In this document: piece after piece, positions 1 through 32,000 of the stretch
How the letters are laid out: each line of letters begins with the position of its first letter
Position numbering within the stretch: the first letter of the stretch is position 1
NCBI GenBank assembly: GCA_030529505.1
Contig: JAUMWT010000012.1
Location: 16,001-48,000, forward strand
DNA from: Brachymonas sp.
GTDB lineage: Bacteria; Pseudomonadota; Gammaproteobacteria; Burkholderiales; Burkholderiaceae_C
DNA: 32,000 nt
Direction of reading: 5' to 3'
Notes under the pieces: generated by a model
Told to the model about the DNA's origin: nothing
The model's database searches: none
The model's input: only the letters and a program-made list of their open reading frames with translations
Program-made: the position numbers and the translations under genes

Positions 1-413
1 TGTTTGAAAGCGGCAAAGCCCCAGGCAAGCAAGGTCACTTGAGTCAATTGCCGGGGCCCCATCCATATGCTTGGGTCTTGCGTGATGATTGCTTGGGCGC
101 CGCGGCCCGCTTCCTTTCTGGGCAGAGGCGCTGGCACCGGCCGGTTTTTCAAGCGCCCGGCAGCCGCTGCTTTCAGCCGTTGCGCCCTATCGGGACAGGG
201 CCTTGGGTAGAATGTCGCCGCCCAACCCGCTGCACGCCTTTTGCGCCTTCGTGGGCGCCCTGTTCGCAGGCAGGTTTCAGGCATTGCAAGCGCGCCGCCG
301 GGCGCGTGTTTTGTTGGGTCTTCTTCTTTTTTCTTTTGCGCTCTTTCATCCCCCGGGCCGTGTGACGATGCCCGGGGCCGTGATGCAAGAGCCAGCCCCT
401 TTGCTGGCAGGCG

Positions 414-2222
414 ATGAAGCACATCCGAAATTTTTCCATCATTGCGCATATTGACCACGGCAAGTCCACCCTGGCCGACCGCCTGATTGCGCGTTGCGGC
501 GGTCTTTCGCAACGCGAGATGAGCGAGCAGGTGCTCGACTCGATGGACATCGAGAAAGAGCGCGGCATCACCATCAAGGCGCAGACGGCCGCGCTGCAAT
601 ACAAGGCGCAAGACGGCAAGGTCTACAACCTGAACCTGATCGACACGCCCGGCCACGTGGACTTCAGCTACGAGGTGAGCCGCTCGCTCTCGGCCTGCGA
701 AGGCGCGCTGCTGGTGGTGGATGCCAGCCAGGGCGTGGAAGCGCAAACCGTGGCCAACTGCTACACCGCGCTGGATCTGGGCGTGGAAGTGCTGCCCGTG
801 CTCAACAAGATGGATTTGCCGCAGGCCGATCCCGACAACGCCAAGGCCGAGATCGAGGACGTGATCGGCATCGACGCGAGCGAGGCCATCGCCATCTCGG
901 CCAAGACCGGCATGGGCATTGACGAGGTGCTGGAGCAGATCGTGGCCAAGGTGCCGCCGCCGCGCGGCAAGCCCGATGCCCCGCTGCGCGCCATGATCAT
1001 CGACAGCTGGTTCGACGCCTACGTGGGCGTGGTGATGCTGGTGCGCGTGGTCGATGGCCGCCTGCAAAAGGGCGAGCGCATCAAGCTCATGGCTACGGGC
1101 GCGGCCTACGAGGCCAACAACGTGGGCGTGTTCACCCCCGCGCAGCAGCCGCGCGATGCACTGGAAGCGGGCGAGGTGGGCTACGTCATCGCCGGCATCA
1201 AGGAACTGAAGGCCGCCAAGGTGGGCGACACCATCACGCTGGAGAAAAAGCTGCCCAACAACCTGGGCCCGGCCGAGCAAGCCTTGCCCGGCTTCAAGGA
1301 GATCCAGCCGCAGGTGTTTGCCGGCCTGTACCCGACCGAGGCCAACCAGTACGACGCGCTGCGCGACAGCCTGGAAAAGCTGCAGCTCAACGACGCTTCG
1401 CTGCACTTCGAACCCGAGGTGAGCCAGGCGCTGGGCTTTGGCTTTCGCTGCGGTTTTCTGGGCCTGCTGCACATGGAAATCGTGCAGGAGCGGCTGGAGC
1501 GCGAGTTCGACATGGACCTCATCACCACCGCGCCCAGCGTGGTGTACGAGGTGCAGAAGGCCGATGGCGAGGTCATCCAGGTTGAAAACCCCTCCAAGAT
1601 GCCCGACCAGGGCCGCATTCAGGAAGTGCGCGAGCCGATCGTGACCGTGCACCTGTACATGCCGCAGGATTACGTCGGCCCGGTGATGACGCTGGCCAAT
1701 CAGAAGCGCGGCGTGCAAATCAACATGCAGTACCACGGCCGCCAGGTGATGCTGACCTACGAAATGCCGCTGGGCGAAATCGTGCTGGACTTCTTCGACA
1801 AGCTCAAGAGCGTGAGCCGCGGCTATGCGTCCATGGACTACGAGTTCAAGGAATACCGCCCGTCCGACGTGGTGAAGGTGGACATGCTGCTCAACGGCGA
1901 AAAGGTCGATGCGCTGTCCATCATCGTGCACCGCAGCCAGGCGCAGTTCCGCGGGCGCGCGGTGGCGGCCAAGATGCGCGAGATCATCAGCCGCCAGCAG
2001 TTCGACGTGGCGATCCAGGCCGCTATTGGCGCCAACATCATCGCCCGCGAGAACATCAAGGCCCTGCGCAAGAACGTGCTGGCCAAGTGCTACGGCGGCG
2101 ACATCACGCGCAAGCGCAAGCTGCTGGAAAAACAGAAGGCCGGCAAGAAGCGCATGAAACAGATCGGTTCGGTCGAGGTGCCGCAAGAGGCGTTCCTGGC
2201 CATTTTGCAAGTGGAAGAATAA
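414..2222 (+). CDS. lepA: Elongation factor 4 (translational GTPase LepA)
   Basis: 602 aa, ATG start, TAA stop. GTPase motifs [21 protein letters not shown]. lepB follows 5 nt downstream, as in the conserved lepA-lepB operon. Confidence 0.97.
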
Positions 2223-2227
2223 ATCGC

Positions 2228-3274
2228 ATGGCCTACCTCACAGCACTGGTTCTGGGGCTTTTTGTCGCCTACATGGGCGGTTGGTTTTTGGGTTACGTCG
2301 AAGGCAATATGGCCCTGCTGCTGTCGCTGGCAACGCTGGTGACGGGCATGTACTGGCTGGCCGACAAATTGATCTTTCTGCCCAGGCGCCGCGCCCTGGT
2401 GGCACGCTACGAGCAACAGCTGACCGCCGCCACAGCGCCTGCCACGAGCGGGGCTGCAAGCGATGCGGTGCAGGCACAGTCCGCCCAAGCTGCCCAATCC
2501 GTTCAAGCCGCTAGCGACGAGCAGCAGCAAACCATCAAGAAGCGCTTGCTGGCCCAGCCCTGGTGGCTGGACTGGACGGCAGGCCTCTTCCCCGTGATTG
2601 CGCTGGTATTCACCTTGCGTTCGTTTGCCTTTGAGCCGTTCAAGATTCCATCGGGTTCCATGCTGCCCACGCTGGAAGTGGGCGACCTGATTCTGGTCAA
2701 CAAATGGAAGTGGGGCCTGCGCCTGCCTGTGGTGCATACCAGGCTCACCCAGGGCAGCCCCGTGCAGCGCGGCGATGTGATGGTGTTTCGCTACCCGCCC
2801 AAGCCCAGCGTGGATTACATCAAGCGCGTGGTGGGCCTGCCGGGCGACACCGTTTCCTACCTGAACAAGCAGCTCGTCATCAACGGCCAGGAAATCGAAA
2901 AAATGCCGATGGCCGATTACCTTGGCCTGCAAGAAAAACCCGGCGCTGACGGCCAAACCGTGGCCGAGCCCGTGCAGCTGGAGCAGTATCGCGAGCAGCT
3001 GGGCACGCACACCCACCGGCTTTTGAACGATCCGCAGCGGCCTGCGGGCATTCCCATTGCAGAGAGTTTTCCGAAGCAGGAAAGCTGTAATTACAGCCCC
3101 GAGGGCGTGACCTGCAAAGTCCCCGAAGGGCACTATCTGGTGCTGGGCGACAACCGTGACGATTCCTACGACTCGCGCTTCTGGGGCTTTGTGCCCGAGC
3201 GCAACATCGTGGGCAAGGCCGAGGTGGTGTGGCTCAATCTGGGCAATTTGCGGCGTATTGGCCGCATTGATTGA
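2228..3274 (+). CDS. lepB: Signal peptidase I
   Basis: 348 aa from ATG 2228; the track ORF 2087..3274 starts too far upstream, inside lepA. N-terminal TM helices. Signal peptidase I boxes IPSGSMLPTL, RGDVMVFRYP, YIKRVVGLPGD, GDNRDDSYDSRFWGFV. Confidence 0.93.
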   Translation: MAYLTALVLGLFVAYMGGWFLGYVEGNMALLLSLATLVTGMYWLADKLIFLPRRRALVARYEQQLTAATAPATSGAASDAVQAQSAQAAQSVQAASDEQQQTIKKRLLAQPWWLDWTAGLFPVIALVFTLRSFAFEPFKIPSGSMLPTLEVGDLILVNKWKWGLRLPVVHTRLTQGSPVQRGDVMVFRYPPKPSVDYIKRVVGLPGDTVSYLNKQLVINGQEIEKMPMADYLGLQEKPGADGQTVAEPVQLEQYREQLGTHTHRLLNDPQRPAGIPIAESFPKQESCNYSPEGVTCKVPEGHYLVLGDNRDDSYDSRFWGFVPERNIVGKAEVVWLNLGNLRRIGRID

Positions 3275-3415
3275 TCGATGAGCAGAGATTGGACGGTGGT
3301 CGGGCAATGAGGTAACGAATAGTTACTACAATAGCAGCAGTGGCTTTGTTCGATCCATCAAAAAAGATCACTCCCGGCAAATTCAGATACCTTGACATTG
3401 GCAAAGGAATTCACC

Positions 3416-3781
3416 ATGCGGTCGCATTCAGGCTTGGCGCACAAACAGCGCGGCATCACTTTCATCGGCCTCTTGTTTGTGGCCGTCATCGTCGGCTTCC
3501 TGATGATCGTGGCAGCCAAAACGGTGCCCACGGTCATCGAATATCAGGCCATCGTCAAAGCCATCAACAAGGCCAAAGACAACGAAACCGTGGCTGAAAT
3601 CGAGCGCTCTTTCAACGCGGCTGCCGCCATTGACGATTTCACCGCCGTGCGTGCCGAAGATTTGGTGATCACCAAAGAAAACGGCCAGGTCATGATCGAA
3701 TTTGCCTACGACAAAGAGATCAAACTCATGGGCCCGGTTTCGCTGCTGATTCACTACTCCGGCAGCACCAAGGGCAAGTGA
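3416..3781 (+). CDS. Small membrane protein with pilin-like N-terminus (DUF4845-like)
   Basis: 121 aa from ATG 3416 with AAAGGAA about 7 nt upstream; the track ORF begins at an upstream TTG 3392. Hydrophobic N-terminus RGITFIGLLFVAVIVGFL. Its position between lepB and rnc matches the DUF4845 gene I recall there in Burkholderiales (not searched). Confidence 0.6.
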   Translation: MRSHSGLAHKQRGITFIGLLFVAVIVGFLMIVAAKTVPTVIEYQAIVKAINKAKDNETVAEIERSFNAAAAIDDFTAVRAEDLVITKENGQVMIEFAYDKEIKLMGPVSLLIHYSGSTKGK

Positions 3782-3782
3782 T

Positions 3783-4592
3783 TTGAGCAAGCCGCCGGGC
3801 GCTGCGCGCGCCTCTTCGCCCGATCAGGCCGCAGCCAGCGCGCTGCTGGCGCGCCAGTTGGGGCATGTGTTTGCCCAACCAGCCTTGCTGCAACAGGCGC
3901 TCACGCACCGCAGCTTCTCGGCCGACCACAACGAGCGGCTGGAGTTTCTGGGCGACTCGGTGCTCAACCTCGCCGTCTCAAGCCTTTTGTACGAACGTTT
4001 GCCGCAAGCGCCAGAAGGCGATCTCTCGCGCATTCGCGCCAATCTGGTCAAGCAAGACAGCTTGCACCGCATTGCTCTCAAACTCGATTTGTCGCCCGCC
4101 TTGCGACTGGGCGAGGGCGAGTTGCGCTCCGGCGGCTTGAAGCGCCCCTCCATCCTGGCCGACGCACTCGAAGCCGTTTTGGGCGCGGTGTATCTGGACG
4201 CAGGCTATGCCGTGGCCGAAGCCTTGGTGCACCGCCTGTTTGCCGATGTGGATGTGCAAGAACATGCCCAGGCCTCGGGCAAAGACGCCAAAACGGCCTT
4301 GCAAGAGTGGTTGCAAGCGCGCAAATACGCCGTGCCGCAGTATCAAGTCACAGACGTGGGCGGGCAGGCGCACCAGCAAACCTTCTGGGTGGTGTGTGAA
4401 GTAGCAGCCCTGGGCATTCGGCAAAGTGGCAGCGGTAGTTCGCGCCGCGCGGCCGAGCAAGACGCCGCCGGCAAAATGCTGGCCCAGTTGCAGACCAACC
4501 ACGTGCAGCCCGAAACTGCCCGCAAAAAACCGGCCAACAAGGCGCGCAAAATGGCATCGCTACGCTCGGCATCGGGCAAGGCGGTCCCATGA
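3783..4592 (+). CDS. rnc: Ribonuclease III
   Basis: 269 aa. RNase III signature ERLEFLGDSVLN preceded by ALTHRSF, with a C-terminal dsRNA-binding region (KTALQEWLQ...). The only start upstream of the conserved core is TTG 3783, adjacent to the previous stop. Basic C-terminal tail. Confidence 0.9.
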   Translation: MSKPPGAARASSPDQAAASALLARQLGHVFAQPALLQQALTHRSFSADHNERLEFLGDSVLNLAVSSLLYERLPQAPEGDLSRIRANLVKQDSLHRIALKLDLSPALRLGEGELRSGGLKRPSILADALEAVLGAVYLDAGYAVAEALVHRLFADVDVQEHAQASGKDAKTALQEWLQARKYAVPQYQVTDVGGQAHQQTFWVVCEVAALGIRQSGSGSSRRAAEQDAAGKMLAQLQTNHVQPETARKKPANKARKMASLRSASGKAVP

Positions 4593-4622
4593 GGGTTGTG
4601 CGCAAAGCACAAGCCATTTTTT
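4593..4622 (+). terminator. Rho-independent terminator-like hairpin after rnc
   Basis: GGGTTGTGC-gcaaa-GCACAAGCC (one mismatch) followed by ATTTTTT, starting right after the rnc stop codon. Confidence 0.5.
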
Positions 4623-5059
4623 GATGCGCGTGTTGTGCTCCCCTTGCTTGGTAATGGCCGAATGGAACGGGGTGTTTGTTTGGCTTGATGCATGGCTGCA
4701 TAGCCATGAATAGCGAGCGAACCTTGGCTGAATGGCATGCGGTCGATTCATTTATCGAGTCAGTCGGGCGCTTTCAGCTTCAAAAAATTGTGGTGTAAAG
4801 CCGTGAAGAAACACCATGCCAAAAACCCTTGCCAAGTGGCGCTGTTGTTGGGCTCTGTACGTGTAGTGAAAGCTACAGTTGAAGGCTTCAAAAAGATTGC
4901 CACGGTTGGAATCGCTCGTGTCGCCACATAGTGGCCTACCCTGCCAACGCAAGCCACTGCCTGTGACCAGACACAACAAGTTTGTGATCGTTTGTCGTCG
5001 CAGCCGCATTTTCTTTTGTACGCTGCAAGCGTTTTTCTGTTTTCAAGAAGTCATTGCTC

Positions 5060-6106
5060 ATGTCCAAAAAAACTGCCCACCCCTCGCCCGAAAACGGCAC
5101 CTTGTCTGCCGAAGTCAACGCCCAGCTTCAGGCCATTTTGGGGCGGAGTGCGTCATCGGGTGCGGGCGAGACAGCTGCAAGAGAAAGTGCTGTGGCCAGC
5201 GTGCCAGCAGCTGAACAACACTGCGGCCTGATCGCTATTGTGGGTCGCCCCAATGTGGGCAAATCCACATTGCTGAATGCGTTGGTGGGGCAAAAAATCA
5301 GCATCACCAGCCGCAAGGCGCAAACCACGCGCCACCGCATCATGGGTATCTGCACACGTGGCGTCTATCAATATGTGTTTGTCGATACGCCCGGCTTTCA
5401 AACCCGGCACGGCAATGCGCTCAACAAATCCTTGAACAAGGCCGTGGCCGGCGCCGTATCGGACGTGGACTTGGTGCTGTTCGTGGTTGAGGCCGGACGC
5501 TTTGGCGCGGAAGATGTCAAGGTGCTGGAACTGCTGCCGCCCAATGTGCCCGTGATCTTGATCGCCAGCAAGCTCGATGCCGTGCCTCAGCGCCAGAACC
5601 TGCCGCCCTGGTTGCTGGAAATGCAGCAGCGCCACCCCTTTGCCGAGCTGATGCCCATTTCCGCCAAAAACCGCCAGGACGTGCAGCGCGTGCTGGACGT
5701 GGTGGCGCGCTACCTGCCGCAGCAGCCGTGGTGGTACGGTGCCGATGAGCTCACCGACAAAAGCGAGCGCTTTCTGGCTGCCGAAATCGTGCGCGAAAAA
5801 CTGTTCCGCCTGACGGGCGATGAACTGCCCTACACCTCCACCGTGGTGGTCGATCAGTTCGAAGAAGAACCCGGCAAACAAGCTGCCCGCATGGTGCGCA
5901 TCGCCGCCACCATCATCGTTGAGCGTGAGGGGCACAAGGTCATGGTCATCGGTGAAAAAGGTGAACGCATCAAACGCATCGGCACCGAAGCCCGGCAGGA
6001 GCTGGAAAAACTGCTCAACGCCAAAGTCTTTATCGAACTGTGGGTCAAGGTGCGATCGGGCTGGGCCGACGATGCCGCCCGTGTGCGGGCGTTTGGGTAT
6101 GAGTGA
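5060..6106 (+). CDS. era: GTPase Era
   Basis: 348 aa from ATG 5060; the track ORF starts at TTG 5054. G1 motif [13 protein letters not shown]3 motif DTPG, KH-type C-terminal half. About 55 aa of low-complexity N-terminal extension. Confidence 0.92.
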
Positions 6107-6138
6107 ATGCGGGTGCCGTAACCATCGGCCCATTCATT

Positions 6139-6150
6139 TGGCGGGACGAT
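6139..6150. repeat. Weak third att-like copy (tggcgg-gacgat)
   Basis: Matches the 13-nt tRNA-Ser 3'-end core tggcggagacgaa at 11 positions with a 1-nt gap. Lies 33 nt after the era stop. Short, so it could be chance. Confidence 0.25.
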
Positions 6151-6314
6151 GCGCACACATGCTTAAATGTGCGCGTCAAGACTTTACCCTTTTGCTCTTT
6201 GCGTATGTACTTGGGGCTGGAGCAAAGCTTATTCGGGGATAAGGTAGATACCAGCTTAGATTGTTAGATTGAGCCTAGAGAGCGTTGGGCGTTGATTTGT
6301 TCGTGATCAACGTA

Positions 6315-6378
6315 GAAATCGAGGCAGAAAAAAGCCCACAAGCGCAAGCTGATGGGCAGTCATTGAATCTCAAATTTG
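6315..6378. repeat. Direct repeat: copy of the prophage right end (3' end of the HTH gene)
   Basis: gaaatcgaggcagaaaaaagcccacaagcgcaagctgatgggc... aligns with 14468..14531 (gaaatcgaggcagaaaaaaagcccacaagcgcgagcttatgggc...). The first ~45 nt differ only by one extra A and two substitutions; similarity is weaker for the next ~20 nt. Confidence 0.75.
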
Positions 6379-6387
6379 AAAAACAAA

Positions 6388-6412
6388 AACGCCCTGGAAG
6401 GGGCGTTTTTAT
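6388..6412. terminator. Bidirectional terminator-like hairpin
   Basis: AACGCCC-tggaag-GGGCGTT flanked by an A-run (aaaaacaaaaa) and a T-run (ttttt). Confidence 0.45.
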
Positions 6413-6418
6413 TGAGCC

Positions 6419-6431
6419 TGACGGAGACGAA
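6419..6431. repeat. Putative attL core (tgacggagacgaa)
   Basis: 12 of 13 nt identical to 14530..14542 (tggcggagacgaa), which is the reverse complement of the last 13 nt of tRNA-Ser including CCA. Lies just outside the recombinase gene and its terminator. Confidence 0.55.
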
Positions 6432-6463
6432 CGTTTCCGAGTATTGCGTATGGTTAAAAAATA

Positions 6464-6495
6464 CAACAAAAAGCCAGCAAGTTGCTGGTTTTTTT
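6464..6495. terminator. Bidirectional terminator hairpin downstream of the recombinase gene
   Basis: CCAGCAA-g-TTGCTGG with T7 on the plus side and ctttttgttg on the minus side. Begins 5 nt after the TGA (6500-6502) that ends the out-of-frame HTH segment of the recombinase. Confidence 0.6.
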
Positions 6496-6499
6496 GTGC

Positions 6500-7077
6500 T
6501 CAAGGGTCAGCAGCCGAGAAGATTTCTGCATGGTACTTCTTGAAGTAGCGCTTGATGGCAGAGGTTGTCATACCCTACCTTCTCGATATTTCAGGCCTCG
6601 TGACTCCTCGCCAATACAAGGCTTTGATGTTGCGCAGAGCGTCGTCAGGGATGGTGCAGGGACGGCGCTGAGCCTGGCCCCTTTTTCGACGGCTGCACGC
6701 TGGCCGGCAATGGAGCGTTCGCGGATGAGGTTGCGTTCGAGTTCTGCGACGGCTCCCAATATCTGGAGCATGAAGCGGCCCAAGTAGTTATCGGTTTGAA
6801 CGGGTTCGGTGAGGCTGCGAAATTTGCAGCCTTTGCGTTCCAGTGTTTCCAGTATGTGCAGCAGGTCTTTGAGGCTTCTCGCCAAGCGATCCAGTTTGTA
6901 GACCAACAGGGTGTCGCCGGGCTTGACCGCTTGGAGGAGTTTTTGCAGTTCCGGGCGGGCGCCAACGCTACTGGTTTTTTCGTGGTAAATGTGCTCTGCG
7001 CCAGCTTCTTGCAGGGCGTCGAGTTGCAGTTGGGTGTCTTGTTCGATGCTGCTGACACGGGCGTATCCGTAGATCAT
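6500..7077 (-). pseudogene. Small serine recombinase (resolvase/invertase family), C-terminal HTH domain disrupted
   Basis: Catalytic domain is intact in ORF 6568..7077: MIYGYARVSSIEQD, LLVYKLDRLARS, ILGAVAELERNLIRERS. After ...AAVEKG the frame gives unrelated residues. The expected DNA-binding domain (RRPCTIPDDALRNIKALYWRGVTRPEISRR*GMTTSAIKRYFKKY) is read in a frame offset by a net 1-nt deletion, contains TAG at 6575-6577 and ends at TGA 6500-6502. A homopolymer run A5G4 (6678-6686) sits at the likely shift point. Confidence 0.7.
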
Positions 7078-7196
7078 TTGGGCTCCTTGGGTAGTAAATT
7101 AGCTCACGTTGCAAAAGCCACGCCAGAACCCGCTGTGCGGAACCTGGCATGTCTTTTGGCTTTAACGTTCGCTGCGCGAAAAACAGCTCTAGCCCG

Positions 7197-7271
7197 AATT
7201 TGCACACACCTCCATCAAGCCCCCACCCAGGGTGAGGGGCGATTGATGGAGGTGTCTGGTTTGTGCAAATT
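7197..7271. repeat. Long imperfect inverted repeat (extended hairpin)
   Basis: aatttgcacacacctccatcaa (7198-7218) pairs with ttgatggaggtgtctggtttgtgcaaatt (7243-7271). The inner part gcccccaccc/gggtgaggggc also pairs. Confidence 0.5.
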
Positions 7272-7291
7272 ACGGGCTTTCGCCCGTTTTT
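7272..7291 (+). terminator. Terminator-like hairpin
   Basis: ACGGGC-tttc-GCCCGT followed by TTTTT, immediately after the long inverted repeat. No annotated plus-strand gene lies upstream. Confidence 0.4.
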
Positions 7292-7388
7292 CTATGTGAT
7301 GATTTGAGCACCCTATCCCCCCCGCCCCTTTCCCCTAGGAAAGGGGAGCGAGGGAGCTTCTTTCTGAAGGTGTCTAAAAGGGAAAAAG

Positions 7389-7622
7389 ATGAACGATTGG
7401 GAATTGGTGAGTGAGTTGCAAGACGTTGAAACGTTTGCAAAGGGTTCGGCCATCCGGGAGCTTCGGCGCTTGATTCGGGCGTATGGCGGTTCAAACTGGC
7501 GCAAGCGCAAGGGGTTCGGCTGGGTGCGCTTGGAGTCTGGCGAAATTTGCGAAGCTGAACTACACTGGTACGAGGCGCACGGTGTGGGCAAGGTTGAAAT
7601 GAAGATCAAGGACTTTCTATGA
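7389..7622 (+). CDS. Hypothetical small protein, upstream member of an overlapping two-gene cassette
   Basis: 77 aa, ATG with AAGGGAAAAAG upstream. C-terminal motif WRKRKGFGWVRLESGEICEAELHWYEAHGVGKVEMKIK, which I recall from conserved small hypothetical proteins in diverse bacteria. Its stop overlaps the next start (ATGA at 7619-7622). Confidence 0.7.
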   Translation: MNDWELVSELQDVETFAKGSAIRELRRLIRAYGGSNWRKRKGFGWVRLESGEICEAELHWYEAHGVGKVEMKIKDFL

Positions 7623-7828
7623 GCTGGGTAATTTGCATCAATAACGAAGGGTACGAAGCAAGTTTGGAGCGGCGCAAGCTGTATCAGGTGTTGCCTGATG
7701 CCAAGGCCGAAAGCAAGAACATGGTTCGCGTGGTGGATGAGTCAGGTGATGACTATCTGTATTCGGCCAAGTTGTTTGAAAAGATTGAGGTTGCCAAACT
7801 GCTTGAACAGCAGTTGATGGTTGCATAA
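7619..7828 (+). CDS. Hypothetical small acidic protein, downstream member of the cassette
   Basis: 69 aa, translationally coupled by the ATGA overlap. Motif YEASLERRKLYQVLPD...VRVVDESGDDYLYSAKLF resembles a recurrent partner of the upstream family (from memory). Confidence 0.7.
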   Translation: MSWVICINNEGYEASLERRKLYQVLPDAKAESKNMVRVVDESGDDYLYSAKLFEKIEVAKLLEQQLMVA

Positions 7829-7845
7829 GAAATTTGCTCGACGTA

Positions 7846-7890
7846 GCTGGCGAAGCGTATCCCCACAAGTGGGGCCCCTCGCTCGCCAGC
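7846..7890. terminator. Convergent (bidirectional) terminator structure between the cassette and zot
   Basis: Nested hairpin: outer gctggcgaagcg / cgctcgccagc, inner CCCCAC-aa-GTGGGG (7861-7874). Lies between two convergent genes. Confidence 0.5.
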
Positions 7891-7909
7891 ACGCTCGCAA
7901 AAATCAACA

Positions 7910-9259
7910 TCACTCTTTCCCTGTAGTCACTGATCGCCGCTCCGCCACCACGGCAGGCGTGTGTTCCATGTAGATCGTGCGCGGGCGCGTTGGCTCGGCA
8001 ACGTTCACGCTGCGCAGGTGTCTATCATCAGAATAGGCACCTGTTGCACTGTCCATCACCAACGGCCTATCTGCTGCACCGCTGGCAAGCGGCGGCGGAT
8101 CGCAAGTCACAGCACGTTTTTTCGCACCGGGGTACTCCAACACACCGAGGCAATGCGCAAAGCGCTTCCACGTGTAACCCGCAGCCTCTAAATCCTTGTC
8201 GGTAACCTCGAAGAACGTTTGCCCGCCCTCGCTCACCACGAAGGCCGTCAACTCTTTCGCGCCCATCTTCAGGTGTCCCACTTGATGGATCAACTTGCCC
8301 ATGAGTGGTTCAAAGGGTTCTTCTTTTTTTTCTGGCTCGGCAGGCTGCGAGGCAGGCGCTTGCGGCAGCGGAGCGGCCGAAATCAGCACGGGCACCGGCT
8401 CTTTGCTTTGTTCGACTGTTTGCTTTGCTTTTGGCTCATCGGGCAATTTCACGCCCCAAAAGCTGTAGCCCTGCTTCGGCCAGAAGGCCCAGATCACGAA
8501 GGCGGCGCCTACCGTCAAGAACGCATAGGCAGCGCGCTTGATCTTGACGATCTTCGGAGACACATCAGACAAACCCGCTTCTTGCACCGTCTGGCTTTGC
8601 GTGTGGCTTTTGTAGAAGGGGAAGATGGTCGGGTCATACTTTCGCGTTTCTCTGCTCAATTCCGCACCACGGTAGCCACCGTGGACACGCCTTATGTACT
8701 CGCCCTTTTTGCCCAAGATGTCAGCTTTTCGGAGCTTGATAAGGCTGGCGAGCAAGATGCTCAAGGAACCATGCACATCACGCCAGCTTTGTGTGATGCC
8801 GGTGACGTCTGCGCCGAAGTGGCGCGAGAGCTTGGCCCACTGGATCACTTCTTTCAATTCCTTGGGCGGCATCAAGCCCTTGGGCCAAGCGTTGTGACAC
8901 TCATCGACCACGTAGAGCGGGCCTATGCCGCCCTCGCCACGCCATTCATCGTAGAAGTCCCACACGTGGCCAAACACGGGTACATCGGGCGGGTTTTCTG
9001 TGCGACCATCTTCGAAGAGCCTGAACGCCATTTCGCCACGGCTGGCTGCGTCAGCGTCCCAAGTCCCCCTGATTGGTTGCGGGAACTTGCGCACTTCAAT
9101 CAGAGCCGCCCAATCCGGGTTGATGGCCCTGATCTGATCTATTTGAAGGGGCAGATTGGTGATGACTTTTCGGCCAGCTTTGAGCGCGGGCAGGATGTGG
9201 TAATGCACGGCCTCATAACTTTTGCCGGAGCCGGGGATTCCTTCAATTCCAGACCACAT
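7910..9259 (-). CDS. Zot-like assembly ATPase (inovirus pI)
   Basis: 449 aa. N-terminal Walker A GIPGSGKSY in the context MWSGIEGIPGSGKSYEAVHYHILPALKAGRKVITNL, typical of the Zot/pI family. Central TM helix AYAFLTVGAAFVIWAFW. It is the last gene of the structural/assembly block. Confidence 0.9.
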   Translation of the reverse strand: MWSGIEGIPGSGKSYEAVHYHILPALKAGRKVITNLPLQIDQIRAINPDWAALIEVRKFPQPIRGTWDADAASRGEMAFRLFEDGRTENPPDVPVFGHVWDFYDEWRGEGGIGPLYVVDECHNAWPKGLMPPKELKEVIQWAKLSRHFGADVTGITQSWRDVHGSLSILLASLIKLRKADILGKKGEYIRRVHGGYRGAELSRETRKYDPTIFPFYKSHTQSQTVQEAGLSDVSPKIVKIKRAAYAFLTVGAAFVIWAFWPKQGYSFWGVKLPDEPKAKQTVEQSKEPVPVLISAAPLPQAPASQPAEPEKKEEPFEPLMGKLIHQVGHLKMGAKELTAFVVSEGGQTFFEVTDKDLEAAGYTWKRFAHCLGVLEYPGAKKRAVTCDPPPLASGAADRPLVMDSATGAYSDDRHLRSVNVAEPTRPRTIYMEHTPAVVAERRSVTTGKE

Positions 9260-9263
9260 TTTT

Positions 9264-9578
9264 TTATCTACCTATGAAAGGAATGAAACGCAAACTTTTG
9301 CGAACACCGATAGCAGCCACAACAACCGATGCCGCTTGACCAATACCCAAAAGACCCAGCACGTTGAGCACTTCAGAGGGCAACTCACCCCAGCCCGTCA
9401 CACCATCCAAAGCGGAAAGATCAATCTCTCTCAAAGCATCTATTCCAATCTCCAAGAACTTTTCAAAGAGCCAAGCAAAAATGTCTTTGAAGATGTCCCA
9501 AAGTGCCTTGAATATGTTTTTGAACAGATCCGCAAACCACTGGATCATGTCAATGAGTGCTTTTTTCAGCCAATCCAT
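9264..9578 (-). CDS. Minor coat protein candidate (pVI-like)
   Basis: 104 aa, amphipathic/hydrophobic (LGLLGIGQAASVVVAAIGV). Sits immediately upstream of zot and downstream of the pIII-like gene, as gVI does in Ff-type genomes. Assignment is by position and composition only. Confidence 0.5.
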   Translation of the reverse strand: MDWLKKALIDMIQWFADLFKNIFKALWDIFKDIFAWLFEKFLEIGIDALREIDLSALDGVTGWGELPSEVLNVLGLLGIGQAASVVVAAIGVRKSLRFIPFIGR

Positions 9579-9580
9579 GC

Positions 9581-9712
9581 TTAGGCCCTAAAAACAATCC
9601 TGTGAGCAAGAATCAGTGCACACACCATCACGATTGCACGCAAGATGGGCCAGATGGTGCAGGGCGGCGCAAGGTTCAGCAATCCAAAATTCATTCCCTT
9701 GCCCCAGTTCAT
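9581..9712 (-). CDS. 43-aa membrane-anchor segment, in frame with the pIII-like ORF
   Basis: MNWGKGMNFGLLNLAPPCTIWPILRAIVMVCALILAHRIVFRA: one TM helix plus a short basic tail. Its ATG is 3 codons after the TAG (9722-9724) that ends the pIII-like ORF, in the same reading frame, with no Shine-Dalgarno. Below the 60-aa cut-off of the ORF track. Confidence 0.45.
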   Translation of the reverse strand: MNWGKGMNFGLLNLAPPCTIWPILRAIVMVCALILAHRIVFRA

Positions 9713-9721
9713 ATCAATCTG

Positions 9722-10867
9722 CTATTTCGGACAAGTGCCGCTATTCACTGTGGGCATCAAACGTTTGGATAACTGGCCCAATTTGGTGTTTTGCAACTGG
9801 CCTTTTTTCTGATCCCACACACCCTTGATGCCGTTTTTGTAACGTGGCTCATAAAGGCCGGGATGCTTGCCGAAGGATGGGCCAGCGCCGTCTTCGCCTT
9901 TGTCCTTGTCGCCTTTGCCATCGCCCTTGCCCTTGCCCTTTCCGTCACCTTTTCCACCACCCCAGCCGCTGCCGAAACCCGGACCGGTGCCTGTTCCTTT
10001 GCCCGGGCCATTTCCGCCACCCGAACCACCGCCAGAGCCGCCACCGCTGCCCGGGCCTGTGCCGCTGCCTTGGCCGTTTCCATTGCCAGTTCCTTGACCG
10101 TCGCCAGAGCCACTATTTCCGTTGCCGGTTCCTTGCCCATTTCCTGAACCATCATCATTTGAATCACCAGGGTTAGACGGCTTCGGCGGGCTGCCCGAAT
10201 CGCCGCAGGGCACACAAACGCGCTTGCCATTAACAATGCCCGGACACTGGTTTTTGCTGATAGGACAGACCAATGGCTCTTCTGGCTCCTTTGGCTTTGG
10301 CATTTCTTCTTTTGGAGGTTTTGGGGTGTCTGGCTGCGGGTTTTGCTCTTCATCAAGTGACACTCCACCACCTTTGCATTGTCCACCTGTGTAAGTCACG
10401 CCCTCAACGCCAAAAGTGCAACTTGTTTCTTCGCAAACGTCTACTGAAAATGAACCTTTAATGACACAGCCATCTTGACAAAGTGATATTGGCCCTTTCC
10501 CTCTACTCAGCAAACGATCAACATTCTCTTTTCCAGTAACGGTTGCACTGGCTGTGCCGTCTCCATGTTTTTGGCCTTTTTGGGCGGCGCATTTATTCTT
10601 TTTGCAGCCCCTCTTAAAAAGAGAAGTTCCACCCTCAGCCCCTCTAGAATTCACAATATAAACACATGTATCAGGACCCGATCGCTTATAAGAAAGTGTA
10701 AACCCCTGATAACTTGACTGTATATACGTCATATAGTTCCGACACGCCTGCTCGTGTGACTCAAACCACGTCTCAGAACGTGAATGCCTGAATTCAAAAC
10801 AACTTTCTTCAGCAAGAACTGGCGCAGCAAGCACAAACAAAAAAATTGCCGTTATTTGTTTTTTCAT
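9722..10867 (-). CDS. Adsorption/minor coat protein candidate (pIII-like), lacking its own C-terminal anchor
   Basis: 381 aa. Signal peptide MKKQITAIFLFVLAAPVLA, Cys-rich N-terminal half, ~95-aa Gly/Ser/Asn/Lys-rich linker. Located between the major coat gene and the pVI-like/Zot genes. Ends at TAG. Confidence 0.6.
   Translation of the reverse strand: MKKQITAIFLFVLAAPVLAEESCFEFRHSRSETWFESHEQACRNYMTYIQSSYQGFTLSYKRSGPDTCVYIVNSRGAEGGTSLFKRGCKKNKCAAQKGQKHGDGTASATVTGKENVDRLLSRGKGPISLCQDGCVIKGSFSVDVCEETSCTFGVEGVTYTGGQCKGGGVSLDEEQNPQPDTPKPPKEEMPKPKEPEEPLVCPISKNQCPGIVNGKRVCVPCGDSGSPPKPSNPGDSNDDGSGNGQGTGNGNSGSGDGQGTGNGNGQGSGTGPGSGGGSGGGSGGGNGPGKGTGTGPGFGSGWGGGKGDGKGKGKGDGKGDKDKGEDGAGPSFGKHPGLYEPRYKNGIKGVWDQKKGQLQNTKLGQLSKRLMPTVNSGTCPK
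9865..10150 (-). repeat. Gly-rich low-complexity coding repeats (pIII-like linker)
   Basis: Encodes GSGNGQGTGNGNSGSGDGQGTGNGNGQGSGTGPGSGGGSGGGSGGGNGPGKGTGTGPGFGSGWGGGKGDGKGKGKGDGKGDK. Degenerate short tandem units at the DNA level. Confidence 0.8.
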
Positions 10868-10880
10868 TTTGTTTTCTCAC

Positions 10881-10973
10881 TTATTTGATAAATGACAGAA
10901 AACAAAATGCCCCGATTGCACCAATCAGCGCGAAGATCACGTGGATCAATACAATCAGGGCAAGGGTGAGCAT
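10881..10973 (-). CDS. 30-aa hydrophobic micro-ORF between the coat and pIII-like genes
   Basis: MLTLALIVLIHVIFALIGAIGAFCFLSFIK. ATG lies 8 nt after the coat gene stop, and the stop lies 13 nt before the pIII-like start. Weak SD. Below the ORF-track cut-off. Confidence 0.35.
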   Translation of the reverse strand: MLTLALIVLIHVIFALIGAIGAFCFLSFIK

Positions 10974-10981
10974 AGCGAGGC

Positions 10982-11212
10982 TTAGATGTTGCCGATCACA
11001 CGCTTGGCCACGCTCACGGCTTTGATGGCAAAGTAGATGCCGACCACAACCAGACCCACGGCAGCCACCTTGGTTGCTGCGCCGCTCAAGCCAATGCCTT
11101 CCAACAGCGTGGTCACGGGGTCAGCGGCAAAGGCGGTGTTGGCCAGCATGCCAGCACCAGCCACGACGGGCACCAGATAACGGCTTTTAACGTTTGCGAG
11201 AGTTTTTTGCAT
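10982..11212 (-). CDS. Major coat protein (pVIII-like)
   Basis: 76 aa. Signal peptide ending AFA, then a mature ~47-aa peptide with an acidic N-terminus (ADPVTTLLEG), a hydrophobic core (VAAVGLVVVGIYFAI) and a basic C-terminus (KAVSVAKRVIGNI). This is the classic inovirus coat architecture. Confidence 0.8.
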   Translation of the reverse strand: MQKTLANVKSRYLVPVVAGAGMLANTAFAADPVTTLLEGIGLSGAATKVAAVGLVVVGIYFAIKAVSVAKRVIGNI

Positions 11213-11230
11213 AACAGTTCCTTTCTGTTC

Positions 11231-11258
11231 AATTTTTCAAAAGGTGCGAAATTGCACC
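11231..11258 (-). terminator. Terminator/attenuator-like hairpin just upstream of the coat gene
   Basis: On the minus strand GGTGC-aatttc-GCACC is followed by TTTTGAAAAATT. A second hairpin aaaccca/tgggttt lies at 11262-11281. Confidence 0.4.
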
Positions 11259-11316
11259 CCAAAACCCACCAAAATGGGTTTCAGGCTGGAATTTCTTTCA
11301 GCAATGATCGTAAAAA

Positions 11317-11472
11317 TCAATCCATCATGTCGCTAAATCCATCTTCGTATCCGGCATCATAAACCTCATCAAAAAACACTTCCTCTGCATCCGCTAAACC
11401 GTCCTCATATCCTTCTTCGTATATTTTGTCTATTTTCCGTTCGTAAAGCCAATCAGAAATTGAAGAAAACAT
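11317..11472 (-). CDS. 51-aa highly acidic micro-ORF
   Basis: MFSSISDWLYERKIDKIYEEGYEDGLADAEEVFFDEVYDAGYEDGFSDMMD. AAAGGA lies ~7 nt upstream of the ATG. AT-richer than the surrounding DNA. Below the ORF-track cut-off. Confidence 0.4.
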   Translation of the reverse strand: MFSSISDWLYERKIDKIYEEGYEDGLADAEEVFFDEVYDAGYEDGFSDMMD

Positions 11473-11545
11473 AATCAATCCTTTCAATCAATAAACACAA
11501 AAAATGGATGGCATGAATCGCAGCTATTGCATATTCGTACTTCAT
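11453..11545 (-). CDS. 30-aa micro-ORF (pVII/pIX-sized)
   Basis: MKYEYAIAAIHAIHFLCLLIERIDYVFFNF. Its ATG overlaps the stop of the upstream ORF (ATGA at 11542-11545). It is the last 30 codons of track ORF 11453..11815, whose upstream part I consider spurious. Confidence 0.3.
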   Translation of the reverse strand: MKYEYAIAAIHAIHFLCLLIERIDYVFFNF

Positions 11546-11754
11546 AGCTGGCTGATGATTATTTTTGCAATGCCCACGGCATAACCCGATAGCCCCAAGC
11601 TCATGACGATTGCAAAGCCCAGCGCAACGGATTTGCTGATGCTTTCGGCTGTGATGCCGAGCGCTTGGAGGTTTTCCGTAGTCAGAAGCAATATCCGGTT
11701 TTGAAATTCCAGCGGGCAGGGCATTGCTGCGTTTTGGCACTCGAACAGGTACAT
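11542..11754 (-). CDS. Small membrane protein (70 aa)
   Basis: From ATG 11754 (the track ORF extends to 11790): MYLFECQNAAMPCPLEF...VALGFAIVMSLGLSGYAVGIAKIIISQL, with a C-terminal TM helix. Confidence 0.45.
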   Translation of the reverse strand: MYLFECQNAAMPCPLEFQNRILLLTTENLQALGITAESISKSVALGFAIVMSLGLSGYAVGIAKIIISQL

Positions 11755-11811
11755 GGCTATTCCTAAAAATCGCCCCCCACTGCCCAGCACGCTGGGTAGG
11801 TGGTTGCGATC

Positions 11812-12147
11812 TCAATCGGCAATGGCTTCCAAGGTGATATCTACGGGCGTCACCATGCTGATTTCGCCTGTTTCCTTGTCGGTGAACTTGAAGGGTTTAC
11901 GGCGGTATCCACCCAGCTTGCACAGCTGGCGGATTTCTTCGTCACGCTGGCCCAGGCGTCTGCTGCTTTTGATGACGACGACCGAGGGCGAGCTGTATTG
12001 ATCGGTGGCCGGGCAGATGACGGTGGTGTAAATCGACTTGTCATAGCTGCGGACGTTTTCAACCTTGCCAAACACCATCACTTGCATGGGCTTGATGCCG
12101 ATGGCGGGTTGGTTGGCGGGTGCTGCTGTACTCATTTCAATCTCCAT
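11812..12147 (-). CDS. ssDNA-binding protein candidate (pV-like)
   Basis: 111 aa, or 107 aa from ATG 12135, which has GGAG 7 nt upstream. Lies immediately downstream of the rep gene, and its size fits gV. No motif recognised, so the assignment is positional. Confidence 0.45.
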   Translation of the reverse strand: MEIEMSTAAPANQPAIGIKPMQVMVFGKVENVRSYDKSIYTTVICPATDQYSSPSVVVIKSSRRLGQRDEEIRQLCKLGGYRRKPFKFTDKETGEISMVTPVDITLEAIAD

Positions 12148-12151
12148 TTCT

Positions 12152-13342
12152 TCATGCCGCCATGGTCAAAATGCGCGAGTTCGCAGAGAACTCGGCACGG
12201 CTGCGGGCGGGCAGGATGCACAGCCGTGAATCGGTGGGAAGGGGGGCGAAATCCGCGGGCAGCAGGGCATCGTTGGCGACGACGTGCACGTCACTGCCGC
12301 GCCAACTCACGCCTGCTTGTTCCAAGTCGCGGCGGTTCTGGAAAAAGGTGCTGCGGCTGTATTGGCGCTTGGTGGCCTCATCGCCCAGCGTCACCATCGA
12401 CGACCAGAAGCCATACAGGCGCATGCCTTTTTGCTGGCCGTATTCGGTGTTCAGTCGGGTCATCACTTGTTGGGTGGTGCGTACGGTTTGCATGGCTTGC
12501 TTTCCTTCTCGCAGAAGTCGCTCAACTTCGTTTGCGTGTACTTTGTGCAGGTAGTCATCGTTCAAATCCTTAACGCGCGGCTGCTTGCCGAGGTCGTAGA
12601 CAAACTTGTCGGAATGGATGGAAACTTCCACGCGCAGCCGGTTGTTGGCCAGGCGGTGCAGGGCATCGACTTTGCGCGTGGCTTTTTTCAGGTTGTCGGC
12701 GTGTGCGCCGTGGTTGATGTCGTAAAAGGTTTTGAAGAAACCGCGTAGGCGTGCGTAATCGTGGGCTTTGAACTCGGTGCCCTTGTGATACAGCTTGATC
12801 GTGGTGGTGCGGCCGGGGAAATGCGCGGCCATTTCGTAGCGGCTGGCCTTGCGCGTGCGGCGTGGGAATGACAGCAGTTGCAGACCATCGAAGAACTGCT
12901 TGATGGCGGGTTGCGGCAAGGCGTAGACGTGGCTTACGTCCACTTTCAGCACTTGCCAGTTCTGGTAATCGGGCAGCGGCACTTCCAGCAGCTTTTGCAG
13001 AACGTCCACAAAGGCGGAGCAACAGTGCTGGATATCGCTGCTACCGCCAAAAATGTTTTGGCCGTAGAGCACTTTGTGGATGGATGCCTCAACCACTATG
13101 TAGGGCGGGGAATCGACCAAACGCGGGCGGCCAGATCCATCCGTCACCCACTCTTCCTTTTTGGGCTGCACGCTGATGCGGGCGTCCCAACTGCCCATAA
13201 GTTCGCCGGTGTGCAACTCATAGAGCAGTTCGCCGCTTTCCATGTCGGTGCCTTGGCGCAGAATGCACTTGTTCTGGATGCGTTCAAACAGGCCCGGGGA
13301 GAGCAGAAACGGGGAGCGCAGGCGCAGGGTGTCGTAGGCCAC
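12152..13342 (-). CDS. Rolling-circle replication initiation protein (pII-like)
   Basis: 396 aa, GTG start. First large gene of the module and followed by the ssDNA-binding candidate. The N-terminal region (YDTLRLRSPF...EASIHKVLYGQNIFGG) resembles the phage replication-protein family I recall (Phage_CRI type); not searched. Confidence 0.65.
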   Translation of the reverse strand: MAYDTLRLRSPFLLSPGLFERIQNKCILRQGTDMESGELLYELHTGELMGSWDARISVQPKKEEWVTDGSGRPRLVDSPPYIVVEASIHKVLYGQNIFGGSSDIQHCCSAFVDVLQKLLEVPLPDYQNWQVLKVDVSHVYALPQPAIKQFFDGLQLLSFPRRTRKASRYEMAAHFPGRTTTIKLYHKGTEFKAHDYARLRGFFKTFYDINHGAHADNLKKATRKVDALHRLANNRLRVEVSIHSDKFVYDLGKQPRVKDLNDDYLHKVHANEVERLLREGKQAMQTVRTTQQVMTRLNTEYGQQKGMRLYGFWSSMVTLGDEATKRQYSRSTFFQNRRDLEQAGVSWRGSDVHVVANDALLPADFAPLPTDSRLCILPARSRAEFSANSRILTMAA

Positions 13343-13344
13343 TT

Positions 13345-13767
13345 TTACGCCCCTTGGGGAAGGGTTGGGGAAAGGGCCGGAGTCCGAAAGTTCGGACTCT
13401 CGTGCGGTGCTACCACGCCCGCACGAGAAAAATGCACCTCGGGGATGGCAGTGGAAATTTGCGCCGCGTTAAGGGCGCAGTTCTCGCCCGCCGCGCGCTG
13501 CGCATGCAGGCGAGAAACCGCGCCCTCAGCGCACGCGCACATTCCGTCAGCGTGTCCTTGGCAGATTTCAAGAGCAGAGGCTGGGCGGGCAAAGTAGCCA
13601 TCCAGGTGGTTCCAGAGCTTGCCCCACTCTTGGCCGCGGCATTCGAAGCATTCGACGACTTCGGCGCAGATTCCCGTGCCTTGTTTCTTATACTGAACGT
13701 GCAGACGTTCTTTTTTGGTGATTCCGCAGGCGTAGGCTGCGCGGAACAATTCAGCGTGCGTAGCCAT
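13345..13767 (-). CDS. Hypothetical protein upstream of rep (uncertain)
   Basis: 140-aa ORF. The N-terminal half looks protein-like (MATHAELFRAAYACGITKKERLHVQYKKQGTG...). The C-terminal half coincides with inverted repeats (13473-13525, 13381-13400) and may be non-coding. The start is only 10 nt from the divergent gene at 13778. Confidence 0.3.
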   Translation of the reverse strand: MATHAELFRAAYACGITKKERLHVQYKKQGTGICAEVVECFECRGQEWGKLWNHLDGYFARPASALEICQGHADGMCACAEGAVSRLHAQRAAGENCALNAAQISTAIPEVHFSRAGVVAPHESPNFRTPALSPTLPQGA

Positions 13768-13777
13768 AGGAGAAGCT

Positions 13778-14185
13778 ATGAAAAAGTGGATTGGATTGAT
13801 TGCGTGCCTGGCCGTGGGCTGTGCGGTGGCGCAGCCGGTTTACCGTTGCGGCAATACCTACTCGCATGAGCCTTGCCCAGGTGCAAAGCTTGTGGATACG
13901 ACGTACACGGAAGGCGTGGACACCTTGAGCGGCAAGCCGCGTATTCATCACAACGAAAGCATCAAACGAACCTTTCGTGATCTGAGCTACACGGTCAGAG
14001 GCGGAGCCAAGAGTGGGCCTGGCTTTCAGGAGGGGTACGACGCCAGAAGACGCAGAAGTGCGAACAACTTGTCTTACAGCCAGATGCGCGAATGCGAAAA
14101 GCTGGATGAGGCCATGCCACTGGAAAAAAAAGACCCCAACAGGCTGTACGAGCTGCGCTTGCAGTACAGGCGTGGCGGGTGTTGA
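13778..14185 (+). CDS. Secreted small protein (DUF4124-like)
   Basis: 135 aa, GGAGAAG upstream. Signal peptide MKKWIGLIACLAVGCAVA followed by QPVYRCGNTYSHEPCPG, the pattern I associate with DUF4124. C-terminal ...LRLQYRRGGC. Confidence 0.6.
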   Translation: MKKWIGLIACLAVGCAVAQPVYRCGNTYSHEPCPGAKLVDTTYTEGVDTLSGKPRIHHNESIKRTFRDLSYTVRGGAKSGPGFQEGYDARRRRSANNLSYSQMRECEKLDEAMPLEKKDPNRLYELRLQYRRGGC

Positions 14186-14217
14186 TCGGGGTGCTAGCTG
14201 GCTCATGTGCTAAAGTG

Positions 14218-14248
14218 GAATTCGCAAATCACGAAATTCGTAATTTGC
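14218..14248. promoter_or_regulatory. Operator-like repeats upstream of the HTH gene
   Basis: GCAAAT (14224-14229) and ATTTGC (14243-14248) form an inverted repeat 13 nt apart. AATTCG occurs twice. AT-rich stretch 30-60 nt upstream of ATG 14279. Confidence 0.25.
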
Positions 14249-14278
14249 TTAATCTACTTCGACGTGAGGTGTTTGAAA

Positions 14279-14587
14279 ATGCTAGTGAAAACCCTAATTG
14301 ACAAGGCTAAGCAAAAAAGCTTGCTTTCTCAGCGTCAAATGGCAGTGGAACTGCAAACTTGTGACTCTGTTGTCAGTGATTGGAAGAAGGGGAGGAGCCT
14401 GCCAAGCCCCGTCCAGACTGCTTTTCTGGCGAAATTGGCCGGTGTCGATCCGCTTGTGGCCATCGCGGAAATCGAGGCAGAAAAAAAGCCCACAAGCGCG
14501 AGCTTATGGGCTGCCATTGGCGTCAAAATTGGCGGAGACGAAGGGATTCGAACCCTTGATGCAGCTCATCACCGCATACTCCCTTAG
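14279..14587 (+). CDS. HTH (Cro/XRE-like) regulator, putative prophage repressor
   Basis: 102 aa from ATG 14279 (GAGG ~9 nt upstream; the track ORF begins at GTG 14207). Contains LLSQRQMAVELQTCDSVVSDWKKGRSLP, an HTH-like segment. The last ~19 codons read into the tRNA-Ser gene. Confidence 0.55.
   Translation: MLVKTLIDKAKQKSLLSQRQMAVELQTCDSVVSDWKKGRSLPSPVQTAFLAKLAGVDPLVAIAEIEAEKKPTSASLWAAIGVKIGGDEGIRTLDAAHHRILP
14468..14531. repeat. Direct repeat partner of 6315..6378
   Basis: See 6315..6378. Here it encodes the C-terminal part of the HTH protein (EIEAEKKPTSASLWAAIG...). Confidence 0.75.
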
Positions 14588-14622
14588 CAGGGGAGCACCT
14601 TCGGCCTCTCGGTCACGTCTCC
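14530..14622 (-). tRNA. tRNA-Ser (anticodon GCU), class II with long variable arm, CCA encoded
   Basis: The reverse complement GGAGACG-TG-ACC-GAGAGGCCGAA-GGT-G-CTCCC-CTGCTAA-GGGAG-TATGCGGTGATGAGCTGCATC-AAGGG-TTCGAAT-CCCTT-CGTCTCC-G-CCA folds into a full cloverleaf. Confidence 0.93.
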
Positions 14623-14703
14623 AACAAAGGCATGATTATAGCCACAAGCGGTGCTTGTTTGCGCTTGGCAAGCAGAAGATGAAAAAAGTGTGCGGCACTT
14701 GTT

Positions 14704-15843
14704 TTACTGGGGCTGCCATTGCAAAGTGGGGCCGCTGCGCACAACGTAGCCCGGGCCGACTTTGATGTGGATATGGTGCCCGCGTGTTTGGCAAGCGGCA
14801 ATGATTTGGAGCAGGGTCAGCATTTGGCTTTCGCTGCCGATGACGTTGTATTCTGACTTGAGCCAATGTCGCAGGGCGTTGGCTTGCCGGTGTGGCGAAA
14901 GCTGTTGCAGCTGGGCAATGTGCGGCGGGTTGCCGATTTGTTGCAGATCAATCGCTGCCAGTTCTTGCAGCAAGGCGTCGGCTTGTGCAGCCAGTCGGGC
15001 GCTGCGTATCAGGTTGGCGCTAAAGCCAGGAAGCTGTTTTTCAAGCGCAGGCAGCACGGCGTGCCGCAAGCGATTGCGGGTGAAACGCAGATCGGTGTTG
15101 CTGGGGTCTTCGATCCAAGGCACGTGCTGCGTTTGCAGCCAGTGTTTGATGGCGCTTTGTTCGATGGCGAGCAAGGGCCGGGCAAAGCGCGTGCCGTGGC
15201 GGCTGAATGCAGCAGGCATGCCGGCCAATCCGGCTACGCCAGCGCCTCTGCTCAAGGCCAAGAGCACGCTTTCGGCCTGGTCGTCAGCATGTTGGCCGAG
15301 CAAAACCGTTTCTGCGCCTGCAGACTGGGCGGTTTGGGCCAAGGCGCGGTAGCGGGCGTCACGGGCGCAGGCTTCGAGGCTATCGCCCGATTTTAATGCA
15401 ATGTGAACGTGCAAGCTTTGGTACTGCAAGTCGCAGCCAATGGATGCGGCGATGGGCTGCAAGGCCGCACAGAACAGGGCGCAGTAGTTGGCAAAGTCAT
15501 CCGCACAGGCTTGCAGGCCGTGGTGCACGTGCAAGGCGGTGATGAGGGAGGAAGAATGGTCGGCAGAAGTGGATGTTGCAGTGCTTGCATGGTGCAAACG
15601 CAAGAGGCCCAGCAACAAGGCGGTGGAGTCAGCCCCGCCGCTGAAGGCTACTGCGAGATGCTGCGGGCGTGGCTGCGGCAGCTTGTGCCACCAGTGTTGC
15701 AAGGTTGCATCCAACTTGGATGCGGGCCAGTGGATGAGACCGCGCAGGGCCGCGAAGGATGTGGCGGCGGGGGCAGAAGCAACAGGAGCAGAAGGAGTGT
15801 TGGGTTTGCTGGGCATGGCGCTGGAGCCTGGGTTCGCGCTCAT
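14704..15843 (-). CDS. tilS: tRNA(Ile)-lysidine synthase
   Basis: 379 aa. PP-loop motif AVAFSGGADSTALLL. Lies downstream of accA, as is common in betaproteobacteria. Confidence 0.88.
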   Translation of the reverse strand: MSANPGSSAMPSKPNTPSAPVASAPAATSFAALRGLIHWPASKLDATLQHWWHKLPQPRPQHLAVAFSGGADSTALLLGLLRLHHASTATSTSADHSSSLITALHVHHGLQACADDFANYCALFCAALQPIAASIGCDLQYQSLHVHIALKSGDSLEACARDARYRALAQTAQSAGAETVLLGQHADDQAESVLLALSRGAGVAGLAGMPAAFSRHGTRFARPLLAIEQSAIKHWLQTQHVPWIEDPSNTDLRFTRNRLRHAVLPALEKQLPGFSANLIRSARLAAQADALLQELAAIDLQQIGNPPHIAQLQQLSPHRQANALRHWLKSEYNVIGSESQMLTLLQIIAACQTRGHHIHIKVGPGYVVRSGPTLQWQPQ

Positions 15844-16312
15844 TCGAGAAAGTGCTGCACGTTTTGCAAGGCGGCCTCAAAAGGCTCAAGGATACAAACC
15901 GCCGCTCTGCAACGTTTGGCCAAGACTGCAAAACGGGCAACAGGTGGGGTTGCCTTCAGCATCGCAAGCAGATAGAGAGTTGCGCCGGCGCTCAATGCCT
16001 TGTTGTGTTACGCCCGCTGCTTGCTGCATCAATTGTTGCGAGAACGCCAGGCGCGTTTCAGTGCTTGATGTCGACTTGGGCGGCTCGCTCTGCATGCTCC
16101 AGAGAGCATGTGGCATCTGAGTCTGTGGAGGGGCGGGGCGCTTGGGTGCGATGTGCCATTCAGCCAAGCCACACAGCCGTGCAGTGAGCGCAGCAAGACA
16201 TTGGAGCTTGCATCCAGCAGGCTGCGCCCAAAGCGTGCACGCTGCTTACCCCTCAACACTCCATGCACGCGGCAACTCACGCAGCCGCGCGCGGGGTATG
16301 GCGTGTAGAACC

Positions 16313-17290
16313 TCAGTCGTCCGTTGCGCGCGTATCGTTGAAGCGGCCGTAGCTTTGCAGGCGTTCGTAGCGGCGGTCCAGCAATTCTTTGGGCTTGAGG
16401 TCGCTCACCTGGCGCAGGGCTTCGCCCAGGGCGCGCTTGAGTTGTGCGGCCATTTGCTTGTGGTTGGCGTGTGCGCCACCCACGGGTTCGCTCACGATTT
16501 TGTCCACCAAGCCCAGTGCCTTGAGGCGGTGGGCGGTGATGCCCAAGGCTTCAGCGGCGTCTTGCGCGCGCTCGGCGGTTTTCCAGAGGATGGAGGCGCA
16601 GCCTTCGGGCGAGATGACTGAGTACACCGCGTATTGCAGCATCAGCACCTGGTCGGCCACGCTGATGGCCAAGGCGCCGCCCGAGCCGCCTTCGCCGATG
16701 ATGGTGGCGATGATGGGCACTTCGAGCTGGGCCATTTCAAAGATGTTGCGGCCAATGGCTTCGCTCTGGTTGCGTTCTTCGGCGTCGATGCCGGGAAAGG
16801 CGCCTGGCGTATCCACGAAAGTGAAGACGGGCAGTTTGAATTTTTCGGCTGTTTTCATCAGGCGCAGGGCCTTGCGGTAGCCCTCGGGCTTGCTCATGCC
16901 GAAGTTGCGCGCCGCGCGCATTTTGGTGCTGCGGCCTTTTTGATGGCCCAGCACCATGCAGGGGTTGCCGTTGAAGCGGGCCAAGCCGCCGATGATGGAA
17001 AGGTCGTCGGCCATGTGGCGGTCGCCGTGCAGCTCCACAAAGTCGGTGAAGATTTCTTCGATGTAGTCCAGCGTGTAGGGGCGATCGGGGTGCCGGGCGA
17101 TCTTGGTGATTTGCCAGGGCGAGAGCGTGCCGTAAATGTCTTTGGTGAGCTGGAGGCTTTTCTTGCTCAGTTGCTCGATTTCGTCCGAAATGTCCACGGC
17201 CGATTCGGTTTGCACGTAGCGCAGTTCTTCGATCTTGTTTTCGAGCTCGGCAATGGGTTGTTCAAAGTCCAGAAAATTCCGTTTACTCAC
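16313..17290 (-). CDS. accA: Acetyl-CoA carboxylase carboxyltransferase alpha subunit
   Basis: 325 aa from GTG 17290 (AGGAG 6 nt upstream; the track ORF extends to 17362). Starts [16 protein letters not shown]... Contains DTPGAFPG and [10 protein letters not shown] motifs. Confidence 0.93.
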
Positions 17291-17526
17291 ACTGTGCTCC
17301 TGACTGGGTTCGGCGCGTATTGTAAAGAACTGTAGCTGCCTGTTCGACCGCACCTGGCGCATGGTTTTTGCTTCATGGAGCAGTGTAGGGGGCAGCTGCC
17401 ATAAAAGGCTTTTGGGCTATAGCAGGCGCATCTGAGCGCTTGCCAACCTTTGTTAGGCGCACGAGCGGCTGCCGAGCTTGCCAGCGTTTTTTTTCAGGCT
17501 GCGATGCCTATGTGAGCAGACCCGCA

Positions 17527-18162
17527 TCAATACGCCACAGGCAAGGGATCGAGCGAACGCCACACATACCAGGTGCCCACGCTGCAATAGGGCTGCCAGG
17601 CTTGGGCCACTTCGCGCAAGGTGTGGCGGCTGACGGGCTCGCCAGAAAAATAGAGTTGGCTGATGCCTTTTTGCAGGCCGATGTCGTCCAGCGGCAAAAC
17701 ATTGGGGCGCATGAGGTGAAAGATCAAAAACATTTCGGCCGTCCAGCGGCCAATGCCGCGGATGGCGGTCAGCGTGGCGATCACGGCTTCGTCATCCAGA
17801 TCTTGCCAGGCGATGTTTTGCAAGCCGTGCTGGGTGAAGTGCCGGGCCAGGTCATGCAGGTATTCGACCTTGCGGGCGCTCAAGCCCGCTGCGCGCATGG
17901 TCTGGGGTGTGAGCTGCAGTACCGCCTGCGGTTCCAGCGCATGGGGCAGGGCAGCAAAACGATCCCATACCGATTGCGCCGCCTTGACCGATATTTGCTG
18001 GCCCACGATGCTGCGGGCCAATGTAACGAAGGCGTTTCCGCGCGATTCCAGCCGGGCGCTGCCGTATTGCTGCACCAGTTGCTTCATCACGCGGTCGCGC
18101 TGGCTCAGATGGGCACAGGCTTCTGCCCAGTAAGGTGGCGTGAGGAAAGTGGCGGCGGGCAT
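17527..18162 (-). CDS. HhH-GPD family DNA glycosylase (3-methyladenine glycosylase II-like)
   Basis: 211 aa from ATG 18162. Contains LARSIVGQQISVKAA, LSARKVEYL and the helix-hairpin-helix IRGIGRWTAEMFLIF, followed by PLDDIGLQKG. Confidence 0.8.
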   Translation of the reverse strand: MPAATFLTPPYWAEACAHLSQRDRVMKQLVQQYGSARLESRGNAFVTLARSIVGQQISVKAAQSVWDRFAALPHALEPQAVLQLTPQTMRAAGLSARKVEYLHDLARHFTQHGLQNIAWQDLDDEAVIATLTAIRGIGRWTAEMFLIFHLMRPNVLPLDDIGLQKGISQLYFSGEPVSRHTLREVAQAWQPYCSVGTWYVWRSLDPLPVAY

Positions 18163-18315
18163 ATGGATTGGGGCGGTGCCGTTCAATGCAGTTCAGCCGA
18201 CCGCCCATTGGGTGCGTGGTGGTGCATGGGGCAAGGATTCAGGTGCGGACGCAAGCGGGTGAGAAAAGGCAGCGGCGCTTTTCATTGCGTTTGAATGGCC
18301 TGAGTTTGAATGGCC

Positions 18316-19710
18316 TTAATGGGCGCATTCCCATGTGGTGCCCTGGGCCGAGTCTTTGAGCACAATGCCTTGCGCCAGCAGTTCCTGGCGGATGCGGTCG
18401 GCTTCGGCCCAGTTCTTCTCGGCCTTGGCCTGGGCGCGGGCGGCGATTTGCGCTTCGATGTGGGCAGCGTCCACGCCCGAGCCGATTTGCAAATAGTGGG
18501 CAGGGTCGTTTTGCAGCAGGCCCAGCGTGCCTGCCAGCGCCTTGAGCAAGCCGGCCTGCTGGGGCGAGCGGGTTTTGTTCACTTCGCTGGCCAGCTCGAA
18601 CAGCACGGCCACGGCTTCGGGTGTGCCAAAGTCGTTGTCCATAGCGGCTTTGAAGCGGCTGGCGTAGGCGTTGCTCCAGTCGATAGCGGCGGGCATATCG
18701 ATGGCATCGACTGTTGACAGCGCTGTGTACAGGCGCTTGAGGCCCGTGCGCGCATCGTCCAGCCCCGCATCGCTGAAATTGAAGGGGCGGCGATAGTGCA
18801 CGCGCAGCATGAAAAAGCGCAGCGTTTCGCCGTCGTAGCTTTTGAGCACGTCGCGAATGGTGAAAAAGTTGTTGAGCGATTTGCTCATCTTCTCGCCATC
18901 CACCTGCAAAAAGCCGTTGTGCACCCAGTAGCGCGCAAAGGGCTTGCCCGTGGCGCCTTCGCTTTGGGCGATTTCGTTTTCGTGGTGCGGAAATTGCAGG
19001 TCGGCGCCACCGCCGTGAATGTCAAACGTTTCGCCCAGCAGGGCCATGCTCATGGCCGAGCATTCGATGTGCCAGCCCGGCCGCCCGCAGCCGATGGCCG
19101 ATTCGTACTTGGCATCGGCTGGCTCGCTGGGCTTGGCGGCCTTCCACAGCACAAAGTCCAGCGGGTCTTGCTTGCCGTCTTGCACGGCCACGCGCTCGCC
19201 CGCGCGCAGGTCGTCAATCGATTTGCCGCTGAGCTTGCCGTAGCCCGCAAACTTGCGCACCGAGTACATGTAGTCGCCGGCGCTCTCGCCCGCCTCCACC
19301 TTGTAGGCCAGGCCCTTTTGCTGCAGGCGCTGGATCAGCTCGGTCATCTGCCGCACGTATTCGGTGGCGCGCGGCTCATGCGTGGGGCGATCAATGCCCA
19401 GCGGGGCAAAGTCCTCGTGCATGGCGGCGATCATCTCGTCGGTGAGCTGGCGGATGGGGATGTTGCGCTCCAGCGCGCGCTTGATGATCTTGTCGTCGAT
19501 GTCGGTGATGTTGCGCACATAGGTCACGCGGTAGCCGCTGGCGCGCAGCCATTTCTGCATCACGTCGAAAGCGATCATCATGCGGGCGTGGCCGATGTGG
19601 CAGAGGTCGTAAATCGTCATGCCGCAAACGTACATGCGCACATGGTTGGCCTCAAGCGGAACAAAGGGCTGCACTTCGCGTGCCAGCGTGTTGTAGATGC
19701 GCAAAGACAT
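18316..19710 (-). CDS. cysS: Cysteine--tRNA ligase
   Basis: 464 aa. Class I motifs HIGH (CHIGHARM) and KMSKS. N-terminal [16 protein letters not shown]... is typical of CysRS. Confidence 0.96.
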
Positions 19711-19947
19711 GATGCAAATGGCAAGAAAAAGTTGGATGAAAAAGCGGGCTGGCTGAGCCGATAAAAGCCCGGTGCCTCAAGGGTAGCGCGCATCCTACCG
19801 CAAAGGGCTGGCGCAGGCATGGCCGCATGCCGCGCAGGGCTGCTGTTGGCGCTGCCGCGGGCAAGAAGCGCATAATGCGCGGATCGTTTTTGCTGATACA
19901 CGGGCTGGGGCCACGCTCGATAAGGTCTGGCCCGTGGCCTGCTTTTC

Positions 19948-20532
19948 ATGATGTTGAATCATTCTCTTTTTCGTCCGCGGGCAACAGTGGCTGGCCGCTT
20001 GGGGGCTGCCACGCTGCTGACGGCGGCCTTGTTGGGTGGCCAGGCGGCCCAGGCGCAGACGGCGCAAACCGCACAAGCTACGCAGGTGGCGTTGGTGGGC
20101 GAAGACTATCGCAAGGTCAATCAGCTCATCACCACTAAAAATTACGCAGCTGCCTTGCAAGAGGCCGATTCTTATCTGGCCAACAACCCGCGCGACCCGC
20201 AAATGCGCCTGCTGCGCTCGCGCGTGCTGGTGGCGCAGGGCAAAACGGACGAAGCCCGCAACCAGTTGCTCACCATCACGCAGGAATACCCCGAAATCGC
20301 TGAACCCTATAACAACCTTGCTGTGCTTTATGCGCAGGCGGGTGAACTGGATTTGGCGCGCACCGCTTTGGAAAGCGCTGTGCGCATCAACCCCGGCTAT
20401 GCCGTGGCCCTGCACAACCTGGGCGATGTGTACCGCCGCATGGCGCACGAGCACTACAGCAAGGCGCTGGCCTTGCAGCCCGGCAACCGCACTTTGCAAG
20501 AGAAAGCACAAGCCATGCGCGCGGCGCGTTGA
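19948..20532 (+). CDS. Secreted TPR-repeat protein
   Basis: 194 aa. Signal-like N-terminus ending AAQAQ. TPR-like repeats (YNNLAVLYAQAGELDLARTALESAVRINPGYAVALHNLGDVY). Confidence 0.75.
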   Translation: MMLNHSLFRPRATVAGRLGAATLLTAALLGGQAAQAQTAQTAQATQVALVGEDYRKVNQLITTKNYAAALQEADSYLANNPRDPQMRLLRSRVLVAQGKTDEARNQLLTITQEYPEIAEPYNNLAVLYAQAGELDLARTALESAVRINPGYAVALHNLGDVYRRMAHEHYSKALALQPGNRTLQEKAQAMRAAR

Positions 20533-20617
20533 TGTGTTGTCGGTTTTGAATCCGTGTTGGTAACGCGGCTTGCTGCCCTGGGCAAGCCGATTCGGTTTTT
20601 GTGGAAGGAGATACCCC

Positions 20618-21358
20618 ATGTCTATTCAGACTTTGACTTTGGGCCGCAGCAAGATCGCGCAATGGCTGCTGCTGGCCGCGCTGTGCCTGGGCGTGGCCGC
20701 CGTGCAGGCCGCCCCGCGCAAAAAAGCAGCGGCCGCGGCCAGCAAAACCAAAATGGTCGAGGCCAAGCCGCAGGTGCTGTTCCGCACCAATCTGGGCGAA
20801 TTCACGGTGGAGCTGGAACCCGCTGCAGCGCCCAAAACGGTTGAGAACTTTCTGCAATACGTCAACAGCGGGCACTACAACGGCACCATCTTTCACCGCG
20901 TGATCAGCAACTTCATGGTGCAGGGCGGCGGCTTTGATGCCAAGCTCGCGCAAAAGCCCACCCGCGCGCCCGTGGTGCACGAAGGGCGGCAAGCCCTGCA
21001 AGCGGGCCTGCGCAACACCGTGGGCAGCCTGGCGATGGCACGTACCAGCGAGATGAACTCGGCCACGGCGCAGTTCTTCATCAATGTGAAAGACAACGCT
21101 TTTCTCGACCCCACCCCCATCCCCGATGGCGACCCTGTGCCGCGCTTTGTGTACCAGGGCAAAACCTATGCCAACCTGCCGCGCGCGCAATTGCTGCGCC
21201 ACCCTGGGCTGGCGGGCTACACCGTGTTTGGCAAGGTCATCAGCGGCATGGACGTGATCGAAAAAATCCGCACCACGCCCACGGGCGCGGCTGGCCCCTT
21301 CAGCAGCGACGTGCCCAAAACCACCGTGCTGATCGAGTCTGCGCGGCAGATCAAGTAA
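20618..21358 (+). CDS. ppiA: Periplasmic peptidyl-prolyl cis-trans isomerase (cyclophilin type)
   Basis: 246 aa from ATG 20618 (GGAAGGAG upstream). Signal peptide ...[10 protein letters not shown]. Cyclophilin motifs [15 protein letters not shown] and SATAQFFIN. Confidence 0.9.
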
Positions 21359-21447
21359 ACTCGGCGCGCCTTGGCAACCTGCCGCTGGCCTGTGTAGGCG
21401 CGGCAGGTTTTTTCACGAAAAACATCCCCTTTCTTTCTTCATCCATC

Positions 21448-21954
21448 ATGAGCACACAAGTCATCCTGCACATCGCCAACCGTGGCCCCATCACCATCGA
21501 ACTGGACGAAAGCAAGGCCCCCATCACCGTGGCCAACTTTCTGGAATACGTGCGCAACGGCCACTACAACGGCACCGTGTTTCACCGCGTGATTCCGGGC
21601 TTCATGATCCAGGGCGGCGGCTTTGCACCCGGCATGGAGCAAAAGCCCACCGCCAAAGAAATCCAGAACGAAGCCAACAACGGCCTGAAAAACGACAAAT
21701 ACACCATCGCCATGGCACGCACCAGCGCTCCTCATTCGGCCAGCGCCCAGTTCTTCATCAACGTGGCCGATAACGACTTCCTCAACCACAAATCACCCAC
21801 ACCGCAAGGCTGGGGCTATGCCGTGTTCGGCAAAGTGGTGGAGGGGCAAGACGTGGTTGATCAGATCGCAGGCGTTGCCACCGGCCGCCGCGGCATGCAC
21901 GACGACGTGCCCAAAGACGACGTGCTGATCGAAAAGGCCGAAATCAAGGCTTGA
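21448..21954 (+). CDS. ppiB: Cytoplasmic peptidyl-prolyl cis-trans isomerase (cyclophilin type)
   Basis: 168 aa with no signal peptide. Motifs [15 protein letters not shown] and SASAQFFIN. Confidence 0.93.
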
Positions 21955-22007
21955 CGCACGCAGCCTACTGCGCAAGCATTGCAAAAGCCGATTCACGGCA
22001 ACCCACA

Positions 22008-22045
22008 CAGCGGCACGGCCTTGCAGCCTGCCGCTTTGTTTTTGG
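22008..22045 (+). terminator. Rho-independent terminator after ppiB
   Basis: CAGCGGCA-cggccttgcagcc-TGCCGCT followed by TTGTTTTT. Confidence 0.55.
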
Positions 22046-22297
22046 GCTGAGCATTTTGTGGCGTTGCGGGTTGTGTGTGAAGTGCGCGCTGCGTTGAAAG
22101 TGGGCGGTTCGAAAAGCCGCTGTGCAAAAAGCAGCACCAGCCCGTATGCGACACTTGCGCAGCTTGCCACGCAGGCGTGCAACTCTTTGTGGGGGCACAT
22201 TCAAAAAGCGTTGTCTGCATGCAGCGATCCTTGGCCGCTCCTTGGGGTGCTGTTGTTGCACTGCCTGCAGCAAATCAGCGACTTGCGTTGTTCGTTT

Positions 22298-22459
22298 AGA
22301 ACCTGTTCAAAATCTCATCGTGAAGTGATTGGAAATGGAGCGGAATGGGATGCAAGGCGCAAATTGCAGTGCATACCCGTGCTATGGACGAGATTTGCAA
22401 CGCAGCAGACCGCCCGCTTCCATTTTCAAGCGCCCGCGAGAAGATTTTGAACAGGTTCT
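22298..22459. repeat. 162-bp palindromic element with 18-bp perfect terminal inverted repeats
   Basis: agaacctgttcaaaatct (22298-22315) is the exact reverse complement of agattttgaacaggttct (22442-22459). Inner segments (ggaaatggagcgg vs ccgcttccatttt) also pair. Confidence 0.7.
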
Positions 22460-22738
22460 TAGATGCACCCCTTGCGCCTCTTCTAATTTCGGCAAAGCCA
22501 CATTGCTGTGCACGAGCAAGGCGAACAATTCTTGCTGGGCTGGGGACAGCGCAAGCAGGGGCTTGAAGCGCCAGTGTGGCGCGCCTGCTGGCTTGTCTGC
22601 TGCTTGGCCTCGGGCTTGATCGGGCAGATTGTGCGGAGCAGATGCACCGCTTCTGAATAGATCGCGCCGAAAACAGTTGCCAACGCTCTTGAATCAGCCA
22701 GTTTTTTGACACTTCTTTTTTGAACGATTGTTCTTGCC

Positions 22739-23653
22739 ATGAACTTGCCAGCATCCACCCAGCTTTCGAGCCAGGCCGTTTCTGAACTGGTCGCGCCAGC
22801 CGCCTGGCACACCATCGACTTTGTGGCCGATCTGCACTTGCAAACGGACGATGCCACCTGGCAAGCCTTTGCGCACTACTTGCAGCACACACCGGCCCAG
22901 GCCATCTTCTTGCTGGGCGACATTCTGGAACTTTGGGCGGGCGACGACGCCTTGCAACACCCCAGCCAAGCCTTTCCCCGCCAACTGGTGCAAGCCCTGC
23001 ACGCCGCCAGCCAGCACAAGGCGCTTTACTTCATGCACGGCAACCGTGACTTTCTGGTGGGCGCAGACTTTTGCGCCGCTGCGGGCATGATCCTGCTCAA
23101 CGACCCCTGTGTGCTGCAGTTGCCATCAGTACCACCAGCCAGCGGGGCAGCAAGCAATGGGGCCAGCAACAACGAGGCACCCAACAGCGAGCCAAACAAC
23201 GAAGCGGGGCCGCGCATCCTGCTCAGCCACGGCGATGCCTTGTGCATTGACGACGTGGCCTATATGCAATTTCGCCAGCAAGTGCGCAACCCTGCATGGC
23301 AGCAGGCCCTGTTGCAGCAGCCGCTGGAACAGCGCCTGGCCCTGGCTCAACAACTGCGCCAACAAAGCAGCCAGCGCAAAAACGAACTGGGGGTAGAAGG
23401 CTATGCCGATGTGGACGCCCCCCTGGCCGTGCAATGGCTGCAAACGCAGGGCTGCACCCTGCTGGTACACGGCCACACCCACAAACCGCAAGATCACGAC
23501 CTGCCCGGCACCGCCAACAACGGCCAAACCCTGCGCCGCATGGTGCTCAGCGACTGGGATTTGCTCGCCTCCCAACCCCGCGCCGAAGCCCTGCGCTTGC
23601 AATGCCAATCGGGTGGGGAGTGGCGATGGAGCAGAGAAAACAGTTGCCGTTGA
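22739..23653 (+). CDS. lpxH: UDP-2,3-diacylglucosamine diphosphatase
   Basis: 304 aa. Metallophosphoesterase/LpxH motifs FVADLHL, LLGDILELWAGDD, HGNRDFL, SHGDALCIDD, VHGHTH. Contains a ~30-aa low-complexity insert. Confidence 0.88.
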   Translation: MNLPASTQLSSQAVSELVAPAAWHTIDFVADLHLQTDDATWQAFAHYLQHTPAQAIFLLGDILELWAGDDALQHPSQAFPRQLVQALHAASQHKALYFMHGNRDFLVGADFCAAAGMILLNDPCVLQLPSVPPASGAASNGASNNEAPNSEPNNEAGPRILLSHGDALCIDDVAYMQFRQQVRNPAWQQALLQQPLEQRLALAQQLRQQSSQRKNELGVEGYADVDAPLAVQWLQTQGCTLLVHGHTHKPQDHDLPGTANNGQTLRRMVLSDWDLLASQPRAEALRLQCQSGGEWRWSRENSCR

Positions 23654-23683
23654 GTGCGGCGAAAGCTTTTTGAAAATGGCCTT

Positions 23684-24223
23684 TTAAGTAGAGTACAGCT
23701 TGGAATAAGGGTTGTTTTTATCCAGCACCGCATACAGAAAAGGCAACAGCGCATTCACCCCATCACGCGGCGGGCGGTGGTTGCGACCGTCAAAATTAAA
23801 ACCGCTTTTCTCCGAAAGCAAATGCCGACTCCCCACAATAACGCGCCGCCGCATCACCCTCAAACCCGCGTACCTTGTCCAAACTCTCTGCCCGCTTGAG
23901 CTGCTGCAAAGAAAATTTCAACGCTGTTACCTCCGCATGCTCGCGATGATTACGCAAACGCCGCTGCAACACCCGCTTGGTTGACTGAATCTTCGCCGCA
24001 AAACCCCATCAAAAAAAGGCGATACCAACACGTTGCCGAAACAAAAAATATGCCCGATCGCATGCACCGGCAACTGCGCCACCTTCTTGCGCTCCTGCTT
24101 CTCTACCAGCGTTTCCTGCTCTTGATAATTGCCTTGAGCGGTGTTGTGGAGCGTGTTTTGAATTTTGCGCATGATTGCAAAATCCCTTGGTTTTTGAGCG
24201 AACTTTTGAGACTTAATAGGCAT
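23684..24223 (-). pseudogene. cas1: cas1 remnant (frameshifted, internally deleted, 3'-truncated)
   Basis: Minus-strand translation gives MRKIQNTLHNTAQGNY...LPVHAIGHIFCFGNVLVSPFF, then in other frames MGFCGE..., RVLQRRLRNHRE..., [12 protein letters not shown]..., and [34 protein letters not shown]. This is the N-terminal ~half of a Cas1 as I recall the type I-C-like consensus, broken by several frameshifts and stops, and it ends abruptly about 30 nt from the lpxH stop. Confidence 0.75.
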
Positions 24224-24339
24224 TTCGATTGCCTAAAAAATATTGTCGATCGAGTTCTTAAATTTGACATTTTTTAAACTGCTGTAATAATTTGAGGGCT
24301 GGGAATGAATTGTTGGATATAACTATTCGGTCTGCGTTT

Positions 24340-25044
24340 TTAATTAAAGTAAGGGTTGGGGCTCCACTCGTTGGCGACATTTTGATTAAAGTGGGCTGTT
24401 AAATTTGGAAATTGTATTAATGGCGGATTTTTTATATTATTGTTTGTGGATATGAATTGTTGAAAACGCAAAGCCAGGTTGGGTGTTGGTGGATTTCCAG
24501 TCTTGAAATTTTTGAAAATAATTGTATTGATACTGCGTATATCTGATTTGTTAGGTGTTTGTGTGGGGTTTTTTGTTAAGTTGAACAGTATATTGGCCAA
24601 TGCGCCTCCAATGTTATTTAAGTTCCACATGATACATATCATGCCTATTGCATCATAAAGTTCTTTTGCAATTGGATTCCAGTTTGGCATTTGATGAGCA
24701 GGGCCACCTCTTCCTCTGACTCTATTGGTACTGTTTGGAGTTCCGGCTTGAGTAAAGCCGGATAAAGGGTCAAATAAAGGCAATCGATTTATTGCTGGAT
24801 TTTGCTGTTTTATTAAATCGATAAAATCATTCGCGGCAGTTACTCCGCAAACAAAAGTGCCAGAGTCGTATTGATTTTTATGGCTTTGGTAGCTGAAAAC
24901 GTAGTATTCTCTATCTAGGGTTGGTCCGGCACAACTTTCCTTGGTTTGTCCTTCAAGTAGTTTGACGTGAGCTAAAGGGATAATTTCAAATTCTTGAACC
25001 AGTTGCTCTCTAGTTCTTTCTCCACGACAATCAGTAATAGGCAT
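24340..25044 (-). CDS. Orphan protein in an AT-rich insertion (unknown family)
   Basis: 234 aa from ATG 25044, or 247 aa from ATG 25083. It is an uninterrupted ORF in markedly AT-rich DNA, where stop codons would be frequent by chance. Same strand as the cas remnants. No motif recognised. Asn/Pro/Thr-rich C-terminal half. Confidence 0.7.
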   Translation of the reverse strand: MPITDCRGERTREQLVQEFEIIPLAHVKLLEGQTKESCAGPTLDREYYVFSYQSHKNQYDSGTFVCGVTAANDFIDLIKQQNPAINRLPLFDPLSGFTQAGTPNSTNRVRGRGGPAHQMPNWNPIAKELYDAIGMICIMWNLNNIGGALANILFNLTKNPTQTPNKSDIRSINTIIFKNFKTGNPPTPNLALRFQQFISTNNNIKNPPLIQFPNLTAHFNQNVANEWSPNPYFN

Positions 25045-25137
25045 TTTATTTTTTCCAATTTCAATAAAAACACATAAATTCAATTTTGTAGGCCATAGAC
25101 TTTTAGTCTAACTTGCTCAATTTATTGATTATTTATT

Positions 25138-25608
25138 TCACTGCTCAAACAGCTCCACCACATATCCAACCGACCTATCCCTTTCCATCAACTTCGGCTG
25201 GCAAACCTCCACCAACGAACAGGCTTTACAACGTTTGCCGTATTCCGGTGGCGGGGTGATGCCGCTTTCCAGAAGTTCGCGTACCTGACGGATAACGTCC
25301 AGCGTCTGCGCCCTAAGGCCGTCTGAAAACACTACTGGCACGCGGTGGTGGGTTTGCATCTACCACAATGCGCCCTCTGCCACCGTTTGCCCGGTCATTT
25401 CCTCCAAGCACATGGCTTGGGCGCAGAGCTGGATTTCGTCGAAGGGCTCGGGCTTTGGTTTGCCGTGTTTGTATTCCACAGGTTTCAGGTAGCTCGTTTT
25501 TGTATCGCGCTCGAGCATATCCAGCACACCGTGCATGCTTAAGTTTTCTGCCGACGCATATGGCAGTACTTGAGGTGCTGCAAATCTCTTGGAGCGAGTG
25601 TGCCGCCT
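25138..25608 (-). pseudogene. cas4: cas4 remnant (5'-truncated, in-frame TAG)
   Basis: A single minus-strand frame gives ...[87 protein letters not shown]...KRCKACSLVEVCQPK. This has the RecB-like VEYKxG and QLCAQAxCLEEM motifs and the C-terminal CX2CX5C cluster of Cas4. TAG at 25360-25362. The N-terminal ~45 aa are missing, and the frame abuts the sixA stop codon. Confidence 0.75.
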
Positions 25609-26202
25609 TCACAGCATCTGCGGATTGAGCACCGCCACCAATACTACTTGCGATTGGCCGTTGCGTACGCGGCGGCGCAGCCACCAGAGCGCGCCTTTTT
25701 TGATGGCGCAGGGGGCTTGCATTTGCAGCAGTTGCTGGGCGACGAGGCCCAGTGTGGGTTGGTGGCCCACGATGAGCGCGGCGCGTTTGTTTTTGGTTTT
25801 TTTGCCAGCGGCGGTTTCTGGCCCTGCCTCGGTTTCGGCCTCGGCTTCAATTTTCCCCAGAGCCTGCTGCGTTTGATCGTCAACGACATCGGCGTTTATG
25901 CCTTGATTTTCAGTCGCGTCATCGCTGGGCCATTGGGCGGCTTGCAGCAGGTCTTGCACGCTGGCGTTGGGGGCGATGCGTGGGCAGATTTCGTAGTCCG
26001 TGTGAGTAAGGTGCTGCACCGTTTGGCGGGTGCGCAGGGCAGGGCTGCACAGGATGCGGGTGTGCGCGGGCAGATGGCGCTTGAGCCACGCGGCCATGCG
26101 CTCGGCCTGGGCTTCGCCGTGCTGGGTGAGGGGACGCTGCAAGTCGTCCAGCGTGCTGTTGACGTCAACGGCCTGGGCGTGGCGCCATAAGAGCAGATCC
26201 AT
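25609..26202 (-). CDS. sixA: Phosphohistidine phosphatase SixA-like (histidine phosphatase superfamily)
   Basis: 197 aa from ATG 26202 (GGAGG 8 nt upstream; the track ORF extends to 26466). N-terminal LLLWRHAQA (RH catalytic motif), ...LIVGHQPTLG. ~45-aa acidic insert. Confidence 0.7.
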   Translation of the reverse strand: MDLLLWRHAQAVDVNSTLDDLQRPLTQHGEAQAERMAAWLKRHLPAHTRILCSPALRTRQTVQHLTHTDYEICPRIAPNASVQDLLQAAQWPSDDATENQGINADVVDDQTQQALGKIEAEAETEAGPETAAGKKTKNKRAALIVGHQPTLGLVAQQLLQMQAPCAIKKGALWWLRRRVRNGQSQVVLVAVLNPQML

Positions 26203-26419
26203 GCGGGGAACCTCCGGTGGTGTGGGCAAAAACTGGTGAAAAGGGTGGGCAAGGGAATGGACCAGCCGTTGCGAACCATTGCACAAGTGATGGTGTTTGG
26301 CAAACCGCGAAGTGGTGCGCGATGTTGGCTGGGCAATGGAGCTGTTTGTGCGGCTTGGATGCATTTGCCGCCGTGCCGCGCTGCTGCATTGCCGAGCCGC
26401 CCGTCGCTGCGGGCTCATG

Positions 26420-28534
26420 CTATGCGCTTGTCGCTGCGGCGGATCCAGCAACAGAAGGCGGCGCATCGATGTTGCGGTAGCGCAGCATCAGGGCCTGTTG
26501 CGCATTGCGTGGCGAGTCGATGGGGGCGGTGGGGCGCTGGTAATTGCCGTCGGCTGGCCCATCGGTGGGCTCGCCCGCCTGCATTTGCCAGGCCAGGGCT
26601 TCGTCGTGCAGATAGGCCAGCAGGCATTCGTCGATGATGCGCTGGCGCAGGGCAGGGTCGGTTACGGGCCAAGCCACTTCGATGCGGCGCAGCATGTTGC
26701 GGTTCATCCAGTCGGCGCTGGACAGATACAGGTGCTCGGTGCCTGCAATGTCGAAGTAGTACACGCGCGAATGTTCGAGCAGGCGGCCGATGATGGATCG
26801 CACGCGGATGTTGTGGGTGACGCCCGCCAGTTGCGCGGGCAGCATGCAGGCGCCGCGCACGATGAGGTCGATTTGCGCGCCTTTTTGCCCGGCGTCGATC
26901 AGGGCGCGGATCAGGGCCTCGTCGGTGAGCGCATTCATCTTGGCCACGATGCGCCCGCGTTGGCCCGCAGCGGCGGCACGCCCCGCTTGCTGGATGAGGC
27001 GCAGCATGGTGTTTTGCAGGCCATAGGGCGCCATGAGCAGGCGCGACAGGCGCGGGATGTTGCTTTGGCTGGCCAGGTGGGCGAAGACTTTTTGCATGTC
27101 GCCCGTGAGGGTGTCGTTGGCCGTGAAGTAGCTCAGATCGGTGTAGATGCGCGCGGTGCGCGGGCTGTAGTTGCCGGTGGACAAATGCCCGTAGCGCTTG
27201 AGGCGGCGGCCCTCGCGCCGGGTGATCAGCAGCATCTTGGCGTGGGTTTTGAGGCCCAGCACGCCGTACACCACTTGCGCGCCCACGGCTTCGAGCTGTT
27301 CCGACCAGTTGATGTTGGCTTCTTCGTCGAAGCGGGCTTTGAGCTCCACCAGCGCCGTGACCTCTTTGCCACGGCGGAAGGCTTCGCTCAGCAAGTCGAT
27401 GAGCACAGGCGAGGAGCCCGTGCGGTAAATGGTCTGCTTGATGGAAACGACTTGCGGATCGTTCACGGCTTCGCGCAGCAGGTCGATCACGGGGTCGAAG
27501 CTCTCGAACGGCTGGTGCACCAGCACATCGCCCTCACGCATGCGCGCAAACAGCGAGGGCTGCCCCTGCAGAGCCAGCGGGTACACGGGCCGGAAGGGCG
27601 GGAACATCAGCTCGGGCCGGTTAACCAGATCGATCAGCATGCCGATGCGCACCAGGTTGACCGGGCCGTGCACACGGTACAAGGCTTGCGGCGGCACTTC
27701 GAACTGGCGGCAGAGCAGGGTGGCGAATTCTTCCGAGCAGCTGGAGGAGACCTCGATGCGCACCGCGCGGCCATAGTGGCGCTGTTGCAGGCCCTCGCGC
27801 ATGGCTGCGAGCAGATTGTCGGCATCGTCTTCGTCCACCGCCAGGTCGGAATGGCGCGTGACGCGGAATTGCGAAAGCTGCTCGATGCTGCGGTTGGGAA
27901 AGAGTTCGGCCAAATGGGTGCGCAATACGCTGGGCAGCGACACCAGCAGGTTCTGCCCATTGCACAGGGCCGGCGGCAAATGCAGCAGGCGCGGCAGCAC
28001 GCGCGGCACCTTGATGATGGCGATGCTGTTGGAGCGCCCCAGCGCATCTTGCCCGCCGAGCTTGACGATGAAGTTCAGCGATTTGTTCGCCACCTGCGGA
28101 AAAGGGTGGGCCGGATCCAGGCTGATGGGCAGCAGCAGCGGCATCACCTCGCGCCGGAAGTAGTTGCTGACCCAGCGGCGCTGCTCGGGCGTGCGATCCA
28201 CATGCGGCACGATGCGAATGCCCTGCGCCTCCATCGCCAGATGCAGTTGGTGCAGGATGTCGTACTGCCGCTCGACCAGGGCGTGCGCCTTGGCATTCAC
28301 CTGCAAAAAGACCTGCTCGGTGAATTCGCCTGTTTGAATGTGCTCTTGCGCGGCCTCCAGCAGATTGGCCATGCGCACCTCGAAGTATTCGTCGAGGTTG
28401 GAAGAAACGATCGAGAGGTAGCGCAGCCGTTCCAGCAGCGGCACTTCTTCACGCGCGGCCCAATCCAGCACCCTTTCGTTGAAAGCCAGAATGCTCAAAT
28501 CGCGATTGATGAGTGGGGGCTGGATGCTGCTCAT
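26420..28534 (-). CDS. ppk: Polyphosphate kinase 1
   Basis: 704 aa. N-terminal INRDLSILAFNERVLDWA is typical of PPK1, and both PLD-like C-terminal domains are present. Ends at TAG. Confidence 0.95.
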   Translation of the reverse strand: MSSIQPPLINRDLSILAFNERVLDWAAREEVPLLERLRYLSIVSSNLDEYFEVRMANLLEAAQEHIQTGEFTEQVFLQVNAKAHALVERQYDILHQLHLAMEAQGIRIVPHVDRTPEQRRWVSNYFRREVMPLLLPISLDPAHPFPQVANKSLNFIVKLGGQDALGRSNSIAIIKVPRVLPRLLHLPPALCNGQNLLVSLPSVLRTHLAELFPNRSIEQLSQFRVTRHSDLAVDEDDADNLLAAMREGLQQRHYGRAVRIEVSSSCSEEFATLLCRQFEVPPQALYRVHGPVNLVRIGMLIDLVNRPELMFPPFRPVYPLALQGQPSLFARMREGDVLVHQPFESFDPVIDLLREAVNDPQVVSIKQTIYRTGSSPVLIDLLSEAFRRGKEVTALVELKARFDEEANINWSEQLEAVGAQVVYGVLGLKTHAKMLLITRREGRRLKRYGHLSTGNYSPRTARIYTDLSYFTANDTLTGDMQKVFAHLASQSNIPRLSRLLMAPYGLQNTMLRLIQQAGRAAAAGQRGRIVAKMNALTDEALIRALIDAGQKGAQIDLIVRGACMLPAQLAGVTHNIRVRSIIGRLLEHSRVYYFDIAGTEHLYLSSADWMNRNMLRRIEVAWPVTDPALRQRIIDECLLAYLHDEALAWQMQAGEPTDGPADGNYQRPTAPIDSPRNAQQALMLRYRNIDAPPSVAGSAAATSA

Positions 28535-28921
28535 GGAGGGGCATTAAGAGTGAATGAAACAGGCAAGCTTACAACGGGCCATCGCCCGACCCGCCTCTGA
28601 ACCCGGTGTGCGGGTGTGCCACAGTGTTTCTGTTTGTAGTGTTCGTATCCAATGAGCGGCTTGGCATCTGGGCGACCAAAGGCGTTCTGGCCGAGCGGTT
28701 TGCTGCACGCATATGCCTTCATGTATCTGGCTGCCGCCTTGCCAGCCTTGGCTTCATGCGGTTTGATCCAAGGCAGAGCGGCACGGGCGCTATGTGGTGA
28801 GTTCACTTCAGCGCGTAACAGGCAAAGGGCCATTGCCCTGAAAAAGTGTATTTATCGAAGCAATTTGTATAACATTCGCATCGTGTTTCATATAAACGTG
28901 CCTTGAACCAGAGTGGTCGCT

Positions 28922-29410
28922 ATGAGTCTTCACCCCTTGCGTTTTGCTTCTTTCTTCTACCAAGCTGCGGCTTGTCTGGGCCTGCTGCTGGGTTGCGCAG
29001 CCGCTGCCCATGCCGGCTCGGCCGAATCGTTCAACGACCCCGCGCCGCCTGTGCAGCAGGTGCTGCCGCGGCATTTCCCTGATACGGCCGACAAGGGCCA
29101 CATGCGCTTTGTCGATCCGCCCGAGGTCGTGCTGGACGGCGTGCGCATGCGCATTTCGCCCGGCGCGCGCATCAGGGACGAGCGCAACATGATGCTGCAC
29201 ATGACGCAACTCAAGGGCAAAGCCGCCCACGTGATGTACGTGCGCGATGCCATGCAGCAGGTGGGCGATATCTGGATCCTGAGCGATTACGAAAAGAGCC
29301 AGCTCTCGCCCAAGCAAAAGCGCGATCATTTGCTGCGCCTGGATGGTTACGACCCCTCCAGGCACAAATTCGATCCCATGCTGCCCTACAACCAGCAGCC
29401 CAAATATTGA
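28922..29410 (+). CDS. Secreted hypothetical protein
   Basis: 162 aa from ATG 28922 (the track ORF starts at GTG 28913). Signal peptide ...LLLGCAAAAHA. No recognised motif. Confidence 0.6.
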   Translation: MSLHPLRFASFFYQAAACLGLLLGCAAAAHAGSAESFNDPAPPVQQVLPRHFPDTADKGHMRFVDPPEVVLDGVRMRISPGARIRDERNMMLHMTQLKGKAAHVMYVRDAMQQVGDIWILSDYEKSQLSPKQKRDHLLRLDGYDPSRHKFDPMLPYNQQPKY

Positions 29411-29705
29411 GGCTCGCCATTGATGACCCTGATATGGGATCGATGGTCGTTGCGCGCCTTGGGGCGTGTTGAAGATAATGCGCCCCACGGCGCACCATCA
29501 TTTGCATCGTTTTTTCCTGGCGCCCCGCACACTGCGTGCCGGGCTCCTTGTTTTTTTGATTGAACTTTTCCGTGCGGGCCACCTTTGGCCGTTGCCTGGC
29601 TGCTTGTGCCCCAGGCATTGCCCAAGGTGCGCATGGGTGTGATCAAGGCCGATGCCTGTTTGCCCCTTTTTGCCCCGACGAAAAGCCGTTTTGCCTTGCC
29701 GACCC

Positions 29706-31067
29706 ATGAGCTCTGCCGTTTCCGACAAACCGCGTAAAAAAGTCTTCATCAAAACCTTCGGCTGCCAGATGAATGAGTACGACTCGGCCAAGATGAGCGA
29801 TGTGCTGGGCGCGGCCGAGGGCTACGAACCCACCGACGATCCTGAGCAGGCCGACCTGATCCTGTTCAACACCTGCTCGGTGCGCGAGAAGGCGCAGGAA
29901 AAGGTCTTCAGCGACCTGGGCCGCATCAAGCACCTGAAAGAAAAAGGCGTGCTGATCGGCGTGGGCGGCTGCGTGGCCAGCCAGGAAGGTGAAGAGATCA
30001 TCAAGCGCGCCCCCTTTGTGGACGTGGTGTTTGGCCCGCAGACCCTGCACCGCCTGCCCGAGCTGCTGGCTGCGCGTGCCGAAGAACAGCGCCCGCAAGT
30101 GGACATTCGCTTCCCCGAAATCGAAAAGTTCGACCACCTGCCGCCCGCGCGGGTCGAGGGGGCCAGCGCCTTCGTTTCCATCATGGAAGGCTGCTCCAAA
30201 TACTGCAGCTACTGCGTGGTGCCTTACACGCGCGGCGAAGAGTTCAGTCGCCCGTTCGAGGACGTGTTGACCGAAGTCGCCGGCCTGGCCGACCAGGGCG
30301 TGAAGGAGATCACCCTGCTGGGCCAGAACGTCAACGCCTACCGTGGCCAGATGGGCGGCACCGACGAGATCGCCGACTTTGCCATGCTGATTGAGTATGT
30401 GGCCGAAATTCCGGGCATCGAGCGCATCCGCTACACCACCAGCCACCCCAACGAATTCACCCAGCGCCTGATCGAGGCGTACGGCAAGGTGCCGCAGCTG
30501 GTGAGCCATCTGCACCTGCCGGTGCAGCATGGCTCGGATCGCATCCTCATGGCCATGAAGCGCGGCTACACCGCCATGGAATACAAGAGCATCATCCGCA
30601 AGCTGCGTGCCGTGCGGCCGGAGATCAGTCTCTCCAGCGATTTCATTGTCGGCTTTCCGGGCGAAACGGATGAAGACTTCGCCAAGATGATGAAGCTGAT
30701 CGACGACGTGGGCTACGACGCCTCGTTCAGCTTCATTTTCAGCCCGCGCCCCGGCACGCCCGCCGCCAACCTGCACGACGACACGCCGCACGAAGTCAAG
30801 CTCAAGCGCCTGCAGCACCTGCAAGCCGGGCTGGACGAGAGCGTGCGCCGCATCAGCCAGTCGCGCCTGGGCACCGTGCAGCGCATTCTGGTGGAAGGCC
30901 CCTCGCGCAAGAACCCGGCCGAGCTGATGGGTCGCACCGAATGCAACCGCATCGTCAACTTCAACGGCGGCCCCCACAGCCAGCGCCTGATTGGGCAGAT
31001 GATCGACGTGACCATCACCGAAGCCCTGCCGCACTCGCTGCGCGCCGAGGTGTTGGTGAAGGGCTGA
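29706..31067 (+). CDS. miaB: tRNA-2-methylthio-N6-dimethylallyladenosine synthase
   Basis: 453 aa from ATG 29706 (the track ORF starts at 29652). N-terminal [14 protein letters not shown], radical-SAM CSKYCSYC, C-terminal TRAM domain. Confidence 0.95.
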
Positions 31068-31468
31068 GCAACTGCGCCACCTCCTGAGCATTTGCCACGG
31101 GAGCCTGAATTTGTAGTGAGCTGTGACAACAGGGCAGGTAGGCGGACATTGCACCGTTTGTGCCGGGGAGCAGGGTGTGGGCCATCTCTTTACCGTGGGA
31201 AGCGGTGGGGATTGGGCGCCTCGCTCCACTCCTTGCGCCATCGTGTGGCGATGATGGTTTTGACTGGGTTCTGCGATCGGCGGCCAAGGCTTCTACCCAG
31301 TCGTCACGGGGAGGCGCTTGCTTCTGCTTGGCTTGTACGCTTTCGCGGCCAAGTGCTTGCGTTGCAGCGTGCGTCAGGGCCTGTTGTTATGTTGTTATAG
31401 AGGCCGTCAAACATGAGCAATTGATGTGCGCTCTTGAAATGTGAGCTGTTGTTATCATTGCGCCCCTT

Positions 31469-32000
31469 ATGAACAGAACGGATACGCCCCCGCTTGCGCC
31501 GCCTGCCCCGCAGGCTGCGCCATTGCTTGAGCTGCGCCAGGTGCAGTTCAGCTACAACGCGGGTGGGCGGGCCATTCTGGACGACTTCTCGCTCACCGTG
31601 CCGCGCGGCACGGTCACGGCCATCATGGGCGCTTCGGGCGGCGGCAAAACGACGGTGCTGCGCCTGATTGGCGGCCAGCAAAAAGCCACGCAAGGCCAGG
31701 TGTTGTTTGACGGGCAAGACATGGGCGCGGCCACGCCAACGCAGATTTATGCCGCGCGCCGCCGCATGGGCATGCTGTTTCAGTTCGGCGCCTTGTTCAC
31801 CGACATGAATGTGTTCGACAACGTGGCTTTTCCGCTGCGCGAGCACACCGATTTGTCGCCCGGCATGATTCGCGACATCGTGCTGATGAAGCTGCATACT
31901 GTGGGCCTGCGTGGCGCGCGCGATTTGATGCCCAGCGAAATCTCCGGCGGCATGGCGCGGCGCGTGGCCCTGGCGCGCGCCATTGCGCTCGACCCCGAAT
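31469..32000 (+). CDS. mlaF: Phospholipid (Mla) ABC transporter ATP-binding protein, 3'-partial at window edge
   Basis: Not in the ORF track because it runs off the window. ATG 31469. Walker A GASGGGKTT. MGMLFQFGALFTDMNVFDNVAFPLREHT and the signature SEISGGMARRVALARAIALDPE closely resemble MlaF as I recall it. Confidence 0.85.
   Translation, partial: MNRTDTPPLAPPAPQAAPLLELRQVQFSYNAGGRAILDDFSLTVPRGTVTAIMGASGGGKTTVLRLIGGQQKATQGQVLFDGQDMGAATPTQIYAARRRMGMLFQFGALFTDMNVFDNVAFPLREHTDLSPGMIRDIVLMKLHTVGLRGARDLMPSEISGGMARRVALARAIALDPE

Follow-up and report, generated by a model that had tools for sequence, protein, structure and literature searches.

An in-frame TAG at a conserved tryptophan column interrupts the pIII/CoaA-type gene of a filamentous prophage in Brachymonas sp.

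Introduction

In the filamentous phage f1, the M helix, the hairpin and the L4 linker of the minor coat protein pIII are needed for its incorporation and are required for release as well, and mutation of the hairpin cysteines blocks phage assembly (PMC10175506). Amber and C-terminal truncation mutants of gene III of the Ff phages have been described (Rakonjac & Model 1998; Rakonjac, Feng & Model 1999; both as cited in PMC10175506). The Ralstonia inoviruses phiRSM1 and phiRSM3 encode a resolvase-like serine recombinase, Int, and carry a 13-base att core in tRNA-Ser and a repressor beside attP (PMC4471427). With respect to translation termination, UAG is leakier than UAA, and a U at position +4 lowers read-through (PMC5289835).

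Here we analysed a pIII-type gene with an in-frame TAG in a window of 32,000 nucleotides (the whole stretch of DNA under study) from Brachymonas sp. A sequence-only reading of this DNA had offered three explanations for the stop: programmed or suppressor-dependent read-through, a prophage grounded by a recent nonsense mutation, or a genuinely split gene.

Results

A phiRSM-like prophage at tRNA-Ser(GCU)

As judged from gene content and att cores, window positions 6419-14542 are a phiRSM-like filamentous (inovirus) prophage of about 8.1 kb at tRNA-Ser(GCU) (Table 1). A serine recombinase and a repressor-like regulator are found at its ends, and the 13-base core is shared with the end of the tRNA-Ser gene, which corresponds to the phiRSM type. 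The recombinase carries two lesions, a frameshift and a TAG: its catalytic domain is in frame to position 6568, and the HTH domain, which gave weak matches, lies in another frame (6497-6685) and harbours the TAG (6575-6577). An intact 193-aa homologue of this recombinase is present in a prophage of the same genus (G005). Based on Pfam and PHROG matches, the remaining core genes of the prophage look intact. In Logan contigs of run SRR24915849, window positions 6019-8630 and 8606-10914 were recovered at 100% identity, including all lesions, among them both recombinase lesions, and the host junction. Both assemblies derive from this one run.

Table 1. Features of the prophage and of its pIII/CoaA-type gene (positions in the window).
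Feature	Position	Strand	Evidence or remark
Left att core TGACGGAGACGAA	6419..6431	+	2 core matches in window, 0 expected by chance
Resolvase-type serine recombinase (Int), broken	6497..7077	-	PF00239
pI / Zot-like assembly ATPase gene	7910..9259	-	PF05707 5.8e-23, phrog_197
pVI-like minor coat gene (DUF2523)	9264..9578	-	PF10734, phrog_974
pIII/CoaA-type minor coat (adsorption) gene	9581..10867	-	428 codons if read through; one in-frame TAG
46 post-TAG codons: second half of Cys-bracketed hairpin (Cys403) and C-terminal helix	9584..9721	-	
Membrane-anchor segment CTIWPILRAIVMVCALILAHRIVF, residues 403-426	9590..9661	-	Kyte-Doolittle maximum
In-frame TAG, conserved Trp column	9722..9724	-	TGG in the two closest DNA relatives
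C-terminal (assembly) domain, first half, up to G-T-C-P-K motif with Cys379	9725..9868	-	
Pro/Gly-rich low-complexity linker	9869..10192	-	Sequence
Cys-rich N-terminal ectodomain, presumed receptor-binding part	10193..10810	-	Sequence
Signal-peptide-like N-terminus MKKQITAIFLFVLAAPVLA, residues 1-19	10811..10867	-	Sequence and hydropathy
Major coat protein gene	10982..11212	-	phrog_6548
Rolling-circle replication initiator gene	12152..13342	-	PF05144, phrog_702
HTH transcriptional regulator (repressor-like), right prophage end	14207..14587	+	phrog_638
Right att core TGGCGGAGACGAA	14530..14542	+	3' end of tRNA-Ser(GCU) 14530-14622 (-)

The interrupted pIII/CoaA-type gene

On the minus strand, an ATG (10865-10867) opens a 381-codon ORF that ends at the TAG (9722-9724). 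Behind it follow three codons (CAG ATT GAT), an ATG (9710-9712) that begins a segment of 43 codons and a TAA (9581-9583), and the ATG of the pVI-like gene (9576-9578) lies 2 nt beyond this TAA. The frame stays open for 46 codons past the TAG, and a read-through product would have 428 aa. Upon inspection of the sequence, no GGAG-like motif was seen upstream of the internal ATG. The layout described in the sequence-only reading was thus confirmed, as was the lack of a Shine-Dalgarno sequence at the internal ATG. Its assignment of the gene to the pIII type, with the anchor placed behind the stop, was also right.

The gene is flanked by the major coat gene on one side and by the pVI-like and pI/Zot genes on the other, which is the gene order of pIII. 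Sequence and hydropathy indicated an export signal and a Gly-rich linker; the predicted signal peptide has a Kyte-Doolittle 19-residue mean of 1.79 (residues 5-23), the second-highest window of the protein. Within residues 23-221 of the read-through product we counted 14 cysteines, and this Cys-rich ectodomain could be partly aligned with a full-length homologue (P0002), but not with that of the sister phage (P0003). The hydropathy maximum of the whole protein (residues 403-426, mean 2.23) lies wholly past the TAG, which supports the anchor previously proposed for the 43-aa segment. Besides the signal peptide, the only transmembrane-grade segment is encoded within the 46 post-TAG codons, and the Cys-bracketed hairpin together with the hydrophobic anchor helix is present only in the read-through frame. 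PHROG families 4544, 815, 31956, 11232 and 10432 were matched up to their last positions. TonB-like matches of the pIII query were spurious and originated from the Pro/Gly-rich linker. By descent the locus is a member of the pIII/CoaA family, but with the in-frame TAG it lacks the uninterrupted frame of a functional pIII gene and is a pseudogene, of which the last 46 codons are untranslated unless the TAG is read through.

A tryptophan codon at the TAG position in relatives

When the gene was aligned with related pIII-like genes, a check that had been suggested together with the three explanations, all relatives were continuous across the TAG point. This holds for the 151 representatives as well as for two close Logan contigs and one prophage of the same genus. 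The representatives aligned without a break from before the TAG column to at most 2 residues from their own C-terminus. A sense codon occupies this column in 151 of 151, with Trp in 116, Phe in 19, Met in 15 and Ile in one. The two closest DNA relatives (L003 and L004) have TGG at this position, and the G005 prophage has a continuous 427-aa gene with Phe in this column. Moreover, the TAG sits inside a conserved G-[TS]-C-P-x-W motif, three residues past the first Cys of the Cys-bracketed hairpin. Given Trp or TGG at this codon in relatives, the stop is therefore one base substitution (TGG to TAG) away from the conserved tryptophan codon and very likely arose from it. Together with the broken recombinase, this supports the earlier suggestion that a nonsense mutation has grounded the prophage.

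With the C-domain region as query, a word-based search yielded P0003 alone, and a search with the 46-aa tail among proteins 0.55-1.75 times its length yielded nothing. The DNA of the structural module had no match among 50,697 phage records, and no phiRSM record in the phage collection was matched by the pIII C-domain query. A pattern search of genome and viral contigs with a four-protein alignment yielded low-complexity matches only and no relatives. No exact-protein record was present in the collection for the 428-aa sense allele, the coat protein, pI or the regulator.

Conservation of the C-terminal domain on both sides of the TAG

The 46 post-TAG residues scored 53.9 bits against an HMM of the C-terminal domain of the family, so the open downstream frame is not due to chance. 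Before the TAG, all 11 columns with a conservation of at least 90% are kept, whereas after the TAG 10 of 14 conserved columns are kept (hypergeometric p ~0.045, our own calculation). The four that are lost are at least 93% conserved and include the invariant terminal GG; the family-invariant end FGG reads FRA here. Cys379 and Cys403 are each 93% conserved in the family. Relative-rate counts against the sister L003 were 8:1 after and 2:1 before the TAG, a small excess that vanishes with G005 as outgroup (4:5). With a count of 15:7 in pVI, the post-TAG excess is indistinguishable from a generally faster window lineage, and this outgroup-dependent evidence for decay behind the TAG is only suggestive. 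Neither another stop nor a frameshift interrupts the 46 codons, and their helix core hardly differs from that of the sister phage, which also fits a continued (weak) use of this part.

An AlphaFold model of a 109-residue C-domain construct, based on a 3-sequence alignment and of low confidence (pLDDT 49), placed strands at 63-65 and 78-80 and a helix at 87-107. A profile search of PDB sequences found no pIII chain, only a chance catalase match (E = 1.2).

Alternative explanations for the TAG

Termination at the UAG might be leaky without being programmed. In that case a small anchored full-length fraction would keep the phage weakly productive, while most of the product would be a soluble periplasmic ectodomain. 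The preserved downstream frame and helix core are in line with this, and so is the base at +4, which is a C and not the U of strong termination, at the leakier of the two stop codons compared (PMC5289835). In addition, just five pIII copies are needed per tip (PMC10175506). However, the stop is conserved in none of the 151 representatives and likewise not in L003, L004 or G005, and the 141-nt stretch spanning and following the TAG folds worse than shuffled sequences (z = +1.42), which gives no sign of a stimulatory RNA structure. Near-cognate decoding would often insert Gln, Lys or Tyr, while the column accepts only W, F, M and I. Moreover, besides the invariant GG the tail has lost two further conserved residues, and with the recombinase also dead the element is decaying anyway. 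We therefore consider leaky termination unlikely.

We also consider it improbable that the TAG stems from faulty base calling or assembly, or that a minority allele was by chance fixed in the consensus of a population that carries a sense codon. The host assembly, of a Comamonadaceae-like bacterium, is an incomplete draft (83.5% complete, 100 contigs, 4.25% contamination), probably derived from a metagenome, and a related phage variant co-occurs in run SRR24915849. Nevertheless, an independent assembler (Logan) gave an identical 2309-bp sequence with the TAG, and the two neighbouring recombinase lesions were equally reproduced. The sister variant is only ~78% identical here and is thus too distant for a single-base chimera, and the sense allele is without a record in the collection. 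A 27-mer carrying R in place of the mutated base had 0 exact matches in metagenome, viral and genome collections, and neither allele was found in a second sample.

There is little reason to expect that the amber is tolerated or even favoured by the lysogen. A mostly soluble periplasmic ectodomain would then block the receptor or co-receptor and protect the lysogen against infection by filamentous relatives, for instance the sister variant of the same sample, and the five anchored copies would be supplied by rare near-cognate read-through or by the sister phage in trans.

A host amber suppressor tRNA, or the use of TAG as a sense codon, would lead to translation of the TAGs in the pIII gene, the recombinase HTH and cas4 alike, and is highly improbable. 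It is true that all three nonsense lesions of the window are TAG, and that the genome is incomplete with a partial tRNA set (Trp, Tyr, Glu, Asp, Ala and Ile missing). However, a search for a tRNA with a CUA anticodon, which had also been proposed earlier, found none among 29 tRNAs (ARAGORN; genome 83.5% complete), and the RF1 gene prfA is intact (489 bits vs the 423-bit cut-off). TAG terminates ~10% of the confident genes. Genome-wide, coding continuation was observed behind 8.5% of TAG, 8.8% of TGA and 11.4% of TAA codons, which is no excess past TAG compared to TGA or TAA; in this test a candidate continuation frame counted only if it was the best among all six frames. An apparent two-fold excess for TAG (21% vs 11%) was an artefact that vanished under this requirement, because antisense shadow frames read CTA Leu codons as TAG. 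With the codon usage of the host, 40-54% of single-base nonsense changes yield TAG, so three TAGs out of three lesions has a p of ~0.1. The residues expected at the three sites also differ (W in pIII; F in the recombinase, as in the intact G005 homologue; Y/F in cas4), and two of the genes contain further lesions that suppression could not mend: the frameshift in the recombinase and the missing N-terminus of Cas4. With an unconserved stop, no RNA fold, no tRNA-CUA, RF1 present and no genome-wide signal, the earlier proposal of programmed or suppressor-dependent read-through is unsupported.

The remaining proposal, a split gene whose 43-codon ORF is translated separately (e.g. by re-initiation 9 nt past the TAG), inserts N-out and rejoins the ectodomain via Cys379-Cys403, can practically be dismissed and as a genuinely split gene is refuted: although an ATG lies 9 nt behind the stop and two conserved cysteines flank the break, the homologues are single continuous ORFs with no split relative among them, no stand-alone anchor-peptide homologue was found among proteins 0.55-1.75 times its length (a search of limited sensitivity), and the ATG has no Shine-Dalgarno sequence and is not a conserved start, its column being Leu in 103 of 151 relatives.

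Discussion

Our data indicate that the locus is very likely an ordinary broken pIII/CoaA-type gene, inactivated by a TGG to TAG nonsense change. Since the integrase/excisionase-type recombinase is independently broken, the element in which it resides would be a decaying, grounded prophage. By analogy with Ff pIII, translation would stop at residue 381, and the 381-aa product would be exported via its signal peptide and remain unanchored in the inner membrane. Such a truncated pIII would be unable to pair with pVI, to cap the filament and to release it, so that the prophage would make no infectious particles on its own. We infer these consequences from the Ff phages, whose pIII has no detectable sequence similarity to the protein studied here. 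The lesion is probably young compared with the split from the relatives, which would explain why the downstream 46 codons have stayed open.

Prophages commonly end up this way, with a point-mutated pseudogene in a defective element, and the finding as such matters little. The analysis does clarify the annotation of the locus, which is one pIII/CoaA-type pseudogene and not a 381-aa secreted protein followed by an orphan 43-aa ORF. In addition, the C-terminal assembly domain defines a family of considerable size, with 630 representatives at 50% clustering, which is without a Pfam model and is labelled 'unknown function' in PHROGs. About half of the single-base nonsense changes in G+C-rich genomes produce TAG, and several in-frame TAGs in one region therefore do not by themselves indicate amber suppression; genome scans should treat clustered in-frame TAGs in G+C-rich DNA with caution.

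The locus resembles that of the Ff phages (f1/fd/M13) in its gene order (coat, pIII, pVI, pI) and in a pIII with a signal peptide, a Gly-rich linker, a C-domain with a two-Cys hairpin and an Arg-containing C-terminal membrane helix. It differs in the spacing of the cysteines (24 residues here and 17 in f1), and no sequence similarity could be detected between the prophage protein and the solved pIII chains. The Ff gene III mutants were constructed in the laboratory and are propagated in suppressor hosts, whereas the lesion described here is a natural one in a prophage. Programmed stop-codon read-through is known from phages and viruses, as for the read-through protein A1 of Qbeta, and phage-display phagemids carry an amber codon that separates the insert from gIII. 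A stop setting the ratio of a short soluble to a long virion-attached form is an idea shared with these systems. In them, however, the stop has been either conserved or engineered and works with a defined suppressor or context, while the prophage TAG interrupts a folded domain, is seen in none of the more than 151 relatives and is without a supporting context.

Sequence similarity was found to CoaA, the g3p analogue of Pf-type Pseudomonas filamentous phages. In a tblastn search CoaA of Pseudomonas phage 17897 (OR621025.1) was 30.7% identical (E = 1e-11) over the C-terminal 89% of a 99-aa query, up to the end of CoaA, and the order Rep, gp5-like, CoaB, CoaA, gp6-like, Zot-like is identical in this phage. 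In contrast to the gene studied here, coaA is continuous, and its N-terminal receptor-binding part is unrelated. Like phiRSM1 and phiRSM3, the prophage combines a terminal resolvase-type recombinase with an HTH regulator at the opposite end, and its 13-nt core recurs at the 3' end of a tRNA-Ser; unlike in these phages, the recombinase is broken and the tRNA is Ser(GCU) and not Ser(UCG). Pf4 differs from it by a tyrosine recombinase at tRNA-Gly, compared to the serine recombinase at tRNA-Ser found here (PMC4471427). With other defective filamentous prophages the element shares that an integrated inovirus has acquired inactivating lesions in structural and recombination genes; in this case they are a frameshift and two TAGs, point changes rather than deletions.

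Relatives of the pIII gene carry a sense codon at the TAG position

The pIII layout described in the sequence-only reading, a 381-codon ORF ended by TAG, an anchor frame behind it and a closely spaced pVI-like gene, was borne out in every detail. The conceptual read-through product (428 aa) has a signal-peptide-like N-terminus, 14 cysteines within residues 23-221 and a Pro/Gly-rich linker. Its most hydrophobic stretch, residues 403-426 (Kyte-Doolittle mean 2.23, versus 1.79 for the signal-peptide-like start), lies wholly past the TAG, where the anchor had been placed. Inspection of the sequence upstream of the internal ATG also showed no Shine-Dalgarno-like motif, as had been noted.

Features of the prophage and other broken genes in the window
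Feature	Position	Strand	Length	Remarks
Left att core	6419-6431		13 nt	TGACGGAGACGAA
Right att core	14530-14542			one mismatch to TGACGGAGACGAA; inside 3' end of tRNA-Ser(GCU)
Imperfect direct repeat	6288-6365 and 14441-14519		~80 nt	76-89%
Recombinase pseudogene, resolvase-type	6497-7077	-		catalytic domain intact; HTH in different frame, cut by TAG 6575-6577
Two-gene cassette	7389-7828	+	77 and 69 aa	stop/start overlapping; between recombinase and pI; phage structural genes are on the other strand
pVI-like C-terminus	9264-9310	-		ends ...VRKSLRFIPFIGR
pVI-like gene start	9576-9578	-		two bases past TAA of pIII frame
pIII C-terminal assembly domain	9584-9880	-		
pIII frame after TAG	CAG ATT GAT, then ATG 9710-9712, to TAA 9581-9583	-	46 codons in total	
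pIII ORF up to stop	ATG 10865-10867 to TAG 9722-9724	-	381 codons	
cas4, broken	25138-25536	-		TAG 25360-25362

A word-based search found two homologous pIII-type proteins, P0002 (445 aa) and P0003 (417 aa), both single and uninterrupted, with the motifs CPSW and CPRW at the TAG position. In their DNA (L004 and L003, respectively), TGG stands exactly opposite the TAG. The pIII gene of a related prophage in a genome of the same genus (G005) is continuous (427 aa) and has Phe at this column. Using the 99-residue C-terminal domain of pIII as query, a full HMMER scan matched 630 representatives at E <= 0.001, 369 of them at E <= 1e-10. In all 150 of the 630 matches that were listed, the alignment crosses the TAG position and ends at most 2 residues from the protein C-terminus. 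The alignment that had been proposed as a check, with P0002 and P0003 included, has a sense codon at this position in all 151 relatives (W in 116, F in 19, M in 15 and I in 1), within the conserved motif G-[TS]-C-P-x-W. The domain also matches the extreme C-terminus of the annotated CoaA of Pseudomonas phage 17897, and gene order is identical. Because of these homologues and the CoaA match in the same gene order, the window gene is, judged by homology, of the pIII/CoaA type. Since the relatives are continuous and mostly have W at the column (TGG in L003 and L004), the TAG derives, on this comparison, from a Trp codon by a change of one base. This upholds the earlier proposal of a nonsense mutation in a grounded prophage, as does the broken recombinase.

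The C-terminal assembly domain forms a large family (the 630 representatives) without a Pfam model, and its PHROG families 4544, 815, 31956, 11232 and 10432 all carry the label 'unknown function'. Its conserved motifs are L-Y-x-x-K-Y-x-x-G, G-x-C-P-x-W, P-P-C-x-x-W and a terminal F-G-G.

The stop recurs in an independent assembly of the run

Logan assembled run SRR24915849 independently, and one of its contigs matches window 8606-10914 at 100% identity, with the TAG. A second matches 6019-8630, also at 100%; it crosses the junction between era and the prophage and repeats the lesions of the broken recombinase exactly. These contigs and the draft genome probably share the same reads; their agreement excludes an assembler quirk and is still compatible with polymorphism within the population. 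An exact-protein look-up gave no record of a sense allele of the window's own pIII, and a 27-mer across the TAG site, in either allele, had no match in other public contigs.

The same run contains a sister phage (L003, Logan SRR24915849_78151) with an intact pIII. In DNA, it shares ~78% identity with the window over the pIII C-domain, pVI and the N-terminus of pI. In protein, the pIII C-domains are 76% identical, yet the N-terminal (receptor-binding) parts are unrelated, which suggests that the adsorption domain is exchanged as a module. L003 and the window-matching contig terminate on identical 30-mers, as expected from de Bruijn graph branching at common words.

Read-through of the TAG is not supported

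Programmed or suppressor-dependent read-through, also put forward earlier, fared poorly. The suggested search for a tRNA with a CUA anticodon gave none among the 29 tRNAs found by ARAGORN, an incomplete set (Trp, Tyr, Glu, Asp, Ala and Ile are absent) from an 83.5%-complete genome. The gene prfA (RF1) is present, scoring above its curated cut-off. In the RNA that begins shortly upstream of the TAG and extends 120 nt beyond it, no stimulatory fold was found, its stability being below that of shuffles (z = +1.42). TAG is the own stop of 0 of 10 phage genes, which is uninformative because TAG ends only ~10% of host genes. Genome-wide, counting only candidate frames that were the best among all six, 8.5% of TAG, 8.8% of TGA and 11.4% of TAA stops are followed by coding-like continuation. 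An excess for TAG in a looser count was rejected, with antisense shadow frames as its cause.

In-frame TAGs also interrupt the recombinase and cas4. The intact recombinase homologue of the G005 prophage (193 aa, L030:6775-7356) has Phe at the TAG position, and solved Cas4 proteins (8d3l, 7mi4) have Tyr or Phe where the cas4 TAG stands. Moreover, cas4 is without its N-terminal third, which corresponds to about 53 initial positions of the Pfam Cas4 profile. According to codon usage, 54% of single-base nonsense changes in the host and 40-43% in the phage yield TAG, so that three of three has a probability near 0.1. A suppressor acting at all three sites is very improbable, as the expected residues differ and two of the genes bear extra lesions beyond any suppressor's repair. 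Recoding or suppression of the TAG is thus supported by no test. A genuinely split gene, the third explanation, fails the refuting condition given with it, the homologues being single continuous proteins, and a sequence search of limited sensitivity found no stand-alone homologues of the 46-aa tail.

Changes downstream of the stop

Of the C-domain columns with a conservation of 90% or more, the window keeps 11 of 11 before the TAG and has lost 4 of 11 after it (R422H, L424I, G427R, G428A). The terminal FGG, 98-100% conserved in the 151 relatives, reads FRA in the window. When window and sister phage were compared with the family consensus as outgroup, window-specific and sister-specific changes stood at 2:1 up to the TAG and 8:1 beyond it; G005 as outgroup gave 4:5. 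At 1.88, the post/pre divergence ratio ranks close to the 95th percentile among comparable pairs of the family. The window pVI is faster as well, with 15 private changes versus 7 in the sister phage. The post-TAG changes fit relaxed constraint behind a real stop; they are only suggestive, because of the G005 count and the faster pVI.

Where the window pVI-like protein ends in ...VRKSLRFIPFIGR, L003 and G005 have ...IRLVLQLVPFTRLGS.

The prophage and its host

Profile matches next to pIII comprise Zot/pI (PF05707), the DUF2523 pVI-like gene and a Phage_CRI Rep, and PHROG matches in the prophage include a major coat, ssDNA-binding protein, replication protein and HTH regulator. Judged by these genes, the neighbourhood identifies a filamentous phage. 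The resolvase-type recombinase lies at the left end, and no match such as the att-core repeat is expected by chance. The left copy of the ~80-nt direct repeat is situated beyond the left att core, and its sequence duplicates the regulator gene of the prophage at the 3' end; the repeat is probably the scar of an earlier related element.

The number of contigs (100, for 2.39 Mb) and the completeness (83.5%) suggest that the assembly is a metagenome-assembled genome. The Era protein encoded in it shares 72-76% identity with Ramlibacter, Acidovorax and Xylophilus homologues, which by sequence places the host among Comamonadaceae-like Burkholderiales. Besides the tRNA-Ser(GCU) gene at the right end of the prophage, the assembly (G000) has a second one (C39:43123-43218), which could be a true extra copy or contamination (4.25%).

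Consequences for the phage and comparison with known systems

In f1 pIII, a beta-hairpin lies between Cys354 and Cys371, and the membrane (M) helix comes after it; residues for incorporation lie in the M helix, hairpin and L4 linker, mutation of the hairpin cysteines prevents phage assembly, and C-terminal fragments of 93 residues can terminate assembly while those of 83 cannot (PMC10175506). The window family similarly has Cys379, 24 residues, Cys403 and then an Arg-containing helix, and the predicted C-domain model gives strand, strand, helix at low confidence (pLDDT 49). As a profile search of PDB sequences detected no similarity to solved pIII, the comparison is by analogy. Because the TAG lies three residues past Cys379, the 381-aa product would stop short of the second cysteine and the helix and would have only half of the hairpin. 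By this analogy, it should be exported yet not anchored, and should fail to connect with pVI at the end of the filament. Relatives have the stop of pIII directly next to the start of pVI or overlapping with it; translational coupling from pIII to pVI, if any, would also be lost in the window prophage.

We consider it very improbable that the soluble 381-aa ectodomain has been kept to act as an exclusion factor, with anchored copies coming from rare read-through or the co-resident sister phage. With both pIII and the recombinase inactivated, a grounded, decaying prophage is the description that suits the element best, and for a defective prophage a nonsense-broken structural gene is ordinary. 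The integration unit of phiRSM phages consists of a resolvase-like Int, a repressor and a 13-base core in tRNA-Ser (PMC4471427), and the window prophage has the same unit (resolvase-type recombinase, regulator, 13-nt core in tRNA-Ser). With its phiRSM-like integration and CoaA-like tip protein, the phage belongs to known kinds, as a member not described before.

Follow-up and report, generated by a model that had tools for sequence, protein, structure and literature searches.

Analysis of the AT-rich DNA that separates the remnants of cas4 and cas1 in a Brachymonas MAG suggests that it is a cargo cassette of a hypervariable defence slot of type I-C CRISPR loci, and that its single gene, here called X, is a stand-alone immunity gene against phages or mobile elements, a reading that we regard as rather probable. 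The slot would belong to a clade of type I-C loci common to transformable, host-associated Haemophilus, Aggregatibacter, Rodentibacter, Mannheimia and Neisseriaceae-type hosts, and the Brachymonas sequence would hold a decayed remnant of it. Conserved cas4 and cas1 genes would act as anchors in which homologous recombination takes place, so that the DNA between them is exchanged as a whole, and X would be one alternative occupant, a single-gene cassette drawn from the plasmid- and ICE-borne PF27729/UCP028583 family.

The AT-rich block and its broken cas flanks

The window, that is, the whole stretch of 32,000 nucleotides that was analysed, has a mean GC content of 0.58; over positions 24001-25200 the value fell to 0.37-0.42, whereas on either side it was 0.55-0.65. 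The DNA between the two cas remnants (24173-25137, about 965 bp) had a GC content of about 0.38, compared with about 0.6 for the window, which bore out an earlier note, made from the sequence alone, that had described a discrete and compositionally foreign block at the cas4/cas1 junction. GC3 was 0.323 in X (GC 0.382), 0.63-0.71 in the cas4 and cas1 remnants and 0.83 in ppk. Apart from X, no ORF of 60 aa or more was confined to the block. The features of the region were as follows:

25147..25560, (-) strand: remnant of a type I-C cas4, residues ~82-220; left anchor of the slot
25045..25137, (-) strand: left spacer, 93 bp, AT-rich, with a palindrome and a weak GGA ribosome-binding site ahead of the ATG
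24340..25044, (-) strand: X, intact 234-aa ORF from the ATG at 25044; PF27729/UCP028583
24173..24339, (-) strand: right spacer, defined by alignment with loci L005, L041, L006 and L023
23714..24172, (-) strand: remnant of a type I-C cas1 in three frames; right anchor of the slot

The cas4 remnant matched the Cas4c models of PADLOC (E = 1e-20 and 2e-17) as well as Pfam Cas_Cas4, and was 66-76% identical by tblastn to the intact Cas4 of loci L001-L006. It lacks about 81 codons at the N-terminal end and is interrupted by an in-frame stop at 25360-25362, while its natural TGA stop lies at 25138-25140. The cas1 remnant was recognised by PADLOC Cas1c (E = 8e-10) and NCBIfam cas1_DVULG; tblastn recovered residues 1-66 in one frame and ~110-170 and 174-210 in others, and ~127 residues at the C-terminus are gone. 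In L005, the cas1 frame is open where that of the window is scrambled. By homology, cas1 starts at the ATG 24172-24170, so the previously proposed limit of the block was right on the cas4 side (25138) but not on the cas1 side, where it had been placed at 24223. Neither cas2 nor a CRISPR repeat array was present within the window, and tblastn searches of it with Cas3, Cas5, Cas8c and Cas7 from four intact relatives gave no matches. The locus is a remnant, devoid of the effector module and of the intact cas4, cas1, cas2 and array of a functional type I-C system. Save for the slots, intact relatives follow the canonical type I-C (Dvulg) order cas3-cas5-cas8c-cas7-cas4-cas1-cas2; they differ from it in the cargo between cas4 and cas1 and in a variable cas3-cas5 interval, and the window keeps only partial cas4 and cas1.

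The cas1-proximal part of the right spacer (~24173-24250) is a degenerate version of a block conserved ahead of cas1 in other loci, with an RBS-like AAGGGA at 24183-24188 and, at 24197-24205, AAGTTCGCT, which has two mismatches to the uptake-sequence core AAGTGCGGT. In the left spacer, the palindrome TAGACT-AAA-AGTCTA (25096-25110) singled out by the earlier note is indeed present, but its arms measure just 6 bp and it is broken in the 93%-identical L005 contig and thus not conserved. A promoter and terminator scan of the window remained at chance level, with no promoter-like site above chance in the left spacer, and comparison of the window with Rfam gave no match. No meaningful inverted repeats were found, terminal ones on the block included. 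A transposon or IS was rejected as the origin of the block, given no transposase match in four libraries, no terminal inverted repeats and edges that are fixed across loci. An integron cassette was likewise dropped, because attC cannot fit into X-cas1 spacers of 15-30 bp. A link between X and ppk was also set aside: the two genes lie near each other in the window and in locus L022, yet orientation and intervening genes differ.

A variable slot between cas4 and cas1

The cas4-cas1 junction was compared in 71 metagenomic loci drawn from the best 80 of 488 matches to one Cas4 clade, with Cas4 proteins 77-97% identical to that of L006; the sample represents this clade and not type I-C in general. 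In all 71 loci the two genes were separated by a gap of 611-2,880 bp with a GC content of 0.26-0.41, compared with 0.53-0.60 for cas4, and Cas1 was full-length in nearly all of them. cas4 and cas1 never abutted and the slot was never empty. Because a cassette was present in 71/71 loci, the premise that cas4 and cas1 normally abut does not apply to this clade, and the uninterrupted junction expected in close relatives was found in none of the 71. X occupied one of these gaps; the other 70 held unrelated cargo.

Extending the comparison to 78 loci, the cargo comprised 51 same-strand protein families (at least 100 aa) in 46 architectures. Among them were AbiP2/DRT (E = 3e-199), Shedu SduA (2e-152), PDC-S35/TIR (6e-104), GmrSD (four families), AAA_15/OLD/Gabija/PARIS-like ATPases (three families), two restriction-modification pairs (a type II REase with its MTase, and a BsuBI/PstI RE with an Eco57I MTase), DarT plus Macro (DarTG), SLATT_5, Abi_C and PIN_12. 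The annotated occupants were overwhelmingly defence and not anti-defence genes, and about half of the frequent cargo families were unannotated. The same flanks thus enclose differing content among close relatives, as in a hotspot, and the cargo is rich in known anti-phage systems, judged by the families listed. A second variable position of the clade lies between cas3 and cas5.

These features recall the defence hotspots of P2/P4 prophages and satellites (PMC9122126), the core defence hotspots of Pseudomonas aeruginosa (PMC10250203) and the defence islands of E. coli (PMC10121019). As in known hotspots, the slot is fixed between conserved anchors, its content differs among close relatives and it receives mostly anti-phage cassettes of one or two genes with a foreign composition. 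Unlike them, its anchors are cas4 and cas1, so that it lies inside the cas operon and co-oriented with it; it has no integrase or phage backbone, and it was never found empty in the 71 loci. Searches of the open-access literature for 'between cas4 and cas1' or for defence hotspots in cas operons found nothing.

The edges of the slot indicated how its content might be exchanged. In the one pair of loci analysed for a recombination tract, L003 and L023, about 1.26 kb comprising an 87-aa ORF, X and both spacers were only ~0.5% divergent, whereas the adjoining cas4 and cas1 differed by 10-13%, with sharp edges at the 3' end of cas4 and the 5' end of cas1. In loci with different cargo, homology ended at the cas4 stop, and the cassette was bounded in all loci by this stop on one side and by the conserved pre-cas1 block, the right edge of the slot, on the other. 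Within 150 nt upstream of cas1, AAGTGCGGT was exact in 18 of the 71 loci (about 6-fold enriched) and an Eikenella-type DUS was enriched about 30-fold; in total, exact copies of an uptake motif lay no more than 150 nt from the cas1 ATG in 32 of the 71 loci. We take these motifs at the cas1-side edge to be USS and DUS uptake sequences. USS and DUS motifs are common throughout the genomes of the slot hosts, and these bacteria are naturally competent. Both the sharp recombination tract and these uptake motifs suggest that cassettes are swapped by homologous recombination, and since the motifs sit at the cas1-side edge, where they are enriched, natural transformation probably aids the exchange.

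A precedent is provided by the minimal mobile elements of Neisseria, cassettes that replace one another at sites between conserved genes through transformation and homologous recombination. The slot resembles them in its cassettes without mobility genes, its conserved flanks, the nearby uptake sequences and the sharp tract edges. It differs in that the site appears to be common to several families, Pasteurellaceae-type USS and Neisseriaceae-type DUS occurring at one and the same edge. No description of minimal mobile elements within a cas operon or CRISPR locus was found in the open-access literature.

Gene X, its family and its selection

X is deposited at NCBI as MDO4795317.1, annotated as 247 aa from an upstream TTG at 25083 (24340..25083). 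Its homologues all begin with MPI... and have lengths of 226-247 aa, in most cases 233-236 aa, which makes 234 aa the likely length of the product. The intact ORF of 234-247 aa reported earlier on the strand of the cas remnants (24340..25044/25083) was therefore confirmed, as was the view that more than 230 open codons are unlikely by chance: with stops making up about 6.6% of random codons at the composition of X, the probability of at least 234 open codons is about 1e-7 per frame position.

The earlier note had recognised no family. This held for the local Pfam, PHROGs, PADLOC and NCBIfam libraries, in which X had no match bar a meaningless one in NCBIfam (E = 0.25), and no well-known family was found by searching for one. 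It did not hold for the homologues. We found 33 proteins that were 62-94% identical to X over 100% of the query, all tagged PF27729, and a further one (P0034), also tagged, with 38% identity over 77%; the E-values of these 34 close homologues ranged from 5.5e-149 to 8e-25. The exact X sequence clustered with the PF27729-tagged P0001, and most of the distant homologues recovered by a profile search carried the same tag, tagged ones aligning over both domains. Based on these precomputed tags, the PF27729 model itself being evidently outside the local Pfam-A copy, X is a member of Pfam PF27729 (UCP028583), an uncharacterised family. Nothing on UCP028583/PF27729 was found in the open-access literature. 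Scanned against PADLOC and PHROGs, 51 family members gave only marginal matches (in PADLOC one, to PDC-S32, E = 0.0075), and a profile of 51 members gave, as best match to solved structures, E = 0.16; X alone had no real match by sequence to solved structures.

The predicted structure of X was confident (pLDDT 86, pTM 0.85) and consisted of an N-terminal alpha/beta domain (residues 1-97), a disordered R/G-rich linker (98-116) and a C-terminal five-helix domain. The N-terminal domain is acidic (pI 5.0) and the helical one basic (pI 9.6), with a family median pI of 8.85. PF27729 relatives of ~200-235 aa share a two-domain conservation pattern. Foldseek searches of the model against PDB and BFVD recovered no recognisable fold (best E about 0.2, TM below 0.2); matches to a PX domain and to an enolase N-terminal domain were weak and treated as noise. 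A Cys/His zinc site (C6, H26, C38, C66) was considered and dropped, C6 alone being near-invariant. No conserved catalytic-looking residues were seen.

A profile search of genome contigs (species representatives, excluding the genome of the window) yielded six loci. Complete I-C loci of Rodentibacter, Mannheimia and Aggregatibacter have X flanked by an intact cas4 and an intact cas1, which contradicts the idea of an insertion that disrupted the adaptation module. The spacers around X measured 15-58 bp in several complete I-C loci and were as short as 15-35 bp in Pasteurellaceae. L005 has the same cas4-X-cas1 arrangement as the window, with about 94% nucleotide identity across all three genes alike. 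The earlier alternative of recent arrival or selection was therefore decided in part: the arrival was not recent, L005 sharing the arrangement at ~94%, while purifying selection was found. X was also intact in L003 and L012 despite fragmented cas3, cas8, cas4, cas1 and cas2, in L021, which has lost parts of cas1 and cas2, and in L022, which has no cas DNA at all and where homology extends no further than ~38 bp upstream and ~20 bp downstream of X. Four loci (L003, L012, L021 and L023) have upstream of X an 87-aa ORF whose HTH matches stayed below threshold; the window lacks this ORF, and in L069 it is found without X.

The dN/dS of X was 0.18 between the window and L005, 0.21 between L021 and L022 and about 0.2 overall; judged by these ratios, X is under purifying selection while the neighbouring cas genes are broken. 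Selection dating from after the decay of the cas genes was not cleanly shown, because the window-L005 value averages the time before and after decay. L003 and L023 differ in X by one synonymous and five non-synonymous changes, too few to interpret, and a lesion-count argument for the retention of X gave P of ~0.04 and ~0.1 in two decayed loci. The GC3 of X was low (0.18-0.32) in every locus, even beside cas genes with a GC3 of ~0.7.

Beyond the slot, the family comprised 309 clusters at 50% identity, with hosts as diverse as Staphylococcus, Clostridium, Vibrio and Enterobacterales. Members occurred in 29 plasmid records and in ICE-like contigs and in none of 50,697 phage records; among viral contigs, none carried the close X subfamily and one prophage-like contig had a distant member. 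Distant relatives adjoined SIR2 plus ToxN, an ABC-3C SIR2 system, integrases and T4SS genes, and were never adjacent to cas genes in the neighbourhoods examined. In S. aureus and C. perfringens, relatives lay inside long co-directional plasmid gene blocks, directly after a topoisomerase gene in that of pJFP55H. On a Hafnia plasmid, a relative adjoined the gene for a zincin-like metallopeptidase that presumably resembles ArdC antirestriction proteins. Association of the homologues with cas or defence loci, the lack of which would have spoken against a defence-related role, was therefore observed.

Possible roles of X

Among the three roles considered at first, stand-alone defence or counter-defence fits best. 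We infer that X is a stand-alone defence gene, or possibly one of counter-defence. It would act alone, without Cas4 or Cas1, which would explain why it stayed intact and selected after the cas genes decayed, and it would bind nucleic acid or an invader protein rather than attack enzymatically, the lack of conserved catalytic-looking residues making binding the likelier mode. Guilt by association in a hotspot is weak evidence on the role of a single gene, since about half of the frequent cargo is also unannotated, and the settings of plasmid-borne relatives, in transfer regions and beside the zincin-like metallopeptidase gene, would suit a function in anti-defence or plasmid maintenance no less well.

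X could accordingly be a plasmid-derived anti-defence or anti-CRISPR-like gene, captured by or hitchhiking in the cas operon, where it may modulate CRISPR or another defence. The presence of the family on plasmids and ICEs and its absence from phages, the topoisomerase and metallopeptidase neighbours in pJFP55H and Hafnia, the non-enzymatic look of a two-domain protein with an acidic N-terminal domain and the decay of the cas genes at several X loci are all consistent with this. As in acr-aca loci, X is small, unannotated and of mobile-element origin, with an HTH-like ORF sometimes adjacent; unlike them, it is larger than a typical Acr and lies in the host's own cas operon with intact cas genes, and the HTH-like ORF is upstream and also found without X. 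X matched no Acr or Aca family. X is also found alongside an intact set of genes from cas3 through cas2 in many loci and has a cas-like rate of divergence (68-87% identity for X, 72-87% for Cas4), its annotated co-occupants of the slot are overwhelmingly defence genes, and the widely differing immune repertoires of the family hosts argue against a specific anti-I-C role. We therefore consider an anti-defence function unlikely.

A housekeeping function for plasmid or chromosome, as a DNA-binding regulator, a nucleoid or maintenance factor or a conjugation accessory that entered the slot merely as AT-rich DNA with suitable flanking homology, appears quite improbable. It would agree with the basic C-terminal domain, the RG-rich linker and the basic family median pI, with the long co-directional plasmid blocks of S. 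aureus and C. perfringens and with the slot cargo that is unrecognisable as defence. However, X is under purifying selection as a lone chromosomal gene without plasmid context in the window and L022, its neighbours in several settings are SIR2, ToxN and ABC-3C, and Foldseek gave no recognisable DNA-binding fold.

The constant location of X, co-oriented with cas4 and cas1 and lying between them with spacers down to 15-35 bp in Pasteurellaceae, and its divergence broadly parallel to that of the cas genes would suit a dedicated I-C adaptation accessory acting in prespacer capture or processing. This reading, which corresponds to the new Cas4/Cas1-associated factor of the earlier note, is largely refuted and most improbable: of 71 close loci, a single one contains X, the 70 others doing with unrelated cargo and, in nearly all cases, a full-length Cas1; its distant relatives are found on cas-less plasmids and ICE-like contigs; it is intact without functional cas4 and cas1, and in L022 without cas DNA; and its recombination history is unlike that of the cas flanks. 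Finally, a chance open frame or dead gene in AT-rich junk DNA, to which the silence of four local family libraries and of the promoter scan might have pointed, is refuted by 34 close homologue clusters and over 300 distant ones, a dN/dS of ~0.2, a confident two-domain model and the ~1e-7 probability at the composition of X, and deserves practically no credence.

Returning to the immunity cassette that we favour, a broader proposal can be made, which we put forward tentatively and hold to be somewhat doubtful: the cas4-cas1 and cas3-cas5 positions may be undescribed sites of transformation-driven immune-cassette exchange in an oral and respiratory Neisseriaceae/Pasteurellaceae I-C clade, the unannotated cargo, X included, may consist of new immune genes, and the placement may be functional. 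If so, cas1-cas2 and the cargo might for example be expressed together, or DNA fragments for spacer acquisition could come from cargo nucleases. Innate-type defences inside an adaptive operon, between the genes that select and integrate spacers, make such co-regulation or cooperation testable. Annotators who meet an AT-rich block between broken cas genes of this clade should not take it to have caused the damage. The slot, always filled by a short, co-oriented cassette and already found to contain over a dozen known defence systems, offers an efficient hunting ground for new ones; no known defence model matches X or about half of the frequent cargo families. Altogether, the data suggest a route by which immune genes without mobility genes may pass between bacterial families that share a niche, with cas genes as recombination anchors and uptake sequences at the edge.

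The AT-rich block and its counterparts in relatives

The composition along the window confirmed that an AT-rich block with an intact ORF lies between remnants of the type I-C genes cas4 and cas1, GC dropping from a window mean of 58% to 0.37-0.42 at about 24000-25200. The product of this ORF, the sole long one of the region, is referred to here as X and is present in NCBI as hypothetical protein MDO4795317.1 (cluster look-up).

24340..25083, minus strand: ORF of X; a TTG start gives 247 aa, the ATG at 25044 gives 234 aa
25138-25359 and 25360-25536: cas4 remnant ORFs, matching Cas4c models (E = 2e-17 and 1e-20)
23927-24223: cas1 remnant ORF, matching the Cas1c model (E = 8e-10)
Outer neighbours of the remnants (Pfam scan): an lpxH-like metallophosphoesterase on one side, a histidine phosphatase and ppk on the other

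We mapped the extent of the remnants by tblastn with the Cas proteins of intact relatives. Residues ~82-220 of Cas4 were found at 25560-25147 with one in-frame stop, while residues 1-66, ~110-170 and 174-210 of Cas1 were spread over three frames, reaching 23714; this homology moved the cas1 start from 24223, where the earlier note had placed it, to 24172. The same searches detected no cas3, cas5, cas8c, cas7 or cas2 in the window, and no repeat array was found there. The palindrome reported at 25096-25110 is present in the window but broken in L005, a 93-94%-identical contig (L-numbers denote loci of relatives, with their own coordinates). Elsewhere in the window (20570-21954), two neighbouring ORFs, encoding 262 aa and 168 aa, resemble a pair of cyclophilin-type (peptidyl-prolyl isomerase) paralogues. 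The direct repeats seen here (D1, D2 and D6) match one ORF to the other and are thus no sign of a mobile element.

X had been taken for an orphan of no recognisable family, perhaps newly inserted into this genome. It is a member of the catalogued, uncharacterised family PF27729: a large protein collection yielded 34 homologue clusters, with identities of 62-94% for 33, and every one was tagged Pfam PF27729 'UCP028583'. Complete type I-C loci from Rodentibacter, Mannheimia varigena, Aggregatibacter kilianii and several metagenomic contigs showed the order cas3-(variable)-cas5-cas8c-cas7-cas4-X-cas1-cas2, with X on the cas strand, and L005 carried cas4-X-cas1 as in the window at ~94% nucleotide identity across the whole arrangement, so the insertion is not peculiar to this genome. 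Nor is the AT-richness of X a sign of recent entry into the window genome: X had a GC of 0.34-0.38 and a GC3 of 0.18-0.32 in every locus, L006 included (flanking cas genes, GC3 ~0.7). Across loci, X (68-87% identity) diverged about as fast as Cas4 (72-87%) and Cas8c.

The effector and adaptation modules of L001-L006 had separate histories, Cas5/8/7 being 96-98% identical between L002 and L004 and Cas4/X/Cas1 80-87%; such unlike pairwise identities indicate that recombination shuffles whole modules of the locus as well as cassettes. A second variable position lay between cas3 and cas5 in the same I-C clade (L001 4043-5900, L002 4098-5960, L004 2288-5839, L006 3985-5814), holding an AAA_15 plus OLD-TOPRIM protein (two genes in L001), a 1,183-aa SIR2_2 protein or GmrSD. 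In the decayed loci L003/L012, a block of Kiwa (KwaA/KwaB), N6_N4 methylase, DUF1016 and ResIII stood between the cas3 and cas8 fragments (L003 ~600-8800).

The cas4-cas1 slot, its cargo and its boundaries

We scanned metagenomes for close relatives of the L006 Cas4 and kept the best 80 of 488 matches (77-97% identity), which yielded 71 loci with both cas4 and cas1. The uninterrupted cas4-cas1 junction expected in close relatives was seen in none of the 71: the gap was always filled, measuring 611-2,880 bp with a GC of 0.26-0.41 versus 0.53-0.60 for cas4, and Cas1 was full-length in nearly all of them. X occupied this slot in a single locus (L041), an 87-aa ORF without X in another (L069 1510-1770) and other cargo in the remaining 69. 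Whether homologues recur beside cas4 and cas1 had been raised in the earlier note: close relatives of X do sit between the two genes, and distant members of the family lie outside cas loci. With X in only 1/71 loci, a dedicated Cas4/Cas1 accessory is largely excluded.

When the same-strand ORFs (100 aa or longer) of 78 loci were clustered, 51 families in 46 architectures resulted. One representative of each of the 50 families besides X was then scanned with Pfam and PADLOC.

Cargo of the cas4-cas1 slot
AbiP2-type defence reverse transcriptase: PADLOC, E = 3e-199
Shedu SduA: PADLOC, E = 2e-152
PDC-S35 / CAP12-type TIR protein: PADLOC, E = 6e-104
AlwI-like type II endonuclease + D12 methylase: Pfam and PADLOC
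BsuBI/PstI endonuclease + Eco57I-type methylase: Pfam
GmrSD: 4 families
AAA_15 / OLD / Gabija / PARIS-like ATPases: 3 families
DarT + Macro-domain protein: Pfam
TIR_2, SLATT_5, Abi_C, PIN_12, HNH_5, DUF3800, DUF2971, Nmad2: Pfam

Five of the ten most frequent cargo families had no PADLOC match. Altogether, the scan indicates that the slot is a defence-gene hotspot that also houses unannotated families, X included. The smallest cassette (L054 4352-4981, ~605-bp gap) encoded an Nmad2-domain protein of 210 aa (Pfam E = 4e-58) that PADLOC did not match; also present in L049, L066, L067, L072 and L077, it was the commonest single occupant in the Cas4-based sample. Cargo families 15, 17, 20 and 23 likewise lacked defence annotation, and these, together with the Nmad2-domain protein, are candidate new defence genes. 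In Aggregatibacter/Haemophilus-type loci (L023 9595-9858, L003 9595-9858, L012, L021), the 87-aa ORF lay between cas4 and X; it gave sub-threshold helix-turn-helix matches (Sigma70_r4_2 E = 7e-4; HTH_Tnp_1; HTH_23) and may be a separate regulatory module.

At the left edge of the slot, loci with different cargo lost similarity at the end of cas4 or in its last codons. The right edge was a conserved 60-110-nt block before the cas1 ATG, with the RBS AAGGAG and very often also AAGTGCGGT, which we take to be the core of the Haemophilus-type uptake signal sequence; motifs such as TTCAGGTAGCC and TTCAGACGGC, presumably reverse complements of Neisseriaceae DNA uptake sequence dialects, preceded this block. 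Exact AAGTGCGGT was found within 150 nt of cas1 in 18/71 loci, ~6-fold denser at the boundary than elsewhere in the loci, and with up to one mismatch it occurred in the last 50 nt before cas1 in 33/71. The Eikenella-type motif was ~30-fold denser at the cas1-side boundary, where 32 of the 71 loci had at least one exact uptake motif. The window retained a degenerate pre-cas1 block, with AAGTTCGCT at 24197-24205 and AAGGGA at 24183-24188. Many loci (e.g. L068, L048, L058, L094) also carried a recurring ~100-nt element in the last ~60-170 nt before this block, weak in the window at ~24250-24330; it consisted of an inverted repeat, GTCGGATTC...GAATCCGAC, with a DUS-like motif after it, and resembles one of the small intergenic repeats of Neisseriaceae or a terminator.

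A recombination tract was seen between decayed L003 and its close intact relative L023, which shared ~1.26 kb at roughly 0.5% divergence, comprising the 87-aa ORF, X and both spacers, whereas cas4 and cas1 just outside were 10-13% divergent. In the block, the family libraries matched no transposase or integrase and an inverted-repeat search found no terminal repeats. Given this tract and these absences, the simplest mechanism would be replacement of whole cassettes, with cas4 and cas1 as the conserved anchors in which homologous recombination takes place, probably aided by natural transformation. Such replacement would require a donor allele, and empty alleles apparently do not circulate, which would explain why the slot is never empty.

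X beyond the cas operon

The X family comprised 309 clusters (50% identity; E of 0.001 or better), mostly of 200-235 aa. Its alignment showed a conserved N-terminal domain (C6, R7, Y47/Y48, F50, G67, 'LPLFNPL'), a variable low-complexity linker and a conserved C-terminal domain ('W.P.AKELY.AI', 'NTII'), with no invariant acidic/histidine set pointing to catalysis. X combined an acidic N-terminal domain (pI 5.0) with a basic linker and a basic C-terminal domain. The structure and profile searches proposed earlier gave a confident AlphaFold model (pLDDT 86.4, pTM 0.85), with an alpha/beta domain, a disordered stretch at 98-116 and a five-helix domain, yet a Foldseek search of PDB and BFVD brought up no significant hit, and PDB likewise offered no match to the sequence or to a profile.

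Distant members were found on an ICE/plasmid-like contig that also encoded TraN, TraH, TraC and an integrase, in an integrase/HTH island, flanked by resolvases in Clostridium saccharoperbutylacetonicum, immediately ahead of a phage-type integrase in two Bacillaceae, and at a prophage-like contig edge adjoining an ABC-3C SIR2 system. The family was present on 29 plasmid records (Staphylococcus, Lysinibacillus, C. perfringens, Campylobacter, Enterobacter, Hafnia, Pectobacterium, Vibrio) and on none of 50,697 phage records. On the Hafnia plasmid, the homologue was flanked by a zincin-like metallopeptidase gene and by SIR2 plus ToxN/AbiQ; on pJFP55H it followed a topoisomerase gene. Two unrelated mobile elements (S. 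aureus pJRA307-1, L028 2454-3344; L015 11033-11785) each carried an Endonuclease_NS (non-specific DNA/RNA endonuclease) gene a few kb or less from the homologue, which could be coincidence or a loose functional link.

X was intact in four settings where its cas neighbours were damaged or missing: the window; L003/L012, where cas3, cas8, cas4, cas1 and cas2 were all fragments; L021, with cas1 and cas2 partly deleted; and L022, with no cas DNA whatever. In L022 (JVVZ01000518.1, labelled Neisseria meningitidis 1273_NMEN), homology to I-C loci was limited to X, ~38 bp upstream and ~20 bp downstream. This orphan copy (1411-2175) formed a ~0.75-kb AT-rich island (GC 0.28-0.41 in roughly 50% GC DNA) upstream of ABC-transporter, cadD, nnrS and ppk genes, with cas sequence on neither side. 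Selection on X was reflected in a dN/dS of 0.18 between window and L005 (17 synonymous, 12 non-synonymous differences), 0.21 between L021 and L022, and about 0.2 across the subfamily; the L003-L023 changes (1 synonymous, 5 non-synonymous) were too few for interpretation. Internal disabling lesions in the remnants numbered ~4 in ~874 bp in the window and ~4 in ~1.3 kb in L003; at those rates, the probability of the 705-bp X escaping by chance would be ~0.04 and ~0.1, respectively, which is suggestive only.

A defence hotspot within a type I-C operon

Defence-gene hotspots between conserved anchors are already well known (PMC9122126, PMC10250203, PMC10121019); in open-access papers and preprints we found no earlier description of one between cas4 and cas1, nor literature on the PF27729 family. 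Of the roles proposed for X in the earlier note, stand-alone defence or counter-defence is the one that its contexts favour. The plasmid contexts make an anti-defence role a serious competitor to a stand-alone immunity gene, and chance is excluded as the origin of the ORF. Directly observed are the slot with its cargo and boundaries, the recombination tract, where the family occurs, the selection acting on X and a model that no known structure matches; what X does is read from its surroundings. The evidence best supports the block as cargo of a defence hotspot that sits inside the type I-C operon, in which decay of the locus in this Brachymonas lineage would have left the cassette with stumps of both anchors; its contexts suggest that X is a stand-alone immunity gene derived from mobile elements.
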